Shown: in pieces, positions 1 through 64,000 of the stretch
How the letters are laid out: each line of letters begins with the position of its first letter
How positions within the stretch are numbered: position 1 is the first letter of the stretch
Notes under the pieces: model-generated
What the model was told of the DNA's origin: nothing
Seen by the model: only the letters and a program-made list of their open reading frames with translations
Database searches by the model: none
DNA from: an uncultured bacterium
Lineage (GTDB): Bacteria; Patescibacteriota; Minisyncoccia; Phycocordibacterales; Phycocordibacteraceae
Assembly: GCA_963759775.1 (NCBI GenBank)
Contig: CAVXAH010000001.1
Coordinates: 400,682 to 464,681 of the forward strand
DNA: 64,000 bases
Reading direction: 5' to 3'
Position numbers and translations under genes: made by a program

Positions 1-1
1 G

Positions 2-1628
2 GAGTCCTACGGCAAAGCAATCGGGATTCCACGCTTCTTTTCTATTTTTGACCGCGATGATTCTGAACGCGCAATAGGTGCCGCAGCTCAAGGCGCTTGA
101 TGTGGAGGCGAAAGAGCTTTCGCCACGCGCGGTGCTCTCGCGCATTTCCAAAGCGAAAGGAGAAGGAATGACCGCACCAGAATTCCGTGAGAAAAGTGGT
201 CGCTCTAGTTTTATAAACCGTATCGCCGCGGATGCATGGCTCGCGTATGACCGGACACTCCGCGAAGAAAAAGCGTTGGACTTTGACGACCTCATTGCGC
301 TCCCTGTGCGTTTGCTTGAAAAGCACGAGGATGTACGAGTGCTCGCACAAAACCGGTGGAGCCATCTGCATGTTGATGAGTACCAGGACACGAACACGCT
401 TCAAGAGCGGCTCGTCGGCCTCCTTTCACAGAAACATAACAATATTTTTGTCGTGGGAGATGGCGACCAATCAATTTACGGGTGGCGCGGAGCAAAAATG
501 GAAAATATTTTGAATTTTGAAAAGAAATATAAAGACACGCGCACCATTATTTTGGAGCACAATTACCGTTCAACGAGCACTATCGTGGGGGCCGCGAACT
601 CCGTCATAGAGAAAAATAAAAACAGAAAAGAGAAGCGTTCGGTGACCGACAATCCTGCAGGCGAATCTATCACCATGCAGGTTGTATTAAATGCAGACGC
701 GGAGGCGATGTGGGTGGCGCAGGCGATTAAATCGGCGCTCAAGAAAGGCACAAAGCCCGAAGAAATTGCCGTTCTTTTTCGTACCAATTTCCAGTCGCGC
801 GCACTTGAAGAAGGGCTACTTCATGCGGGCGTACCGTATAAGCTTTTGGGAACGCGCTTTTTTGAACGAAAAGAAGTGAAAGATGTGCTCTCGTGGGTGC
901 GACTTGCACTCGAGCCTTCGCGCGAAGCAGACCGCATGCGTGCCGCACAGTTTCCTTCGCGCGGCATTGGGAAAACAACGCTCGGAAAGCTTGCAGCGGG
1001 ACAGCGCGATACGCTTCGCGCCGGAGAGCTTGCGAAGGTGGAGGCATTTGAAGCTCTTATTAATGGCCTCTCTGAAGCAACGGAAACATTTCTACCCTCT
1101 GCATTTGTAAAACTAGTCATAGAGAAAAGTGGGATGGAAAAAGCTCTTGCAGAGGGGACGGAAGAAGAGCGTGAACGATTTGAAAACATTCAGGAGCTTG
1201 CGACGCTTGCATCGCGGCATGATGCACGCCCGGGTAAAGAAGGTATCTCTGCATTTCTCACAGAAGCGGCGCTTGCAAGCGACCAAGACGAACTTGATAG
1301 GGGTGAGAAAAAAGGCGTTACGCTCATGACCGTGCACGCGGCGAAAGGACTTGAGTTTGATACGGTGTTTATCGTCGGCATGGAGGAGGGACTTTTCCCG
1401 CACGAAGGCATGGGTGGGGCAGATGAGCGCGACGAGGAAGAAGAGCGCCGGCTTTTTTATGTTGCACTCACGCGCGCAAAAAAGAAGTTGTATCTCACGC
1501 TTGCGCGTATCAGGAAGATTTATGGCACGGACTACCTCCAAGAGCCCTCCAGTTTCTTGGAAGACATTGATTCTTCGCTCGTTAGTTCCGAGGAAAAAAG
1601 TGACGACGGAGAAGTTATTGAAGCCTAA
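2..1628 (+). CDS. pcrA: ATP-dependent DNA helicase, PcrA/UvrD family (5' end cut by window edge; one frameshift near 75-80)
   Basis: ORF 78..1628 carries SF1 helicase motifs VDEYQDTN, VVGDGDQSIYGWRGA, LEHNYRST, TVHAAKGLEFDTVFIVG, RRLFYVALTRAK. Bases 2-97 in another frame read ...FSIFDRDDSERAI, the expected upstream continuation, so a 1-nt indel lies at about 75-80. Confidence 0.9.
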
Positions 1629-1966
1629 GCGGCTTTCTTAAACTCGCTGTCGTTTGCGGCAGATGAAGGTGTGGCGCCGTAGTGTTCGTTATACACCGCC
1701 TTAATCACATGAAAATCTTTTGGTTTCAACAGATGCTTTTCTTCGTAGTGGTTTTTGAGAAAGTGCTCCATAGCGTCCATGTGTTTACCGCCTACTCCAT
1801 ATTGGAGTCCGTGTTTACCTTCTATGTGTTCAACACCCGCTCGAAGTGCGTTCTCAATTCGCTCACGACCCTGCTCACTCGCGCCCGACTGGTGCAAATG
1901 GCGATCAAGCAATCTTCGAAACGACCCTCGCTCAAAACTAGTGCTGGATAATTTACGTTCAATCAT
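1625..1966 (-). CDS. hypothetical protein (113 aa)
   Basis: Intact ORF with TAGAAT 9 nt upstream of its ATG on the minus strand. 4-nt tail overlap with pcrA. No recognisable motif. Confidence 0.45.
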   Translation of the reverse strand: MIERKLSSTSFERGSFRRLLDRHLHQSGASEQGRERIENALRAGVEHIEGKHGLQYGVGGKHMDAMEHFLKNHYEEKHLLKPKDFHVIKAVYNEHYGATPSSAANDSEFKKAA

Positions 1967-1989
1967 ATACGGGCTATTCTAACATCACG

Positions 1990-2778
1990 ATGCAAGCCAA
2001 AAAATCTCTGGGACAGAATTTCCTCATGCATGCGCGCGACGCAGAGCGTATTGCGGACGCCGCGCATCTTACGAAACACTCGGTTGTTCTTGAGATAGGT
2101 CCGGGCACGGGGAAACTCACACACACGCTTCTCGCGCGCGCGGGTACGGTGATCGCTGTTGAAACTGATACAGCGCTTATCCCAACTCTTCAAGAAACAT
2201 TCAAAAAAGAAATTGAAAGCGGGAAACTCAAACTCATTCACGCCGACATCCGCACCTTTGATCCAAAAGAACTTCCGAAAGGGTACACACTGGTCGCCAA
2301 CATTCCGTACTACATCACCGGAGAAATTATTCGCACATTTTTGTCTGCAGAAAACCAACCGGCCTCAATGACACTGCTTGTGCAAAAGGAAGTGGCGGAG
2401 CGCATCGCGCGTTCTAAAAAGGAAAGTCTTCTCTCGCTTTCGGTAAAGGTCTACGGGACCCCAAAATACGAATTCACTGTCTCAAAAGGCGCATTTGTTC
2501 CGGCTCCGAAGGTAGACTCGGCCGTTCTTTCCATCACAAACATCTCGCGAAGGCAGTTTCAAAATACTGAAGAGGAAGCTGCCTTTTTTACGCTTATTCG
2601 GGCTGGTTTTGCCCACAAACGCAAGCAATTGCTCGGGAATTTGAAGACCATTGCTCTTGAGGAGGTGCTCGGGAAGGCCTTTGAAGAGGTTGATATTTCT
2701 AAAAAAGCCCGCGCCGAAGACATTTCTCTCTCTTCGTGGCTCGCGCTTCGGAGAGCTATTCCACTGTCCCCAAAGTAG
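1990..2778 (+). CDS. rsmA: 16S rRNA (adenine1518/1519-N6)-dimethyltransferase RsmA/KsgA
   Basis: N-terminal KSLGQNFL and SAM-binding EIGPGTGKLT motifs; NIPYYIT motif; length 262 aa. Confidence 0.92.
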   Translation: MQAKKSLGQNFLMHARDAERIADAAHLTKHSVVLEIGPGTGKLTHTLLARAGTVIAVETDTALIPTLQETFKKEIESGKLKLIHADIRTFDPKELPKGYTLVANIPYYITGEIIRTFLSAENQPASMTLLVQKEVAERIARSKKESLLSLSVKVYGTPKYEFTVSKGAFVPAPKVDSAVLSITNISRRQFQNTEEEAAFFTLIRAGFAHKRKQLLGNLKTIALEEVLGKAFEEVDISKKARAEDISLSSWLALRRAIPLSPK

Positions 2779-2813
2779 GAGAAATAAGCCACGGAAAGAG
2801 GGTGATAGAGGGG

Positions 2814-2831
2814 TATAATATATGCCAAATG
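2814..2831 (+). promoter_or_regulatory. perfect TATAAT -10 box 9 nt upstream of the ATG of the next gene
   Basis: TATAAT at 2814-2819, ATG at 2829; no Shine-Dalgarno in between. Confidence 0.5.
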
Positions 2832-3860
2832 GCTCCGTATTCCTCACCAAGCATCGCAAGCATACTTTTGTCTTTAGTCGTCTCGGCAGGGCTCATCGGA
2901 ACGGCGTATCTCCTTGCCCAAAACGCCACTTCTCCCACAACGGTGGAAGCCTCCACAGAAACAGCGCTCCTTCAAGCGGTCACAGCGAAAGACACTGACA
3001 AGGACGGGCTCGCAGACTGGGAAGAACTTCTCTACGGCACCGATCCGAAAAATCCAGATTCTAAAGGGCTCGGAATGAAAGATGGCGAAGCGGTTGAAAA
3101 AGGTCTCCTCGTTCCGAAAGCAATATCTCCCGCGCCAGCCATTGAAACAAAAGAGGCGTCCGGAGGCGGCTCAATAAGTGGGGCGCCCGCAGGAACTTTG
3201 ACCGACTCATTCGCACGAAAATTTTTCACACTCTACATTGCGGCAAAGTCTTCTGCCGGAGGGGGGGAGTTGGGAAATAGCGAAACATCTGTACTTGCAA
3301 CAAAGGCATACAACGAGCTCATTGCAGGCATCGCGCCAACCGCAAATGCTGTGGCAGAAAGAGACCTTACTGTGCGTGGTTCGGGACAAGAGGCACTGCG
3401 CGTTTTTGCAGAGAGCGCCGAGCAAGTCTTTGCTACATACTCGGTAAATCTTCCAAAAGCTCCACTTACCTATTTAGGTGAGGCTGTAGAAAAAGGAGAC
3501 ACCTCTGCTCTAGAAAGTTTGCAGTCTCTTTCCGAAGCCTCCCGCAACACAGCAAAGGGTCTGGCGGCACTCGCAGTTCCGAACGAGCTCTTGGGGGCGG
3601 ATCTCGCGCTCGTGAATGCACTTACGCGCCTCGGAAGTATTTTGAGCGATTTCGCCCGTGCGGACAGCGACCCGCTTGCTGCACTCTTCGCACTAAAGCA
3701 ATACGGAGCAGTGGGGCTAGCTACCATCGATGCTTTTGACAGTATCGAAAACGTATATGTTGCCGCGGGTCTTACATTTGAGCAGGGGACGCCAGGAGCA
3801 TCTTTTGTAAACGTCGCGAAAAATGTTCGTTTGCAGAGTGCGCAAACTAACACACCATGA
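2829..3860 (+). CDS. membrane-anchored, Ala-rich extracytoplasmic protein with DxDxDG calcium-binding-like motif
   Basis: Internal ATG 2829 chosen because the ORF-track start 2736 overlaps rsmA. N-terminal TM helix SIASILLSLVVSAGLIGTAYLL, then DTDKDGLADWEELLYGTDPKNPDS. ATGA overlap with the next gene. Confidence 0.7.
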   Translation: MAPYSSPSIASILLSLVVSAGLIGTAYLLAQNATSPTTVEASTETALLQAVTAKDTDKDGLADWEELLYGTDPKNPDSKGLGMKDGEAVEKGLLVPKAISPAPAIETKEASGGGSISGAPAGTLTDSFARKFFTLYIAAKSSAGGGELGNSETSVLATKAYNELIAGIAPTANAVAERDLTVRGSGQEALRVFAESAEQVFATYSVNLPKAPLTYLGEAVEKGDTSALESLQSLSEASRNTAKGLAALAVPNELLGADLALVNALTRLGSILSDFARADSDPLAALFALKQYGAVGLATIDAFDSIENVYVAAGLTFEQGTPGASFVNVAKNVRLQSAQTNTP

Positions 3861-5563
3861 CGCGGTTCTCTTTTATCCGTAAATGTGCCGCATTCCTACT
3901 CATTGCTCTTCTTATTGCTCCAGCGTCGCTTTCGCTACGCCCCACAACCGCACATGCCGCCTGGCCGGTGAGTATCGTTGGAGGAGATGTGATGAATTGG
4001 ATTCAGAACTTCCTCACACAGATTTCCACATATAAAGCTTTAGGTGAAATTGTCACCGGATCGAACAAAGAATTCGTTCTTGACCCTATCGCGTGGGCAA
4101 TGTCGCAAGCGGTTATTCAAGAGATGACGGGGAGCGTCGTAAATTTTGTAAATGGTAATGGAAACGGAAGTGGGCAGTCTCAATTTGTGCGCAATCTCTC
4201 GGTACATCTCCAGAAAGTCGGCGATAACCAGGCGCTCGCATTTTTGGGAGCACTCTCTTCGGAAATTCCCAATTCTCCATTTGCCGCGGCCATAACCTCT
4301 TCGCTTCGAGGCAACTACGCTGAGAACACATCGCTTGCCGGCTTTTTCGCATCCAAGCAATGCACACTGAACGCGGTGTCCTCTAACATCAATTCATTCC
4401 TCGCGGGAAATTTTAGAGATGGTGGGTGGGCAGCATGGCTTGAGCTCACTACTAAAGAGCAAAACAATCCGTTCATGTTTTACGAGACCGCAAAAGCCGA
4501 GCTCGCAAACGTTGTTGGCAGTGCCCAGGCGGAGCGTTCGGCAACGCTTTCGTGGGGACAAGGATTCCTTTCCTGGTGTCCTAATGGTACCCCCGAGGGA
4601 GCACAGTGCCTCAACAGTGACGGCACCTCAGTCTCTATGAGTACGCCGGGCTCAGTTATAAAAGATGAGCTCACTAAAGCTCTTGGAAGCGGCATTGATA
4701 AGCTCATTGCGGCGGACGAGATAAACGAATTCATCGGAACACTTGCGATACAGTTCTTTACAGATGCGCTCGGCGGTCTTTCAGGAGGACTGTCAGACCA
4801 GTCGGCGCGCGCAAGTGGTTTTATTACGAACTCAACAACATTTTCTCCTGATGAAATGGTGAAACTTGCAGAAAAGAAGATTGCTCTAGCGGCCTCCTAT
4901 AGGAGTGCATGGCAAATCATAGATGCTTCCGCACAAGACGCACAGGCGGGCATACAAGGAATTATTGACACCATTGATTCGCACCTGGATGCGGCTGGGC
5001 ACGCAACCACCTCTCCCTACTGCTCTTACTCTGGCGCCTACCCGCACGCGCTCACGCGTGAGCAGGCGGTCGAAGCGATGGAGAAAACTTCAGGGGCGGT
5101 GCGCGAATCTGCGCGAAAAGCATTTTCGGTTTCGGCCGAGACAACTACGAAGGCAAAGGTCACTATAGACTCCGCGAAATCAATCGACTCCACAAACGCA
5201 AGCGCTATCAGCCAACTCTTCCCACTGGCGCAGGAGCTTCAACTCTTGCCTCCAATGGAGGGAGATGTAGACCGAGCGATCATCAACTCAGGTTCGATAA
5301 ACGTGTTGGATCAGGATGTGCCTGACGGCAACACAATTCGCACCACATATGTAAATGCGCTTCCGATAGGTTCTCTCAACGTGCCTCTTGAAGAAAGAAA
5401 TGGCGCAACAATAGACCAGATGAGTTTGGTACGGCAAAACGCGGATGCGATTCGTGCGTACATGGAGCGGTCCTGTTACCCCAATACTCCGAAAGACAAG
5501 TGTCCGAACCCAAAAAACCCTTACTACCCTTCGTGTAAGGTGTGGCCGCCGTACCGCTATTAA
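3857..5563 (+). CDS. secreted protein of unknown function (568 aa)
   Basis: Signal peptide MTRFSFIRKCAAFLLIALLIAPASLSLRPTTAHA; no TM helix afterwards; Cys/Pro-rich C-terminus CYPNTPKDKCPNPKNPYYPSCKVWPPYRY. Translationally coupled to its neighbours. Confidence 0.7.
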   Translation: MTRFSFIRKCAAFLLIALLIAPASLSLRPTTAHAAWPVSIVGGDVMNWIQNFLTQISTYKALGEIVTGSNKEFVLDPIAWAMSQAVIQEMTGSVVNFVNGNGNGSGQSQFVRNLSVHLQKVGDNQALAFLGALSSEIPNSPFAAAITSSLRGNYAENTSLAGFFASKQCTLNAVSSNINSFLAGNFRDGGWAAWLELTTKEQNNPFMFYETAKAELANVVGSAQAERSATLSWGQGFLSWCPNGTPEGAQCLNSDGTSVSMSTPGSVIKDELTKALGSGIDKLIAADEINEFIGTLAIQFFTDALGGLSGGLSDQSARASGFITNSTTFSPDEMVKLAEKKIALAASYRSAWQIIDASAQDAQAGIQGIIDTIDSHLDAAGHATTSPYCSYSGAYPHALTREQAVEAMEKTSGAVRESARKAFSVSAETTTKAKVTIDSAKSIDSTNASAISQLFPLAQELQLLPPMEGDVDRAIINSGSINVLDQDVPDGNTIRTTYVNALPIGSLNVPLEERNGATIDQMSLVRQNADAIRAYMERSCYPNTPKDKCPNPKNPYYPSCKVWPPYRY

Positions 5564-5566
5564 GAT

Positions 5567-7559
5567 ATGAAACACTTCCTTCTCTCGGCACTCTTTATTT
5601 TCACCCTTCTGGCGGGTGCAGGCGGTTTTGGTGCGGAGCTCGCGCACGCACAATTTTGTGCCGATGGTTCGAGCGATTGTTCAGGAGAAAGCACGAGTGC
5701 ACAACAAGACTCTTTTGTGGGTCCTCCTGATTTGCGAGGCTCGGGAGCGGGCGCAGCTCCAGCTCAGGTCGCAAAAACTGGCACAGGAGATGTCCCACAA
5801 GACTTCAATGTGGATAAAAATTCTGGCTTCAATAGTGTAATGCAGTGGATCATGAGCCTCTTTGCCTGGCTCCTTACTGCTGCCGGAGTCACGCTTGACT
5901 ATGCGGTGTACTACACCGTGGTTAATATGGGAGGAGTCATCGATGGTTCCGGCGGGCTCACTTCAATAGGTGCTGCATGGACCGTTCTCCGGGACTTCGG
6001 AAACATCATTCTCATCTTCGGTTTTCTTGCTATGGGCATCGCAACTATTCTTGATGTGGAGTGGTACGGCTTCAGCAAGAAGATGATTCCGATGCTCCTT
6101 GTTTCCGCCATTTTCCTCAACTTCTCGCTCTTTATTTCACAAGCGGTGGTAGACGTCGGAAATCTTTTTGCTACACAATTTTATACGGCGATTAAAGGGA
6201 ACACACTTTCAGGCGTAAGTTCAGGTAATGATTTTTTAGGCAAAAACGGTCAACTGGCAAATGAAAGCATCTCAACCGCACTGATGAACCAGTTGGGACT
6301 TCAAACTTTTTATGGAGATACAGGTGTTAATACGGCAATCTTTAAGGGCACCAACCAGTATTTAATCGGATTCATGGGAATAATCATTTTCATGATTGCA
6401 GCTTTCGTCTTTTTCTCGCTTGCGTTTATCTTAATAGCGCGGTTTGTGGCGCTCATATTTCTCATCATTGTGGCGCCCATAGGTTTTGCGGGGCTTGCGG
6501 TACCAAAACTTTCTGGTCTTGCAAACAGGTGGTGGGGAGCACTCTTTCAGCAAACCATGGTTGCGCCCGCACTCCTCCTCCTCCTTTATGTCGCACTGAA
6601 AGTTATCACAGATTCGAATTTCTTGACTGGGTTTGGTAGTGGAACCAATGGCGCGTGGACATCTTGGACGAACAGCCCTGACAGTCTTGGGTCACTTGCT
6701 GGCGCGATGCTCTCATTCTTCATCGCAATGGGACTTCTACTTGCGGTCATGTATTTTGCAAAACAAATGTCCGCCTTCGGCGCCGGCCTCGCCATGAAAC
6801 TCGGAGGAATGGCCTCGTTTGGTGTCGTCGGATTTGCGGGTCGAAGAACGGTTGGACGCGCGGGTACTGCGGCCGCAAGTAGATTCCGAAATAGCAAATA
6901 CGCGAGATCAAATATCGGTCGCCTTTTTGCGGGCGGTCTCGACTACGCAGCGAAAGGAAGCTATGACTTCCGCGGTACGGGCGCACTCAAGAATCTTCCT
7001 CTCGGTGGTATTGATGCTGGCAAAGCGCAAGAGGGCGGATATAAGAAAATTAAAGAGGAAGCTGTCAAAGCTCGTATCAACTACGATAAGACTCTTGGTC
7101 TCACGAAGGGGGAAGATGAAAAAGTAAAACAAATAGACGAAGAAATTTCTGGGTATGAAAAAACAATTGAGAACGCCAAGAAAACGATGTCGGAGGAAGA
7201 ACTAAAGGCTTTCAGAAAGCAATACGACAACAGAATGGGCGATCTCAGGAAAGAAAAGAAGGACCTAGAAAATAGTGCCCATAAAGAATACGCCGAAGGC
7301 ATGAAGCGCTGGAGTACTATTGGTGGTCCGGAAAGTGCGATTGGGAAAATCCTCTCCGTTCCGTACTCTCTTCTCGTCGGTCCTGCAGCGAATAAGGAAG
7401 CTTCGAAGAAAATCCTTAAAGAAGCAAAAAAAGAGTATCGAAGAAAAGGAACTTGACGCATTCCGAGAGCTTACCAAGAAAGCAGCGGAAAATAGTGGTG
7501 AAGGCAAAAAAGAAGAGGATAAAAAGGAGAGTAAAGAAGAAACCGCCGGAGCTCATTAA
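5567..7559 (+). CDS. polytopic membrane protein with Lys/Glu-rich coiled-coil tail (architecture reminiscent of TrbL/VirB6, tentative); frameshift at an A7 run
   Basis: Signal peptide plus many hydrophobic helices. As assembled it stops at 7456, just after A7 at 7426-7432. Removing one A joins it in frame to ORF 7320..7559 (SIEEKELDAFRELTKKAAENSGEGKKEEDKKESKEETAGAH), which ends 9 nt before the next gene. Confidence 0.7.
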
Positions 7560-7568
7560 TTCAAGATC

Positions 7569-8477
7569 ATGAATCCAGAAGAACTAACTCTCGAACAAAG
7601 TATTTCTCAGGCAATGCAAGCATTGCCGTTGCCCGCACGTCGTTATTTTAGCGAAGGAAAATATACTTTCGTTGCAAAACGACTCGCTGGGAAATATGGT
7701 CTTCGAGCCGACCAAAGTGGGATTGTGGAGCGTGAACTAATGCTCCTTTTGCTTGGTACAGAAACCGCAGACGAGTTCGCAGCCTCTCTCAAAACAGAAG
7801 CAATGATTTCTGATGATGTGCGTGCTCGAATCATGACGGACCTTAACCAAGAGATGTTTGTGCCGCTTCAAGCCGAAATGCAAAAGGAACCCCAAAACCC
7901 AAGAATCGTCGCGGCAATTGCGCGTGCGCCCAAAATGGTTCAGGACGTTTTGTCCGATCCGAGAACCGAACAAATAGTTGTGGAGATTGGGCGCGGGAAA
8001 AATTTGCATATTGACCAGATTGGAGTGCTCACGACCATGAATCGCGACATGCTCCTCGGTCTTGCAAGTCCGCAAGAGTTTCTACAAAAGATTCTCGCTA
8101 TCGGCGTCCCCGATGTGCATGCAAAAGCAATTCTCTCGGAGGTCAACACAAGAATCTTTATGCCGCTTCACGACAAAATGCGCCGGGGTCCGCAGGTTTC
8201 TACTCCTCCTCAATCTTTTACACCACCACCCACTCCGCGTCCCTACACACCACCTCCGGCACCACGACCAGTAGGAGTCGCTTCTGCGCCGCTCCCACCC
8301 AAGTTGGTTCTACCAGGGATTCTTCCTGGGCAAACGACACCCTCTATAAATAGACTCGAGGGTCGTACGATACCTCCGCCTGTCTACCCGCCCCCCGCTC
8401 CTCGCAGGGACTCGCCGCCAACTCCTCCACCTCCTCACTCAGCCGGGCCTGACCCTTATAGAGAGGCTGTTGAATAA
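7569..8477 (+). CDS. cytoplasmic protein with two tandem ~70-aa repeats and a long proline-rich tail
   Basis: Repeat 1 is ...LRADQSGIVERELMLLLLGTETADEFAASL...IMTDLNQEMFVPLQAEM. Repeat 2 is ...LHIDQIGVLTTMNRDMLLGLASPQEFLQKI...ILSEVNTRIFMPLHDKM. C-terminal ~95 aa are rich in PPP/PxP. Confidence 0.65.
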   Translation: MNPEELTLEQSISQAMQALPLPARRYFSEGKYTFVAKRLAGKYGLRADQSGIVERELMLLLLGTETADEFAASLKTEAMISDDVRARIMTDLNQEMFVPLQAEMQKEPQNPRIVAAIARAPKMVQDVLSDPRTEQIVVEIGRGKNLHIDQIGVLTTMNRDMLLGLASPQEFLQKILAIGVPDVHAKAILSEVNTRIFMPLHDKMRRGPQVSTPPQSFTPPPTPRPYTPPPAPRPVGVASAPLPPKLVLPGILPGQTTPSINRLEGRTIPPPVYPPPAPRRDSPPTPPPPHSAGPDPYREAVE

Positions 8478-8484
8478 CAAAAGG

Positions 8485-8513
8485 TTGCATTTCCCTGCTC
8501 ATTTATATATAGT
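8485..8513 (+). promoter_or_regulatory. sigma70-like promoter TTGCAT-17-TATAGT upstream of rpsL
   Basis: TTGCAT 8485-8490, 17-nt spacer, TATAGT 8508-8513. Leaves a ~105-nt structured leader before the rpsL ATG. Confidence 0.55.
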
Positions 8514-8521
8514 CTCACTCG

Positions 8522-8541
8522 ACCCCGCACGGGGTTCTTTT
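8522..8541 (+). terminator. short GC hairpin plus T-run (terminator of the upstream cluster or leader attenuator)
   Basis: ACCCCG-CA-CGGGGT followed by TCTTTT. Confidence 0.4.
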
Positions 8542-8623
8542 ACTACCAAGCGAGCCGAGTGACAAAGCACGTCTTCGTGCATTTGTCCGAGGCAAGCGCA
8601 GGGAGTAAGCCTACTTAATTCAA

Positions 8624-9031
8624 ATGTCGACCATCAACCAGCTCACGAAGAAGCGCCGCAAAGACAAAATTCGCAAGACGAAGGTTCTTGCGCTTACCCG
8701 CGGCTTTAACTCGCTTGAGAATCGTCCTTCCTTCTTCCCGTCGCCCTTCAAGCGTGGCGTGTGCGTCAAGGTGACGACAAAGACCCCGCGCAAACCAAAC
8801 TCGGCTATTCGTAAGATCGCTCGTGTCCGCCTTTCAAACGGAATGGAAATCACGGCGTACATTCCGGGCGAAGGACACAACCTTCAGGAGCACTCGGTGG
8901 TGATGGTGCGCGGCGGCCGCGTGAAGGACATCGGTGTGCAGTACACTATCGTGCGCGGCAAGCTTGATACGGCCGGTATTGAGAAGCGCCGCCGCGGCCG
9001 CTCTCGCTACGGTGCAAAGCGCCCTAAATAA
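8624..9031 (+). CDS. rpsL: 30S ribosomal protein S12
   Basis: [10 protein letters not shown]...[19 protein letters not shown]...GHNLQEHS, typical S12; 135 aa. Confidence 0.97.
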
Positions 9032-9045
9032 TTTTTATACTCAAC

Positions 9046-9510
9046 ATGCGTCGACCAATTAAAAAGAAGAGAACATGGCGTCCGGATCCCGAATTTAAGT
9101 CGGAGACCGTAACTCGTTTTATCAACACCGTGATGTGGGACGGAAAGAAAGACACTGCGCGTGCCGTTGTCTATGGTGCTTTTCATAAAATAAAAGAGGG
9201 AGGGGCAGACCCACTCGAAACGTTTGAGGCGGCAATCCGAAATGTGTCTCCGCTCATGGAAGTCCGCTCACGCCGCGTCGGTGGTGCAAACTATCAGGTG
9301 CCCCGCGAAGTTCCTCAAAACCGCCGCCTTGCGCTCTCGTACCGTTGGATAATTGGCTCGGCGCGTTCTAAAAAGGGTCGTCCTATGGCAGAAAAGCTTG
9401 CTGAAGAGCTCATCTCAGCTTCAAAAAACGAAGGAGAGGCTATTAAAAAGAAAGATGAGATGCACCGCATGGCGGAGGCAAACAAGGCGTTCGCACACTT
9501 CGCTTGGTGA
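9046..9510 (+). CDS. rpsG: 30S ribosomal protein S7
   Basis: ...VGGANYQVPREV...EANKAFAHFAW, typical S7; follows rpsL. Confidence 0.96.
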   Translation: MRRPIKKKRTWRPDPEFKSETVTRFINTVMWDGKKDTARAVVYGAFHKIKEGGADPLETFEAAIRNVSPLMEVRSRRVGGANYQVPREVPQNRRLALSYRWIIGSARSKKGRPMAEKLAEELISASKNEGEAIKKKDEMHRMAEANKAFAHFAW

Positions 9511-9534
9511 TGTTCACTGAGACATTGAAAGATA

Positions 9535-9568
9535 AAACGCGCGACCGAAGGTCGCGCGTTTCGTTTCT
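9535..9568. terminator. rho-independent terminator after rpsG (possibly bidirectional)
   Basis: AAACGCGCGACC-GAA-GGTCGCGCGTTT followed by CGTTTCTC. Confidence 0.7.
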
Positions 9569-9574
9569 CACCAC

Positions 9575-9925
9575 TTACCGGCAGATGAGCTCGTTCTTCA
9601 ATCCTCCGAATGCTTGAAGAGTAATCCGGAGTGGTTCCCGTGTCATGCCCAGCATCGATTTCCGCTTGAGCCTGCTGCTTGGCGACTTCAAGCGACGGCA
9701 AAGCCTTGCTCGAAGATCGACGTCGTTCCAGTACGAAAGCGAGGTCTGTTGAACGCGATTTTCACCGCCAGGTCCGCTTTGTTGTAAATCCTGAAAGGTG
9801 CTGCGCTCAACTAAAACCGTCTTGGGCGCAGCCACTTCTGCAGTCTGCCCATGGTTTGTCTCCAGTTGTGTGGATACCACCAAACTTCCAGAGAAGAAGT
9901 TACCACACCGTGCCATTCTTTGCAT
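9575..9925 (-). CDS. possible small antisense-oriented gene in the rpsG-fusA spacer, probably frameshift-damaged
   Basis: 116-aa ORF with TAGAAT upstream on the minus strand, ending at the 9535-9568 hairpin. More natural-looking peptide segments ([21 protein letters not shown]..., [24 protein letters not shown]...) lie in the other two minus frames. Confidence 0.3.
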
Positions 9926-9976
9926 TTTTCCGATTCTTCGCTATTCTACGGACAACGCTTCGGCGCTTTTTATTTT

Positions 9977-9988
9977 TATAACACTATC

Positions 9989-9991
<3 letters not shown>
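9977..9991 (+). promoter_or_regulatory. -10-like box + 6 nt + ATG (leaderless layout) at fusA
   Basis: TATAAC 9977-9982, ACTATC, ATG 9989. An additional TTGCAT-16-TATTCT lies at 9920-9947. Confidence 0.45.
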
Positions 9992-12141
<2,150 letters not shown>

Positions 12142-12170
12142 ATCCGGCGGACGAAACCTGCCCCGTAGCC

Positions 12171-12196
12171 AAACGCCGCCTTCCGAGGCGGCGTTT
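12171..12196 (+). terminator. hairpin after fusA
   Basis: AAACGCCGCC-TTCCGA-GGCGGCGTTT. Confidence 0.55.
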
Positions 12197-12254
12197 GTGG
12201 TACTGAGGTCATCGCAAAACGTAAATAAAAGTACACAAAACGCTTGTGCACAGC

Positions 12255-12284
12255 GGCCGCCCGAAAGGGCGGCCTGTGTTTTTA
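12255..12284 (+). terminator. rho-independent terminator (second, tandem) after fusA
   Basis: GGCCGCCC-GAAA-GGGCGGCC followed by TGTGTTTTTA. Confidence 0.7.
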
Positions 12285-12295
12285 TATGCCTCTTG

Positions 12296-12310
12296 TATAC
12301 TGTCCTCATG
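12296..12310 (+). promoter_or_regulatory. -10 box + 6 nt + ATG (leaderless layout)
   Basis: TATACT 12296-12301, GTCCTC, ATG 12308. Confidence 0.55.
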
Positions 12311-12697
12311 AAACATTACTTTGAAGGCAGAATAGCTCGTTTGAATTATTTTGTTGCAGGTATCGCGCTCTCAATTTCCTTGTCCATCGTCTCAAGCATA
12401 CTTAACAAAGTAGTTGGTGGGGTGGGAGCCAACCTGGTAGTTGGTCTCATCACGCTCGCCGCATTTATGCTAAGTCTTTCGCTTATGTTACGTCGCTTCC
12501 ATGACATGGGATGGAGCGGTTGGCATTCACTCTGGATGATTGTTCCGCTCGTGAACATCGTATTTTGTCTTATGCTCCTCTTCAAGCGCGGAACAGCGGG
12601 CGACAATCAGTACGGCAAAGATCCGGAGAAAGAAGTTCGTCTTTGGGAAAGCCTTTTCCCGAAAGCCCCGAGAATTTCTTCTCCACAACCCCTCTAG
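12308..12697 (+). CDS. DUF805-family inner membrane protein
   Basis: Start taken at the internal ATG. RLNYF...TM helices...LRRFHDMGWSGWHSLWMIVPLVNIVFCLMLLFKRGTAGDNQYGKDP matches the DUF805 signature (RRxHDxGxSGWW...G..G.N.YG). Confidence 0.8.
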   Translation: MKHYFEGRIARLNYFVAGIALSISLSIVSSILNKVVGGVGANLVVGLITLAAFMLSLSLMLRRFHDMGWSGWHSLWMIVPLVNIVFCLMLLFKRGTAGDNQYGKDPEKEVRLWESLFPKAPRISSPQPL

Positions 12698-12846
12698 CAC
12701 TTGCGCTTTCCGTAGGGCTCCGGTACATTTTCCCTAACGCATCTTGGCGTCGCTCTTTGGCTGTCTGCTTGGTTTAGTAGCGGGCCTGGAGTTTTTCCGA
12801 CTCGCGTCGGATTTATTTAACCGTTACCGATAATTACTAAATCGTA

Positions 12847-14051
12847 TGGCAGAATTCGATCGTTCAAAGCCGCACATGAACGTAGGTACCATCGGTCACG
12901 TTGACCACGGTAAGACCACGCTCACCGCCGGCATCCTCAACGTCCTTGACATGAACAAGGCAGCAGGCTACAGCGCCCGCGTTGAGGCATGTCGACAACA
13001 TCGACAACGCTCCTGAAGAAAAGGCTCGTGGTATTACGATCGCCCTCCACCACTCGAGTACGAGACACCGAACCGTCACTACGCGCACATCGACGCGCCA
13101 GGTCACGCTGACTACATCAAGAACATGATCACCGGTGCCGCCCAGATGGACGGCGCAATCCTCGTGGTTGCCGCAACTGACGGCGCTGATGCCTCAGACT
13201 CGCGAGCACATCCTCCTTGCAAAGCAGGTTGGTGTGCCTAAGAATCATCGTCTTCCTCAACAAGGTAGACATGGTTGATGACAAGGACATGATTGACCTC
13301 GTTGAAGAGGAAATCCGCGAACTTCTCACAAAGCAGGGCTTTGACGGCAGCAACACTCCAGTTATCCGTGGTTCAGGCCTCAAGGCTCTTGAAGCTAAGA
13401 CGCACAGATGACGAATGGGCACAGAAGGTTATGGAGCTCGTCGACACGCTGGACACGTACTTCCCAGATTCCAGAGCGCGAGACTCGACAAGCCATTCCT
13501 CATGCCAATCGAAGACATCTTCTCAATTGAAGGTCGCGGAACCGTGGTTACCGGTCGTATCGAACGCGGTATCGTCAAGGTTGGTGAGGAAGTCGAAATC
13601 GTTGGTATCAAGCCAACCGCAAAGACGACCGTTACTGGTATCGAAATGTTCAACAAGCAGCTTCAGCGAGGGTCAGGCTGGCGACAACGCAGGTATTCTT
13701 CTTCGCGGTACGAAGAAGGAAGACGTGCACCGCGGTCAGGTTCTCGCAAAGACTGGTTCTGTAACTCCGCACACTGACTTCGAGGCAGAGGTGTACATCC
13801 TCACGAAGGACGAAGGCGGTCGTCACACTCCATTCTTCACTGGCTACAAGCCACAGTTCTACGTCCGCACAACGGACGTGACTGGCGAAGTAACTCTTCC
13901 AGAAGGAAAGGAAATGGTTATGCCAGGCGACACCGTTACCTTCAAGGTGAAGCTCGTTGCGCCAGTTGCTCTTGAGGACAAGACTCGCTTCGCTATTCGC
14001 GAAGGAGGCAAGACGGTAGGTGCAGGCGTTGTGACGAAGATCGTCGCCTAA
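12847..14051 (+). pseudogene. tuf: elongation factor Tu, disrupted as assembled by about 8 single-base indels between ~12985 and ~13670
   Basis: [28 protein letters not shown] at the start. Frame hopping yields [85 protein letters not shown]..., [28 protein letters not shown]. The last ~125 aa are intact to 14051. Confidence 0.9.
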
Positions 14052-14072
14052 ACCCTAGAATTAATCACTCGT

Positions 14073-14459
14073 ATGGCAACCGCAGCAAAAACAGCAAAAC
14101 CGAAGCGCGCTCCGAAGGCAAGCGTCGGCAGTCGCAGCGGCAGCCGCAGCAGGAGCACAAGCTCCGCATCCGCGTGCGTGCCTACGAGCACAAGATTCTC
14201 GATCTCTCGGTGAAGCAGATTATGGACACGGCAACTCGCTTCGATGCGAAGGTCGTCGGACCCGTTCCGCTTCCAACCGAGATCAAGCGCTGGACCGTGA
14301 ACCGCTCAACGTTCGTCCACAAAGACGCGCGCGAGCAGTTCGAGATGCGCATTCATAAGCGCCTCATCGATATCCTGAACCCAGCGCCCAAAGGTGATCG
14401 AGGCTCTCACGAACCTCAATCTTCCTTCCGGCGTCACGATTGACGTGAAGATGGTCTAA
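14073..14459 (+). pseudogene. rpsJ: 30S ribosomal protein S10 with N-terminal basic extension; at least 2 indels
   Basis: Core [72 protein letters not shown] in ORF 14174... An extra G near 14394 hides the natural end [21 protein letters not shown]. The ATG at 14073 is in a different frame. Confidence 0.85.
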
Positions 14460-14478
14460 CAAGGTCCGACCTTGTACA

Positions 14479-14508
14479 CAAAACCGCCCGGAGGGGCGGT
14501 TTTGTCTT
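14479..14508 (+). terminator. rho-independent terminator after rpsJ
   Basis: AAAACCGCCC-GGAG-GGGCGGTTTT followed by GTCTT. Confidence 0.75.
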
Positions 14509-14545
14509 AACCCTTATTTCATACGCTCTTTTTTATAATACAAAC

Positions 14546-14650
14546 CTGTGTCCGCGAGCTTCCTTGCTCTAATGCTTGCTAGGAGAAATCAAGAGCAAGC
14601 ACGGATACGGCGCGAAAATGCCGCCCTTAAACAAGGCGGCATTTTTGTAT
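14546..14650 (+). ncRNA. candidate ~100-nt small RNA with its own promoter and terminator between rpsJ and rplC
   Basis: TATAAT at 14534-14539. Nested helices GTGTCCG/CGGATAC and CTTGCTCT/AGAGCAAG around a 21-nt loop. Terminator AAAATGCCGCC-N9-GGCGGCATTTT at 14615-14645 plus a T-run. Confidence 0.4.
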
Positions 14651-14669
14651 CCACCCTTCTTTTAATTTC

Positions 14670-14698
14670 TTGCATCTTTTTGGGGGCTCCTGTACAGT
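14670..14698 (+). promoter_or_regulatory. promoter TTGCAT-17-TACAGT for the rplC unit
   Basis: TTGCAT 14670-14675, 17-nt spacer, TACAGT 14693-14698. Confidence 0.55.
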
Positions 14699-14704
14699 GC
14701 CCGT

Positions 14705-14777
14705 ACCGCTAAGTCCCTTCGGGGACCAATGGCTCGGAGGGTTCAAAACCCGACGCGCTCTTGTAGCGCATTTTTTA
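14705..14777 (+). promoter_or_regulatory. structured rplC leader with UUCG hairpin and attenuator-like hairpin plus T-run
   Basis: GTCCC-TTCG-GGGAC (14713-14726). GCGCT-CTTGT-AGCGC followed by ATTTTTTA immediately before ATG 14778. Confidence 0.4.
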
Positions 14778-15395
14778 ATGAAATTTATTCTTGCAAAGAA
14801 ACAGGGGATGACCCGCATTTACACGGAGGACGGCCGCGCCTTGGCTGGCACTGTGCTTAAAGCAGACTCCATCGTTGTCACCCAGGTGAAAACTGCGGAC
14901 GGCAAGGACAAGTATGCCGCTGTGCAAGTAGGATTTGGTACACGCAAAGCATCTCGCGTTGGTAAGGCAGTCCTTGGTCACACGAAAGGCAAGGGCTACG
15001 CAGATATTCGCGAGTTCCGCATGGAAGCCGGCGACCTCGCCGTTGGTTCGGAAATAAAAGTAGATACATTTGCTCCAGGCGACACGGTGCAGGTCTCGGG
15101 TCTTTCAAAAGGTCACGGGTTTGCGGGCGTGGTGAAGCGCCACGGCTTCCACGGCGGTCCTCGCACCCACGGTCAGAAGCACTCTGAACGCGAGCCGGGT
15201 TCTATCGGTGGTTCGGGTGGTCGCGCCGGAGGTCGCGTTGCAAAAGGCATTCGCATGGCAGGACGCATGGGACAAGACCGCGTCACCGTAACAAACCTCA
15301 AGATTCTTGCGGTTGATCCGGCTACAAACGAAATCATCGTTTCGGGCGCAGTTCCCGGCGCGCGCGGCACCTTGCTTGAGGTCGTCTCCAAGTAA
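14778..15395 (+). CDS. rplC: 50S ribosomal protein L3
   Basis: Start at internal ATG: MKFILAKKQGMTRIYTEDG... (typical L3 N-terminus KKxGMT); ...GFAGVVKRHGFHGGPRTHGQ. Confidence 0.95.
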   Translation: MKFILAKKQGMTRIYTEDGRALAGTVLKADSIVVTQVKTADGKDKYAAVQVGFGTRKASRVGKAVLGHTKGKGYADIREFRMEAGDLAVGSEIKVDTFAPGDTVQVSGLSKGHGFAGVVKRHGFHGGPRTHGQKHSEREPGSIGGSGGRAGGRVAKGIRMAGRMGQDRVTVTNLKILAVDPATNEIIVSGAVPGARGTLLEVVSK

Positions 15396-15409
15396 TTTTC
15401 AATACTCGT

Positions 15410-16201
15410 ATGGCAAACACAATTAAAAAAAGAATTAAGAGACATGCAGGACTTTCGGGAACTGCAAAGAGAAAGGCTTCAAAGGCGCGCGCTCCGAAAG
15501 CGGAGAAAGCTGCTTATGTTCCCGCAGTTGCTGGCCCAATGGAAGCACAGGTGTACGGAATGGATGGCAAGAAGGTTTCAACCATTGCACTTCCTGCAGA
15601 GCTTTTCGGCCTCAAGTGGCGCCCTGACTTCGTGCACCAGGTGACAACGGCACTCGCCGCAAACCTGCGCCAAAACCGTGCTCACACGAAGGACCGCGCA
15701 GAGGTAGCCGGTGGCGGAAGAAAGCCGTGGAAGCAGAAAGGCACCGGCCAGGCTCGTCACGGCTCTACGCGTTCTCCTATTTGGCGCCACGGAGGTGTTA
15801 CGTTTGGTCCGCGCTCCACGCGCGACTATTCCGAGAAGGTGAACCGCAAAATGCGTGTGGGTGCACTTCTTACCGTGCTTTCGCAGAAAGCAAAAGACGG
15901 CGAAATTATTTTCGTAGACAAGCTTGCTTTTGCTGCACCAAAGACGAAAGATGCGGTGAAGACGCTTGCGGCGCTTTCAAAGTCCTCGCACGCCAAGCTC
16001 CTTTCGGAGACTGGCGGTAACAGCGCCCTTATTGCTCTCACGTCGTACGATGTAAATGCAATCAAGAGCTTCCGCAACATGCAGGGAGTTTCGACCGAGG
16101 AAGTGCGCAACCTGAACCCGCTCAACGTCCTCTCGTACCGCTATCTCATCGTTGAGAAGCCGGAGGAGACGTTTAAGATTTTGACTTCACGCTCTAAATA
16201 A
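15410..16201 (+). CDS. rplD: 50S ribosomal protein L4 with ~45-aa basic N-terminal extension
   Basis: ...GGGRKPWKQKGTGQARHGSTRSPIWRHGGVTFGP, typical L4. Confidence 0.95.
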   Translation: MANTIKKRIKRHAGLSGTAKRKASKARAPKAEKAAYVPAVAGPMEAQVYGMDGKKVSTIALPAELFGLKWRPDFVHQVTTALAANLRQNRAHTKDRAEVAGGGRKPWKQKGTGQARHGSTRSPIWRHGGVTFGPRSTRDYSEKVNRKMRVGALLTVLSQKAKDGEIIFVDKLAFAAPKTKDAVKTLAALSKSSHAKLLSETGGNSALIALTSYDVNAIKSFRNMQGVSTEEVRNLNPLNVLSYRYLIVEKPEETFKILTSRSK

Positions 16202-16207
16202 ACTCAT

Positions 16208-16576
16208 ATGGCACTTTTTGGATCAACAAAGAAAGCAGAGGGAAAGAAAAAGGACGCACATAAGTCGTACGCGAAGGCGCGCGCCCATGTAGCTGGCCGC
16301 GCGCACGAGATTATCCGTGCCCCATGGTTCTCCGAGAAAGCACTCCTCTCAACCGACAAAGGTATCTATGCATTTGTGGTTCCGCAGGAAGCTACGAAGG
16401 CGGACATCGCGGGCGCTATCAATGAAATCTACAAGGTGAAGCCAAAGAAAATCCGCGTCGTGAATCTTCCGGGAAAGCGAGTCACCATGCGAAATCGCCG
16501 CGGTATGGGTACGCGCGCCGCGCGCCGTAAGGCCTATGTGTACCTGCACGCAGGTGACACCATCAAATTTGCTTAA
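16208..16576 (+). CDS. rplW: 50S ribosomal protein L23
   Basis: Position between rplD and rplB. ...IIRAPWFSEKA...FVVPQEATKADIAGAINEIYKVKP. Confidence 0.93.
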   Translation: MALFGSTKKAEGKKKDAHKSYAKARAHVAGRAHEIIRAPWFSEKALLSTDKGIYAFVVPQEATKADIAGAINEIYKVKPKKIRVVNLPGKRVTMRNRRGMGTRAARRKAYVYLHAGDTIKFA

Positions 16577-16585
16577 TCTATTCCT

Positions 16586-17434
16586 ATGAAATCCTACCGA
16601 CCTTACACCAAGAGCCGCCGCTTCATGACGACGCTTCCCTACAAGGAGCTTCTTTCGGGCGACCGTCCGCACAAGGCGCTCCTAAGGGCCAAGAAGCGCC
16701 AAGGCGGGAGAAACGACTTTGGTCGCATCACGACCCGTCACCAGGGAGGAGGTCACAAGCGCCGCCTTCGCGATGTTGATTTCTCATACAACAAGAAAAA
16801 CATTCCTGCGAAAATAGAGACGATTGAGTATGATCCGTTCCGCTCAGCGTTTATCGCGCTCGCACTCTACGCAGACGGAGAGCGCCGTTACGTCATCGTT
16901 CCGAAAGGCACGAAAGTGGAAGATTCGTTTATCGTTTCCGAAGACGCACCGGTCACATCGGGGAACCGCATGCCGCTTGGGAAAATCCCCGTTGGTACGT
17001 TTGTGTACAACATTGAGCTCCAGCCTTCCGCAGGCGCAAGTCTCGTGCGCTCCGCAGGCAACTACGCAGAAGTGGTCGCTCATGACGCAGGCTTCGCTCA
17101 GGTGAAACTTCCCTCAACTGAAATCCGCAAGATTTCAGACCTTTGCTGGGCATCTATTGGTGCAGTGGGGAATGAGGAATACAACCTCGTTGTTATCGGC
17201 AAGGCAGGTCGTGCACGCTGGATGGGTATTCGCCCAACCGTTCGTGGTACGGTCATGAACCCGGTAGACCACCCACACGGCGGTGGTGAAGGTAAGCAGG
17301 GCCGCGGTTTGAAGCGCGCCAAGTCCCTCTGGGGCAAGCCAACCGGCAAGGGCCAAAAGACTCGTACGCCAAAGAAGTACTCAAACGTTTTCATCATCTC
17401 CCGCCGCAAGGTTGGAAAGAAGCGAAACGGATAA
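16586..17434 (+). CDS. rplB: 50S ribosomal protein L2
   Basis: ...RHQGGGHKRRLR...VRGTVMNPVDHPHGGGEGK, typical L2. Confidence 0.97.
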   Translation: MKSYRPYTKSRRFMTTLPYKELLSGDRPHKALLRAKKRQGGRNDFGRITTRHQGGGHKRRLRDVDFSYNKKNIPAKIETIEYDPFRSAFIALALYADGERRYVIVPKGTKVEDSFIVSEDAPVTSGNRMPLGKIPVGTFVYNIELQPSAGASLVRSAGNYAEVVAHDAGFAQVKLPSTEIRKISDLCWASIGAVGNEEYNLVVIGKAGRARWMGIRPTVRGTVMNPVDHPHGGGEGKQGRGLKRAKSLWGKPTGKGQKTRTPKKYSNVFIISRRKVGKKRNG

Positions 17435-17435
17435 G

Positions 17436-17467
17436 AAAAAAGCCCCGCAATGCGGGGCTTTTTGTTT
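17436..17467 (+). terminator. rho-independent terminator between rplB and rpsS
   Basis: AAAAAGCCCCG-CAAT-CGGGGCTTTTTGTTT. Confidence 0.75.
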
Positions 17468-17561
17468 AGTTTCTGTACGTGTGTTACGAAACAATAAATA
17501 ACAGACCTGTCAACGTTTTAAAACGGCCTAGTAATTACCTATCTCTTTAAAATCGGTCAAG

Positions 17562-17590
17562 TTGACGGCGATAAAGCCTTCCTGTATGTT
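17562..17590 (+). promoter_or_regulatory. promoter TTGACG-17-TATGTT for the rpsS unit
   Basis: TTGACG 17562-17567, 17-nt spacer, TATGTT 17585-17590. Confidence 0.55.
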
Positions 17591-17598
17591 TGCCCTAT

Positions 17599-17620
17599 CC
17601 CGCTTCGCGGGTTTTCATTT
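17599..17620 (+). promoter_or_regulatory. leader hairpin plus T-run just upstream of rpsS (attenuator-like)
   Basis: CCCGC-TTC-GCGGG followed by TTTTCATTTT; ATG at 17628. Confidence 0.35.
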
Positions 17621-17627
17621 TCTAACT

Positions 17628-17978
17628 ATGTCCCGCAGTCTTAAAAAAGGGCCTTATGTGGACGTAAAACTCCTCGAGAAGATCCAAGGAAAGAAACCCA
17701 GCAGGTCTGAGGTTATTAAGACGTGGGCACGCAGTTCCCAGATTAGCCCCGAAATGGTCGGATTTACGTTTGGCGTCCACAACGGCAAACAGCACATAGA
17801 CGTCCTCGTCTCGGAAGAGATGGTAGGGCATCGTCTCGGTGAGTTTTCGCCAACAAAGAAATTCACTCGCCACGGAGGCAAGATGCAGAAAGAGCTTGAG
17901 CAAAAACAGCAAGAAAGCGAAATCGCTTCTGCAAAATCGGCTGCCGCCGCTCCTGCTGCGAAAGCTCCAGCTAAATAA
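17628..17978 (+). CDS. rpsS: 30S ribosomal protein S19 with Ala/Lys-rich C-terminal extension
   Basis: [12 protein letters not shown]...[27 protein letters not shown]. Start at the internal ATG, since the ORF-track start overlaps the promoter. Confidence 0.95.
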
Positions 17979-17981
17979 AGT

Positions 17982-18299
17982 ATGAAAGCGATTCTTGATA
18001 ACTACAATCAGTCCCCACGAAAAGTCCGTCTCGTGACGGAGCTCGTGAAGGGAAAGAAAGTCTCGCAAGCTCTTGCGGCGCTTGATTTCTTGCCGAAGCG
18101 CGCCGCAGAGCCCATCAAGAAGCTTATTCAAAGCGCCGTTGCAAACGCAAAGGCAGGAGGTGCAAAGTCTGAGGACCTTACCGTAAAGACACTCACGGTT
18201 GAGAGTGCCGGCATGATGGTTCGCTACATGCCGCGCGCTATGGGTCGCGCAACACCGATTCGCCGCAAAAAGTCCCGCATCAAGCTCACGCTCGCATAA
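17982..18299 (+). CDS. rplV: 50S ribosomal protein L22
   Basis: ...SPRKVRLVTELVKGKKVSQALAALDFLPKRAAEPIKKLIQSAVANA. Confidence 0.94.
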   Translation: MKAILDNYNQSPRKVRLVTELVKGKKVSQALAALDFLPKRAAEPIKKLIQSAVANAKAGGAKSEDLTVKTLTVESAGMMVRYMPRAMGRATPIRRKKSRIKLTLA

Positions 18300-18332
18300 T
18301 TTTTATATGACCCGACACACTACAAAGGCGTT

Positions 18333-18361
18333 GACTAACACACTGCTGCAGTGTGTTAGTC
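18333..18361 (+). other. 13-bp perfect hairpin between rplV and rpsC (processing site or terminator without T-run)
   Basis: GACTAACACACTG-CTG-CAGTGTGTTAGTC inside a ~155-nt gap unusual for this gene junction. Confidence 0.5.
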
Positions 18362-18454
18362 GTTGTGCAGAAAATCACGATGGGGTACTGTCGGTCGACA
18401 TGACTGCGCACTTTACTAGCTCAAAGGCAAACTACGCCTTTTAGTGTGACGGGT

Positions 18455-19180
18455 ATGACACATACCGTACATCCATACGCGCACCGCCTCGGCATCATCC
18501 GTGACTGGAAGAGTCGTTGGTTTGCAGGCGACAAGAAAAGCTACCGCGAAAACGTCAAAGTAGACGAGACTATTCGTAGATTCCTTACCAAGAAGCTTCG
18601 AGGCACCTACACCTCCGGCATTGAGATTGAGCGCTCGGCAAATGAGCTCAAGGTTATTCTTGCAACCGCACGTCCGGGTCTCGTGATTGGTCGCTCGGGA
18701 GAGAATGCAACGAAGATTCGAAAAGAAATCGCCGACCAGGTGAGAAAAATCGCTCCCAAGCACGGCCGTGTCGTTAAGTTTGACATCGTAGAGGTGCGTC
18801 AGCCGGAGCTTGATGCGGCAGTCGTTGCCTACATGGTTGCCGAAGGTCTTGAGAAGCGCCTACCATTTCGCCGCGTGCTCAAAAGCACGCTTGAGAAGGT
18901 GGATGCAATTAAAGAGGTGGAAGGTGTGCGCATCGTTATCTCTGGACGCCTCGGAGGCGCTGAGATGAGCCGCAAAGAGCAGGTTAAGAAAGGGCGCATC
19001 CCGCTCCAGACGTTCCGTGCAGACATCGACTTCGCGCACGAGAGAGCGTACCTTCCGTACGGCGTTATTGGCGTTAAGGTATGGATCTATCGCGGCAATA
19101 TCTATAACGACAAGAAAGCGGCCGCACGCCAGCAAGAAACGATGAATCCTTCGCGTCTCCCTGCGCAGGCAAACGCATAA
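18455..19180 (+). CDS. rpsC: 30S ribosomal protein S3
   Basis: MTHTVHPYAHRLGIIRDWKSRWFA..., KH-domain region, ...RIPLQTFRADIDFA. An alternative GTG start lies at 18446. Confidence 0.95.
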   Translation: MTHTVHPYAHRLGIIRDWKSRWFAGDKKSYRENVKVDETIRRFLTKKLRGTYTSGIEIERSANELKVILATARPGLVIGRSGENATKIRKEIADQVRKIAPKHGRVVKFDIVEVRQPELDAAVVAYMVAEGLEKRLPFRRVLKSTLEKVDAIKEVEGVRIVISGRLGGAEMSRKEQVKKGRIPLQTFRADIDFAHERAYLPYGVIGVKVWIYRGNIYNDKKAAARQQETMNPSRLPAQANA

Positions 19181-19189
19181 TATTTTTGT

Positions 19190-19609
19190 ATGTTATTTCC
19201 TAAAAAGGTAAAGCACAGAAAGTGGCAGACGGGACGCAAGAATGCGAAGCGTCTTCGACGTCCTGAAACACGCGGTATCACTATTGCGAACGGGTCGTTT
19301 GCGCTCAAGGCTATTACTCCAGCCCGTGTCACTTCAAATCAGATCGAGTCTGCTCGAAAAGTGCTCACTCGCGCAGTCGCAAAAAGCGGCAAGCTCTGGA
19401 TTCGCATTTTCCCGGACCGTCCGGTGACGGCGAAGCCGGCAGAAGTGGGCATGGGTTCTGGAAAGGGCGATCCGACGCATTACGTGTTTGAGGTGCGCCC
19501 AGGACGCGTGCTTTTTGAGCTTGACGGCGTTGCAGAAGACGTCGCGCGCCTCCACTTGAAGCAAGCGGGATCAAAGCTTCCGGTGAAAACCATCATCGTC
19601 ACCCGCTAA
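19190..19609 (+). CDS. rplP: 50S ribosomal protein L16
   Basis: MLFPKKVKHRKWQTGR...MGSGKGDPTHYVFEVRPGRVLFEL. Confidence 0.96.
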   Translation: MLFPKKVKHRKWQTGRKNAKRLRRPETRGITIANGSFALKAITPARVTSNQIESARKVLTRAVAKSGKLWIRIFPDRPVTAKPAEVGMGSGKGDPTHYVFEVRPGRVLFELDGVAEDVARLHLKQAGSKLPVKTIIVTR

Positions 19610-19613
19610 TCGT

Positions 19614-19835
19614 ATGACCAAGAAAACTACTATGAAAACAAAGACGAACGAGGAGCTCTCAAAACTACTCACCGATACGCGCGGAGAGCTTCGCACGCTT
19701 CGCTTTGAAGCGGCAGGCGCTCGTCCGAAGGAGTCCAACGCCCCACGCAAGGCACGAAAGACGATTGCGCGTGTTCTCACCGAGCTCACGGCACGTTCTC
19801 ACGGTGCTCCCACAGCTTCGAAAAAAACAGCATAA
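19614..19835 (+). CDS. rpmC: 50S ribosomal protein L29
   Basis: Position. ...TNEELSKLLTDTRGELRTLRFEAAGARPKESNAPRKARKTIARVLTEL. Confidence 0.9.
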   Translation: MTKKTTMKTKTNEELSKLLTDTRGELRTLRFEAAGARPKESNAPRKARKTIARVLTELTARSHGAPTASKKTA

Positions 19836-19841
19836 CTTTTT

Positions 19842-20123
19842 ATGGAACACACCACTTCTCACATTCAGTCATTTGCCGGCACCGTCGTAAAGACGGCAAT
19901 GAAAGACACGGCCACCGTCCGCGTTGACCGCTTTGTGAAGCACGCAAAGTACAAGAAGTATTTTGTGCGTTCAAAGAAATTCCTGGTTCACGATCCAGGC
20001 AACACGGCTCAAGTCGGAGACAAGGTGACGATCGTTTCGTGCCGCCCGATTTCAAAAATGAAGCGTTTCAAGCTCGCAAGCCACAAAATAATATGTTGCA
20101 GGATAAATCACTCGTCACGATAG
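19842..20123 (+). CDS. rpsQ: 30S ribosomal protein S17 (3' end uncertain; ORF runs 31 nt into rplN)
   Basis: ...FAGTVVKTAMKDTATVRVDRFVKHAKYKKYFVRSKKFLVHDPGNTAQVGDKVTIVSCRPISKMKRFKL. The tail after KLASHKII looks like read-through. Confidence 0.88.
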   Translation: MEHTTSHIQSFAGTVVKTAMKDTATVRVDRFVKHAKYKKYFVRSKKFLVHDPGNTAQVGDKVTIVSCRPISKMKRFKLASHKIICCRINHSSR

Positions 20124-20470
20124 CAGACAACTCCGGCGGTAAAATCGCCCGCGTGTTCAAGGTGCTCGGCGGTTCAAAGCGTCGTTACGCAGATATTGGC
20201 GACACGGTCGTTATCTCTATCCAAGTTGCTGAGCCCCGCAAACGCGTGAAGAAGAAAGAGGTGTACCGCGCGGTTGTGGTGCGCCAGAAAAATGCATTTC
20301 GCCGCAAAGACGGTTCCTACATCCGCTTTGATGAGAATGCGGTCGTCATCATTGAGAAAGCAAGGTAAGGAAATGGCACCGAAAGGGAACCGTGTGTTCG
20401 GTCCAGTGCCGCGCGAGCTTTCCGAGCGCGGCTGGCACGCATCATCTCGCTCGCCCCTGAAGTCGTCTAA
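20093..20470 (+). CDS. rplN: 50S ribosomal protein L14, two indels near the 3' end
   Basis: MLQDKSLVTIADNSGGKIARVFKVLGG...IRFDENAVVII in ORF 20039..20368. Continuation GNRVFGPVPRELSERGW (frame of 20274..20480) and the end IISLAPEVV* (stop 20468-20470) are each in another frame. Confidence 0.9.
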
Positions 20471-20476
20471 ACTCCT

Positions 20477-20791
20477 ATGAATACTATGCACATCAAGAAA
20501 GGCGACAAAGTGCAGGTGCTGCCGGGCAAGGACAAGGGTAAGAGTGGAGAGGTTATCCGCGCGTTTCCGCGCGAGTCGATGATCGTCATCGAGGGTGTCG
20601 CAATCGTCAAACGCCATCTCAAAGGCTCTCAGGGCCAGACGGGCCGCATTGTGGAGCGCCCACGCCCGATTCACGTCTCAAACGTCATGCTCATCGATCC
20701 AGATACAAAGAAACCGAGCCGCGTACGCATCGAGAAGCGTGATGGTGTCCGCACGCGTGTCGCTGTGAAGAGCAAGACGCCAGTCAAGTAA
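20477..20791 (+). CDS. rplX: 50S ribosomal protein L24
   Basis: MHIKKGDKVQVLPGKDKGKSGEVIRAF, KOW motif. Confidence 0.94.
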   Translation: MNTMHIKKGDKVQVLPGKDKGKSGEVIRAFPRESMIVIEGVAIVKRHLKGSQGQTGRIVERPRPIHVSNVMLIDPDTKKPSRVRIEKRDGVRTRVAVKSKTPVK

Positions 20792-20796
20792 AAAGT

Positions 20797-21368
20797 ATGA
20801 ATATCACCAAACAAAGACAGCAGCAGGCATATGACGCGCTTCGCGAGACGTTCGGGTTTACGAGTCCGATGCAATCGCCGCGTGTCGAAAAGGTAATCGT
20901 TTCCTCTGGAGTCGGCAAGAAGCGCGACAAAAAGGTCATCGAACTCATCCAGAATCGCCTCGCAAAGATCACTGGCCAGAAAGCGGCGCCGCGCGCCGCG
21001 CGTCTTTCGATTGCGTCCTTCAAGGTGCGCGAAGGAGACACGGTTGGGCTTCAGGTGACGCTTCGCGGCCCGCGTATGTTCGACTTCCTCGACAAATTCG
21101 TCCACATCGCGCTCCCTCGAACTCGCGACTTCCGCGGTCTTTCAGCACGCGCCATCGACGAGATGGGAAACTCACGGTTGGTATTCGCGAGCACACCATC
21201 TTCCCAGAGACGAGTGACGAGGACATTAAGGATGTCTTTGGCTTCGCGATAACGATCGTGACGACCGCAAAGGATAAGAAAGCGGCAGAAGCGTTCTTCC
21301 GTCATCTCGGCCTCCCACTTCGCGCCCTCCCTGACGCCAAGAAGGTTGACCGAGCAGTAAAACGCTGA
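20797..21368 (+). CDS. rplE: 50S ribosomal protein L5, one indel near 21170
   Basis: ...SPMQSPRVEKVIVSSGVG...LDKFVHIALPRTRDFRGL.... After the shift the natural C-terminus reads FTVGIREHTIFPETSDEDIKDVFGFAITIVTTAKDKKAAEAFFRHLGLPL..., stop 21366-21368. Confidence 0.9.
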
Positions 21369-21423
21369 TAATGTCTACGCACGCTCTTCCAGGGCTTTAT
21401 TTTTTACTTCCAAACGAGGGAGT

Positions 21424-21451
21424 GAAAAAAGAAGGTTTCCCTTCTTTTTTC
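21424..21451. terminator. A/T-flanked hairpin between rplE and rpsN
   Basis: GAAAAAAGAAGG-TTTC-CCTTCTTTTTTC. Confidence 0.6.
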
Positions 21452-21484
21452 TGACCGAGTGCAGGAAGCAAGATTACTTACCTT

Positions 21485-21754
21485 ATGGCAAAAACATCCC
21501 AGCTGGCACGACAGGCAAAGCGAGTAAAACTCGTCGCCAAGTACGCTTCCAAGCGTGCGGCGATGAAGGCTGCCGGCGACTGGGAGGGACTTCAGGGTTT
21601 GCCAAAAAACTCCTCTTCGGTGCGTCTCAAGAATCGTTGCGCGGTCTCTGGTCGATCCCGCGGCTACATTCGTGCATTCGGGCTTTCCCGAATCCAGTTC
21701 CGTGAGCTTGCGCGCGAGGGAAAACTCCCAGGCGTCAAGAAGGCGTCTTGGTAA
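21485..21754 (+). CDS. rpsN: 30S ribosomal protein S14 (long, 89 aa form)
   Basis: [20 protein letters not shown]...[43 protein letters not shown]. Confidence 0.94.
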
Positions 21755-21769
21755 GGCTGCATCGTACGT

Positions 21770-22168
21770 ATGATTAACGACCGCGTCGGCGACTTCATTA
21801 CTCGTCTCACCAATGCTGGAGCTGTCCGGAAGGAGACGGTCGTACTGCCGTACTCTTCTCACCTCGAAGCGATCGCACGCAAGCTCAAAGAGCTTGGGTT
21901 TGTGGGCGCCGTCTCGAAGGAGGGAGAGGAAGGCAAGAAGCGCATGCTGGTTGTCGGGCTTCTTTATGATGAACGCGGCAACGCAAAGATTCGCGGAGTG
22001 AAGCGTGTCAGCAAGCCCGGCCGTCGTCTCTATGTTGGGCACGACGAAGCGTATTCGGTGATGGGTGGCACAGGCGCACGTCTCATATCGACTCCCGCAG
22101 GCGTCCTTTCTGACCGCGAGGCGCGTAAGAATCGCGCGGGCGGCGAGAATCTTTTTGAAATCTGGTAA
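21770..22168 (+). CDS. rpsH: 30S ribosomal protein S8
   Basis: MINDRVGDFITRLTNA...ISTPAGVLSDREARKNRAGGENLFEIW. Confidence 0.94.
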   Translation: MINDRVGDFITRLTNAGAVRKETVVLPYSSHLEAIARKLKELGFVGAVSKEGEEGKKRMLVVGLLYDERGNAKIRGVKRVSKPGRRLYVGHDEAYSVMGGTGARLISTPAGVLSDREARKNRAGGENLFEIW

Positions 22169-22182
22169 GTCTCTATTTTCGT

Positions 22183-22713
22183 ATGTCACGTCTTGCAAAG
22201 AAACCAATAGCGGTCGGAAAAAGCGAAGTCTCCTTCGCCGGCGACACGCTGACCGTGAAGGGTGCTAAAGCGACGCTCACGAAGCGTGTTCACCCGGCGG
22301 TTGCTATTGATGTTACTGCTGAGGGTGTTTCGATTACGGCGAAGAATAGTTCTCGCCTCTCTCGCGTGCTCACTGGCACCTATGCCTCCCACGTGCGTAA
22401 CATGCTCGAAGGAGTCGTAACACCGTTTAAGAAAGTGCTCATCCTTGAGGGAGTCGGCTATCGCGCAGAAGTGAAAGGGAAGGAGATGGTCTTTCTGGTT
22501 GGTAAGTCGCACCCAGTAAAGCTCCCGATCCCCGAGGGCGTCACTGCGACCGCTGAAAAGAACGTGATCACGCTTCTCTCGCCAGACAAGGAGATCGTCG
22601 GACAGTTCGCCGCAAATATCCGTCAGGTGAAGCCGCCTGAGCCGTATCTCGGCAAAGGTATTCGCTTTGAGGGAGAAGTTATTCGCCGCAAGCAGGGCAA
22701 GAAGGCGGTGTAG
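22183..22713 (+). CDS. rplF: 50S ribosomal protein L6
   Basis: MSRLAKKPIAV...GVGYRAEVKGKEM...KPPEPYLGKGIRFEGEVIRRKQGK. Confidence 0.95.
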   Translation: MSRLAKKPIAVGKSEVSFAGDTLTVKGAKATLTKRVHPAVAIDVTAEGVSITAKNSSRLSRVLTGTYASHVRNMLEGVVTPFKKVLILEGVGYRAEVKGKEMVFLVGKSHPVKLPIPEGVTATAEKNVITLLSPDKEIVGQFAANIRQVKPPEPYLGKGIRFEGEVIRRKQGKKAV

Positions 22714-22722
22714 CACGCAAAT

Positions 22723-23074
22723 ATGAAAAACCAACCTACATCAAAGAACAGCTTGCGCATCCGTCGCCACGCACGCGTGCGCGCGCGCATGAGGGGCACC
22801 GCGGAGCGCCCTCGCCTTGCGGTTTTCAGATCAAATCGCTTTATTTCCGTACAACTTATCGACGACGCGGCAGGCAAGACGCTCGCGCAGGCTCATGGCC
22901 GCGAATTTAAGGGTACGTCTGCGGTACGCGCGAAGGACGTAGGGGTTGCTATCGCAAAGCGTGCGAAGGCCGCAGGGATAAAAGCAGTGGTCTTTGACCG
23001 CGGCGGCTATCGCTATGGTGGCGCAGATAAAAACGCTCGCAGACGCGGCACGCGAGGGAGGACTCACTTTCTAA
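22723..23074 (+). CDS. rplR: 50S ribosomal protein L18, one indel near 23015-23022
   Basis: ...[37 protein letters not shown]...[12 protein letters not shown], then the shifted natural end [15 protein letters not shown], stop 23072-23074. Confidence 0.9.
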
Positions 23075-23076
23075 TT

Positions 23077-23713
23077 ATGGATACTCCCGAACAAAAAGTC
23101 GTACCGACACCAGCACCAACTGCGAACTACTACCGCTCCCGAGATGCGCGGCAAGCAGGGAGGTCGTGGTGGTGCAATTCGCGGACGCGGAGGTCGCGGC
23201 GGCGGTCGCGAGCGAAGTCGCACGCCAAGAGAACGAAGCGAGTTCGATCAAGTGACTATTGATGCACGCCGCGTGGCGCGTGTGATGGCCGGCGGCCGAC
23301 GTTTCAATTTCAGTCTCGTCGTCGTTATTGGCGACAAAAAAGGACGTGTCGGGGTTGGTCTTGGAAAAGGCGCAGACACTGCGCTTGCTATTGATAAAGC
23401 GACGCGAGATGCGCGCAAGAACCTTATTACCATTCCGCGCACAAAAACAAACTCCATTCCGCACGACGTGCACGCAAAATACGCATCTTCAACAATTGAA
23501 ATCAGACCGTCTCCGGGCCGTGGCTTGGTCGCAGGAAGTGCCATGCGTACCGTGCTTGACCTTGGAGGAGTCACCGACGTAGTCACGAAAATCCACACTC
23601 GTTCCAAGAACAAGCTCACCATCGCACGTGCGACTATTGAGGCACTTTCGAAGCTTCGTGGACGGTCGTCAAAGGTGGTCGTACCCATGAGCGCTCCCGC
23701 AAAAAGCGAATAA
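23077..23713 (+). CDS. rpsE: 30S ribosomal protein S5 with RGG-rich N-terminus; probable indel near 23131 (conservative start 23144)
   Basis: ORF 23144..23713: ...[48 protein letters not shown].... ATG 23077 lies 2 nt after the rplR stop and reads [19 protein letters not shown], joining to [10 protein letters not shown] after removal of one C. Confidence 0.88.
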
Positions 23714-23724
23714 TATATTTTCCT

Positions 23725-24177
23725 ATGCAACTCAACATTCTTTCTCCTCGCCATCCTCGTAAGGCACCGCCTCCAGTCGGTCGCGGCGGCAAGCGTGGCA
23801 AGACCTCAGGTCGCGGCGGCAAAGGCCAAACGGCACGTGCCGGACACAAGGTTCGTCCGCAAGCGCGCGACATTATTAAGAAATTCCCAAAGCGTCGCGG
23901 GTACGGCAAGAACCGTGCGCGCACCGTGCGCGCCGAGCGTGTGGTGTACCAGCCGGTCAACCTCGCGCACCTCGAGCTGGCTTTCAAAGCTGGTCAAACG
24001 ATCTCTCCTCTCACCCTTCTTACCAAAAAGCTCGTACGCGCAGATAAAGGTCGCGCACCCAAGGTGAAGATTCTTGGTACGGGAGAGCTTTCAAAAGCTT
24101 TTGTGATTCAAAACTGCGTGCTCTCGGTATCCGCAAAGGCGGCGATAGAGAAGGCCGGCGGAACTCACAATGCTTAA
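23725..24177 (+). CDS. rplO: 50S ribosomal protein L15
   Basis: MQLNILSPRHPRKAPPPVGRGGKRGKTSGRGGKGQTARAG.... Follows rpsE after 11 nt, so no L30 gene is present. Confidence 0.94.
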   Translation: MQLNILSPRHPRKAPPPVGRGGKRGKTSGRGGKGQTARAGHKVRPQARDIIKKFPKRRGYGKNRARTVRAERVVYQPVNLAHLELAFKAGQTISPLTLLTKKLVRADKGRAPKVKILGTGELSKAFVIQNCVLSVSAKAAIEKAGGTHNA

Positions 24178-25444
24178 TCAATTCTTTCATAAGGCAAAAC
24201 TCGCATTTACTGACCCCGCAATTCGTGCGCGGATTCTCTTTGTGCTCGGTGCGCTCGCGATGTTCCGTTTTCTTGCATCAATCCCAATTCCGGGAGTGGA
24301 CCAAAATGCGCTCGCGGCCTTCTTTGCAAACAACCAATTCTTTGGCCTTCTGAACATTTTCTCCGGCGGCGGTCTCTCACAACTTTCCGTAGTAATGCTT
24401 GGTGTCGGACCCTACATCACTGCATCTATCATCATGCAACTTGGGACTATTATCTTCCCGCAGATAAAGCAGGCGTATCACGAAGAGGGCGAAGCAGGTC
24501 GTGCGAAGTTTATCGGTTGGAGCCGCGTCCTCACGGTGCCTCTCGCTATTTTGCAGGGCATTGGATTCCTCTTTCTTCTTCAGGGACAAGGGGTTATTGC
24601 TCCGCTCTCTACTCTGGCGCTAGTGGCAAACGTCATGCTCGTTGCGGCAGGCTCTCTGCTCCTTATGTGGATTGGAGAACTTGTGACAGAGTTTGGTATT
24701 GGTAACGGTGTTTCGCTCATCATCTTTGCGGGAATCGCGGCAAGCATTCCAAGTGGCATTTCACAGACCCTCTTTGCGGGAGCGGCGGCAGATATTCCGG
24801 CATACCTCGGATTTGGCGTACTCGCTCTCGCCATGATCTACGCGGTTGTTGCTGTCTCTGACGCGGAACGGTCAATCCCGATTGCGTATGCGAGATCAGT
24901 GCGCGGTGCGGCCCTTTCTTCGGGTGCGGCAACCTACCTCCCTATTCGTCTTCTTCAGGCCGGTGTGATTCCTATCATCTTCGCTCTCTCGCTTCTCCTC
25001 ATCCCCCAGATGGCACTTTCAATGCTTTCTGCAGTTGGCGTTTCACAGGCCGCAGGATTTGCGACCTGGTACGCTGCTTTCCTCGCAAATCCGTGGCAAT
25101 ACGGCGCTCTCTATTTTGCGCTCGTAGTCCTCTTCACTTACTTTTATACCTCTATTACGTTTGAACCAAAGCGCGTTGCCGACAATCTTCAGAAAACAGG
25201 AGCCTTTGTTCCTGGAGTTCGTCCTGGACATGAGACTGAGACGTACATCGGAAATGTGGTGAACCGCATTACGCTTCCCGGCGCTCTCTTTCTTGGCCTC
25301 GTTGCGGTTTCTCCTTCAATCATCCAAGGGCTTACGGGCGTGACGACCCTTATCTTGGGCGGTACCGCCCTCCTCATTGCGGTACAGGTTATCCTTGATC
25401 TGGTACGCAAAATAGACGCACAGGTTTCTCTCCGCGAGTATTAG
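24170..25444 (+). CDS. secY: preprotein translocase subunit SecY
   Basis: 10-TM pattern. ...LFVLGALAMFRFLASIPIPGV...LSVVMLGVGPYITASIIMQL...; position after rplO. Confidence 0.96.
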   Translation: MLNQFFHKAKLAFTDPAIRARILFVLGALAMFRFLASIPIPGVDQNALAAFFANNQFFGLLNIFSGGGLSQLSVVMLGVGPYITASIIMQLGTIIFPQIKQAYHEEGEAGRAKFIGWSRVLTVPLAILQGIGFLFLLQGQGVIAPLSTLALVANVMLVAAGSLLLMWIGELVTEFGIGNGVSLIIFAGIAASIPSGISQTLFAGAAADIPAYLGFGVLALAMIYAVVAVSDAERSIPIAYARSVRGAALSSGAATYLPIRLLQAGVIPIIFALSLLLIPQMALSMLSAVGVSQAAGFATWYAAFLANPWQYGALYFALVVLFTYFYTSITFEPKRVADNLQKTGAFVPGVRPGHETETYIGNVVNRITLPGALFLGLVAVSPSIIQGLTGVTTLILGGTALLIAVQVILDLVRKIDAQVSLREY

Positions 25445-25507
25445 AAGCGAGAAAACAGGTCCCGTCCGCTTTGTTGCGCATTTCTCGGTATCCCGTACAC
25501 TTTTTCT

Positions 25508-26077
25508 GTGAACGAAAAACACACTATCTTTTTTCTCGGAAAGCCCGGTTGTGGGAAGGGCACCCAAGCAAAACTGCTTGCGGCACAAACAGGCTTTCCC
25601 ATTTTTGCCTCCGGAAAACTATTCCGTGATATTGCAAAAGAGGACACACCCGTTGGCCGGAAAGTAAAAGTAGAAAACGATGCAGGCATACTTCAACCGC
25701 ACTGGTTTGCCATGTATCTGTACCTTAAATCACTTTTTTCCATTTCAAGCGATGGAGGTGCGATTTTTGACGGCTTTAATCGAAAGATGCCGGAGGCGCA
25801 GCTCGTTATAGACTCCATGCGGTGGCTCAACCGGCCATTTTCTATTGTGCACATAAAAATCTCTGACGAGGAGGTACACCGGCGGTTGGATTCTCGCAAG
25901 GAAACATCGGGTCGTGCAGACGACCACGCGGTACATGAACGCCTAAAGGAGTACTACACGCATACCGAGCCAGTCATAGAGCTTTTTAAAAAAGAAGGCG
26001 TTTTGATTGAAATCAGCGGCGAAGAGACCCCGGAGCAGATAGCGCAAAATATCCTTTCAACGCTCCATCTCACATGA
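25508..26077 (+). CDS. adk: adenylate kinase
   Basis: P-loop FFLGKPGCGKGTQAKLLA. GTG start. Position between secY and map. Confidence 0.88.
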   Translation: MNEKHTIFFLGKPGCGKGTQAKLLAAQTGFPIFASGKLFRDIAKEDTPVGRKVKVENDAGILQPHWFAMYLYLKSLFSISSDGGAIFDGFNRKMPEAQLVIDSMRWLNRPFSIVHIKISDEEVHRRLDSRKETSGRADDHAVHERLKEYYTHTEPVIELFKKEGVLIEISGEETPEQIAQNILSTLHLT

Positions 26078-26841
26078 TCATTACCACAAAAAAACAGCGC
26101 GACACGCTTATTGAGGCAGGTCGGCGGCTTGCGGTTGTACTTCATGCATGCGCAAAAAAAGCGGCGCCAGGCGTTACGGCGGAAGAACTTGATGACCTTG
26201 CCGAACAAATGATTCTTGAAGGCGGGGACGAGCCAGCATTTCTCGGCTACACGCCAGAAGGCGCTCCGCGCCCGTACCCTGCGACGCTCTGTGTCTCAAT
26301 AAATGAGGAAGTCGTGCACGGCATTCCGAACGAGTTGAAAAAAGTTCTTAAAGAAGGCGACATTGTTGGACTTGATTTAGGTCTTACCCACAAAGGGATA
26401 ATCGTAGACGCGGCAGTGACGGTCGCGGTCGGAAAGGCGGATGCGGCTTCACATAAGCTCATGCATGTAACGGAAGAAGCACTTGCTGCGGGTATAAAAG
26501 CGGCACGGGTGGGAGCCCATATTGGAGACATTTCACACGCAATTGAGAAAACGTTTAAAGGCACCGGGATTTCCGTAGTGAAGGTTCTCGGGGGACATGG
26601 CGTTGGAGATCATGTGCACGAAGAGCCTTTTGTTCCGAACGTGGGCAAGGCAGGCGACGGTCCGGAACTCGTAGAAGGTATGGTGCTTGCCCTTGAGCCT
26701 ATCTCAAGCGCAGGGAAAGGAACGGTGCTCCTTGCTCCCGATGGCTATACGTATCGAACCCGCGACGGGTCGCGCTCTGCTCATTTTGAGCACACTATTT
26801 TGATTGAAAAATCTGGTCCCGTAATAGTCACCAAGGCTTAG
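26074..26841 (+). CDS. map: type I methionine aminopeptidase
   Basis: ...EVVHGIP...DIVGLDLG...GHGVGDHVHEEPFVPN...LALEP...HFEHTILI, metal-ligand pattern. Confidence 0.94.
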   Translation: MIITTKKQRDTLIEAGRRLAVVLHACAKKAAPGVTAEELDDLAEQMILEGGDEPAFLGYTPEGAPRPYPATLCVSINEEVVHGIPNELKKVLKEGDIVGLDLGLTHKGIIVDAAVTVAVGKADAASHKLMHVTEEALAAGIKAARVGAHIGDISHAIEKTFKGTGISVVKVLGGHGVGDHVHEEPFVPNVGKAGDGPELVEGMVLALEPISSAGKGTVLLAPDGYTYRTRDGSRSAHFEHTILIEKSGPVIVTKA

Positions 26842-26931
26842 GAGATTTTGTAATTGAAAGAGACGTTCTCCGTCTTTATTAAGGTAGATAGGATTAGGGG
26901 TTCGTGCATCGTTATTCGTAAAAACTTTCTT

Positions 26932-27186
26932 ATGGCAACTATCGTCAATAATCCACAACCTGAACGAGTAATTCAAGTTGATCGATCTGATTCAAGTGGG
27001 TGGGGAGTAGCAGTCATTATCCTGGTATTAGTGGTCGTCGCCGGAGTTTTTTTCTACCTGTACTATCGTCCGCAAGCGCAACAGCCTCAAAATGGCTCAG
27101 CGAACATTAATGTGACTCTGCCGACAAATACGGGAAACTCTCCAAGCAATGATGGGGCACCCGCAGAGAATCCAAACACTAACTAG
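26932..27186 (+). CDS. small single-pass membrane protein (84 aa)
   Basis: MATIVNNPQPE...WGVAVIILVLVVVAGVFFYLYY, then a Gln/Asn/Pro-rich tail. Internal ATG chosen. Confidence 0.55.
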   Translation: MATIVNNPQPERVIQVDRSDSSGWGVAVIILVLVVVAGVFFYLYYRPQAQQPQNGSANINVTLPTNTGNSPSNDGAPAENPNTN

Positions 27187-27206
27187 CGTTTCCGAGAGTC
27201 TTCGCC

Positions 27207-27278
27207 TATACCCAGCACTAAAGTTGCGAGTCTCATCACGCCGCACTGTCATTGCGGGATTGTTTAGTGCTGGGTATA
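27207..27278 (+). repeat. 16-bp perfect inverted repeat enclosing 40 nt
   Basis: TATACCCAGCACTAAA (27207-27222) and TTTAGTGCTGGGTATA (27263-27278). Inner hairpin CCGCA-N7-TGCGG. Confidence 0.6.
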
Positions 27279-27287
27279 CTGGCGGCT

Positions 27288-27310
27288 AACGCCCCAGGCG
27301 TTTTTTATTT
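27288..27310 (+). terminator. rho-independent terminator upstream of ndk
   Basis: AACGCC-CCA-GGCGTT followed by TTTTATTTT. Confidence 0.6.
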
Positions 27311-27317
27311 TAAAACT

Positions 27318-27902
27318 ATGGCTCACAAGAACCCAAAAGATGAACGTACGTATGTGATGATCAAGCCCGATGGCGTCAAGAAAGGACTCATCGGTGAGAT
27401 TATTAAGCGCTTTGAACAGCGCGATTTGAAGATTGTCGCGCTTGAGATGTTCCAGCCAACCCACAAAGAGATTGACGACCACTACCCGAAAGATTCAAAA
27501 TGGATTACGCGCCTAGGTGAGAAAACTCTCTCCACATATGAGAAGTACGGGTTTGATGCTATGGCGGACTTCGGTACGACCTCCGCAGAAAAGATTGGGC
27601 CTGAAATTCGCAAATGGCTTATCAATTTCATGACATCGGCGCCTCTGGTGAAAATGGTCGTTGAAGGTACGCATGCGGTTGATATGGTGCGCAAAATTGC
27701 GGGCCCTACGATGCCGTATCAAGCAGACATGGGAACTATTCGCGGAGACTTTTCAAATGACTCTCCAGCGCTAGCAAACGCCGAGAAGCGCGCAGTCGCC
27801 AATATTCTCCATGCTTCTGAAACTCCAGAAGAAGCTGAACACGAGATTGCGCATTGGTTTGGCAAGGCAAAACTGCACTCCTACAAGCGTCACGGCGAAT
27901 AA
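27318..27902 (+). CDS. ndk: nucleoside diphosphate kinase (long form with insertion)
   Basis: ERTYVMIKPDGVKKGLIGEIIKRFE...GTIRGDF...NILHASET (active-site His context). Confidence 0.88.
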   Translation: MAHKNPKDERTYVMIKPDGVKKGLIGEIIKRFEQRDLKIVALEMFQPTHKEIDDHYPKDSKWITRLGEKTLSTYEKYGFDAMADFGTTSAEKIGPEIRKWLINFMTSAPLVKMVVEGTHAVDMVRKIAGPTMPYQADMGTIRGDFSNDSPALANAEKRAVANILHASETPEEAEHEIAHWFGKAKLHSYKRHGE

Positions 27903-27915
27903 GTCGAACACGTTC

Positions 27916-28019
27916 AAAAACCTCATCTGCTTCGTTATGAGGCCCAGAGATTTCTTTCGTCGTACCACAACGTACGCCTCCAGAAATCTCTCTCCCATGC
28001 CTCGCATCTGAAGGTTTTT
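27916..28019 (+). repeat. REP-like structured element, copy A (conserved ends, variable core)
   Basis: Left end AAAAACCTCATCTGCTTCGTT, right end GCCTCGCATCTGAAGGTTTTT. Same ends occur at 56375-56473. Core has the 10-bp hairpin AGAGATTTCT/AGAAATCTCT. Confidence 0.65.
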
Positions 28020-28028
28020 AACGCATTC

Positions 28029-28054
28029 GAAACCTCGCAGATTAAGGGTTTTTT
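28029..28054 (+). repeat. solo right-end-like copy of the REP-like element / weak terminator
   Basis: GAAACCTCGCAGATTAAGGGTTTTTT resembles the right end CCTCGCATCTGAAGG(G)TTT. Confidence 0.45.
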
Positions 28055-28109
28055 GGCTCTCCACAACAAAACTCATTTGGAGTTCATGCGCGCTAGGTAT
28101 ACTTAGAAG

Positions 28110-28284
28110 CAGGGTCGTTCTTAAAAACGCAACTTGCCGTATACACGGGAGCAGTGCATTAAGGCGTCGCTTGGTGAATCCGCAAGGAATCCGATAGCCG
28201 CCGTTGCCGCACCCACCTGGCAAGATAAAGTTGCAACATTAGAACGACTCTACACAAAAGCCCTGCCGCACGCAGGGTTTTTGT
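28110..28284 (+). ncRNA. candidate structured RNA (~140-nt single long hairpin with central GCAA tetraloop) plus intrinsic terminator; class unknown (6S-like, SRP-like or riboswitch)
   Basis: TATACT at 28098-28103. Closing helix GTCGTTCT (28114-21) / AGAACGAC (28241-48), then GCAAC/GTTGC, TTGCC/GGCAA, GGCG/CGCC, with apical GCAA at 28182-28185. Terminator CCCTGC-N5-GCAGGG + TTTTTG at 28256-28284. Confidence 0.45.
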
Positions 28285-28294
28285 GTCTCCGTGC

Positions 28295-28309
28295 TACAGT
28301 TTCCAGATG
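28295..28309 (+). promoter_or_regulatory. -10 box + 6 nt + ATG (leaderless layout)
   Basis: TACAGT 28295-28300, TTCCAG, ATG 28307. Confidence 0.5.
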
Positions 28310-28663
28310 TCATTACGGTGGCTCCTTGCCGCACTTGCGTTCTCAATCGCGATTTTCTCTTTCCACCTCTACAATCTTGCCCACGATTCGTACTTTTTCT
28401 ACTGGTGGGTAGACATCCCAATGCACATCTTGGGCGGGGCACTTGTCGGCACCTTTTTTATCGCACTCGTTTCTCGCCACCGCCCGTTTTTGTTTTTGGT
28501 CGTGATGAGCATCGTTTTTGTAGGGTGGGAATTATTTGAATACACCGCAGGCCTCACTTCCGATAAACCCGGCTATGCGTTTGACACTGCGTACGATCTT
28601 CTTAATGGGGCGTTTGGAGCCGCGTTCGCATATGTCATTGCTCGTAGAACACTATGGCGCTAA
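28307..28663 (+). CDS. small 4-TM membrane protein of unknown function (118 aa)
   Basis: MSLRWLLAALAFSIAIFSF...IPMHILGGALVGTFFIAL...FLFLVVMSIVFVGWELFEY...LLNGAFGAAFAYVIA. Confidence 0.65.
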   Translation: MSLRWLLAALAFSIAIFSFHLYNLAHDSYFFYWWVDIPMHILGGALVGTFFIALVSRHRPFLFLVVMSIVFVGWELFEYTAGLTSDKPGYAFDTAYDLLNGAFGAAFAYVIARRTLWR

Positions 28664-30045
28664 AACTTACCTTCTGCGGAGGTGCAGGGAAAGTTACGGG
28701 TTCTAATTTTTTGGTTGAGGACGATACAAACAAAATACTCATTGACTGCGGCATTGAGCAGGGCAGAGATTTTTCTGAAGCATCCGTGTATGGACCTTTT
28801 CCGTACGATCCGAAAAGCATACAAGCGCTGGTGGTGACCCACGCCCACCTTGACCACGTAGGGCGCATCCCAAAGCTGGTCCGCGACGGTTTTCGAGGCA
28901 AGATTTTTATGACGCCACCGACACGTGACCTCGCAGAGCTCATTTTGCATGACTCCGTAACTCTTTTAGCGGCGGAAGCTAAACGTCGCGGACTGCCACG
29001 TCTCTACGAGGAGAAAGATGTTTCCCTTACCCTTTCTCTCGTTGAGACACTTGGCTATCACGAAGAAAAAGAGGTGGCTCCTGGGTTGTCGGTGTATCTT
29101 CGGAACACCGGGCATATTCTAGGTTCGGCAAGCGTTCGGGTAACGGGGAGTGATGGAACCACAATCGTGGTTACAAGCGATATTGGGAACTCTCCTTCGC
29201 CGCTCTTACCGGACTGGGAGGCGACGCCTGACGCCGATGCTCTTGTGATGGAAAGCGTGTACGGCGACCGTCTTCATCCGTCTGGACAAGGTCGTGTTGA
29301 GCTTTTGCGAGATACGCTTAAAAAAGCCATCGCGCGTGGAGGAGCTATCCTTATTCCGGCGTTTTCCATGGAGCGTACGCAACTCATGCTTTACGAGCTT
29401 TCAAACTTTTTTGATGCAGGGGATTTGCCTAAAATACCAGTGTTTCTGGATTCACCACTCGCGATTAAAGTTACCGACGTGTATGAAAAATACGGACCAA
29501 CGTATTTCAAGCCGGATGCAGAAGCAGAAATGAAACGAGAGGGAAGCCTGTTTGAGTTTCCATTTCTCACAAAAACACTTTCACATGAGGAATCTGAGGA
29601 CATTGCCGAGACGCCGAATCCGAAAATCATTATCGCGGGTGCAGGTATGAGCCACGGCGGTCGCATTGGTCACCACGAAGTTCGCTACTTACCCGACCCT
29701 AAAACAACTCTCTTTATGGTTGGGTATCAGGCGCCGGGAAGTCCAGGACGCCTGCTCCGAGACGGCGCCCCGATAGTTCGCTTGAATGGTCAAGAGGTAA
29801 CGGTACGTGCCAAAGTAGAGCTCCTTGAGGGCTGGTCGGCGCATGCGGACCGTGACGAGCTTTTACAGTTTGCCGAGACAGCGCTTTCTGAAAAGCGCCC
29901 AAAAATCATTTTCACCGCGCTTGGTGAGCCCTCTGCCGCACGCTTCCTTGCACAACGTATCCATGATTTCCTCGGCGCTCGTGCTGTCGTCCCCGAAGCA
30001 GGTCAGACGTGGGAGGTTACAAAACAGAGTGTCTCGCTTAAATGA
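28654..30045 (+). CDS. MBL-fold beta-CASP family nuclease (CPSF/RNA-metabolising type)
   Basis: ...ILIDCGIEQG...VVTHAHLDHVGRIPKLV...; beta-CASP region; ...GWSAHADRDELLQF. Confidence 0.85.
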   Translation: MALKLTFCGGAGKVTGSNFLVEDDTNKILIDCGIEQGRDFSEASVYGPFPYDPKSIQALVVTHAHLDHVGRIPKLVRDGFRGKIFMTPPTRDLAELILHDSVTLLAAEAKRRGLPRLYEEKDVSLTLSLVETLGYHEEKEVAPGLSVYLRNTGHILGSASVRVTGSDGTTIVVTSDIGNSPSPLLPDWEATPDADALVMESVYGDRLHPSGQGRVELLRDTLKKAIARGGAILIPAFSMERTQLMLYELSNFFDAGDLPKIPVFLDSPLAIKVTDVYEKYGPTYFKPDAEAEMKREGSLFEFPFLTKTLSHEESEDIAETPNPKIIIAGAGMSHGGRIGHHEVRYLPDPKTTLFMVGYQAPGSPGRLLRDGAPIVRLNGQEVTVRAKVELLEGWSAHADRDELLQFAETALSEKRPKIIFTALGEPSAARFLAQRIHDFLGARAVVPEAGQTWEVTKQSVSLK

Positions 30046-30070
30046 AAAAACCGCTCGAGAGCGGTTTTTT
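30045..30070. terminator. bidirectional terminator between the beta-CASP gene and rplT
   Basis: AAAAAACCGCT-CGAG-AGCGGTTTTTT. Confidence 0.8.
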
Positions 30071-30082
30071 CATTTTGAAGTA

Positions 30083-30430
30083 TTAGCCGAGCTTCTTTAG
30101 GATGCGAGAGAAGGTCTCTGGGTGGCCTGCGGCAATTTCCGAGAGGACCTTGCGGTCAAGCTTCATTCCGCTTTTCGTGAGCTTATCGATGAACGTGCTG
30201 TATGACTTGTGACCGTTTTCTTTAACAGCTGCATTAATACGCACAATCCAAAGCTGGCGCATGTCGTTTTTCTTGTCGCGTCGGTGTGCAAATGCGTATT
30301 TGCCGGCATGGAGGAGTGCCTCGTGTGCGTAGCGCTCCTTCTTTGAGCGACCGTGACGGTAGCCCTTTGCTCGCTTGAGCAAATTCTTTCTGCGCTTCTG
30401 CGCCATCATTCCTCCTTTGACTCGTGACAT
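30083..30430 (-). CDS. rplT: 50S ribosomal protein L20
   Basis: MSRVKGGMMAQKRRKNLLKRAKGYRHGRSK... Confidence 0.95.
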   Translation of the reverse strand: MSRVKGGMMAQKRRKNLLKRAKGYRHGRSKKERYAHEALLHAGKYAFAHRRDKKNDMRQLWIVRINAAVKENGHKSYSTFIDKLTKSGMKLDRKVLSEIAAGHPETFSRILKKLG

Positions 30431-30458
30431 AGATAAAAAATTAGAAAATTAAAAAACG

Positions 30459-30647
30459 TTAGCGGACGGAAAGGAAATGGTTTCGCATACCCTTAGAGAG
30501 CGCGATGGTTACCTGACCGCGTTTTGCGCGGCGCTGGTTTCCGCTTTGCTTTGCGTTGAAATGGTTTTGACCCTTTGCACGCGCAATGAGTTTGCCGTTA
30601 CGCGTTACGCGGATTCTTTTAGTGTATGACTTATTTGTTTTCTTCAT
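30459..30647 (-). CDS. rpmI: 50S ribosomal protein L35
   Basis: MKKTNKSYTKRIRVTRNGKLIARAKGQNHFNAKQSG. Internal ATG, since the ORF-track extension overlaps infC. Confidence 0.9.
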   Translation of the reverse strand: MKKTNKSYTKRIRVTRNGKLIARAKGQNHFNAKQSGNQRRAKRGQVTIALSKGMRNHFLSVR

Positions 30648-31200
30648 GGTTTGGAATTTTTTGTTCTTTCTCGCGCTTTGTTTGAGCCGCCTGGTCTCTT
30701 TCGATAACAGCCGCAAATCCTTTCGGACTTCGGGCATTTGGCTCTGCAATTCGGTACGCGTAGGGAATACGAAGAAGAAACTTCTCAAGACGGTCCTTGA
30801 GAAAGGCTTCGTCCATCCCTTTATAGCGGCCCTTGAGGAAAAGTTCAGCTCGGACTCGATGGCCTTCGGCGAGCCATTCAGCCGCCTTTTTGGCTTTCAG
30901 CATCATGTCGTGATCGCCGGTACCGACCTTAATCTGGACCTCTTTAGTTTCCGAGATCCGTATCTTCGCCTTGACGGCCTTTTCCTTCTTGCTTCGCTCG
31001 TATTCAAATTTACCATAATCCGTGATCTTCGCAACGGGCGGCACCGCCATCGGCGAAATCTCAATTAAATCCAATCCGGCCGCTTTTGCGGCGGCGAGTG
31101 CCTCTGAAATGGAGATGACCCCGAGGTTTTCACCCGCAGCACCTATCACGCGCAGTTCGCGCGCGCGGATTTCATGGTTCATGCGAAGTTGTTCAGCCAC
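30631..31200 (-). CDS. infC: translation initiation factor IF-3 (GTG start as read)
   Basis: ...NHEIRARELRVIGAAGENLGVISISEALAAAKAAGLDLIEISPMAVPPVAKITDYGKFEYE.... Confidence 0.93.
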   Translation of the reverse strand: MAEQLRMNHEIRARELRVIGAAGENLGVISISEALAAAKAAGLDLIEISPMAVPPVAKITDYGKFEYERSKKEKAVKAKIRISETKEVQIKVGTGDHDMMLKAKKAAEWLAEGHRVRAELFLKGRYKGMDEAFLKDRLEKFLLRIPYAYRIAEPNARSPKGFAAVIERDQAAQTKREKEQKIPNHEENK

Positions 31201-31247
31201 TGGGAAAGTACGTAGAATCTACCACAATTTATAGATCTCGCGCAATG

Positions 31248-32168
31248 TCACTCTACAATCTGATTTGGGTCTGAAAGGACAATTTCAGCGCGTCCTTCGT
31301 AGGAAACGATCTTTCCGGTGAGCGTTACTTCTTTGCCGGAGTATTGGGAAAGTGAACCAAATTGCTTTACATCGTCTGCGAAAATGACGGCAGAGAAGGG
31401 ACAGGTTTTGTAGTTCGTGCAGTAGTCAAAAAAGACCGTGCCGCTTTTGGAAGTGTAGGCGCGAAGGACCCTTCCGCGCACGGAGGCGTATTCGCCGATG
31501 TGTTTCGGGGTTTCAGTAAAATCGTACACGCCACCTGAAACACTCGCGGCGGCTCCTGCCGCCGCGTTTCCTTTATAGGCTTCAAGAAGCCGTTTCAAAA
31601 TATTCTCGTATGCCTGTCGAAGCGCTGGGTCGGTGCCGATCTGGAGAATTTCGTCGTTAATGGTCGTCGCGGACTTGGTCCAGTTGTAGCTTCCAAATGC
31701 ATAGGCCTGTTCGGTCACAAGAAGCTTCAAGTGCATGATGCCATTTCCGCTTGCGTGGCGTTCCGTGACTATAGGAATTCCTGCAGAGCGCAATTTCTCG
31801 GTGATAGGCGAGCCGTAGCTATTTGAGCTCTGCTCGCTGTCCATAATTCCTTTCACCACGACGCCGCGCTTATGCGCGGCGACAAGAGCATCCGCAACGT
31901 TGCTCAAAGTGAAGGTGTAAATCGCAAAATAAATATGGTCCTCGGCTTCGTTAATGAGCGCGATGAGCTCTTGGTCGTTTTGTTTTGCATCAAGGCTATA
32001 AATAACGCGCGTGGTGCCCGCCTTGGGGGCATCAACCGTCTGAACGGGGATGCTTACTGCGGCGCCGGCTACCGGCGCCGCTTCTCTTGCCCCGGTCGTG
32101 TATCCGACACCTCCTGCGGCTATCGCAAGTACGAGCGCGACTACCGCGCGCATAAGTTTCAATTTCAT
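31248..32168 (-). CDS. membrane-anchored/secreted phospholipase-D-family nuclease with C-terminal OB-fold-like domain
   Basis: N-terminal helix MKLKLMRAVVALVLAIAAGGVG. HKD motif GIMHLKLLVTEQAYAFGSYNWTKSATTINDE. C-terminus ...GEYASVRGRVLRAYTSKSGTVFFDYC...GKEVTLTGKIVSYEGRAEIVL. Confidence 0.8.
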   Translation of the reverse strand: MKLKLMRAVVALVLAIAAGGVGYTTGAREAAPVAGAAVSIPVQTVDAPKAGTTRVIYSLDAKQNDQELIALINEAEDHIYFAIYTFTLSNVADALVAAHKRGVVVKGIMDSEQSSNSYGSPITEKLRSAGIPIVTERHASGNGIMHLKLLVTEQAYAFGSYNWTKSATTINDEILQIGTDPALRQAYENILKRLLEAYKGNAAAGAAASVSGGVYDFTETPKHIGEYASVRGRVLRAYTSKSGTVFFDYCTNYKTCPFSAVIFADDVKQFGSLSQYSGKEVTLTGKIVSYEGRAEIVLSDPNQIVE

Positions 32169-32297
32169 CCCGTTAGAGGTAGGAAATCGTCAGACGATTT
32201 CCGTACAATTATGAACGAACGTATTAAATTTTGACCATCTCATTCAAGTAATGGTAGCACCGACTGATCTGCGGTTTTCACCTCTAACGGGATTCAT
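32164..32297 (-). mobile_element. MITE-like TIR element, family 1, copy 1 (123 bp) with flanking ATGAA direct repeats, sitting on the start codon of the PLD nuclease gene
   Basis: Minus strand reads TATGAT-GTGCCC-ATGAAT | CCCGTTAGAGGT ... GGAAATCG-TCTGA-CGATTTCC-T-ACCTCTAACGGG | ATGAAA (gene start). Plus-strand TIRs at 32169-32180 and 32280-32291. Confidence 0.6.
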
Positions 32298-32323
32298 GGG
32301 CACATCATAGCGTATCCAAATGG

Positions 32324-32338
32324 TATGTTGCTTGCATG
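32324..32338 (+). promoter_or_regulatory. extended -10 (TGgTATGTT) + 6 nt + ATG (leaderless layout)
   Basis: TATGTT 32324-32329, GCTTGC, ATG 32336. Confidence 0.55.
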
Positions 32339-32770
32339 GACGAGAAACGTTTTGAGGAAATAGCGGCCGAAGAATTTGCGAAGGTTCCGGAACATTTTGC
32401 ACGCAAAATAGAAAACCTCGCGCTTCTTATCGAGGAGGAGCCGAGTGAGGGAGTACGAAGGGAAGAGGGACTAGAGGAAGGCGAAACGTTGCTTGGTCTA
32501 TACCACGGCGTTCCGCTCTCGGAGCGCGGAAATGAATACGGAAACGCAGGCACTCTGCCGGACACTATTACTTTGTACCGAATTCCGCTTCTTGAAGAAG
32601 CAGATATGTTGGTTGAAGAAAAGAAAGCAGGAGATTTTGACGAGGGGGTCCGACTCGCTATCCGTGAGACGCTGTGGCACGAGATTGGCCACTATTTTGG
32701 TCTCGGAGAAGAGGCGGTGCACGCGCGCGAAGAGACAGGAACAAATCAATTTAAAAAACCGGACGCATAA
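32336..32770 (+). CDS. small zinc metallopeptidase-family protein (DUF1025/zincin-like)
   Basis: HEIGHYFG zinc-binding motif near the C-terminus; acidic 144-aa protein. Confidence 0.75.
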   Translation: MDEKRFEEIAAEEFAKVPEHFARKIENLALLIEEEPSEGVRREEGLEEGETLLGLYHGVPLSERGNEYGNAGTLPDTITLYRIPLLEEADMLVEEKKAGDFDEGVRLAIRETLWHEIGHYFGLGEEAVHAREETGTNQFKKPDA

Positions 32771-32920
32771 AGAACCCTGCTCAGAAGCAGGGACCAGGTT
32801 CTTTGCTGGACAAGGATGCGGCCTCCGCCGCTCATAGTTAGATGTTGCGTCCATTCAAACCCTCACAAAGCTTCGGGTCGTCTGGACGCCTCCAGTAGCG
32901 TCCGGCTTCCATTTAAGTAA

Positions 32921-32947
32921 GAGACCAGACGCGCAGCGTCTGGTCTC
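32921..32947. terminator. 12-bp hairpin downstream of the small minus-strand ORF
   Basis: GAGACCAGACGC-GCA-GCGTCTGGTCTC. Confidence 0.55.
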
Positions 32948-32952
32948 GTTGA

Positions 32953-33126
32953 TTAGTGCGGGAGAGAACCTGCGTATGAGGCAAGTATTCCAGCGGCAAG
33001 AAGTGCTTTCTGCGCGCTTTGAAGGAGTGTGACGAGGGTTTTAGTAAGTTCGTCAAACACCGCGGGCATAAGCAATATGAGGACGAGCAAAAAGATTCCA
33101 AAACCAAACGAGCGAAGTATTTTCAT
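32953..33126 (-). CDS. unlisted small membrane protein (57 aa)
   Basis: Hand translation gives MKILRSFGFGIFLLVLILLMPAVFDELTKTLVTLLQSAQKALLAAGILASYAGSLPH*. It is below the 60-aa ORF-track cutoff and is followed by a strong hairpin. Confidence 0.45.
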   Translation of the reverse strand: MKILRSFGFGIFLLVLILLMPAVFDELTKTLVTLLQSAQKALLAAGILASYAGSLPH

Positions 33127-33240
33127 ACAATCTCGCTATGAATAAGCCACAGTGCAAAGCAAAGTGACAAGATACGGGGCGGTATCTTTTTGCTCGACTC
33201 ATTTCAAGGTCCTTCCGCTTTATATAACCAACAAACGGAG

Positions 33241-33255
33241 TACAATAGTTGCATG
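33241..33255 (+). promoter_or_regulatory. -10 box + 6 nt + ATG (leaderless layout)
   Basis: TACAAT 33241-33246, AGTTGC, ATG 33253. Confidence 0.55.
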
Positions 33256-33723
33256 GAAAAAGCTACGTTTGCGGCCGGGTGCTTTTGGGGAGTGGAAGCA
33301 TCATTTCTTGCACAGGCGGGTGTAACCGACGCCGCGTCGGGCTACACGGGCGGGCATGTCAAAAATCCAACCTACGAGCAAGTGTGCGGCGGAGACACAG
33401 GTCACGCAGAAGCAGTCGAAGTCACATTTGACCCCTCGAAAGTTTCGTATGAGACTCTCGTGAAGAAATTCTTCGCGCTCCACGACCCGACACAAATGAA
33501 TCGCCAGGGACCCGATGTGGGGGAGCAATACCGATCCGTTGTTTTCTTTCACTCGGGAGATCAGCAAGCTGTTGCAGAAAAAATAAAGAAAGAGCTCGGG
33601 AAGAATTATCTTCCGAAAACAATCGCGACCTCAATTGAGCCTGCAAAAGAATTCTGGAAAGCGGAGGAGTATCACCAGCGCTACGCCGAGAAGCATCCGG
33701 GTAGGGTAGTATGTCATATATAG
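33253..33723 (+). CDS. msrA: peptide methionine (S)-sulfoxide reductase MsrA
   Basis: MEKATFAAGCFWGVE...GHAEAVEVTFDP...HDPTQMNRQGPDVGEQYRS. Confidence 0.94.
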   Translation: MEKATFAAGCFWGVEASFLAQAGVTDAASGYTGGHVKNPTYEQVCGGDTGHAEAVEVTFDPSKVSYETLVKKFFALHDPTQMNRQGPDVGEQYRSVVFFHSGDQQAVAEKIKKELGKNYLPKTIATSIEPAKEFWKAEEYHQRYAEKHPGRVVCHI

Positions 33724-33727
33724 ACAT

Positions 33728-34018
33728 ATGGACGGAGATCGACCACGAGTAACACCAACAGAATGGAGAGAGAAAGTGCGTCCTGCGCTTGCAAATGATG
33801 GGTTCAGTGAAAAGCAGCGCGACAAACTCGAAGTGATTTTCAATCACAGCCTCGTGCAGGACCCGACTCGCTCTAGCTGGAAACCGGGAATTGATGAGCC
33901 GACACTCACGAAAACTATAGAGTATCTTCGTGAAAATAAAGACGCCAGTTCTTTTAGCGGAGAACAGCTCGACCGGATAGAAGCAATTATTAAAAGATAC
34001 ATAACACTACGCTCATGA
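33728..34018 (+). CDS. hypothetical protein (96 aa)
   Basis: Intact ORF tightly packed between msrA and the SIMPL gene; no motif recognised. Confidence 0.5.
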   Translation: MDGDRPRVTPTEWREKVRPALANDGFSEKQRDKLEVIFNHSLVQDPTRSSWKPGIDEPTLTKTIEYLRENKDASSFSGEQLDRIEAIIKRYITLRS

Positions 34019-34755
34019 ACGAAAACAGCTTTTGGAGAAATCAGTTCGTACCGCTCGGAGTTTTGCTCGGTGCGGCGTTCGTTATCGTTGGCATTATTGC
34101 GGCCTCCGCCGCGATTTCAATCAGAAATGCCGGAAATACTATTTCTGTCACAGGCTCGGCAACAACTCAAGTGAAAGCAGACACCGCAACTTGGACCGTA
34201 ACCGCAACGCGATCAGCTTTTGAAAACACATTACCTTCCGCGACGGCGCAGGTAATCGCGGACGGAGCCAAAGTAGTTACTTTTTTCAAAAACGCAGGTA
34301 TTCCGGAAGACCACATAACACTTGGGGCAGTGCACACCGATCAAGACTATTCGTACAGTTCAGACGCAAATGCGCCGAAGCGCTACGCAGTCCGACAGGA
34401 TGTCGTGGTGACGGGAGAAGATCCGATCCGTGTTCAAAAACTTTCACAAAATATGAGTGCACTTGCTAACCAGGGTGTTGTTCTTTTCGTCTCTGATCCG
34501 CAATACCGCATTTCAAACTTGCCGGAACTCAGAGTCTCTCTTATGGGAGAGGCTGTGAAAGATGCACAGGCACGCGCCGAGCAAATTGTAAAAAACACAG
34601 GGCAGGGAGTAGGACGTCTCCAGTCCGCTTCAAGTGGCGTCGTGCAGGTTCTCGCGGGAAACTCAACCGAAGTTTCCGACTACGGTGCGTATGACACTTC
34701 TACAATAGACAAGACAGTGATGGTCACCGTTCGCGCGACGTTTTCGGTGAAATAA
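34015..34755 (+). CDS. SIMPL-domain (DUF541) protein with N-terminal TM helix
   Basis: ...ISVTGSATTQVKADTATWTVTATRSA...VMVTVRATFSV, typical SIMPL ends. Confidence 0.7.
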   Translation: MNENSFWRNQFVPLGVLLGAAFVIVGIIAASAAISIRNAGNTISVTGSATTQVKADTATWTVTATRSAFENTLPSATAQVIADGAKVVTFFKNAGIPEDHITLGAVHTDQDYSYSSDANAPKRYAVRQDVVVTGEDPIRVQKLSQNMSALANQGVVLFVSDPQYRISNLPELRVSLMGEAVKDAQARAEQIVKNTGQGVGRLQSASSGVVQVLAGNSTEVSDYGAYDTSTIDKTVMVTVRATFSVK

Positions 34756-34759
34756 GTTT

Positions 34760-35155
34760 CTATTTTTCTTCAAACGCGAGACAGACTGAGTTAATGCAAT
34801 AACGCTTGCCGCCCTTATCTTTCGGACCGTCGTCAAAGACGTGTCCCAAGTGCCCACCGCATTTTTTGCAATACACCTCGGTGCGATGCATACCAAGGTC
34901 CTCGTCCGAGCGCGTGCCGACATTTTCCGCAACGGCCGGATCAGTGAAGGATGGCCACCCGGTACCGGAATCAAATTTGGCATCTGAAGAAAAAAGCATG
35001 GTCCCGCACGCCTTACAGCGATAGACGCCTGCCTCCTTGTTGTCTACGTATTCGCCTGCAAACGCTGCCTCTGTTCCGCCCTCGCGAAGGACGTGGTATT
35101 CCTCAGGCGTGAGCTCCTGCTGCCACTCCTCGTCCGTTTTTTCTATTGGTTTCAT
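34760..35155 (-). CDS. msrB: peptide methionine (R)-sulfoxide reductase MsrB
   Basis: ...YRCKACGTMLFSS..KFDSGTGWPSF...CKKCGGHLGHVFDDGP...RYCINS. Confidence 0.94.
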   Translation of the reverse strand: MKPIEKTDEEWQQELTPEEYHVLREGGTEAAFAGEYVDNKEAGVYRCKACGTMLFSSDAKFDSGTGWPSFTDPAVAENVGTRSDEDLGMHRTEVYCKKCGGHLGHVFDDGPKDKGGKRYCINSVCLAFEEK

Positions 35156-35167
35156 GAGCTTATTTTA
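35153..35167 (-). promoter_or_regulatory. extended -10 (TGgTAAAAT) + 6 nt + ATG on the minus strand (leaderless msrB)
   Basis: Minus strand reads TGGTAAAAT-AAGCTC-ATG. Confidence 0.55.
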
Positions 35168-35194
35168 CCATTTGCAAAGCGAGAGAAGCACGAG

Positions 35195-35209
35195 TACGAT
35201 GTCGCCATG
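35195..35209 (+). promoter_or_regulatory. -10-like box + 6 nt + ATG (leaderless layout)
   Basis: TACGAT 35195-35200, GTCGCC, ATG 35207. Confidence 0.5.
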
Positions 35210-35707
35210 ACTAAGCGTTTCGCCACCGTCGCCATACTCCTGCTCGCATTTTTAGGTCTCGCCGACTCGGTATACCTCACCCAAAGCGAGACAAATGGTT
35301 CGCCACTCCTCTGTGATATTAATTCGCTGACGGGCTGCAACATTGTCGCGCAAAGCCCGTACTCTCAATTTCTCGGCATCCCACTTGCCGAGTACGGTCT
35401 TCTTTTTTACGTCGTGCTATTCGTTATCGCCGCACTTGAACTTGCAGTTCTGCACCATCTTGTCCGACGTGTGATGCAAGGACTTGCGATGGCAGGTTTT
35501 CTCATGTCCGCATATTTTGTCGCTATCCAACTCTTCGTTATCAAAGCACTCTGCATCTACTGCTTGCTCTCCGCTTTTATTGTTTTATGTATTTTCTTTC
35601 TGGCGTTCTTGCTCGAACCAATACGAAAGAGTCCGCCTCAAACGGGAAGTCCCGTTCCGCCACCAGCCTCACCTCGTCCACGGTTTTCAATGCCACCCTC
35701 GGCGTAA
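35207..35707 (+). CDS. vitamin K epoxide reductase (VKOR) family membrane protein
   Basis: ...LADSVYLT...LLCDINSLTGCNIV...; TM helices; CIYC redox motif; Pro-rich tail. Confidence 0.8.
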   Translation: MTKRFATVAILLLAFLGLADSVYLTQSETNGSPLLCDINSLTGCNIVAQSPYSQFLGIPLAEYGLLFYVVLFVIAALELAVLHHLVRRVMQGLAMAGFLMSAYFVAIQLFVIKALCIYCLLSAFIVLCIFFLAFLLEPIRKSPPQTGSPVPPPASPRPRFSMPPSA

Positions 35708-35714
35708 AAGCACC

Positions 35715-36881
35715 ATGAAGCGCCTCTCTCTTATCGCGCTCTCACTCCTCTTTCCGGCAGTTGTGTTCGGGGCATCAGCTTCTTCCGCCACCTCTACGTT
35801 TCATTTAAATCAGAATGTGCTCCTCGCAATCCCAACACTCGGAAGTGTGTACGCGGCAGGTGCCACCGTTGCGATTACGGGCTCTTCAAAAGGGGATGTG
35901 TCGGCGGCAGGTGGTTCTGTCGTGGTTGCGGCTCCCGTTGAGGGCGATGTTCTTCTTGTGGGAGGCTCGGTCTCGCTCCGCGCACCGATTTCAGGCGACG
36001 CGCGTCTCGCTGGTGGAAGCATCACCATCGCGAAGCCAATTACGGGAGATCTCGTTGCACTTGGCGGCTCGATTTCTGACACGGGCGGTGGCTCAAGAGA
36101 TGTTCTTATTGTTGCGGCAAACGTGACGCTTGCAGCCGGTGCAAAAGGACCGGTTTCCGTGTACGCAAACCACGTCGCGCTTGAGGGTGTCTTTGAAGGT
36201 GATGTACACATTGTTGCGGGCGGCAGAGTCTCGCTTGGGAAGAATGCGATTATCGCCGGAGAACTTTTCTATCAGTCGCCAGAGCGAGCTCGAATGGATC
36301 CTTCGGCGAAAGTTATGGGCGGCATCCACTACACCGGACCCTCATATCTGCCGACTTCAGAACAGTCGCACGCACTCATCCTTGCCGGCTTCGGCGTGTA
36401 CCTTTTCATCCGTTTTCTTGCCGTAGTTATCCTCGCGGGACTTCTCGCCGGCCTTTTTCCGCGGATTACGAGCGCGGTGAGAGAGTCGGCCTTTGAAAGC
36501 GATATACGAGGAAAGTTCCTCGCATTTCTTCTCGGGTTTGGAGTACTCGTTGCCGCGCCAGTACTTATCGTGCTCCTGATGCTTTCGTTCGTGGGTATCG
36601 GTATCGCACTTCTTGGTGTGGCGCTCTATGTACTCCTCGCCATCACCGCTTTTGTATACGCTGGCATTCTCGTGGGAGCACTCCTCGCACAAGTACTTTG
36701 GAAGCGGGAGACGATTCTTTGGAGGGACGGAGCAATGGGCATGCTCGTGCTTTCTTTTGTGGGCCTCATTCCCACGCTCGGAGGACTTCTTATGGCACTT
36801 CTTGTTGCATTTACGGCTGGAACGCTGGTAATGCTTCTCTTTCATCTCCTCTTCCCACATGATGAGGGTACAATAGAGTAA
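35715..36881 (+). CDS. secreted beta-helix repeat (bactofilin/polymer-forming-like) domain fused to a C-terminal multi-TM domain
   Basis: Signal peptide MKRLSLIALSLLFPAVVFGASA. Repeated GDV..AGGSV.V / GDARLAGGSITI units, then 4-5 hydrophobic helices. Confidence 0.7.
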   Translation: MKRLSLIALSLLFPAVVFGASASSATSTFHLNQNVLLAIPTLGSVYAAGATVAITGSSKGDVSAAGGSVVVAAPVEGDVLLVGGSVSLRAPISGDARLAGGSITIAKPITGDLVALGGSISDTGGGSRDVLIVAANVTLAAGAKGPVSVYANHVALEGVFEGDVHIVAGGRVSLGKNAIIAGELFYQSPERARMDPSAKVMGGIHYTGPSYLPTSEQSHALILAGFGVYLFIRFLAVVILAGLLAGLFPRITSAVRESAFESDIRGKFLAFLLGFGVLVAAPVLIVLLMLSFVGIGIALLGVALYVLLAITAFVYAGILVGALLAQVLWKRETILWRDGAMGMLVLSFVGLIPTLGGLLMALLVAFTAGTLVMLLFHLLFPHDEGTIE

Positions 36882-37366
36882 TGAAGATACCACCCGTCAA
36901 GAGCGTCGCGCCAGATTTCACTCTTCCTGACCAAAACGGAGAATTACACACACTGTCTTCGTACGCCGGCAAGTGGGTTCTTTTGTATTTTTATCCGAAA
37001 GACGACACGCCGGGCTGTACCATTGAGGCGTGCACGATTCGCGACCAGTTTAATGATTTCCAAAGAATTGCTGCAGTGGTGCTCGGTGTTTCTACCGATT
37101 CCGTGAAGAGTCATAAGAAGTTTGCTGACGCATACCAGCTTCCATTTACTCTGCTTGCCGATGAACACAGGGAGGTGGTGGGGCAGTATGGTGTTTGGGA
37201 GGAGAAGAAGTTTATGGGAAAAAAGTACATGGGTACGCTCCGCACTTCCTTTCTCATTGACCCTGCGGGCCGCATTGCGAAAGTGTACGAAAAAGTGAAG
37301 CCTAAAAAGCATGCCGCTGAAGTGCTTGCCGACCTTGAGGTAATGGCGGTCCCTCGCACGAAATGA
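36881..37366 (+). CDS. bcp: thiol peroxidase, Bcp-type peroxiredoxin
   Basis: ...VLLYFYPKDDTPGCTIEAC... Confidence 0.92.
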   Translation: MKIPPVKSVAPDFTLPDQNGELHTLSSYAGKWVLLYFYPKDDTPGCTIEACTIRDQFNDFQRIAAVVLGVSTDSVKSHKKFADAYQLPFTLLADEHREVVGQYGVWEEKKFMGKKYMGTLRTSFLIDPAGRIAKVYEKVKPKKHAAEVLADLEVMAVPRTK

Positions 37367-38031
37367 CTCCTTCAAAACAGTCCCCCCGCAAGGCTCGTGC
37401 GAAGAAAATAGTGAGTTATTTGAAGAAGACCTACCCGGTTCCTAAAAGTGAGCTTATTTCTGAGACACCGATGCAGTTTCTTGCGTCTGTGATTCTCTCA
37501 GCTCAGTGCACCGACAAGACGGTGAATAGAGTGACGAGCGTGCTCTGGAAGAAATACAAAACGCCGCGTGATTTTGCGAAGGCGAGCCGCACAACGTTTA
37601 CCAAAGAAATTTCATCCGTTACTTTCTTCCGCAATAAGGCGAAAGCCATTATCGGAGCTGCGAAAGAAATCGTGGTGAAGCATGGCGGCAAGGTGCCGCG
37701 TACCGAAAAAGAGCTTGTCGCGCTTCCGGGTATCGGATACAAGACGGCACATGTAATTTTGGGAGAACTCTTTGAGACATGGGAGGGCATTCCAACTGAC
37801 ACGCATGTAAAGCGTTTTGCAAAACGTTTTGATTTAACCGACCAGGAAGATCTCACCAAAATCTCCAAAGACCTGGAGGCTCTGATTCCGAAAAAAGACT
37901 GGCAGTACGTAAACAACGGGCTTGTTCTTTACGGCCGTTACCTTTGCCCTGCCCGTCCGCATGACTGCGCGCCGCATCCTCTCTCAAAAATCTGGCCTCA
38001 AGCTCTCAAACGCTGGCCGAAAGTGAAATAA
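37363..38031 (+). CDS. nth: endonuclease III (HhH-GPD DNA glycosylase/lyase)
   Basis: ...ILSAQCTDKTVN...LVALPGIGYKTAHVIL...DTHV.R... Confidence 0.9.
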   Translation: MTPSKQSPRKARAKKIVSYLKKTYPVPKSELISETPMQFLASVILSAQCTDKTVNRVTSVLWKKYKTPRDFAKASRTTFTKEISSVTFFRNKAKAIIGAAKEIVVKHGGKVPRTEKELVALPGIGYKTAHVILGELFETWEGIPTDTHVKRFAKRFDLTDQEDLTKISKDLEALIPKKDWQYVNNGLVLYGRYLCPARPHDCAPHPLSKIWPQALKRWPKVK

Positions 38032-38033
38032 GG

Positions 38034-38048
38034 TAGGATAGAAGAATG
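38034..38048 (+). promoter_or_regulatory. -10-like box + 6 nt + ATG (leaderless layout)
   Basis: TAGGAT 38034-38039, AGAAGA, ATG 38046. Confidence 0.45.
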
Positions 38049-38735
38049 GAAAAGCGACCAGTAGCAGTATTTGATATTGATGGAACAATATTTCGCTCCT
38101 CACTTCTTTTGGAGCTTGTGGAGCGACTTATTGAGAGGGAGATATTTCCCGCAGAAGCACGAGCCGAATACGAAGAAGACCGCATCAAATGGCTTGATAG
38201 AAAAGGGGACTACCACACGTATATTCAAAAGATTGTTGAAGTTTTTGAGAAACAAATTAAAGGCGTGTCTTATGCCGAGGTGGCGAACCTCGCCGGAGAA
38301 GTGATTGAAGAGAAGAAGCATCGTGTGTATCGTCACACCCGCGACCTCGTTAAGGATTTAAAAAAGAAAGGGTATTTTTTGCTTGCAATCTCGCATTCGC
38401 CGAAATTTATCGTAGACGGCTTTGGATACGAGGCGGGGTTTGATAAAACCTATGGTGTTTTCTACACCACCGGTGCGTCCGACAAGTTTACGGGCGAAAT
38501 AGAAGACAAGGATTTAATCTTGAACAAAGCTGCCGTGCTCCAGAGAGCCATCCGCAAAGAAGGGCTTACCCTTGATGGTTCGGTGATTGTGGGCGATACC
38601 GAAAGCGATATTCCCATGCTAGAAATGGCAGAAACCGCAATTGCCTTTAATCCAAACGCAAAGCTTTATCAGCATGCAAAACGTAGGGGGTGGAAGGTTG
38701 TGGTAGAGAGGAAAGACGTCATCTATGAGCTTTAG
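38046..38735 (+). CDS. HAD-IB family hydrolase (SerB-like phosphatase)
   Basis: Motif I AVFDIDGTIF; ...VGDTESDIPM (motif IV). Confidence 0.85.
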   Translation: MEKRPVAVFDIDGTIFRSSLLLELVERLIEREIFPAEARAEYEEDRIKWLDRKGDYHTYIQKIVEVFEKQIKGVSYAEVANLAGEVIEEKKHRVYRHTRDLVKDLKKKGYFLLAISHSPKFIVDGFGYEAGFDKTYGVFYTTGASDKFTGEIEDKDLILNKAAVLQRAIRKEGLTLDGSVIVGDTESDIPMLEMAETAIAFNPNAKLYQHAKRRGWKVVVERKDVIYEL

Positions 38736-38821
38736 TAACCCCGTTCTTGACCAGGGTGCGACCTGTGAGAGATACTGTATTCGGACTAAATAATAAGTCT
38801 CTTTTCTACCGGAGGTGTGTT

Positions 38822-39184
38822 ATGTCGCAGCCAGATTTATTTGGTGCGCCCGAGTGCACCAACCCGCTGAATCTCATAAGAAGAAAGTGGGTGGAGCTTA
38901 CCAAAAAGGTCAATTTTCCAGAAACTGACTACCGACAGGTTCTGGCCGCCCTCGCAACGATTACCATTCGGCAACAGGACGGAAATGTTCTTTGGGTAGA
39001 GCTGGTTGTCCTTCCCACACTCGGCCGTGTAAAGAAGGTTCGACAACAACACGGTCAAAGGTGGGAAGATGTCGAGCTCTCTTTGGCAGAAGTGGTTCTG
39101 GTGAAGCAGCGAATCATTTCGGACACAAAGAAAGCACTTCTTGCGCGTCAGACATCAAAAGATCAACAAGATATGTTCATCTGA
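38822..39184 (+). CDS. hypothetical protein (120 aa), one of few genes here with a canonical Shine-Dalgarno
   Basis: GGAGG 6 nt upstream of ATG 38822. No motif recognised. Confidence 0.5.
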   Translation: MSQPDLFGAPECTNPLNLIRRKWVELTKKVNFPETDYRQVLAALATITIRQQDGNVLWVELVVLPTLGRVKKVRQQHGQRWEDVELSLAEVVLVKQRIISDTKKALLARQTSKDQQDMFI

Positions 39185-39234
39185 ACACGCCGACCCTCTG
39201 GGTCGGCTTTTCGTATGGTCGGTGATGTTTTACA

Positions 39235-40059
39235 GTGAATGCCGTGAGACCAACTGATTTCCAAAAACGGGTGTGGAGACACTATAAAGAGAAAGGTCGA
39301 CACGATTTGCCGTGGAGGAAAACACGTGACCCGTATCGAATCCTTGTTTCTGAAATTATGCTCCAGCAGACGCAGGTAGAACGCGTAATCAAATTTTACG
39401 AGAGATTTTTGAAACAATTCCCCACAGCAAAAAATCTCGCAAAAGCTCCCCTCGGAAGCGTCCTTAAGGCATGGCAAGGACTTGGCTACAACCGCCGGGC
39501 AAAAATGCTCCACGAATCCGCAAAAATGCTCGTCCGAGCAAGGTTCAACCTTGCTCAGGATCTTGAAAAATGTCCGGGCGTTGGGCCGTATACGGCGCAA
39601 GCAGTAGCGGCATTTGCGTACAACAGGGATGTGATTTTTGTTGAAACCAACATCCGCACCGCCATCACCCACCACTTTTTCTCAAAGAACAGTACTACCA
39701 TATATGGTAATAAAGTAACTGATGAGGAAATTACCACAATACTTACGAGACTTTTACCGAAAGGAAGGGCGCGGGAGTGGTACGCAGCCCTTATGGATTA
39801 CGGCTCGTATTTGAAGCGCTCGGGCATTCGCTTGAATGGTCAACACGTAGCGTATGTGAAGCAAAAAACATTTAAGGGCTCCGCACGCGAAGCGCGCGGA
39901 GCAATCCTACGTCGTCTCGCTAAAGAATCATGTCAAGGTGTCACCTTAACATCGCTGCTCGGAAAAGGCCGTCGTGCTCAAATGCGCGGAGCCCTCAAAA
40001 CGCTCCTTGCAGAAGGACTTATACAAAAAAGCGGTAGGGTTTTTACCCTACCGCGTTAA
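39235..40059 (+). CDS. mutY: A/G-specific adenine glycosylase-like HhH-GPD protein (MutY-like)
   Basis: ...DLPWRKTRDPYRILVSEIMLQQTQVERV...WQGLGYNRRAKML...CPGVGPYTAQAVAAFAY. GTG start. Confidence 0.8.
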   Translation: MNAVRPTDFQKRVWRHYKEKGRHDLPWRKTRDPYRILVSEIMLQQTQVERVIKFYERFLKQFPTAKNLAKAPLGSVLKAWQGLGYNRRAKMLHESAKMLVRARFNLAQDLEKCPGVGPYTAQAVAAFAYNRDVIFVETNIRTAITHHFFSKNSTTIYGNKVTDEEITTILTRLLPKGRAREWYAALMDYGSYLKRSGIRLNGQHVAYVKQKTFKGSAREARGAILRRLAKESCQGVTLTSLLGKGRRAQMRGALKTLLAEGLIQKSGRVFTLPR

Positions 40060-40060
40060 T

Positions 40061-40336
40061 CTATCGTGACCAAATGCGTCTCCTCCGATACTTTCTGGGG
40101 AGGCGGTGCGGAAGATATAACATAAACCTTCCAGGACGTTTTTCTATGACGACGAGCTGTTTTTTCTCAACCAGAGGACCTAAAATGTGATACAGGTCTT
40201 CTGTCGGAAAAGCTTTCCGGTACCAATCGAAAAGAGCTTCAAGAGAAACTCCTCTGTGGCCAGAGGCGATCAGAGGGTGACTGTCAAAGATGTTTCGTAT
40301 ACTTCGGGTACGAACGACTTCTTTGCTAGATAGCAT
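40061..40336 (-). CDS. hypothetical protein (91 aa)
   Basis: Intact ORF convergent with mutY; basic C-terminus; no motif recognised. Confidence 0.45.
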   Translation of the reverse strand: MLSSKEVVRTRSIRNIFDSHPLIASGHRGVSLEALFDWYRKAFPTEDLYHILGPLVEKKQLVVIEKRPGRFMLYLPHRLPRKYRRRRIWSR

Positions 40337-40393
40337 TTCAAAGGCTCCAAGAGATTTCTACATAACCTATATCTCATTTTACCTCTAAAAACA

Positions 40394-40426
40394 ATACCGC
40401 CCGCGACAAAAAGTCGCGGGCGGTAT
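40394..40426. terminator. 14-bp hairpin terminator downstream of rnj (minus strand has the T-run)
   Basis: ATACCGCCCGCGAC-AAAAA-GTCGCGGGCGGTAT. On the minus strand it is followed by TGTTTTT. Confidence 0.75.
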
Positions 40427-40438
40427 GGTGAATGCGGT

Positions 40439-42370
40439 TTACATTCCGATCAAAACGGGAATAACCATCGGTGCTTTGTTGGTTCTTGTGAAGAGGAAAC
40501 CAGTCATCACGTCGGTAAGGTTGTTTTTCACGTAATCAAGATCAATGGGATTCATGCCGTGTGTTGAATCTTCAATCGTCTTCTTGATGAGAAGGCGAGC
40601 TTGGTTCAACAGGTCTTGAGACTCGCGAAGATAAATGAATCCACGCGAAATGATATCGGGCGACTTTCGGAGTTTGCCGGTCTTGAGGTTGATCGCGGCA
40701 ATGATGACGAACATGCCGTCTTTCGCGAGTGACTGGCGGTCACGTATCACCACCTCCTGCATGTCGCCCACGGTGAAGCCGTCCACCACCATCGGGGAAG
40801 AAGGCACTTTTTCTTTATGCACATTCATCACTTCACCCGGACCAATCTCAATTATGATTCCGTTGTCCGGAATAATAATGTTTGCGCGTGGGAAGCCTGA
40901 CTGCTCAACTGCCTTCGCATGACACGTGGTCATAGAGCGGTAGCCGTACGCAGGCATGAAATACTTCGGATGAATTTGTTTGTTGATCCACACAAGTTCG
41001 CCCGTGTTTCCGTGTCCGGTTGAGTGGACGTCCGAAGAGCGGTAGTGAATCAGGGTGACGTTATGGCGGTATAGATTGTCTTTTAGCTTTTGCACATTGA
41101 GCTCATTGCCCGGAATGACCGAGGACGAGAGCACAATAGTGTCGCGCTCAGTGAGTGTTATGGACTTATGTTGTTTCGTTGCGATACGCATAAGTGCGGC
41201 GAACTCTTCGCCTTGCGCTCCTGTAGAGAGAATGACGATTTTGTCCGGCGGATAGTCTCCGATGGCTTGTGAGGGAATAATCGTACCCTTATCCATCTTA
41301 AGAAGTCCGAGCTTCTCCGCTATTTCAAGGTTCGTGCGGATTGAACGACCTTCGGTCACAATCTTTTTGCCGTATTTCTCGGCGACATTAATGATGTGCA
41401 CCATGCGCTCAAATTGCGAAGCGAACGTGCCGATGATGAGACGGCCGTTCACATTTTTCACAATGTCTTCAAGCGTTTGAATAACGCGCTTTTCGGGAAT
41501 AGAGAAGCCGTCTCGTTCAGCGTTCGTTGAGTCGGCGATAAGAAAGAGGTTCTTGTCTTTGGAAAGATCGCCCCAGACTTTCTGCTCGCGTTCGGTCGGG
41601 ACGCCGTCGTCGTGGTCCAGCTTCAAGTCGCCCGTGACAACTACGTTTCCATAAGGAGTTTGAAGCGAGACGCCCATTGAGTCGGGGATTGAGTGGGTGA
41701 CCGGGAAGAATTTCACTTTCGTATTGCTAATAGTGACGGAGTCTCCGGCTTTCACGGTGACGATTTCAGGTTTCGGAACATCAGGAAATTCCTCCTGACG
41801 TTTCCGAATCATGATTGCGGAAAGCTCCTGGGTGTAAATAGGAGGATTTCCGAATCGGGGAAGCACGAAAGGAATGCCGCCAATGTGGTCCAAGTGAGCG
41901 TGCGTAATGATGACTGCGCGGACACGGTCTTTATTTTTTTCTAGGAACTTCGTATTAGGGAGCAAGTAGTCAACACCGGGACCGCCGTCTTCGGAGACGA
42001 ACTGGAACCCAGCATCAAGGACGAAAATATCGCCATTTGTTTCAATCGCCGTCATGTTGCGGCCAACCTCTTCAGAGCCGCCGAGCGGAATGACACGCAC
42101 GATGTCAGGACCGCCTGGTTCAGGGAAGTAGTCTGCTGTGCGGCGGTCCGTCATCGGTTTTGCGCCCGGACGGCGGAGCATACGTTCAATGCGTCTTCGT
42201 ACGCCGCCGGGTCTTGCGCCGCCGCGGTCGTGAGGACGCCCGCCGTGACGCATTGGTGGCCCACCCGGACGTCGGTCAGGGCGAGGATACGGTTGCGACG
42301 GCCTCGAAGGAGGAGCGTACGGTCTTGGGGATGGCGCAGGAGCCGGTGCGGGAACAGGTGCTTGATTCAT
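40439..42370 (-). CDS. rnj: ribonuclease J with ~95-aa Pro/Arg-rich N-terminal extension
   Basis: ...VIPLGGSEEVGRNMTAIE...IITHAHLDHIGGIPF...; beta-CASP and C-terminal domain; N-terminus MNQAPVPAPAPAPSPRPYAPPSRP.... Confidence 0.92.
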   Translation of the reverse strand: MNQAPVPAPAPAPSPRPYAPPSRPSQPYPRPDRRPGGPPMRHGGRPHDRGGARPGGVRRRIERMLRRPGAKPMTDRRTADYFPEPGGPDIVRVIPLGGSEEVGRNMTAIETNGDIFVLDAGFQFVSEDGGPGVDYLLPNTKFLEKNKDRVRAVIITHAHLDHIGGIPFVLPRFGNPPIYTQELSAIMIRKRQEEFPDVPKPEIVTVKAGDSVTISNTKVKFFPVTHSIPDSMGVSLQTPYGNVVVTGDLKLDHDDGVPTEREQKVWGDLSKDKNLFLIADSTNAERDGFSIPEKRVIQTLEDIVKNVNGRLIIGTFASQFERMVHIINVAEKYGKKIVTEGRSIRTNLEIAEKLGLLKMDKGTIIPSQAIGDYPPDKIVILSTGAQGEEFAALMRIATKQHKSITLTERDTIVLSSSVIPGNELNVQKLKDNLYRHNVTLIHYRSSDVHSTGHGNTGELVWINKQIHPKYFMPAYGYRSMTTCHAKAVEQSGFPRANIIIPDNGIIIEIGPGEVMNVHKEKVPSSPMVVDGFTVGDMQEVVIRDRQSLAKDGMFVIIAAINLKTGKLRKSPDIISRGFIYLRESQDLLNQARLLIKKTIEDSTHGMNPIDLDYVKNNLTDVMTGFLFTRTNKAPMVIPVLIGM

Positions 42371-42450
42371 AATGAGTAGTGTTAGGTATAAGTTTTTAGT
42401 TTTAGAAAACAGAAAGCAGAAAGCTATCTATAGAGTGAACGTTCTGCATG

Positions 42451-44175
42451 CTAGTTTCTAATTTTCGCGAAAAACGGCCACACCGCTTCGGTGGTGCGAT
42501 ACCAACCTTCAACTCCGGCGAAACGGTCTGCGGGCGTTGCAATTTGCGGAAGGGTTATTCCGCCAAGATTCTCTGGTACCGCATAAATGAAATCCGGCGC
42601 TTCAATAAAAACGGCTGGATAATCCTGCGCGATAAGGTCATTGATTTTTTGCAACGTCGCAAGGCGTTCCGCGGTGTCGTTTGTTTCGCGTGCTTTTTCA
42701 AGAAGGTCGTCTACCGTTTTGTTCGCATAGAGAGCAATATTGAGCCCCGGATCGTTCCGTTCGTGTGAAGCCCAGAAAGCATAAAGGTCTTGGCCGCGCC
42801 CGATTACCATTCCAAAGAGAAGTGCGGCGTACTTGCGAGGACGTCTGACATTTTGGTTCAGGTCACCCGGCTCATAGAGTTCAATATCGGTTTGAATACC
42901 GAGCTTCTCCCAGTCATTCTTCACCGCAGCCGCCATAGCTTTGAGTTCAGGAACGTTTGAGGTTTTGATGGTGAGAGCACCCAATGTATTTTTCCCATTT
43001 TTCCATGCGCGAGCTTCACCGTCGTACGTCCATCCTGCTTTCATGAGAACTTCAGCCGCGGCCCCGGTCGGGTTTTCATTTTTCGGCACGGGAGTTTCAA
43101 TAATGCCGGAGCCGGGAGGGACAGGACCCATAATTGCCGTTGCGTACCCTCCGAGCGCATCTTCTACAATCGTAGTGCGGTCAACGCCAAGCGAGAGTGC
43201 TTTGCGAACCTCAATTCTCGTGAGGAGTTGGTCTTGGTTTGGATTCAAGAAGATGCCAAACACACGAGAGTAAGGAGCGGTGAGTGCACCTGCATGCGGA
43301 ATTCGGTACGCGCTCTCCACACTCCCTTTTCGAAGTGCAGCGGCAAGATCATCCATGCGCGAGAAGAACATAAAATGGATACTTCTGAGATACGGCTTCC
43401 CAAGCACGTACGTTGCATTTGCGTCAAGCGTGTACGAGGTAATAAGTCCGCTCGCGTCTCGAGTGATTTTAGAAACAGTGAAGGGACCTGCACCTACCGG
43501 TTGCGTTTGCAAGTTTGAGAATGGGAATTCTTCGTCCGAAATACTGTTCCACAGACGTTTTGGCAAAATCCCGAGCGTGAGGTTTTCAGCAAAGGGCGCG
43601 TAGGGCTTGGAAAGAGTGAAGCGGACGGTGTGCGCGTCAACCGACTCCGCACGCACACCACTCCACGCGGCGTAGACAGGGCTTTTGAGGGCAGGATTTT
43701 GTGCTTTTTCCACCGTAAACACTACGTCGTCGGCGGTTACAGGCGCTCCATCTGAGAAGACTGCATCGTCGCGAAGCGTGACCACGTACTGTTTACCGTC
43801 TTCAGATACCGTGTAGTCCTTTGCAAGTACGGGTCTAAGCGACCCATTTCCCGCGAGGCCCATGAGTCCCGCATAGGTAAGTGTGGTGAGACCACGGTCA
43901 GCATCTGAAATAGCAAGAAGCGGATTTACGAAACGCGGACTTCCGAGCTCTCCTTCTATGAGCGTGCCGCCGTGCGCGGGGACCCGCACGAGAAGCGATT
44001 GTTCAAGTGCAAAGAAGCTCAAAAGACAGATGAGAGCGACGCACCCAAGAAGCACGTACAAAATGAAGCGATCGCCGGCACGAAGCGAACGGACGTACTC
44101 GTGCAAACGCTCAAAACCGCGGATGGACCGCGACTCAGTCAGCGTTCTATGCCAAGGAAGTGATTTTAGGTTCAC
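42451..44175 (-). CDS. ABC-transporter family-5 (peptide/nickel type) solute-binding protein homologue with N-terminal TM anchor; no permease or ATPase genes adjacent
   Basis: 574 aa with an N-terminal helix. Overall SBP_bac_5-like sequence (e.g. ...LAKDYTVSEDGKQYVVTLRDDAVFSDGAPVTADDVVFT...). Confidence 0.7.
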   Translation of the reverse strand: MNLKSLPWHRTLTESRSIRGFERLHEYVRSLRAGDRFILYVLLGCVALICLLSFFALEQSLLVRVPAHGGTLIEGELGSPRFVNPLLAISDADRGLTTLTYAGLMGLAGNGSLRPVLAKDYTVSEDGKQYVVTLRDDAVFSDGAPVTADDVVFTVEKAQNPALKSPVYAAWSGVRAESVDAHTVRFTLSKPYAPFAENLTLGILPKRLWNSISDEEFPFSNLQTQPVGAGPFTVSKITRDASGLITSYTLDANATYVLGKPYLRSIHFMFFSRMDDLAAALRKGSVESAYRIPHAGALTAPYSRVFGIFLNPNQDQLLTRIEVRKALSLGVDRTTIVEDALGGYATAIMGPVPPGSGIIETPVPKNENPTGAAAEVLMKAGWTYDGEARAWKNGKNTLGALTIKTSNVPELKAMAAAVKNDWEKLGIQTDIELYEPGDLNQNVRRPRKYAALLFGMVIGRGQDLYAFWASHERNDPGLNIALYANKTVDDLLEKARETNDTAERLATLQKINDLIAQDYPAVFIEAPDFIYAVPENLGGITLPQIATPADRFAGVEGWYRTTEAVWPFFAKIRN

Positions 44176-44414
44176 AGGCTCTGGGCCAGGAGGAAGTTCG
44201 CTATCGCTGTAAGCACAAGGAGAATGGCGATAAGTACGGTTGCATTAAAAAGAAAACGCTCGGCGCCCCTGCGCTTGTAGAACGTCGACGCGAAATTGTC
44301 TCCTCCAAAAGCTCCACCCAAAGTTGCGCCGCGCTGTTGAAGCACGATGCCGACGATGAGGAGGATCGAGAGGATAATTTCTGCGTACGGCAGTGCCGAT
44401 ACGAGTGCCTCCAT
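44172..44414 (-). CDS. secG: preprotein translocase subunit SecG
   Basis: 80 aa, two TM helices. ...LLIVGIVLQQRGATLGGAFGG, typical SecG Gly-rich loop. Confidence 0.8.
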   Translation of the reverse strand: MEALVSALPYAEIILSILLIVGIVLQQRGATLGGAFGGDNFASTFYKRRGAERFLFNATVLIAILLVLTAIANFLLAQSL

Positions 44415-44487
44415 AACTGGTAGGAAGAGAATAACATGGGTGGGGAATAGAGCGCAAGCGGATGTGGAAAGGGAAAAGCACAGGAAC

Positions 44488-44516
44488 TTGCGCCGACGCT
44501 TTTATTTGGCTATATT
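44488..44516 (+). promoter_or_regulatory. promoter TTGCGC-17-TATATT for groES-groEL
   Basis: TTGCGC 44488-44493, 17-nt spacer, TATATT 44511-44516. Leaves a ~180-nt leader. Confidence 0.5.
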
Positions 44517-44626
44517 TCCCGCTACTGGTTTCGGACAGAGCGCCCCGAAGTCTGCTTCGGGGACGAATGGCCGAGATGAAAATATGTGCGGCGGAGGCCG
44601 CAGCATTATCCAGCAAAGAACCTGGT

Positions 44627-44672
44627 CCTCGTGGCAAGTTTCGTTCGCACTCCCTCAGTGCTTGCCACGAGG
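44627..44672 (+). promoter_or_regulatory. 12-bp perfect inverted repeat in the groES leader (operator or RNA structure; not a canonical CIRCE)
   Basis: CCTCGTGGCAAG (44627-38) and CTTGCCACGAGG (44661-72). The 22-nt loop contains GCACT-N5-AGTGC. Confidence 0.5.
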
Positions 44673-44697
44673 TTCTTTACTCAAGCTAATTTCACAT

Positions 44698-45012
44698 ATG
44701 GTAAAACAAGATAAACAGTTTTCTATCAAGCCGCTTGGCGACCGAGTCGTGGTAAAACCCGACCCGAAAGGAGAGGAGAAGAAGCTTCCGTCAGGCATCA
44801 TCATTCCTGAAACTGCCGACAAGGAAAAGCCCATGAAAGGGGAGGTGGTTGCCGTTGGTCCTGGAAAAATGGACGACGGGAAGCGAGTACCACTTGACCT
44901 TAAGGTAGGCGACACGGTTCTCTTTTCTAAATACGGTTATGACGAAATAAAAATTGACGGGCAAGAGTATTACATTCTTTCGGAATCCTCCATCCTCGGT
45001 ATTGTGGGCTAG
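44698..45012 (+). CDS. groES: co-chaperonin GroES
   Basis: ...IKPLGDRVVVKP...LPSGIIIPETA...GEVVAVGPG. Internal ATG of the long ORF. Confidence 0.95.
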   Translation: MVKQDKQFSIKPLGDRVVVKPDPKGEEKKLPSGIIIPETADKEKPMKGEVVAVGPGKMDDGKRVPLDLKVGDTVLFSKYGYDEIKIDGQEYYILSESSILGIVG

Positions 45013-45016
45013 CTAA

Positions 45017-46684
<1,668 letters not shown>

Positions 46685-46706
46685 AAAGACTGCTACTAAG
46701 TAGTGA

Positions 46707-46749
46707 GCAAGAAACCCGACCGGCACTTTGCGCCGGTCGGGTTTCTTGC
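46707..46749 (+). terminator. 18-bp perfect hairpin after groEL
   Basis: GCAAGAAACCCGACCGGC-ACTTTGC-GCCGGTCGGGTTTCTTGC. Confidence 0.7.
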
Positions 46750-46784
46750 TACCCTCTCCTGAGGCACCCATAAGGAGCGTTCGG

Positions 46785-47276
46785 ATGGACGGTAAAGACG
46801 TCGTAGGAGCAGTACACGCCTTACAGGAATCGATTCACGATGAATGTATTGGTCGCTTCGGCAGGATTCTTGAGCCCAAGCAGTTAAAGCCGTGCATGAA
46901 AAAAGTGTCCGACGAAGAATACTTGGCACACCTGCATTTCATGTGTGCTGAGATTCCGAAATTTGTTATCGAGAATCGTCTTGGCAAGGCAATGCGATGG
47001 CTAGGCTTTGTTCAAGGTGTTCTTTGTTCGCGGTTCGAGAGATCTATCACGAGCATGAAGATGCTCAACCAGCCGAGATCTGGAAAGGGTTTTAAAATAA
47101 GTATGAAAATCGAAACCGCAGCGTATAGCGCTGCGGTTTTCTATTCTGTCGGGATTTCGTTGTACGCGACGATAGACCAGCCCCGCGTTTTGGAGAAGAA
47201 ATATTTCCACGGATTATATTCGCAAATCGTAATGCCACCATTGTCCGCGGGATTAAAAAAGGCGAGTTTAATGTAG
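46785..47276 (+). CDS. hypothetical protein with canonical SD; 3' end doubtful (ORF reads through a terminator and into the convergent gene)
   Basis: AAGGAG 7 nt upstream of ATG 46785. Stops in both other frames at 47093-47100, just before the hairpin at 47113-47143, so the true end is probably near 47100. Confidence 0.4.
   Translation: MDGKDVVGAVHALQESIHDECIGRFGRILEPKQLKPCMKKVSDEEYLAHLHFMCAEIPKFVIENRLGKAMRWLGFVQGVLCSRFERSITSMKMLNQPRSGKGFKISMKIETAAYSAAVFYSVGISLYATIDQPRVLEKKYFHGLYSQIVMPPLSAGLKKASLM
47113..47143. terminator. bidirectional terminator
   Basis: AAACCGCAGCG-TATAG-CGCTGCGGTTT with a T-run. Confidence 0.7.
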
Positions 47277-47863
47277 TCATGAGCATGGAGTCCTCCGCGA
47301 TAAAGGAGGTAGGACAGGAGCATTTTAAGAAAGATGCTGTGAGACACGACGCATATACGCGTACCACTTGTTCTTCCTAAAAAGGAAAGACAGCGCTTTG
47401 CGCGTTTTTTGAGATCCGCGAAATTTTCCTCATCAGAGTACCGATAGTTGTCATCGTGGTACGAAAGGTCCATTTGATCCACAATCATCTCTACGTGTGG
47501 ATCTTCGGCAGACTTGCCGATAATTTCGGAAGGATTCCGGCGTTCGGTAAGAAGTGGGGAATACGTCGTTGAAACTTTGAGATACGTATTAATAATCGCG
47601 GCTGTCTCCCGCGTGCGCTCGAACGGGCTCACGAGCATTTTCTGAATACGTTTATCACGCAGGTATGCTCCCGCCGCATGTGCTTGGTGTTGCCCTGCCG
47701 CATCGAGTCCACCCTCTGCCCCCTGGCGTATGCGTTTTGCATTCAAAATAGTGCGTCCGTGTCGCACAATGTAAAAGCGCTTGGTACGCATCGCTCGGAA
47801 AACAAAAATAAGATCAACAAGAAGCGCGAATGCAAGGATTCCTATCAAGGTAAGTTGAGACAT
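47141..47863 (-). CDS. histidine phosphatase (phosphoglycerate-mutase-like) family protein with N-terminal TM helix
   Basis: ...FYIVRHGRTILN (RHG motif) ...SPFERTRETAAI...VVSHSIF. ATG 47863 preferred to the TTG at 47884 because TATACT lies 10 nt upstream of it. Confidence 0.8.
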   Translation of the reverse strand: MSQLTLIGILAFALLVDLIFVFRAMRTKRFYIVRHGRTILNAKRIRQGAEGGLDAAGQHQAHAAGAYLRDKRIQKMLVSPFERTRETAAIINTYLKVSTTYSPLLTERRNPSEIIGKSAEDPHVEMIVDQMDLSYHDDNYRYSDEENFADLKKRAKRCLSFLGRTSGTRICVVSHSIFLKMLLSYLLYRGGLHAHDYIKLAFFNPADNGGITICEYNPWKYFFSKTRGWSIVAYNEIPTE

Positions 47864-48001
47864 CGTGGAATTCAGTATATCCAATAGTCTTCCAAAAGAT
47901 ATGCACCTAGCCCGGCCACGACCACAAAATATGGGTCATACTTATAGATACGGCGCGGCCGCGCCGAGAAAGTAAGCTTACTTATTTATTTTTCTGCACG
48001 C

Positions 48002-48259
48002 ATGAAAGCATTACATTGTGTCGCATTTGTTCTCGTCATCGTCGGTGCCCTCAATTGGGGCCTCGTTGGCATCGGAGGTTTTACCCAGCAAAACTGGAGT
48101 GTCGTGAACCTTCTTCTTGGTTCATGGCCTCAAGTTGAGTGGTTTGTCTATCTCCTTGTCGGTCTCTCAGGTGTTGTACTCGTCTTTACGCATAAGAGGG
48201 ACTGCAAGATGTGTGACTCTATGGGTAGCGCTATGGGAGGGGGAATGCCGAGAATGTAA
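48002..48259 (+). CDS. DUF378-family small membrane protein
   Basis: ...VLVIVGALNWGLVGIGGF... Confidence 0.75.
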   Translation: MKALHCVAFVLVIVGALNWGLVGIGGFTQQNWSVVNLLLGSWPQVEWFVYLLVGLSGVVLVFTHKRDCKMCDSMGSAMGGGMPRM

Positions 48260-48278
48260 ATTAGGTTTTTCTGTGCGC

Positions 48279-48313
48279 GAATCGCCGGCGCTCTGCGCCG
48301 GCGATTCTTTTTA
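48279..48313 (+). terminator. rho-independent terminator
   Basis: GAATCGCCGGCGC-TCT-GCGCCGGCGATTC followed by TTTTTAT. Confidence 0.8.
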
Positions 48314-48339
48314 TGGAATATGATACTGTGCGAAATATT

Positions 48340-48428
48340 GGAGGGGTGGCTGAGCGGCTGAAAGCGGCAGGTTGCTAACTTGCTATACGGGTAAAACCGT
48401 ATCGAGGGTTCGAATCCCTCCCCTTCCG
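48340..48428 (+). tRNA. tRNA-Ser (anticodon GCU), class II with long variable arm; CCA not encoded
   Basis: Hand fold: acceptor GGAGGGG/CCCTTCC (one G-U pair); D arm GCT-GAGCGGCTGAA-AGC; anticodon arm GCAGG-TTGCTAA-CTTGC; variable arm TACGG-GTAAAA-CCGTA; T arm GAGGG-TTCGAAT-CCCTC. Confidence 0.9.
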
Positions 48429-48435
48429 CACTGTT

Positions 48436-49047
48436 TTAGTGTGCAAGCGCAAGCGGAAGAATATGTTTCGCACCGGCTTCCGCAAGTGCATCAATCGCCG
48501 CCTGCATGGTTGCCCCCGTGGTAGTGACGTCGTCAAGAACTATATAAAGGAACGAGGGATCCAAAGTGCTTGACGTTCGAAATGCTCCGCGCATGTTTTC
48601 AAAACGCAGATGTCGTGGAAGTGATATTTGTGAGGCGGTATCTCGTGTGCGAAAGAGCATATCGCTCCTAACAGCAATTCCGACTTCCTTTGAAGCGCGT
48701 ACTGCAATTTCCTCCGTCTGGTTGTATTGGCGCTCCAGGAAGCGTTTCTTTCCAAGAGGCACCGGGACAAGAATTGGTCTCATCATCGTTTCGTCACTGT
48801 CGCGCAAATATTCGGAGAGAATGGCCCCTAAAAGTTGAAATGCATGCGTACTCCCGTGATATTTCGCTTCGTGGAGAAGTGCACGGACCCGCTGGTCATG
48901 AAAGGGAAGAAGGAAAAGTGTCGGAGGATTTGTTTTCGCCACAAACGTGGGCGTAAGAAGGGAAAGGAGTTCGTCCACCCCAATACCGCGCACGAGCGTC
49001 TCGTCGGCGCGCGGTGGAAAGAGGAAATCAAAAAATCGCCACATCAT
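48436..49047 (-). CDS. comF: ComF-family protein (phosphoribosyltransferase domain)
   Basis: ...FLYIVLDDVTTTGATMQAAIDAL, PRTase motif. Start taken at the internal ATG, since the ORF-track start overlaps pilM. Confidence 0.8.
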   Translation of the reverse strand: MMWRFFDFLFPPRADETLVRGIGVDELLSLLTPTFVAKTNPPTLFLLPFHDQRVRALLHEAKYHGSTHAFQLLGAILSEYLRDSDETMMRPILVPVPLGKKRFLERQYNQTEEIAVRASKEVGIAVRSDMLFRTRDTASQISLPRHLRFENMRGAFRTSSTLDPSFLYIVLDDVTTTGATMQAAIDALAEAGAKHILPLALAH

Positions 49048-49059
49048 TCTTCCACCATA
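49045..49059 (-). promoter_or_regulatory. -10-like box + 6 nt + ATG on the minus strand (leaderless comF)
   Basis: Minus strand reads TATGGT-GGAAGA-ATG. Confidence 0.45.
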
Positions 49060-49078
49060 CCGCACGCGCGCAATATGA

Positions 49079-49093
49079 TAGTATTTTCCTATG
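49079..49093 (+). promoter_or_regulatory. -10-like box + 6 nt + ATG (leaderless pilM)
   Basis: TAGTAT 49079-49084, TTTCCT, ATG 49091. Confidence 0.5.
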
Positions 49094-50191
49094 AGATTTT
49101 TTGATGCTCTCTTCAAGAAAAAAGATAAAAGCGCCCTTGGCGTTGACATCGGTTCGTCATCGCTCAAAGTGGTGCAGCTCCGGAAAGAAAGAGGGAAAGC
49201 GGTACTTGAAACGTATGGAGAACTCGCACTCGGGCCTTACGGCGGATCTGAAGTCGGTCAAGCAACAAACCTTTCCGCAGAAAAAATAGCCTCAAGCCTC
49301 AAAGATCTTTTGCGAGAGGCGAAAGTGACGACCACCTCCACAGGAGTTTCAATCCCGTTTGCACGGTCTTTGCTCACCTTGGTCACTCTTCCACGGCGCG
49401 AGAAGCCCGAAGAACAAAAGACCGTTATTGAGCTTGAGGCACGTAAGTTTATACCCGTACCAATGAGCGAAGTGCAATTGGACTGGTTCATCGTCCCTGA
49501 CATTACGGGCGGAACTGATACAAAAACGAAGGGGACTGAGAATAAAGCAGCAATGTCTACTGTTGACGTGCTTTTGGTCGCCGTACACAACGATGAGCTT
49601 ACGCTTCTTGAGCAGGCGGTGAAGGGTGCCGGCCTCACGGCAAGTTTTTATGAAATAGAAATTTTTAGCACCATTCGAGCCGCAGGACTGGATGCAATAA
49701 AACCAGCTATGGTTCTTGATATTGGTGCCGCGACCACGAAAGTCTATATTGTTGAACGCGGCGTCGTTCAGATTTCTCACTCAATCACGACCGGAAGCCA
49801 AGACATCACCCGTGCAATAGCCGCGGCAGGGAACGTCTCAATTGCACGCGCTGAAGCGCTCAAGAAAGAATCGGGTCTTGGAGAGGAGGACGGACAGCGC
49901 ACGTCTCTTGAGCTCGTGTTTGACCGGATTTTTGGAGAAGCGAAACGCGTTAGTCTGCAATACGAGACGGGTCATGAGAGGTCTATTACCGAGATTGTGC
50001 TTGCGGGTGGTGGTGGCGTTACGAAAGAGCTCGGTACGCATGCACAAAAAGCTTTTTCAATACCGGTACGTGTTGCTAACCCATTCTCAAAAACCGAAGC
50101 GCCTGCATTTATGCGAGGAGTGCTTGAAGAAATAGGTCCGGAATTTGCAGTTGCGGTTGGTCTAGCGCTCCGGAAGTTGGACGAAATCTAG
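49091..50191 (+). CDS. pilM: type IV pilus assembly protein PilM (actin-like ATPase fold)
   Basis: ...ALGVDIGSSSLKVVQL...VLDIGAATTKVYIV.... First gene of the pilus locus. Confidence 0.88.
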   Translation: MRFFDALFKKKDKSALGVDIGSSSLKVVQLRKERGKAVLETYGELALGPYGGSEVGQATNLSAEKIASSLKDLLREAKVTTTSTGVSIPFARSLLTLVTLPRREKPEEQKTVIELEARKFIPVPMSEVQLDWFIVPDITGGTDTKTKGTENKAAMSTVDVLLVAVHNDELTLLEQAVKGAGLTASFYEIEIFSTIRAAGLDAIKPAMVLDIGAATTKVYIVERGVVQISHSITTGSQDITRAIAAAGNVSIARAEALKKESGLGEEDGQRTSLELVFDRIFGEAKRVSLQYETGHERSITEIVLAGGGGVTKELGTHAQKAFSIPVRVANPFSKTEAPAFMRGVLEEIGPEFAVAVGLALRKLDEI

Positions 50192-50252
50192 AGGTTGTAC
50201 ACAGTCAGTCGTTATAGGAGTGCGCGTGTCTCTTATACTATAAGGGATACGT

Positions 50253-50876
50253 ATGGCTGTTCCTCCCACGATTCCAACCTCCTTCGTTCCCCACCCAGGC
50301 TCATCCCTAGGCCAGCCTCACTCGGGGCACGACATAACTGGTGCGTTCGGATTTTTCGCATACTTTGTTTTGGGGTTCGTCGTCCTCTCTGCGTTTGGCG
50401 TATTTGGGTACGACCAATTCCTTGCTTCTCGTGAGACCACAAAAAATGCCGAGCTTTCAAAGGCACAAACTGAGCTTGATCCGCATACCGTATCAAATGT
50501 CGTCCGACTCCGAGACAGGCTCTCGTATGGAGATTCACTTTTGAATGCGCACGTTGCGCCCTCAAATTTGTTCCGCTTGTTTGAAAACATTCTTCCAAGG
50601 ACCGTTCGATTCGAAAGAGTTCGTCTCGTGTTTGATACACAAGGCAAAGCAACGCTTACTGCCGAAGGAACGGCAAAGACGTTTAATGCACTTGCCGCAG
50701 CTTCGGACGCACTGGGAAAGGATGGTCGCATACGAAATGCAATTTTCTCTGGCGTATCGGTCGCAAATGACAACACCGTTGATTTCACTCTTTCTGCGCT
50801 TATTGACCGCGATCTCTTTGCATTTAAGCCTGCAGAAACTTCAAGCGTGTCCTCCGCTACTACAACCACACCATGA
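50253..50876 (+). CDS. pilN: PilN-like bitopic pilus assembly protein
   Basis: Single TM helix (FGFFAYFVLGFVVLSAFGVFGY) then a coiled periplasmic domain; position after pilM. Confidence 0.6.
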   Translation: MAVPPTIPTSFVPHPGSSLGQPHSGHDITGAFGFFAYFVLGFVVLSAFGVFGYDQFLASRETTKNAELSKAQTELDPHTVSNVVRLRDRLSYGDSLLNAHVAPSNLFRLFENILPRTVRFERVRLVFDTQGKATLTAEGTAKTFNALAAASDALGKDGRIRNAIFSGVSVANDNTVDFTLSALIDRDLFAFKPAETSSVSSATTTTP

Positions 50877-51418
50877 GAAGCAACATCCTTCCTAGTCTTG
50901 CGGTGCTCGTTTCCATACTCATTTTCTTCGGGTACACAAAACCGATTTATACCGGTTCTCTGAAAGGTCACCAGATCGCTATTGAGTCGGCAACAAAGGC
51001 TCTTGCCGCGGCCGCCAACTACGTGGAGCGCGCCAACGCGCTCACTGCCGAGGAAGCGGCAATGGACCAAGTAGCACTCGCTCGTCTTGAAGTTATGCTT
51101 CCGGACTCGGTCAGCAACATCCGTACCATACTTGACCTTGATGCGCTCGCGGCACGTTCGGGAGTAGCACTTTCGTCCGTTGATATTTCAGAGACAAGTG
51201 CGGAAAAGATCTCAGATACCGAGAACATCTCTGCAAGCCCCATCGCTTCAGTAGAACTTTCCGTTTCAGGCAAAGGAACATACGCCGCTTTCCAGAGATT
51301 TCTCGCAGGTATAGAAACGAGCGAGCGCTTACTTGATGTGACGGACGTAGCGATTACCGGATCAGATACAGGGGTCTATACATATCAATTAACCGTTCGT
51401 CTTTACTGGCTTCGATAA
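50873..51418 (+). CDS. pilO: PilO-like bitopic pilus assembly protein
   Basis: TM helix ILPSLAVLVSILIFFGY, then coiled coil and alpha/beta domain. 4-nt overlap with the upstream gene. Confidence 0.6.
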   Translation: MRSNILPSLAVLVSILIFFGYTKPIYTGSLKGHQIAIESATKALAAAANYVERANALTAEEAAMDQVALARLEVMLPDSVSNIRTILDLDALAARSGVALSSVDISETSAEKISDTENISASPIASVELSVSGKGTYAAFQRFLAGIETSERLLDVTDVAITGSDTGVYTYQLTVRLYWLR

Positions 51419-51421
51419 CGT

Positions 51422-51703
51422 ATGAAACTTACACCTTCAACTATCGGGTTTGCGGTTGCCGGAATCATCGTTCTTCTTGGCGGGTACTGGTATGTTTCTT
51501 CGCCCAAGGAAGAAAAGACTCTCTCCGCTCTTTCCGGACCGCCACCGCTTGAAAATCAATTTCTCGTGCTTACCAACACGCTCGAGCCGATTGCCTTTTC
51601 CACCACTATATTTGACGACCCGCGTTTCAAGGCCCTGGTGAATATCACGACCCCTATCTCTTCGGAAGATGTGGGACGTCCGGATCCTTTTGCACCGCTC
51701 TAG
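51422..51703 (+). CDS. small bitopic protein of the pilus locus (93 aa)
   Basis: TM helix IGFAVAGIIVLLGGYWYV; tight spacing after the pilO-like gene. Confidence 0.55.
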   Translation: MKLTPSTIGFAVAGIIVLLGGYWYVSSPKEEKTLSALSGPPPLENQFLVLTNTLEPIAFSTTIFDDPRFKALVNITTPISSEDVGRPDPFAPL

Positions 51704-51736
51704 TTATTTTTTGTGGGAGTATACTAGATTCACGGT

Positions 51737-51863
51737 ATGAATCCCGTTAGAGGTAAACTACAGGCGAGTTAATGATATTCTTAATGAGATGATAAGGTCG
51801 AATTTATTACTTTCGTTAATAATCGTACGGAAATCTCAGATTTCCTACCTCTAACGGGATGAA
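51737..51863 (+). mobile_element. MITE-like TIR element, family 1, copy 2 (116 bp) with flanking ATGAA direct repeats, sitting on the pilB start codon
   Basis: TAGATT-CACGGT-ATGAAT | CCCGTTAGAGGT (51743-54) ... GGAAATC-TCA-GATTTCC (51829-45) T ACCTCTAACGGG (51847-58) | ATGAAC (pilB). Confidence 0.6.
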
Positions 51864-53676
51864 CTTTCTCACCACACTGGTTGACACCAACCTTCTTTCT
51901 GCGAAGGATCGCCTTGAGGTAGAAGCACGTCTTGAAAAGGGCACACCACTGAAAGAGGCGCTTCTTGAGCGAGGTGTCGTGCTTGCGGATGCGCTCACAA
52001 AAGCAGGAGACGCATACGGAATCCCATCACGCGTACTTTCCGACCCACCTGCCGACCAGGACGTCTTCAGATATATTCCCCTTGAGTCTGCAAAACATTA
52101 CGGATTCGTACCGCTTGCAGAGGTGAACGGGGCGCTTGAAGTGGGCATCATTGACCCCGACAACATAGAGGCGATGGACGCACTCCATTTCATTAGCGGC
52201 AAACTCGGGCTTCCGTACAAAATATTTCTGATCACAAAAGAGGACTTTGATCGCGTTATAGAGGCTTATCAAAACCTTTCGGGCGAAGTCGGGAAAGCCC
52301 TTTCCGAATTTGAAACAGCCGCCGCCGCGCCTGTGCCGAAAACAGAACGAACCGAGAAATCTATGCGCGCGCTCCCCGAAGAGGAGATGCTTGATCTTGC
52401 GGGTCGCTCGGACGCGCTTCAAGAAGATACGATGACGAATCTGGAAGGACGTTCGGAAACACTTAAAGAAGACGCGCCAGTCACCAAGATTGTCTCTACG
52501 ATTCTCCGGTATGCTATTGAAGGTCAGGCTTCGGACGTACATATAGAGCCGTCTCCTACAAAAACGAGAGTGCGTTTTCGTATGGATGGAGAGCTTCATA
52601 CCTCGCTTGAGCTGCCAGCTAAGGTGCACGAAGCAGTCGTTGCGCGCATCAAAATTGTCTCCAAATTGCGACTTGATGAGAAACGAAAACCGCAAGACGG
52701 TCGGTTTTCTGCGACCGTTGAAAAACGTCGCATAGACTTTCGCGTTTCCACGTTTCCAACCGACTTCGGGGAAAAAGTGGTGATGCGTATTCTTGACCAG
52801 TCGCAGACAACGGCGACCCTTGAGTCGGTGGGACTTACGAATGAAAACCTTTCTACGGTCCGCGATCTTCTTAAAGTGCCATACGGCATCGTGCTTATTT
52901 CGGGTCCGACGGGCTCCGGCAAGTCAACGACACTTTTTGCCATGCTCTCCGAGCTCGACCGCGAAACATTAAATGTCGTGTCGCTTGAAGACCCTATTGA
53001 GTATCAAATTCCCGGTGTTTCTCAGAGCCAGGTAAGACCAGAAATCGGTTATACCTTTGCGTCGGGCCTCCGTTCAATTCTGCGCCAAGACCCAGACGTC
53101 ATCATGGTGGGTGAAATTCGTGATAAAGAAACAGCCGCACTTGCGGTGCAGGCGGCGCTGACCGGTCACTTGGTTTTCTCAACCATCCACACCAACACCG
53201 CTGCAGGTGCTATTTCGCGCCTTGTTGATATGGGTGTTGACCCCTACCTTATCGCACCGACCCTGGTTGCCGTCATGGGTCAACGTCTCGTGCGCAAGCT
53301 TTGTGAAGGGGCGGGGAAACCGGTTCCGATGAAAGATAGTATCAAGGGTCTTCTTGAAAAAGAATTTGCGGACTTGCCGGAACAGTACCGCAAGAAACTT
53401 CCTCCCTTTAAACAATTCTACCGAGCCGCACCAACCGAGGACTGTCCGAATGGACTTCGTGGCCGGCTGGGCGTATTTGAAATACTCAAAGTCACCGACA
53501 CGCTTGAAAGAGCGATTCTGGAAAGCCCCGTTGAGGAAAAGATTTACCAAGCGGCACGGAAGGAAGGAATGTTTACTATGCGTGAAGATGCCATCATTCG
53601 CGCACTTGCCGGTGAGATTCCTTTTGAAGAAGTAAATACACTCGGGGGAGACCTTTTCCCCGAAGAGCGCACTTGA
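51859..53676 (+). CDS. pilB: type IV pilus assembly ATPase PilB (GspE family)
   Basis: Walker A GPTGSGKSTT; ...LRQDPDVIMVGEIRD...; TGHLVFSTIHTN; N-terminal MshEN-like domain. Confidence 0.95.
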   Translation: MNFLTTLVDTNLLSAKDRLEVEARLEKGTPLKEALLERGVVLADALTKAGDAYGIPSRVLSDPPADQDVFRYIPLESAKHYGFVPLAEVNGALEVGIIDPDNIEAMDALHFISGKLGLPYKIFLITKEDFDRVIEAYQNLSGEVGKALSEFETAAAAPVPKTERTEKSMRALPEEEMLDLAGRSDALQEDTMTNLEGRSETLKEDAPVTKIVSTILRYAIEGQASDVHIEPSPTKTRVRFRMDGELHTSLELPAKVHEAVVARIKIVSKLRLDEKRKPQDGRFSATVEKRRIDFRVSTFPTDFGEKVVMRILDQSQTTATLESVGLTNENLSTVRDLLKVPYGIVLISGPTGSGKSTTLFAMLSELDRETLNVVSLEDPIEYQIPGVSQSQVRPEIGYTFASGLRSILRQDPDVIMVGEIRDKETAALAVQAALTGHLVFSTIHTNTAAGAISRLVDMGVDPYLIAPTLVAVMGQRLVRKLCEGAGKPVPMKDSIKGLLEKEFADLPEQYRKKLPPFKQFYRAAPTEDCPNGLRGRLGVFEILKVTDTLERAILESPVEEKIYQAARKEGMFTMREDAIIRALAGEIPFEEVNTLGGDLFPEERT

Positions 53677-53705
53677 TACATTCGCTCTGGTGTACAATAA
53701 ACACA

Positions 53706-54104
53706 ATGGCGTACCGTATCCACCTTGTTGATGACGACCGTTTCCTCATTGATCTCTATGCAGTGAAGTTCAAAAACGCCGGACACACCGTCACGACGTT
53801 CTTTGGAGGCGAAGATTTGCTTGCAACTCTCCGGAAAGGAGATCAGGAACCCGACGCAGTTCTCCTTGATATCATCATGCCCGGCATGGATGGTTTTTCT
53901 ACGCTTGAGGCACTTCGCAAGGAAAAACTCCTCAAGAAAGCAAAGGTGATTATTCTTTCAAATCAGGGGCAGGAATCCGACATTGAACGCGCCCGCGCGC
54001 TTGGGGTCGCCGGTTATATCGTTAAGGCCTCAGCAATCCCTTCAGAAGTCCTTTCGGAAACACTCCGCATTATTGAAGGAGGAGAAGTAAACCCAAATGA
54101 CTGA
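53706..54104 (+). CDS. single-domain response regulator (REC only, CheY/PilH-like)
   Basis: ...IHLVDDD...AVLLDIIMPGMDGFSTLEALR...KVIILSNQGQ...GYIVKA. Confidence 0.88.
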   Translation: MAYRIHLVDDDRFLIDLYAVKFKNAGHTVTTFFGGEDLLATLRKGDQEPDAVLLDIIMPGMDGFSTLEALRKEKLLKKAKVIILSNQGQESDIERARALGVAGYIVKASAIPSEVLSETLRIIEGGEVNPND

Positions 54105-55155
54105 CCGACACTTTTCGGAATTGCTTGACTTGGTTATCGCCCAGGGCGGTTCAGACCTCCATCTTTCAGCAGGTCATCCGCCGGTCATTCGGGTCGCCAG
54201 CCGTCTGCTTCCCATAGATTCTCATAAGCCGCTCACTCCTGCCGAGACCGAGAGCATGTTGAAAAATATTGTTCCTGCGGAACGCTGGGAACTTTTCCAA
54301 AAGAATCAGAGCATTGACCTTTCCTATGCGCACACAAACAACGCGCGGTTTCGCGTCAACGGCTATCGTGTTCAGGGCACCGTCGCACTCGCACTCCGCT
54401 TGATTTCACACGAGATAAAGACCTTTGGAGACCTTAATCTCCCTTCCATTTTGGAAGTGTTTGCACAGCGTGAGCAGGGTTTTTTCCTTTGTGTGGGTCC
54501 TGTGGGGCAGGGAAAGTCAACGACGCTCGCGGCAATGATTGACCGCGTTAACAACACGCGCGCGGAACACATCGTGACTATTGAAGATCCGATTGAATAT
54601 ATTTTCACACCCAAAAAATCCCTGATTCACCAGCGAGAAATACACATTGATGCGCCAAATTTCCAAACAGCCCTCCAGTCGGCATTTCGTGAAGACGTAG
54701 ACGTGATTATGGTGGGAGAAATGCGCGACTATGAAACCATCTCGTCGGCCGTGACTGCCGCAGAGACGGGACACCTCGTGTTCTCAACGCTCCACACCAA
54801 CAACGCCGCGCAGACTATTGACCGCATCATTGATATGTTTCCGGCAAACCAGCAGTCGCAGGTGCGCGTACAGCTCGCGGGTTCTTTGGCGGGCATTTTC
54901 TCGCAACGCCTCATTCCACGCGTTTCCGGTGGCCTCATTCCGGCATATGAACTTCTTATCAACAACACGGCGGTTTCAAACCTCATCCGCGAAGCGCAGA
55001 CGCACGAAATCTCTGCCGTAGTTCAGACCTCTTCGCAAGAAGGAATGATTGATATGGATCGGAGTCTTGCCGACCTCGTGCGACGCGGAGAGGTGACCGT
55101 AGAGCATGCATACGAGCACGCTATGGATCCGAAAACCTTTGAACGCTACTTATAG
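54097..55155 (+). CDS. pilT: type IV pilus retraction ATPase PilT
   Basis: ...GGSDLHLSAGHPPVIRV...; Walker A GPVGQGKSTT; ...AFREDVDVIMVGEMRD...TGHLVFSTLHTN. Confidence 0.93.
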   Translation: MTDRHFSELLDLVIAQGGSDLHLSAGHPPVIRVASRLLPIDSHKPLTPAETESMLKNIVPAERWELFQKNQSIDLSYAHTNNARFRVNGYRVQGTVALALRLISHEIKTFGDLNLPSILEVFAQREQGFFLCVGPVGQGKSTTLAAMIDRVNNTRAEHIVTIEDPIEYIFTPKKSLIHQREIHIDAPNFQTALQSAFREDVDVIMVGEMRDYETISSAVTAAETGHLVFSTLHTNNAAQTIDRIIDMFPANQQSQVRVQLAGSLAGIFSQRLIPRVSGGLIPAYELLINNTAVSNLIREAQTHEISAVVQTSSQEGMIDMDRSLADLVRRGEVTVEHAYEHAMDPKTFERYL

Positions 55156-55157
55156 CT

Positions 55158-56363
55158 ATGTTGTTTACGTATAAAGCAATTGATCAGGACGGCCACGAAC
55201 GGGAAGGCACGATTGAAGCACTTTCAAAAGATACGGCGGTCTCTGCGCTTCAACGGCGCAATCTCATCATTTCGAATATCACATCGGCCGAGACCACTGC
55301 GGCGTCCCTCCTTCACATGGAGCTCTTTACGCGGATTTCAAACAAAGAGGTCGTTATCCTTTCGCGTCAAATCGCAACCCTTTTTGAGGCACAGGTGTCT
55401 GCGCTTCGAGTTTTCCGCCTCCTCGCCGCCGAGGTAGAGAACAAAGGACTTTCAAAAGTTCTGACTGAAATTGCTGATGATATACAGGGGGGAAGTCCCA
55501 TCAGCAAGGCACTGGGGAAGCATCCGAAAGTCTTCTCGGCATTTTATGTAAACATGGTGAAAGCAGGTGAAGAGTCGGGCAAACTCTCCGACACCTTCGT
55601 GCACCTCGCCGACCACCTGGACCGCTCCTACGAAATTATTTCTAAAGCAGAAAACGCACTTATTTACCCCCTCTTCGTCATTGGAGTCTTCTTTGCGGTG
55701 ATGGCACTGGTGCTCACGCTCGTCATTCCAAAAATCACGGCAGTGCTTGTTGATTCCGGACAGGAAATACCTGTTTACACGAAAGTCGTCATTGGTATTT
55801 CAAATCTCCTCGTCAACTACGGCATTTTCATCCTCTTGGGTCTCGTCGCGTTTGGGTTTTATGTATGGCGTCTCTCACAAACGGGACGCGGGAGTCTCAT
55901 GCTTGACCGGTTGAAACTTTCGGTGCCGTATGTGGGGGACCTCTACTCAAAACTCTACCTTTCGCGCATCGCGGACAACTTCTCCGTCATGCTTCTTTCT
56001 GGTGTCACGGCAATTGAGGCGCTTGAGGTTACCTCTCTTGTTGTTGATAACCACGTGTTTAAGGGAGTTCTGAACGAGGTAAAGGCTGACGTGAGAGGCG
56101 GGGCATCTATTTCTTCTGCATTTGACCGGCACCCTGAGATTCCTGGCATTATGGTCGCCATGGTGCGGGTTGGTGAAGAGACGGGCGAGCTCTCAAAGAT
56201 CCTCGCGACGCTTGCGCGTTTCTACAACCGCGAAGTAACGAATGCCGTTGATACGCTGGTCGGCCTCATTGAGCCTATTATGATCGTGCTTCTTGGTCTT
56301 GGGGTCGGCACCTTGCTTGCCGCAGTGCTTCTCCCGATATACAACCTCGCCGGCTCCTTCTAG
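55158..56363 (+). CDS. pilC: type IV pilus inner-membrane platform protein PilC (GspF family)
   Basis: Two T2SSF repeats (...MVKAGEESGKLSDTF... and ...MVRVGEETGELSKIL...). Confidence 0.93.
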   Translation: MLFTYKAIDQDGHEREGTIEALSKDTAVSALQRRNLIISNITSAETTAASLLHMELFTRISNKEVVILSRQIATLFEAQVSALRVFRLLAAEVENKGLSKVLTEIADDIQGGSPISKALGKHPKVFSAFYVNMVKAGEESGKLSDTFVHLADHLDRSYEIISKAENALIYPLFVIGVFFAVMALVLTLVIPKITAVLVDSGQEIPVYTKVVIGISNLLVNYGIFILLGLVAFGFYVWRLSQTGRGSLMLDRLKLSVPYVGDLYSKLYLSRIADNFSVMLLSGVTAIEALEVTSLVVDNHVFKGVLNEVKADVRGGASISSAFDRHPEIPGIMVAMVRVGEETGELSKILATLARFYNREVTNAVDTLVGLIEPIMIVLLGLGVGTLLAAVLLPIYNLAGSF

Positions 56364-56374
56364 AGGCGTCTCCC

Positions 56375-56473
56375 AAAACCCTCATCTGCTTCGTTGCTCG
56401 TTCCGGTGCTCATTCACCGTATGTTGAATACGGCTCACTTCGCTCCTCACTCACGCCTCGCATCTGAAGGGTT
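56375..56473 (+). repeat. REP-like structured element, copy B
   Basis: AAAACCCTCATCTGCTTCGTT ... GCCTCGCATCTGAAGGGTTT. Same ends as 27916-28019 with an unrelated core (hairpin CCGTAT-GTTGA-ATACGG). Confidence 0.65.
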
Positions 56474-56561
56474 TATGGGACACGCCTGGAGCTATCCACA
56501 GTACCCTCTACAGGGAGGGTGAAATGGCTTACAATAGACCCATTAACTTTTAAAACAGCAT

Positions 56562-57002
56562 ATGAAGCATATTCGTTCCCGTGGTTTCACCCTTATTGAG
56601 CTCCTCGTCGTGATCGCCATCATCGGCATCCTCTCGGCAGTCGTGCTCGCATCTCTTAACACAGCACGTAGCAAGGGAAATGATGCTGCAGTTAAAGCGA
56701 ACCTTTCTACAGTGATTACACAATCAGCAATCTATTACGACACCAACAATAACTACGGAACCGCAGCAGCAACAAGTTGTACTGCCCCTGCGGGCGCTAT
56801 ATTTGCTGCTGATTCACAAATCGCTGCTGCAATTGCTGCGGCTGAAGCGGCAAATGGTACTACGAATAGCCTCACCTGTTTGCAAAGCGCAGCTGGCGGC
56901 GCATGGGCCGTATCGAGTCCGCTTCTTTCGGGCGGTTTCTTCTGCATAGACTCAACCGGAAAAAAGGGAACTGCGACTGCAGCGGCTAATGCTTGTCCAT
57001 AA
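56562..57002 (+). CDS. pilA: type IV major pilin (prepilin with N-terminal methylation motif)
   Basis: MKHIRSRG/FTLIELLVVIAIIGILSAVVL cleavage and methylation motif; C-terminal Cys pair; TACAAT 25 nt upstream. Confidence 0.9.
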   Translation: MKHIRSRGFTLIELLVVIAIIGILSAVVLASLNTARSKGNDAAVKANLSTVITQSAIYYDTNNNYGTAAATSCTAPAGAIFAADSQIAAAIAAAEAANGTTNSLTCLQSAAGGAWAVSSPLLSGGFFCIDSTGKKGTATAAANACP

Positions 57003-57025
57003 AGCACGTTGAGAATTTCCGTGTA

Positions 57026-57055
57026 GAAAACCCGGTTTCGTCCGGGTTTTCTTGT
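57026..57055 (+). terminator. rho-independent terminator after the pilin gene
   Basis: GAAAACCCGG-TTTCGT-CCGGGTTTTC; TATAAT at 57055-57060 follows. Confidence 0.8.
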
Positions 57056-57104
57056 ATAATTGAAGAATTGCCTCCACCCTGCTACAAGGTAGTTGACTAA
57101 GAAC

Positions 57105-57887
57105 ATGGATTTACTTTTCGCTACATTCTTTTTTGCGCTCGGTGCGATTGTTGCGAGTTTCGTAGGAGTATTGGTTGAGCGCCTCAATACAGGTCACGGC
57201 ATTGTGCGCGGACGCTCGCGTTGTGATGCGTGCGGAGAGGAATTGCAGGCGCGTGATCTCGTCCCCCTTCTTTCTTTTTGTATTTGTCTTGGATGGTCGC
57301 GCTGTTGTCGTACGCGCGTTTCACCGCGCTCAACCATTTTGGAACTTCTTCTCGGCACGCTCTATGTGCTCGCATACATGAAGCTCGGCTTCACACCCGC
57401 ACTTCTCCCATTTCTCATTTCTCTTGCCGCGCTCGCGGCACTCGTTCTCTACGACCTCCGCCACACAATCCTTCCCCCGCAATTTCTTGCGGTATTTCTC
57501 CTCGGAAACCTCGGCTTCGCACTCTCAAGTGGAGAGGGAAGAGAAATGTTTTTGGAGACTATCCTTGTTGCGCTCGGTATAGCGCTCTTTTTTGCAGTTA
57601 TTCATTTCGCATCTTCCGGGCGGGCAATGGGACTTTCTGATGCGCCCCTTGCCTTCGGTCTTGGTCTTCTTGTCGCGCCCCACGCGCTTTCAGGGTTTGT
57701 GTTCTCTTTCTGGATTGGAGCGCTTGTTGGGATAACTTTGCTGGTACGAGCTCCTAAAGGAGCTAGAATGGGCATTGAGGTACCGTTCGCCCCTTTTCTC
57801 GCGTGCGGTTTCCTCCTTGCCTATTTCACATCATGGGACCCTTTTGTAATCGTAGGTCAAATCATGACGCTTCTGTTTGGCGTGTGA
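57105..57887 (+). CDS. pilD: prepilin peptidase (A24 family)
   Basis: ...SRCDACGEELQARDLVPLLSF...; multiple TM helices; ...GRAMGLSDAPLAFGLG... Confidence 0.88.
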   Translation: MDLLFATFFFALGAIVASFVGVLVERLNTGHGIVRGRSRCDACGEELQARDLVPLLSFCICLGWSRCCRTRVSPRSTILELLLGTLYVLAYMKLGFTPALLPFLISLAALAALVLYDLRHTILPPQFLAVFLLGNLGFALSSGEGREMFLETILVALGIALFFAVIHFASSGRAMGLSDAPLAFGLGLLVAPHALSGFVFSFWIGALVGITLLVRAPKGARMGIEVPFAPFLACGFLLAYFTSWDPFVIVGQIMTLLFGV

Positions 57888-58576
57888 TGCGAGGATTCAC
57901 CTTGGTTGAACTCCTCGTTGTGCTCGCCATTATTGTCACCATCACAGGCGTTCTCTTCACCAGCCGTTCGGATTTTAATAACACGATTATTCTTTCAAAT
58001 ACGGCATACGATATTGCGCTCACTATCCGCAATATGCAGAACTACGGTATTGGAAGTCGGACAGTCGGAGCCGTAAAGAATGTCGGCTACGGAGTACGTT
58101 TTGCAAGTAGCGTAGCAGACCCAAGTTTAAAGACATTTTTCGTGACCTTTGCCGATATTTATCCGACGCCCTCAACCGACCCTATTACTCGGTGCCACCC
58201 CGTACCAGTCGGTGAGGACGAGACTGCACCAAACGCTCGTCCGGGCAATTGCGTGTACGACGCAAGTCAATCTGAACTCGTGCAGACATTTGCTCTTGGG
58301 AACGGAATAACCATCGGAAATTTCTGTGCAAAAGCGGGCGTATGGACTTGTGCGAATGCGTACCCACCAAATCTAGTAGGACTCCAGTCACTTGATATTA
58401 CGTTCGTCCGCCCGAACGCGGAAATGACCATGATGACCAACGGAATTTATTCCGCAGTTCCTCCGGTTACGGAAGCGTGTATATTTCTCGCTTCGCAAAA
58501 CGGTGGGTACCGATACATCTCAATTAACCAGGCGGGTCTTGTGCGCCCGCTTGTCACTCCTTGCCCCGGTTTATGA
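57887..58576 (+). CDS. minor pilin / pseudopilin
   Basis: MRG/FTLVELLVVLAIIVTITGVLF prepilin motif. TGATG overlap with pilD. Confidence 0.8.
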   Translation: MRGFTLVELLVVLAIIVTITGVLFTSRSDFNNTIILSNTAYDIALTIRNMQNYGIGSRTVGAVKNVGYGVRFASSVADPSLKTFFVTFADIYPTPSTDPITRCHPVPVGEDETAPNARPGNCVYDASQSELVQTFALGNGITIGNFCAKAGVWTCANAYPPNLVGLQSLDITFVRPNAEMTMMTNGIYSAVPPVTEACIFLASQNGGYRYISINQAGLVRPLVTPCPGL

Positions 58577-59109
58577 AATACCGAACCCGCCGCGCACCAC
58601 ACAGAGGGTACACACTCATTGAGCTTATCGTTTCTCTTGGAGTGTTCGGAGTTGTCGTGACACTCGCGGCAGGGGGGTATTTCATCGTTCTTAACGCTAT
58701 GCGGCACGCGCAGGCAAGCGCGGTCGCAATAGACAACTTCTCATTCGTTCTTGAAAAAATGACTCGTTCTATTCGCACCGGAAGCGACTACGATTCGTTT
58801 GTTACCACTTTTTCTTTTATAGACGCAAACGGTAATGACATCACATACAGTCTTCTTGAATCAGGCGGGCAGGGGGTGATACAAGAAACACGAGACAACG
58901 GGGTTACTTCGGTTACGAGCACCATTACGGATGCATCTATTGACGTAAACACACTCGCTTTTGACCTTGTGGGGAAGCTCGGGGGTCCCGGAGATGGCCA
59001 GCCACGCGTTACGATTTTCATTTCGGGGACAGTGTCAACGGGCCCCGGCGACCCACCTGCGCCGTTCACTATTCAAACGGGTGCTACCACACGCGCCATA
59101 GACCTATGA
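58573..59109 (+). CDS. minor pilin / pseudopilin
   Basis: ...HRG/YTLIELIVSLGVFGVVVTLAAGGY prepilin-like motif. ATGA overlap. Confidence 0.75.
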   Translation: MKYRTRRAPHRGYTLIELIVSLGVFGVVVTLAAGGYFIVLNAMRHAQASAVAIDNFSFVLEKMTRSIRTGSDYDSFVTTFSFIDANGNDITYSLLESGGQGVIQETRDNGVTSVTSTITDASIDVNTLAFDLVGKLGGPGDGQPRVTIFISGTVSTGPGDPPAPFTIQTGATTRAIDL

Positions 59110-59636
59110 AAAACCTCCAATCTCGGGGCTTCACACTTGTTGAGTCTTTGGTCGCCGTTACCATTATCACCGTAGCAATTGCGGCTCCTTTGACCGCTGC
59201 GAATAGCGCTCTTGTAGCCGCCTTTATTTCTCGCGATAAACTTACCGCCTCGTATCTTGCGCAAGAAGCACTTGAGTATGTACGTGCAGAGCGCGACAAT
59301 GCATTTTTGGTAAATCAAGCGACCGGGTGGAGCGTCTTTCTTGATGTTGTTTCGTCGTGTGACGCGGCGGCAGGAGACATGTGCCTCGTCGATCCCATAA
59401 GTGCAAATATCGAACAATGCACGACAGTCGTTGACTGTGCGGTTGTGAAAGATTCCTCCAGTCAGTATCGTCAGGGCGACCCTCCCGGCACTGAAACAGC
59501 GACCGTATTTACACGCACCGTTGAAGTTTCTATTGTTTCTTCGACGGAGGTAGAGGTCGTTGCAGAGGTTTTGTGGACGTACCATGGAACTCTCCACAAA
59601 GTGACGATCACCAACCACCTCACACAATGGCAATGA
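59106..59636 (+). CDS. minor pilin / pseudopilin
   Basis: MKNLQSRG/FTLVESLVAVTIITVAIAAPL prepilin motif. Confidence 0.8.
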   Translation: MKNLQSRGFTLVESLVAVTIITVAIAAPLTAANSALVAAFISRDKLTASYLAQEALEYVRAERDNAFLVNQATGWSVFLDVVSSCDAAAGDMCLVDPISANIEQCTTVVDCAVVKDSSSQYRQGDPPGTETATVFTRTVEVSIVSSTEVEVVAEVLWTYHGTLHKVTITNHLTQWQ

Positions 59637-60124
59637 AAACCAATCGCGGATTCGCACTGTTGATCGCCATCATCTTTATGTCGGTGATGCTTTCATTTTC
59701 ACTCTCGCTTTCCTCATTGGGGTACAAGCAAACCATTCTGGCATCCTCGGCAATTGATTCGCAGTATGCGTTTTATGTTGCAGACGCGGCACTAGAGTGT
59801 GTGCTCTATGCCGACCAACAACAAAACATTTTTGCGTATGATGCTTACGATCCGCTTAATCGGACAAAACCCATGAGTTGCGATGGTGGAACTCCAGTGA
59901 CCGTGAGTCAGCGCCTGTCCACACCAATTGCTACCCAACTTATCTCGGAAGCGACCTTTTCACTCGATGGTGGCGCGCATTGCGCGACGATTACCGTGTA
60001 CAAACCTAATCCAGCTCTTGGAGTAGGAACCACGTATCTTTTTTCAGAAGGTTATAACGTTCCTTGCGGATCTCTTTTGACGGCAACCCGCGTTTCAGCT
60101 CGAGGCTTAGAGGCTCATTATTAG
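59627..60124 (+). CDS. minor pilin (PilX/GspK-like N-terminus)
   Basis: MAMKTNRG/FALLIAIIFMSVMLSFSL. Start could be 59627 or 59633. Confidence 0.7.
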   Translation: MAMKTNRGFALLIAIIFMSVMLSFSLSLSSLGYKQTILASSAIDSQYAFYVADAALECVLYADQQQNIFAYDAYDPLNRTKPMSCDGGTPVTVSQRLSTPIATQLISEATFSLDGGAHCATITVYKPNPALGVGTTYLFSEGYNVPCGSLLTATRVSARGLEAHY

Positions 60125-60128
60125 CTAT

Positions 60129-60236
60129 CCCCTTACCACTTTTGGGGGTGTAGGGATACAAATCCGTTATTAATCGCGAGGTAACCTCGTTATTTTCCTG
60201 CAAAAAAATCGCTTACCCCCCAAAAGTGGTAAGGGG
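60129..60236. repeat. 108-bp unit bounded by a 20-bp perfect inverted repeat, directly after the pilus operon
   Basis: CCCCTTACCACTTTTGGGGG (60129-48) and CCCCCAAAAGTGGTAAGGGG (60217-36). Inner terminator-like hairpin CGAGG-TAA-CCTCG + TTATTTT. TAT on both flanks. Confidence 0.6.
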
Positions 60237-60246
60237 TATACTGTGC

Positions 60247-60384
60247 GGTATGCCACGTGGGACAACATGGCATCATGTCCCTGCTCCCAGCGCGACTAAA
60301 AAATAATCGTTATACAATCATTTACATGTGGGAAACGATTGAAACGTGTGACATGAGGAGCAATGCCATGTTGTACCCCAGGGT

Positions 60385-60387
<3 letters not shown>
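60247..60387 (+). mobile_element. 129-bp imperfect-TIR element (family 2) flanked by GGTATG direct repeats, sitting on the ligA start codon
   Basis: TATACT (60237-42)-7 nt-ATG(60250) | CCACGTGGGACAACATGGCAT ... ATGCCATGTTGTACCCCAG | GGTATG (ligA ATG 60385). Internal TACAAT at 60313-60318. Confidence 0.5.
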
Positions 60388-62407
<2,020 letters not shown>

Positions 62408-62526
62408 CCTGCCACGTAGCAAACGCACAGGGTTTTTAAAATCACACTCGTTGAGTGTGCAGCAAACCGTAAAGAGCGAGAATATACGCAGTCGAATACG
62501 TTTTGGTACTGTGATAGAGTAGTCGC

Positions 62527-62818
62527 ATGACAACGCCTGAAGAGGTACAGAAGCTGCGGCGCTCGCGCGCGTCAGCGTCGGAAAGGAGGAATTGCCGAAA
62601 TTTACGAAGGAATTTGACGCTATTTTGGCATATGTCGGACAGCTTGAGTCACTCACCCTCCCGAAGATCTAAAGGATGAAAAGCCGCCGTTTGAGGAATG
62701 TGTTTCGACCTGATGAAAAGCCGACTCCGGCGGGCACATGGACAAAGAAGATACGCGAGGCGTTTCGGATCGCGAAGGGGATTCTTTGGTCGTGAAGCAA
62801 ATCATTACGCATGAGTAA
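62527..62818 (+). pseudogene. gatC: Asp/Glu-tRNA amidotransferase subunit C, about 4 indels
   Basis: Frame hopping gives MTTPEEVQKL / AALARVSVGKEELPKFTKEFDAILAYVGQLESLTLP / DLKDEKPPF / NVFRPDEKPTPAG... / [17 protein letters not shown]. Overlaps the gatA start (ATGAGTAA). Confidence 0.8.
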
Positions 62819-64000
62819 GAAATTAAACGAGCTCTCAATTACCGATGCCGCTCGCGCGCTTCGCGCGCGGGAAATTTCCGTTCGAGAGCTATTTGACGCG
62901 TGTCGCAAGGAAGCAGAGGCACAAAATAAGGAATTAAACGCGTATCTTGAAATCTTTCCGCCGGATGACGCGGCGATCGAGGCGGCACAAAAACGCATAG
63001 ACACTGAAGGCGATACCGCTCCACCTTTGTGCGGCATCCCGCTTGCTATGAAAGACAACATTTTGATTGAGGGAAAAATCGCAAGCGCGGCATCAAAAAT
63101 GCTTGGAAACTACCGTGCACCCTACGATGCAACCGTTACTAAAAAACTGAAAGACGCAGGCGCGCTGTTTCTTGGGCGTACCAACATGGACGAGTTTGCG
63201 ATGGGGAGCTCAACTGAGCATTCGGCCTTTGGTGCGACAAAAAATCCTCATGACCTTACGCGCGTCCCAGGCGGCTCGTCTGGCGGCTCTGCGGCGGCTG
63301 TTGCTTCAGGGAGCGCTATTGCGGCGCTTGGCTCGGACACAGGTGGGTCCATTCGTCAGCCAGCCGCCCACACGGGACTCGTAGGCCTCAAGCCCACCTA
63401 CGGTGCGGTTTCGCGCTACGGACTTATTGCCATGGGTTCATCGCTTGACCAAATTGGTCCTCTCACACAAAACAGTGGAGGACGCTCGAAATTGTTTTCG
63501 AGCGATTCGCGGAAGAGATGCGCATGGATTCAACGACGCATTCCCGAAGATCTGTATGATGCCGCGAAGACTCGCAAATACACTCCGCATCGGGGTACCA
63601 CGCCACCTTCTTGAGAAGGGAATTGATGCCGACGTCTCAGCTGCGTTTGAAGAAGTGCTGAGGGAACTTGAATGCGGCCGGGGTCACGACGATCGTTGAT
63701 ATTGCACTTCCCGCAAGCGAGTACGCGCTTGCCGCGTACTACGTCGTGATGCCTGCGGAAGTTTCGACAAACCTCGCGCGTCTTGATGGCATACGCTACG
63801 GCCACGCCGCGCGCGGAAAAACACTTCCTTGATGACTATGTTCTGTCGCGCACCGAAGGTTTTGGCGAAGAAACACGTCGCCGCATCCTGCTCGGCACAT
63901 TTGTTCTTTCGGCGGGCTATATTGATGCGTATTACCGCAAAGCAGACGCCACACGCACACTTCTTCGCGGAGAATATACCGCCGCATTTACACAAGCAGA
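62811..64000 (+). pseudogene. gatA: Asp/Glu-tRNA amidotransferase subunit A (amidase family), 3' end beyond the window; several indels after ~63470
   Basis: ...[11 protein letters not shown]...[20 protein letters not shown]...[14 protein letters not shown]...[13 protein letters not shown], amidase signature. Later segments TVEDAR..., [18 protein letters not shown]..., [28 protein letters not shown]... lie in other frames. Confidence 0.9.

Follow-up and report, generated by a model that had tools for sequence, protein, structure and literature searches.

A MITE-like family of palindromic elements in start codons of Patescibacteria, with a probable transcribed leader and short-ORF coupling

Introduction

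Several families of small palindromic elements are known from bacterial genomes, among which the Correia elements of Neisseria (CREE), the RUP elements of pneumococci, and the ERIC/IRU elements of enterobacteria measure about 100–150 bp, carry no transposase, are bounded by inverted repeats, duplicate their target site (TA), occur in many dispersed copies, and are co-transcribed with their neighbors as long RNA hairpins able to affect expression. Correia elements are, in addition, processed by RNase III. Other mobile palindromes, the Rickettsia palindromic elements (RPEs), are tolerated in gene-critical sequence as translation copes with them: their insertion into coding regions keeps the reading frame, and the protein incorporates them. 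Self-splicing IStrons and the bypass elements (T4 gene 60 and the yeast mitochondrial byps) likewise are insertions into essential sequence that persist via a built-in rescue of expression. Finally, termination–reinitiation coupling, in which an ORF stops a few nucleotides before an AUG and ribosomes open the intervening structure without a Shine-Dalgarno (SD) sequence, is established in bacteria and in leaderless-rich archaea (PMC6728339).

Here, we analyzed a palindrome that abuts the start codon of pilB in a 64,000-nt stretch of DNA (hereafter the window) from an uncultured member of the Patescibacteria. With CREE, RUP, and ERIC, this element shares its size, the lack of a transposase, the inverted repeats, the target-site duplication, the many dispersed copies, and, as predicted from sequence, the co-transcription as a long RNA hairpin. 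It differs from them in that its duplication is of 3–5 bp (TGRR) and not TA, that about 75% of the listed copies sit in start codons and rebuild them, that a frame-specific short ORF ends 4 nt before the gene, that its hosts are Patescibacteria with leaderless-type promoters, and that Rfam scans detected no sequence relationship with any described family. Like the RPEs, it is a palindrome in gene-critical sequence, but it occupies the start codon and, if translated at all, would be read as an upstream ORF (uORF) distinct from the gene. Its UAA-CGGG-AUG junction recalls termination–reinitiation coupling, except that the upstream ORF would not be a gene: it is supplied by the element, has its stop in the inverted repeat, and encodes a non-conserved peptide. 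Unlike IStrons, the element holds no ribozyme (it is about 116 nt long, with no Rfam match), and, unlike bypass elements, it would need no matching take-off and landing codons, the proposed rescue being reinitiation after a short ORF.

On this basis, we consider it likely that the copy at pilB (copy A) belongs to a non-autonomous, MITE-like family that nests in start codons, would be transcribed as a leader, and would couple a short ORF to the downstream gene. MITEs as a kind are already known; what is new is the nesting in start codons, the rebuilding of these codons, and the stop codon that the arm provides to the proposed coupling ORF. A literature search found no description of this element, of its arm sequence, or of MITEs in CPR bacteria, and a Halobacterium paper that it returned held no relevant precedent.

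Materials and Methods

GTDB genomes, one per species, were scanned with the pattern CCCGTTAGAGG-N80-110-CCTCTAACGGG, which gave at least 118 stretches, and metagenomes were scanned with the arm variant CCCGTTAGAAG...CTTCTAACGGG, which gave at least 120. With the window copies included, the analyzed GTDB set comprises 122 copies among the matches listed. Retrieval required exact 11-nt arms, so that the invariance of the arm indicates the breadth over which the exact arm occurs rather than its conservation, being partly a matter of ascertainment. Gene starts and promoters of these loci (labeled L) were called from sequence.

Results

Two Copies in the Window

Copy A is an imperfect palindrome on the forward strand of the window (51743–51858). 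Its arms, CCCGTTAGAGGTA (51743–51755) and TACCTCTAACGGG (51846–51858), are perfect reverse complements and, with the flanking bases, form an inverted repeat of 15 nt (51741–51755/51846–51860), so that the A and U of the pilB AUG (51859–51861) are themselves paired. The 5′ terminal inverted repeat is T+CCCGTTAGAGGTA (51742–51755) and the 3′ one is TACCTCTAACGGG+A (51846–51859), the final base of which is the A of the rebuilt start codon. Between them lie a variable AT-rich interior, delimited by alignment, that includes an internal ATG (51756–51828) and a predicted subterminal hairpin on the 3′ arm, GGAAATC-TCA-GATTTCC (51829–51845, strands 51829–51835 and 51839–51845). The gene that carries the insertion (51859–53676) is identified as pilB by its Pfam domains (T2SSE and MshEN) and its orthologues, and stands in the order pilM-pilN-pilO-small ORF-pilB-response regulator-pilT.

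A second copy (copy B) occupies the reverse strand at 32168–32292 (arm-to-arm 32291–32169), where it abuts the ATG (32168) of a gene for a protein with a PLDc_2 Pfam domain (31248–32168). Its 5′ arm spans 32292–32279, its 3′ arm 32181–32168, and its predicted hairpin 32202–32182 (32202–32194/32190–32182). The two copies, each of about 120 nt, have a closing helix of 13–15 bp that ends on the AUG of pilB or of the PLD-family gene, with a hairpin of 7–9 bp adjoining the 3′ arm. Their sense strands are predicted to fold at −44.4 and −48.8 kcal/mol (z = −6.1 and −5.5), and their antisense strands at z = −4.4. With up to 2 mismatches allowed, the window contains the 13-mer arm four times, where 0.61 occurrences are expected and none of 100 shuffles reaches 4. 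Of the element itself, only these two copies exist there, even when up to 3 mismatches per arm are tolerated.

The preliminary description of this DNA had seen in the two copies a structured 5′ leader common to DNA-uptake genes, in an organism that apparently does without SD-based initiation. These observations stand up: the closing helix ends on the AUG, a hairpin conserved between the copies lies next to it, and an SD-like core is found 5′ of 18% of 71 long ORFs in the window versus 17% at random positions. The downstream genes were also rightly named as pilB and a PLD-family gene, but the “OB-fold tail” attributed to the latter was not confirmed, residues 195–306 of the protein having no Pfam match.

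Distribution and Architecture of the Family

Occurrences of the element with identical 11-nt arms number more than 240 across Patescibacteria MAGs and metagenomes. Among the matches listed, nearly all of those bearing a label are Patescibacteria, and the family is mainly one of Paceibacteria/Parcubacteria, the host MAGs listed being assigned to Kaiser-, Lloyd-, Azam-, Yanofsky-, Zambryski-, Nomura-, Taylor-, Sung-, Campbell-, and Wildermuthbacteria, Paceibacterota, and Microgenomatus. A few matches listed bear other phylum labels, and several of these are atypical copies. Individual genomes can hold several copies, with four loci in CAZXOE01 (L017, L034, L041, and L069) and three each in MHLS01 and MFLP01 among the matches listed, and tandem and nested copies exist (L015, L059, L075, L077, and L102). 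Listed copies mostly measure 102–132 nt, with variants from 27 to 274 nt, and are bounded by terminal inverted repeats of 12–15 nt of the general form (T/C)CCCGTTAGAGG. The ORFs inside them do not exceed 40 codons and encode non-conserved peptides; none is a transposase gene.

Changes in one arm are always matched in the other (AGG 127, AAG 12, AAA 3, AGA 2, and ATA 1 pairs among the matches listed), and the outermost pair is T/A in 84 and C/G in 14 copies of the GTDB start-codon set, again among the matches listed. When 84 of the listed copies were aligned in the sense orientation, RNAalifold supported the closing helix only (14 pairs), in which two flanking pairs covary (UA 76/CG 7 at the terminal base, and CG 47/UA 35). 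These paired changes fit a repeat recognized by a transposase as well as they fit an RNA helix. Outside the arms, the alignment was too heterogeneous for a covariance model (median identity of the interiors is about 57% among 20 copies with a full-length uORF), and hairpin covariation was therefore counted directly.

This count revealed two structural classes. In class 1, which comprises 44 of 99 listed copies and both window copies, a perfect hairpin of 6–10 bp, (U)ACGG-stem-loop-stem-CCU, is stacked on the 3′ arm; its stem takes 25 different sequences, when such hairpins appear in 3/99 shuffled controls and in 2/99 cases at the mirror position. In class 2 (43/99 listed copies), the closing helix continues for 7 bp past a 4-nt bulge on the 3′ strand (ACCU, UCCU, or AUCU), with 7/7 pairs formed in 33 copies, 6/7 in 10, and 10 different pair sets. 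Both classes thus place about 20 stacked bp above the AUG, either as a 13–14-bp helix and a 7-bp hairpin (class 1) or as 13 bp, the bulge, and 7 bp (class 2). Judged by eye, some class 2 copies could alternatively fold a local hairpin. Another recurrent trait of many interiors is the motif GGTCGAA(T)TTAT, present in different reading frames; in copy A, the alignment places its GGTCGAA part, which many copies have, at 51796–51802.

Insertion into Start Codons

The origin of the flanking bases can be read from orthologous loci devoid of the element. PilB orthologues that are 75–78% identical and share the same gene order (L119, L120, and L122) lack it: L119 reads ...gggTATACTaaacgtattgc-ATGAACCTT, L120 reads ...gggTATACTgatacatgcgacg-ATGAACTTT, and L122 has ATGAAT 3 nt after the preceding stop, when the filled site of the window reads gggagTATACTagattcacggt-ATGAA-T[element]A-TGAACTTT. 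Similarly, two PLD orthologues (L123 and L124, 73–77% identical) read TATACT-N6-ATGAAA and TATACT-N6-ATGAAT, for TATGAT-N6-ATGAA-T[element]A-TGAAATTG in the window. Every empty site has TGAA once, and one MAG (GCA_035525885.1) has both loci without the element. Exact-protein look-ups of the window PilB and PLD proteins returned the same arrangement or nothing.

Since element-free orthologues exist for both genes, the upstream ATGAA (51737–51741 at pilB, 32297–32293 at the PLD gene) is the ancestral start. The TGAA that follows its A (51738–51741 at pilB) is repeated beyond the element, at 51860–51863 as bases 2–5 of pilB and at 32167–32164 in the PLD gene. The comparison thereby shows the putative working start codon to be made of the last base of the element (A, or G, which gives GUG) and of the duplicated TG, and it is this insertion, with its duplication of TGAA, that places the helix at the AUG, rather than a regulatory design common to the two genes.

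This arrangement extends to most of the family. The 3′ arm is directly followed by ATG or GTG in 99/122 copies of the GTDB set and 79/120 of the metagenome set among the matches listed (about 75%), and the upstream ATG usually stands 6 nt before the 5′ arm, which gives the general layout A-TGNN-(T/C)CCCG...CGGG(A/G)-TGNN. The 4-base flanks are identical in 67/99 and 53/79 listed copies (TGAA, TGGA, TGAG, or TGGG, but mostly TGAA), and duplications of 3 bp (TGG, TGA) and 5 bp (TGAAA, TGGAA, TGCAA) also occur. When the terminal pair is C–G, the new start is GTG and the relic remains ATG (14/99 and 22/79 listed copies). Copies located off start codons have other duplicated 4-mers (TTGA, TCAA, CAAG, CTTA, CATA, CCAG, and TAAA), and the TTGA group sits inside −35 boxes that the duplication rebuilds, as in L075 (GTTGACA-17 nt-TATACT-7 nt-ATG). 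The flanking repeats are target-site duplications of a cut-and-paste type element and not part of a conserved leader.

Insertion has a clear sequence preference for TGRR: positions +4/+5 are purine–purine in 93% and 89% of the occupied starts of the two sets (among the matches listed), versus 48% of 212 element-free leaderless-type starts at the same loci. As this preference alone predicts many intergenic copies, the excess at starts and −35 boxes suggests either that promoter and start regions are actively targeted or that only those insertions survive that rebuild a signal, in genomes where intergenic DNA is almost all promoter. With regard to this choice, three unrelated palindromes of the window have the same habit: one (60129–60236) lies within a TATACT box and duplicates TAT, another (60250–60386) lies at the start codon of the ORF at 60385–60897 with GGTATG repeated, and the third (27207–27278) precedes a TATACT with TATA repeated. 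This favors selective survival as at least part of the answer.

Downstream Genes

If the element were a dedicated cis-regulatory RNA, namely a riboswitch or a protein-binding leader that co-regulates pilB and the PLD nuclease gene as DNA-uptake genes, its copies would be expected to keep such company. What speaks for this possibility is that both window copies precede genes plausibly tied to DNA uptake, that their predicted RNA folds are stable, and that a second pilB (L062) also has a copy. Across the family, however, the downstream proteins among the matches listed (88 with 60 residues or more) span 107 Pfam families, none of which occurs in more than three proteins, and T2SSE is found only twice. 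Among these genes are those of SHMT, GyrA, IF-3, NusB, MurG, class I tRNA synthetases, FtsW, solute-binding proteins, and glycosyltransferases, and three further copies precede rpmJ (L36), as judged from sequence. The tie to DNA-uptake genes is coincidental, and the element is no evidence for a DNA-uptake regulon.

The structural data point the same way. The interior is not conserved, and the covariation that the preliminary description had proposed as a check on internal helices was seen by RNAalifold in the terminal helix alone. Rfam, its other proposed check, returned only tRNA at gathering thresholds; at permissive E-values, the best match was Ysr100 (18.9 bits versus a gathering score of 47), and this and the miRNA matches below threshold merely reflect a long hairpin. 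Added to this, close orthologues of both genes do without the element, and some copies lie in −35 boxes, outside any transcript. Given the unrelated downstream genes, the conservation of the closing helix only, and the lack of an Rfam family, we reject the riboswitch or DNA-uptake-leader reading, to which we grant a very slim probability.

A Probable Leaderless Promoter Context

Many starts in the window have TATACT, TACAAT, or TATAAT exactly 6 nt before the ATG. Across 81 listed copies, -10-like hexamers before the relic ATG number 16, 7, 4, and 8 at spacers of 6, 7, 8, and 9 nt, so that 35/81 fall in this 6–9-nt peak, when other spacers mostly have 1–3 counts each. At pilB, the -10-like TATACT (51720–51725) lies 11 nt 5′ of the ancestral ATG, and gggTATACT is also found before the ATG of the element-free orthologues L119 and L120; at the PLD gene, TATGAT (32309–32304, reverse strand) is followed by a 6-nt spacer. 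Overall, the element-free PilB and PLD orthologues follow the pattern TATACT-N6-13-ATGAA. From this spacing, we infer that host genes are probably leaderless or nearly so, that the element would begin at about +6 of the transcript with the relic AUG at or near the 5′ end of the mRNA, and that the whole element would be transcribed as a new 5′ leader of about 120 nt, the predicted hairpin of which closes on the AUG. As the preliminary description had it, the element almost certainly falls within the mRNA leader. We also considered that a promoter inside the element might produce a leaderless transcript beginning at the rebuilt AUG, and set this aside: the fixed upstream sequence (ACCTCTAACGGG) has no -10-like hexamer. 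By eye and uncounted, a -10-like hexamer is seen before the internal ATG in a few copies only.

A Short ORF Ending 4 nt before the Gene

In every listed copy, the 3′ arm contains a UAA (CUC UAA CGGG AUG) 4 nt before the AUG of the gene, and the frame that leads into it is unusually open: it is free of stops over at least 30 codons in 45/99 listed copies, when the two remaining sense frames reach this length in 15 and 7, and its median open length is 27 codons versus 11 and 10. An ATG-started ORF of at least 16 codons (range 16–40) reaches the arm UAA in 58/99 listed copies, against 12.4 expected from interior shuffles (P ~3e-27, a value inflated, as are those that follow, by the descent relationships between listed copies, although their interiors are highly diverged), and on the antisense strand, where arm and UAA are identical, such an ORF is found in 1/99. 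The relic ATG opens 22 of these ORFs (37–40 codons, MNPVRG...SYL*), and copies in which it is in frame are open from end to end in 20/35 cases versus 5.05 expected (P = 5.5e-9). About 36 others begin at an internal ATG located between +21 and +59 of the element, and the encoded peptides are very diverse. The excess recurs in the independent metagenome set with AAG arms (36/79 sense versus 6/79 antisense among the matches listed, P = 6e-8). Moreover, although the arms are symmetric, the interior is oriented 87:3 relative to the gene in listed copies, which fits selection on the interior reading frame. In-frame fusion of the element to the gene, that is, an N-terminal extension of the kind made by RPEs, was seen in 1/81 listed copies only (L051) and is not the explanation.

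In copy A, the relic ATG opens a short ORF that ends early (MNPVRGKLQAS*, 51737–51772), and the candidate coupling ORF starts at the internal ATG (51789) and runs for 21 codons (MIRSNLLLSLIIVRKSQISYL, 51789–51854) to the UAA in the 3′ arm (51852–51854), 4 nt before the pilB AUG. In copy B, the relic ORF (MNPVRGENRRSVGATIT*, 32297–32244, reverse strand) likewise does not lead to the arm UAA and no other ATG-started ORF does: because its hairpin stem has 9 bp instead of 7, the frame is shifted and only 11 codons are open. With the ORF present in copy A and lost in copy B, pilB and the PLD gene need not be affected alike.

Taken together, these statistics suggest that the short ORF likely acts in termination–reinitiation coupling and would thereby keep the gene translated. 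As it is absent from 41% of the copies among the matches listed, copy B included, this coupling cannot be obligatory; copies without it may be less expressed, may depend on breathing of the helix, or may be processed by a nuclease.

The latter route can be generalized into an explanation of its own, in which the element is mobile and its long helix would be a substrate of RNase III or of another endonuclease, cleavage in this helix or at its base removing the structured leader and giving a short-leader or leaderless mRNA, and the short ORF being secondary. The roughly 20 stacked bp of both structural classes are of compatible length, Correia elements offer an analogy, copies without the ORF, copy B among them, must still be translated in some way, and the arm shows no variation among the retrieved copies, which come from many lineages; given the exact-arm search pattern, this measures breadth and not conservation. 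We nevertheless hold this explanation to be unlikely: it leaves the strand- and frame-specific scarcity of stop codons unexplained, and cleavage within the helix would not alone yield a 5′ AUG.

Alternatively, the element could be a purely selfish or neutral MITE without any adaptation at the RNA level. Its open frame would then be the leftover of the transposase ORF of a parental IS, an ORF that ran from near one end into the inverted repeat of the opposite end and stopped there, and its occupancy of start codons would result from the TGRR preference and from purifying selection in very compact genomes. The purine–purine excess at +4/+5 (93% and 89% of occupied versus 48% of 212 element-free starts) agrees with this, as do the unrelated window palindromes that also sit in and rebuild −10 boxes or start codons and the 41% of listed copies without ORF. 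It is harder to reconcile with interiors that are only about 57% identical and yet, in two independent sets, keep one frame open far beyond what shuffles, the other frames, and the antisense strand give, with an internal ATG whose position varies from +21 to +59, as that of a fixed leftover would not, and with the 87:3 orientation, which needs selection or oriented insertion. We therefore find a neutral MITE quite unlikely and retain the MITE-like element with a transcribed leader and a coupling ORF as the preferred explanation.

Discussion

From the perspective of mobile DNA, the element has every testable hallmark of a MITE save a known parental IS: it is short, has no transposase gene, is bounded by inverted repeats, duplicates its target site, has empty sites, and occurs in several dispersed copies. 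As for the parent, arm pairs 300–4000 bp apart that enclose a transposase were found neither in about 0.9 Mb of loci nor in viral contigs. Other types of elements fit less well. IS200/IS605-type PATE/REPIN elements have subterminal hairpins but neither terminal inverted repeats nor target duplications, when the present element has a subterminal hairpin at one end only, true inverted repeats, and real duplications that vary in length, and pairing by an IS200/IS605-style guide is at odds with the bases 5′ of the hairpin foot (GTAC, CTAC, ATAC...), which do not track the flanking 4-mer. Likewise, a resemblance to integron attC sites (GTTAGAG versus GTTRRRY) was dismissed, copies being dispersed singly, with duplications, at start codons.

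The sequence of events that we propose begins with the insertion of the MITE-type element into bases 2–5 of a gene, whereby TGAA is duplicated and the start codon rebuilt, as the empty sites show. The element would then be transcribed as a structured leader, the helix of which would sequester the AUG. Based on the ORF statistics and on known termination–reinitiation (PMC6728339), ribosomes might initiate either on the 5′-terminal relic AUG or within the AT-rich interior, on an AUG located there; translation through the hairpin and the 3′ arm would melt the helix and stop at the UAA of the arm, and reinitiation 4 nt downstream would restore expression without an SD sequence. In this respect, the suggestion of the preliminary description that mobile element and regulatory leader need not exclude each other proved to be the right frame in the end. 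Whether these features amount to a Patescibacteria-wide MITE family specialized for the starts of leaderless genes is, in our assessment, evenly balanced: such a family would integrate at +2 to +5, regenerate the start codon, supply a translation module (an AT-rich landing region, an AUG, and a hairpin-melting ORF that ends at the UAA of the inverted repeat), and have its host gene re-expressed by reinitiation.

Should this be true, selfish DNA would have a hitherto undescribed means of persisting where non-coding space is almost absent, and the element could also act on many housekeeping genes as a tunable translational gate. The survival of a transposable element in genomes of 0.6–1 Mb that are about 90% coding would be explained by its occupying the start codon and repairing both this codon and, apparently, its translation. 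With regard to translation in Patescibacteria, our data point to leaderless promoters, to no use of SD sequences, and to reinitiation as a workable route to internal starts. In practical terms, insertion polymorphisms of the element could serve as population markers for uncultured lineages, and its loci call for care in annotation: the relic ATG creates spurious small ORFs, and gene callers can misplace starts, as in the database entry of the window PLD protein, the start of which is called 5 residues short.

Start Signals and Positions of Element Copies

Across the whole window and at the element-free orthologue loci of pilB (L119 and L120) and of the PLD gene (L123 and L124), no Shine–Dalgarno signal was found in the genome, and many genes were seen to carry a −10-like hexamer (TATACT, TACAAT, or TATAAT) exactly 6–7 nt upstream of their ATG. 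This spacing points to widespread use of leaderless mRNAs in the window's Paceibacteria-like organism.

One subfamily of the mobile element, in which the terminal pairs are C/G and the duplicated target is TTGA, is located in −35 boxes (L075 5996–6102, L063, L108, L112, L025, and L053). Duplication of TTGA restores the −35 box, leaving such copies upstream of the promoter, which at L075 reads GTTGACA–17 nt–TATACT–7 nt–ATG. Tandem or nested copies were also observed (L015 1165–1570, L059 3575–3810, L075 5979–6102, L077 2823–2999, and L102 1560–1755), with a duplicated site common to them, as in ...CGGG-ATGAAT-CCCG...; a start codon rebuilt by one copy can evidently receive a second insertion. 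As for annotation, the window's PLDc_2 protein (gene start at 32166–32152) has a database copy, P0121 (301 aa; contig of 594,792 nt), whose called start falls 5 residues after the element-abutting ATG, and gene callers may misplace starts at element-carrying loci.

Within the element, a GGTCGAA(T)TTAT motif recurs ∼45–60 nt upstream of the 3′ arm in many copies of our alignment (51796–51802 in the window) but its reading frame within the short ORF that ends in the 3′ arm differs from copy to copy; it is therefore a putative signal at the nucleic-acid level. Read on the antisense strand, the motif gives TCGACC, and this sequence combined with TATCAT was picked out as a promoter-like site.

Arm-matching stretches were also retrieved from contigs labeled Elusimicrobia, Omnitrophica, Planctomycetota, and Gammaproteobacteria (L008, L118, L061, L025, L114, and L088), mostly away from start codons and some with GC-rich interiors; these may be misbinned contigs, other subfamilies, or chance palindromes.

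Other Palindromes and Repeats in the Window

Upstream of the ORF at 60385–60897, two palindromic inserts unrelated to the element family stand back to back. The first (60129–60236; arms CCCCTTACCACTTTTGGGGG) is flanked by TAT and TATACT and therefore sits inside a −10 box, and the second (60250–60386; arms CCACGTGGGACAACATGGCAT) is flanked by GGTATG and GGTATGAAAG, which places it at the start codon; deleting both in silico yields agcTATACTgtgcggTATGAAAG, a promoter and start of the leaderless type. A 72-nt palindrome with perfect arms at 27207–27278 (TATACCCAGCACTAAA ... TTTAGTGCTGGGTATA), where TATA is repeated and then followed by TATACT, may be a third insert within a −10 box in the window.

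Finally, 11.7 kb separate the two arms of a 49-nt inverted repeat (90% complementary), which lie at 32791–32839 and 44580–44628. By eye, these arms span the 5′ ends of two ORFs in opposite orientation, starting MSGGGRILVQQRTWS and MCGGGRSIIQQRTWS, which are thus probably paralogues.

Follow-up and report, generated by a model that had tools for sequence, protein, structure and literature searches.

The start codon of ligA in the DNA analysed here (a stretch of 64,000 nucleotides, hereafter the window) raises an immediate question: what is the inverted repeat that abuts it, and how might the gene be translated with such a structure in place? The open reading frame from ATG 60385 matches the adenylation domain of NAD-dependent ligases over its first 170 residues. 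A preliminary description, made from the letters of the window alone, had read the sequence before this ATG as a 129-bp element with imperfect terminal inverted repeats, inserted on the ligA start codon and flanked by a duplicated GGTATG. The features on which it relied, namely TATACT, both copies of GGTATG, TACAAT and an 18-codon frame, are all present as described, and an inverted-repeat element does lie on the ligA start. Its size, however, is 131 bp (60253-60383), which together with a 4-bp duplication makes an insertion of 135 bp. Nor is the duplication of GGTATG borne out. This hexamer occurs at 60247-52 and again at 60382-87, but the two bases 5' of the left TATG differ among other copies of the element (GA, CG, AC, TC and others) and the right-hand GG is part of the element's own terminal GGG. 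The duplication is therefore TATG only, and the GG of the left flank is coincidental. Taking together the family to which this element belongs and an account of how translation may pass through it, we hold with good confidence that 60253-60383 is a non-autonomous, hairpin-forming transposable element of MITE type, inserted within T-ATG of a leaderless ligA start with duplication of TATG. The features of the locus, and the sites compared with it, are collected in Table 1.

Table 1. Features of the ligA locus and of the filled and empty sites used in comparison (window coordinates; inserted sequence of filled sites in parentheses).
Feature	Position	Strand	Remarks
Distant family member on the rpsC start codon, TATG-ACCCGACACAC...GTGTGACGGG-TATG	18306..18457	+	
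rplV-rpsC, filled: taatttttaTATG(ACCCGACAC...GACGGGTATG)ACACATACCG	18306..18457		Window
rplV-rpsC, empty: taatttttTATGACACACACCG			L120
mraZ-rsmH, filled: gccaactgatATG(CCCGG...CCGGGTATG)GAAGCTCGTCAC			L082, L086, L093, L104; same layout in L102
mraZ-rsmH, empty: gccaactgatATGGAAGCTCGTCAC			L114-L119; RsmH ~82% identical; mraZ-TGA-t-ATG-rsmH
Separate neighbouring 108-bp hairpin element, 29-nt arms, in the ligA -10 box	60129..60236	.	Flanks TAT / TAT
TATACT, -10 box of the ancestral leaderless ligA promoter	60237..60242	+	Relatives with TATACT, TATAGT or TACACT 6-7 nt before the ligA ATG
Left TATG, first copy of the target duplication	60249..60252	+	Identified from flanking 4-mers; ATG 60250-52 is the orphaned original ligA start
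Frame from the orphaned ATG, 18 codons, MPRGTTWHHVPAPSATKK and stop	60250..60306	+	TAA at 60304-06; shorter than the 43-codon family frame
Left terminal inverted repeat: diverged outer arm CCACGTGGG and 12-nt core ACAACATGGCAT	60253..60273	+	
Box B CATGTC (60274-79) and box C CTGCTCC (60281-87)	60274..60287	+	Complementary to B' and C', in crossed order
TACAAT, internal -10-like hexamer	60313..60318	+	7 nt before ATG 60326; function putative
Second small frame, MWETIETCDMRSNAMLYPRV and stop	60326..60388	+	TGA overlaps the ligA ATG as ATGA
Box B' GACATG (60350-55) and box C' GGAGCA (60357-62)	60350..60362	+	
Right terminal inverted repeat: core ATGCCATGTTGT and outer arm ACCCCAGGG	60363..60383	+	
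Right TATG, second copy of the target duplication	60384..60387	+	ATG 60385-87 is the ligA start codon
ligA, NAD-dependent DNA ligase	60385..62404	+	Read with at least 7 frameshifts in the assembly

The arms of the inverted repeat (60250-60273 and 60363-60386) are each 24 nt long and 79% complementary, with the 12-nt core perfectly paired. This core pair is unique in the window, even at one mismatch. By chance 0.14 matches would be expected, and 1 of 100 shuffles reached two. The 151-nt stretch that includes the element has a predicted fold of -48.1 kcal/mol (z = -3.1), and the 138-nt element alone reaches z = -4.3. With a covariance model built without any window sequence, the + strand of the ligA element scores 82.2 bits (E = 7e-21) and its - strand 43 bits. 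Rfam offers nothing overlapping 60250-60387 at E values up to 10, and at gathering thresholds a single tRNA only in the whole window.

Further copies, for which the preliminary description had recommended a search, do exist. Metagenome contigs were scanned for the two 12-nt cores only, separated by a gap of 70-100 nt, and 33 stretches were returned, of which 32 are real copies in Patescibacteria contigs; the remaining stretch, L101, lies in AT-rich DNA, matches by chance only and was left out. The covariance model added two further diverged copies, and the same core pattern had no match in a viral contig collection. Beyond the cores used in the search, all copies begin with ATGCC and end with GGGTATG, the terminal sequence of the family being CCCGGTAGGACAACATGGCAT. 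Two subfamilies can be distinguished by outer arms that differ in compensatory fashion, CCCGGTAGG / CCT(A/C)ACCGGG in subfamily 1 and CCCCGACAC / GTGTAGGGG in subfamily 2. Subfamily 1 also carries internal boxes, CGTGTC..TTGCTCC on the left and GACACG.GGAGCA on the right, and all of these are present in the ligA copy, in which the consensus pair CGTGTC/GACACG is replaced by the compensatory variant CATGTC/GACATG. The ligA copy is nonetheless the most diverged member, with the most diverged arms and at most 61% identity to any other copy, and its right outer arm is 1 nt shorter than the subfamily-1 consensus. RsmH homologues from the contigs that bear copies are labelled by their sources as Paceibacterota, Minisyncoccia or Patescibacteria. 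The ligA element thus belongs to a multi-copy family of Paceibacteria-type Patescibacteria.

The 32 metagenome copies occupy about 26 distinct sites. One contig of 129.7 kb carries four exact-core copies and a degenerate fifth, and in L107 two copies that are 96% identical precede two adjacent genes; recent mobility is inferred from these two cases. Certain copies have also been retained at orthologous positions across species-level divergence (for example L082 and L102, or L105 and L108). The distance from ATG to ATG is 135-143 bp, and an interior of about 60 nt is unconserved among copies. Open reading frames within the elements are no longer than 48 codons or are in-frame extensions of the downstream gene, leaving no coding capacity for a transposase, and in the 0.7 Mb of sequence examined no full-length partner or transposase with the same ends was seen.

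In 24 of 28 distinct copies the same 4-mer stands on both sides of the element, TATG in 23 and CATG in one; a further three combine a left CATG with a right TATG. The informative variants are those in which both sides have changed together, CATG/CATG in L081 and TTGA/TTGA at an intergenic copy (L112). These bear on the possibility that the family is a palindrome-associated element of IS200/IS605 type, whose HUH transposase would insert it 3' of TATG, the right TATG being the element's own cleavage site. Known IS200/IS605-derived elements (IS608, ISDra2) have neither terminal inverted repeats nor a target duplication. They insert 3' of a fixed tetra- or pentanucleotide, and resemble the present family in their short target specificity and in strand- or orientation-specific insertion, and the fixed orientation of every copy relative to the ATG-bearing strand, the tetranucleotide appearance of the target and the local hairpins near both ends, with complementary boxes that could act in single-stranded DNA, are all compatible with such an origin. 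However, terminal inverted repeats of 21-25 bp are present here, and the right tetramer varies with the left flank as in a true duplication. No tnpA or tnpB was noticed beside any copy either, although no systematic search was made. We rejected identity with IS200/IS605 elements on the first two of these grounds, and give very little credence to this reading as a whole.

Insertion as a MITE-type element is also visible as presence and absence of the family at orthologous sites. Filled and empty versions of the mraZ-rsmH junction occur in different contigs, and a second filled site lies within the window itself, where a distant member sits on the start codon of rpsC and is matched by an exact empty site in L120 (Table 1). 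The suggestion that the same phenomenon affects another gene of the window is thereby upheld. The rpsC element scores 17.2 bits (E = 0.006) against the family model and has an outer arm as in subfamily 2; its ATG-to-ATG distance is 148 nt, and its left ATG opens a frame of 45 codons closed by a TAG that precedes the rpsC ATG by 10 nt. With the ligA element it makes up the window's entire complement, one close and one distant copy. The small size, terminal inverted repeats, short target duplication, dispersed copies and empty sites together meet the criteria for a MITE, other than that of a known autonomous partner.

These observations also dispose of the notion that the ligA repeat is no more than a palindrome arisen by chance, the product of a local duplication or an artefact of assembly. 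It is true that the assembly contains indel errors and that the window holds only one exact core pair, but 32 independent copies are found in other datasets, sharing boxes that formed no part of the search, and a separate Logan run assembly with an identical S3 protein has, in its gene table, the same 155-nt gap between rplV and rpsC. We consider this explanation effectively refuted.

At ligA itself, in the absence of a same-species genome for comparison, the empty site rests on relatives only, and the closest LigA sequences are 74-78% identical. Over the wider range of 62-78%, which covers Paceibacteria, Kaiserbacteria and related Patescibacteria genomes, the predicted empty site is seen at the distance available. 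In almost all of 20 relatives inspected, ligA is preceded by the same pilin-like gene and has only a -10 hexamer and 6-7 nt before its ATG, for example tatactgtgcgcATGAAAGCT in L005, tatactaggggtATGAAAGCC in L012 and TAGgtatactgggcgaATG in L013. The first of these may be set against tatactgtgcggtATG(135 bp)AAAGTG in the window, from which removal of the 135 bp gives tatactgtgcggtATGAAAGTG. Since the relatives lack a leader and the excised window matches them, a leaderless ligA is ancestral and the 135 bp are specific to the lineage. Conservation of the stretch as a ligA leader in relatives would have spoken against insertion; a covariance-model search of 80 relatives detected not a single copy closer to ligA than about 3 kb. 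The ancestral spacer between TATACT and ATG 60250 is gtgcggt (7 nt), and the orphaned ATG is predicted to lie now at the 5' end of the transcript. Several other genes of the window have a TAnnnT hexamer 6-8 nt before their ATG.

The ligA promoter region also contains a second, separate hairpin element, immediately upstream (60129-60236), for which Rfam gives weak hairpin-type matches only. When both insertions (108 bp and 135 bp) are excised, the sequence reads TAG-c-TATACT-gtgcggt-ATG, which is the layout of L013.

The condition of ligA downstream of the element invites a less favourable reading, namely that the insertion killed ligA expression and that what remains is a dead element before a decaying pseudogene. 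The gene has at least seven frameshifts as assembled, and its element combines the most diverged arms with a broken translational relay (see below). Yet EF-G and EF-Tu are likewise fragmented in this assembly and a gatA-like amidase-domain gene downstream of ligA looks truncated, so that indel errors in the assembly are the most likely cause of the frameshifts. Between these, moreover, ligA remains 52-93% identical to an intact relative, and other copies of the family precede intact essential genes, among them dnaB, pyrG and, in the same window, rpsC. We therefore find pseudogene decay quite improbable.

Where the family inserts is restricted. A long open reading frame begins with the right-hand ATG at each of 24 distinct sites, and since Pfam domains begin at residues 2-40 of the products (Fmt, RsmH, PyrG, RecG, DnaB, a class II aminoacyl-tRNA synthetase, CysS, an exonuclease and ClpB), this ATG is a genuine start codon. 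Start codons account for 24 of 26 sites; the two intergenic copies are L112, on the -35 box of infA, and a degenerate copy in L099. Every copy is co-oriented with the downstream gene, and the downstream genes, though housekeeping genes, have no common function. Both subfamilies have inserted at pyrG, in independent events and in two lineages whose upstream contexts differ. A TAnnnT hexamer lies 5-9 nt before the left ATG in 10 of 28 distinct copies, compared with 5.5% of control ATGs, and in about half of the copies a long upstream open reading frame ends 1-6 nt before the left ATG. The family thus sits almost exclusively on start codons, either at leaderless promoters or at tight operon junctions. 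That a leaderless start has been split by an inverted-repeat element, as originally proposed, is supported for ligA; it does not extend to the family as a general rule, in which roughly half of the sites are operon junctions and about a third leaderless promoters.

How, then, might genes be expressed from behind such an insertion? Shine-Dalgarno-like 4-mers are found at 4 of 41 gene starts in the window and at 12.7% of random positions; no Shine-Dalgarno signal is seen in the lineage. Initiation is therefore expected at the 5' end of the transcript or by coupling to an upstream open reading frame, both of which depend on the position of the ATG. The left copy of TATG would keep the original initiation position, whether at the transcript 5' end or just past the stop of an upstream gene. 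Its ATG would open a frame of about 43 codons across the element, and this frame would either fuse with the gene in frame or end at a right-arm stop that overlaps the gene's ATG or precedes it by 4-10 nt. Ribosomes could then be passed to the gene by termination-reinitiation, and the family may persist before essential genes by letting translation pass through. Such a relay, as an explanation of that persistence, is an inference to which we lean without much confidence.

Several features of the copies are in keeping with it. Firstly, in 17 of 28 distinct copies a 43-codon frame leads from the left ATG into the right arm, where its TAA or TAG stands 4-6 nt short of the gene's ATG. In most of the interrupted copies, the early stop overlaps or abuts another ATG (as ATGA in L082/L102, L095, L097 and L109), from which a further frame leads either to the stop of the right arm or into the gene as an in-frame fusion. 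In L099 and L110 the ATGA that closes the frame lies on the start codon of the gene itself. Secondly, a relay, defined as a chain of frames reaching the gene ATG with a restart allowed from -7 to +12 nt around each stop, or as an in-frame fusion, is present in 27 of 29 copies, compared with 9 of 29 when the element is reversed, 37% when the interior is shuffled and 16% when the whole body is shuffled. The restart window was chosen after the data had been seen, and the copies are partly non-independent, as they include orthologues and descendants of shared master copies. Thirdly, the arms are asymmetric in exactly those positions that keep the left arm free of stops and give the right arm its TAA or TAG. 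The right arm of subfamily 1 has an extra A or C that creates TAA and is absent from the left arm, where ATG CCC GGT TAG is thus avoided, and in subfamily 2 a conserved G/A mismatch keeps TAG in the right arm. The distance between ATGs in subfamily 2 is 136 nt in 8 of 9 copies despite interiors that cannot be aligned. Only a weak signal comes from the interior stops, which number 8, 19 and 19 in the three frames relative to that of the gene.

Reversal of the element would bring an early stop, and the reversed orientation is not seen; selection for the relay would thus explain the fixed orientation. Other routes to translation were considered. A new leaderless promoter supplied by the right arm was discounted because in neither subfamily does a TAnnnT hexamer precede the right ATG by 5-9 nt. 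So was a ribosome-binding site in this arm, the only candidate being a GGAG about 27 nt upstream in a lineage without Shine-Dalgarno enrichment. The 43-codon frame does not appear to encode a conserved small protein, as similarity is limited to the parts encoded by the arms and the interior is unconserved.

The ligA copy is one of two exceptions to the relay. The frame from its orphaned ATG stops after 18 codons, and the next ATG after this stop is at 60326. This short frame is real, as the preliminary description had it, but it is probably a decayed or mis-assembled version of the family's run-through frame, rather than junk. As assembled, then, the relay is broken, and either ligA would use the internal frame that follows TACAAT-N7-ATG or the break is itself an assembly indel. 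An internal leaderless start at ATG 60326 is a plausible route to ligA translation, and comparable hexamer-N7-ATG layouts occur inside the copies in L107, L081 and L084. It may also be speculated that lengthening the A-run at 60298-60303 by a single base would bring back the relay by way of two ATGA overlaps.

The strong secondary structure of the family calls for separate consideration. Every member tested folds with a long closing stem, at -48 to -67 kcal/mol (z = -4 to -8.5). In the alignment of subfamily 1, the 24-bp closing stem is 98.7% paired with six covarying pairs, and B/B' and C/C' are 88% and 91% paired with three covarying pairs each; none of 500 shuffles reached the observed pairing and covariation. 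Over the family, 19-24 bp of the terminal stem show this 98.7% pairing. The B and C helices cross each other. A compact pseudoknot of the two looks doubtful, in that the connecting loops of 1-4 nt and 1-2 nt seem too short, and alternative, mutually exclusive helices seem more likely, though the matter is unresolved. The crossed helices are not explained by plain terminal repeats together with a relay, and hint at a role at the level of RNA or of single-stranded DNA. In an untranslated RNA, the terminal stem of 21-25 bp would pair the region of the two AUGs, and could, speculatively, be a target for RNase III or a means of occlusion.

These structural features might suggest that the family acts chiefly as a structured RNA that regulates in cis. 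It would be a mobile 5' leader whose long stem and crossing B/B' and C/C' helices form a switch or RNase III site governing translation or stability of the gene behind it, and mobility would merely be its means of spread. Such a reading partly overlaps our own. It would accommodate the strict orientation of all copies, the strength of folding, covariation in all three helices, including the non-nested boxes, and the persistence of orthologous copies. It sits less well with downstream genes that share no function, with target duplication and orthologous presence and absence, with an unconserved interior of about 60 nt and with the lack of an Rfam match, and the ends of an inverted repeat also covary for reasons that operate on DNA. 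We regard a mainly regulatory leader as unlikely, if by no means negligible.

In tiny, gene-dense genomes insertions are usually lethal. If our account is correct, landing on a start codon and relaying ribosomes to the gene would constitute a new route to tolerance, a strategy unlike those of self-splicing introns, inteins, in-frame palindromic elements or intergenic MITEs. The targeting of start codons would itself be new, and might reflect, for example, recognition of a melted promoter or initiation region. The hairpin and the crossing B and C helices might further make expression dependent on ongoing translation. More generally, though only tentatively and without quite leaning towards it, we suggest that start codons may be the specialised target of a superfamily of short hairpin transposons in Patescibacteria without Shine-Dalgarno initiation. 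Such elements would duplicate the ATG and carry a run-through frame, closed by a right-arm stop beside the gene's ATG, that renders them "translationally transparent" before genes such as dnaB, pyrG, rpsC and ligA, where leaderless or coupled translation would not be abolished. The copies offer a natural probe of initiation in uncultivated Patescibacteria without a Shine-Dalgarno signal, in which leaderless initiation may be compared with termination-reinitiation. They also present a problem for annotation, as gene callers misplace starts and emit spurious N-terminal extensions, for example a 341-aa RsmH with 25 residues derived from the element.

A search of the literature found no description of start-codon-duplicating, orientation-locked elements, nor of repeat families in Patescibacteria, and comparison must be sought in other bacteria. 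Correia elements duplicate TA and occupy varied intergenic positions in both orientations, and their hairpins are cleaved by RNase III. Like the ligA-type family they are non-coding and about 100-160 bp long; their terminal inverted repeats measure about 20-26 bp, and the duplication of the target is short (PMC3184786). Bacterial MITEs of this kind are small, multi-copy, give rise to hairpin RNAs and can carry promoter elements (PMC3184786). In contrast, the ligA-type family duplicates (T)ATG, occupies start codons at 24 of 26 sites, is co-oriented with its genes and carries a run-through frame. With this duplication, with ends of CCCGGTAGGACAACATGGCAT and without sequence similarity, it cannot be identified with Correia elements.

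Closer in position are Neisseria REP2 and Borrelia IR-A and IR-B, repeats of 120-150 bp with predicted stem-loops that lie immediately upstream of genes and supply expression signals, including an ATG fused to the open reading frame (PMC3184786). REP2 lacks terminal inverted repeats, no target duplication has been described for it, and it brings its own promoter and ribosome-binding site, whereas the ligA-type family has long inverted-repeat ends and a 4-bp duplication and keeps the host's original initiation site. Its long terminal repeats, and the absence from its right arm of a Shine-Dalgarno-like motif at a usable distance, exclude identity with REP2. As a repeat that supplies the ATG of a downstream open reading frame, REP2 is the nearest functional analogue.

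Because they respect the reading frame, the Rickettsia palindromic elements, mobile sequences of about 105-146 bp, can be tolerated at essential genes or within them (PMC3184786). They are inserted in frame within coding sequence and translated into protein. The ligA-type element, by contrast, lies mostly outside the mature open reading frame owing to its right-arm stop, and an N-terminal extension arises only in variants that lack this stop. Copies upstream of open reading frames, most with in-frame stops and of a length that is not a fixed multiple of three, cannot be Rickettsia palindromic elements. By analogy, these elements are nonetheless the nearest to the family in the logic of respecting a reading frame.

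Ahead of the -10 box of ligA, the window carries a second hairpin element, unrelated to the hairpin, MITE-type insertion on the ligA start codon, with arms of 29 nt that are 86% complementary. This element is bounded on either side by TAT, and therefore appears to have been inserted into TATACT, with TATACT regenerated. When both elements are removed from the window, the remaining sequence reads TAG-c-TATACT-N7-ATG, as it does in L013, a relative's stretch containing ligA. The 0.7 Mb of sequence examined contains no further copy of the second element.

The hairpin element at rpsC is accompanied by a duplicated TATG, and its run-through frame comprises 45 codons. An exact empty site for this element is present in a relative (L120), and the rplV-rpsC gap is the same in a gene table from a separate Logan run assembly.

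Coordinates of the features discussed (window positions unless a relative's stretch is named)
Feature	Position	Setting
108-bp hairpin element	60129-60236	after the stop of a pilin-like gene and before the -10 box of ligA
144-bp hairpin element	18306-18457	on the rpsC start codon, within the ribosomal-protein operon
Third inverted-repeat family, TATACCCAGCAC...GTGCTGGGTATA	27207-27278; L010 2890-2992	
~100-bp repeat, two copies	27915-28018 and 56374-56474	
Motif CCAGTAGG(T/C)GATTCT(G/T)CTGAA	L003 about 2860-2990; L006 about 2960-2990	shortly before the -10 box of ligA
Genes fragmented, frameshifted or apparently truncated in the assembly: fusA, tuf, ligA and amidase-domain gene	9851-14051, 60385-62404, 62811-63614	

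Shine-Dalgarno sequences are not enriched upstream of gene starts in the window (4 of 41, versus 12.7% at random positions), and the 20 nt preceding these 41 starts are G-poor. Many genes feature a TAnnnT hexamer 6-8 nt ahead of the ATG, and are thus read as leaderless.

Four homologues of RsmH (P0138, P0143, P0153 and P0211) are called with unrelated N-terminal extensions of ~12-30 aa, which end in ...(I/V)SNG(V) directly ahead of EARHDS or ARHDS; in three of the four, the initiator M is replaced by V. One possibility is that elements of another family sit on this same start codon; alternatively, these proteins may start at GTG.

Assembly quality is a further concern. The gene for EF-G, fusA, is split into at least three ORFs, tuf (EF-Tu) is fragmentary, ligA contains at least seven frameshifts, and the gatA-like amidase-domain gene is apparently truncated. 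As frameshifts hit essential genes, they point to indel errors in the window assembly, and single-base details should therefore be treated with caution.

Repeats of other kinds, and one motif, were also noted. The two ~100-bp repeats each begin 10-12 nt past the preceding gene's stop codon. Their ends are conserved, at 95% over 22 nt and 86% over 29 nt, and their interiors are unrelated; they probably correspond to the small inverted-repeat elements termed 'family 1' in the preliminary description. The motif near ligA, which occurs three times in tandem in one relative (L003) and once in another (L006), could be a site to which a regulator binds, or one more repeat. Lastly, a copy of the third inverted-repeat family in L010, a Kaiserbacteria chromosome, ggTATACCCAGCACC...GGTGCTGGGTATACtgtgaagATG, lies directly on the ligA -10 box, and this family seems to target or duplicate the TATAC of -10 boxes.
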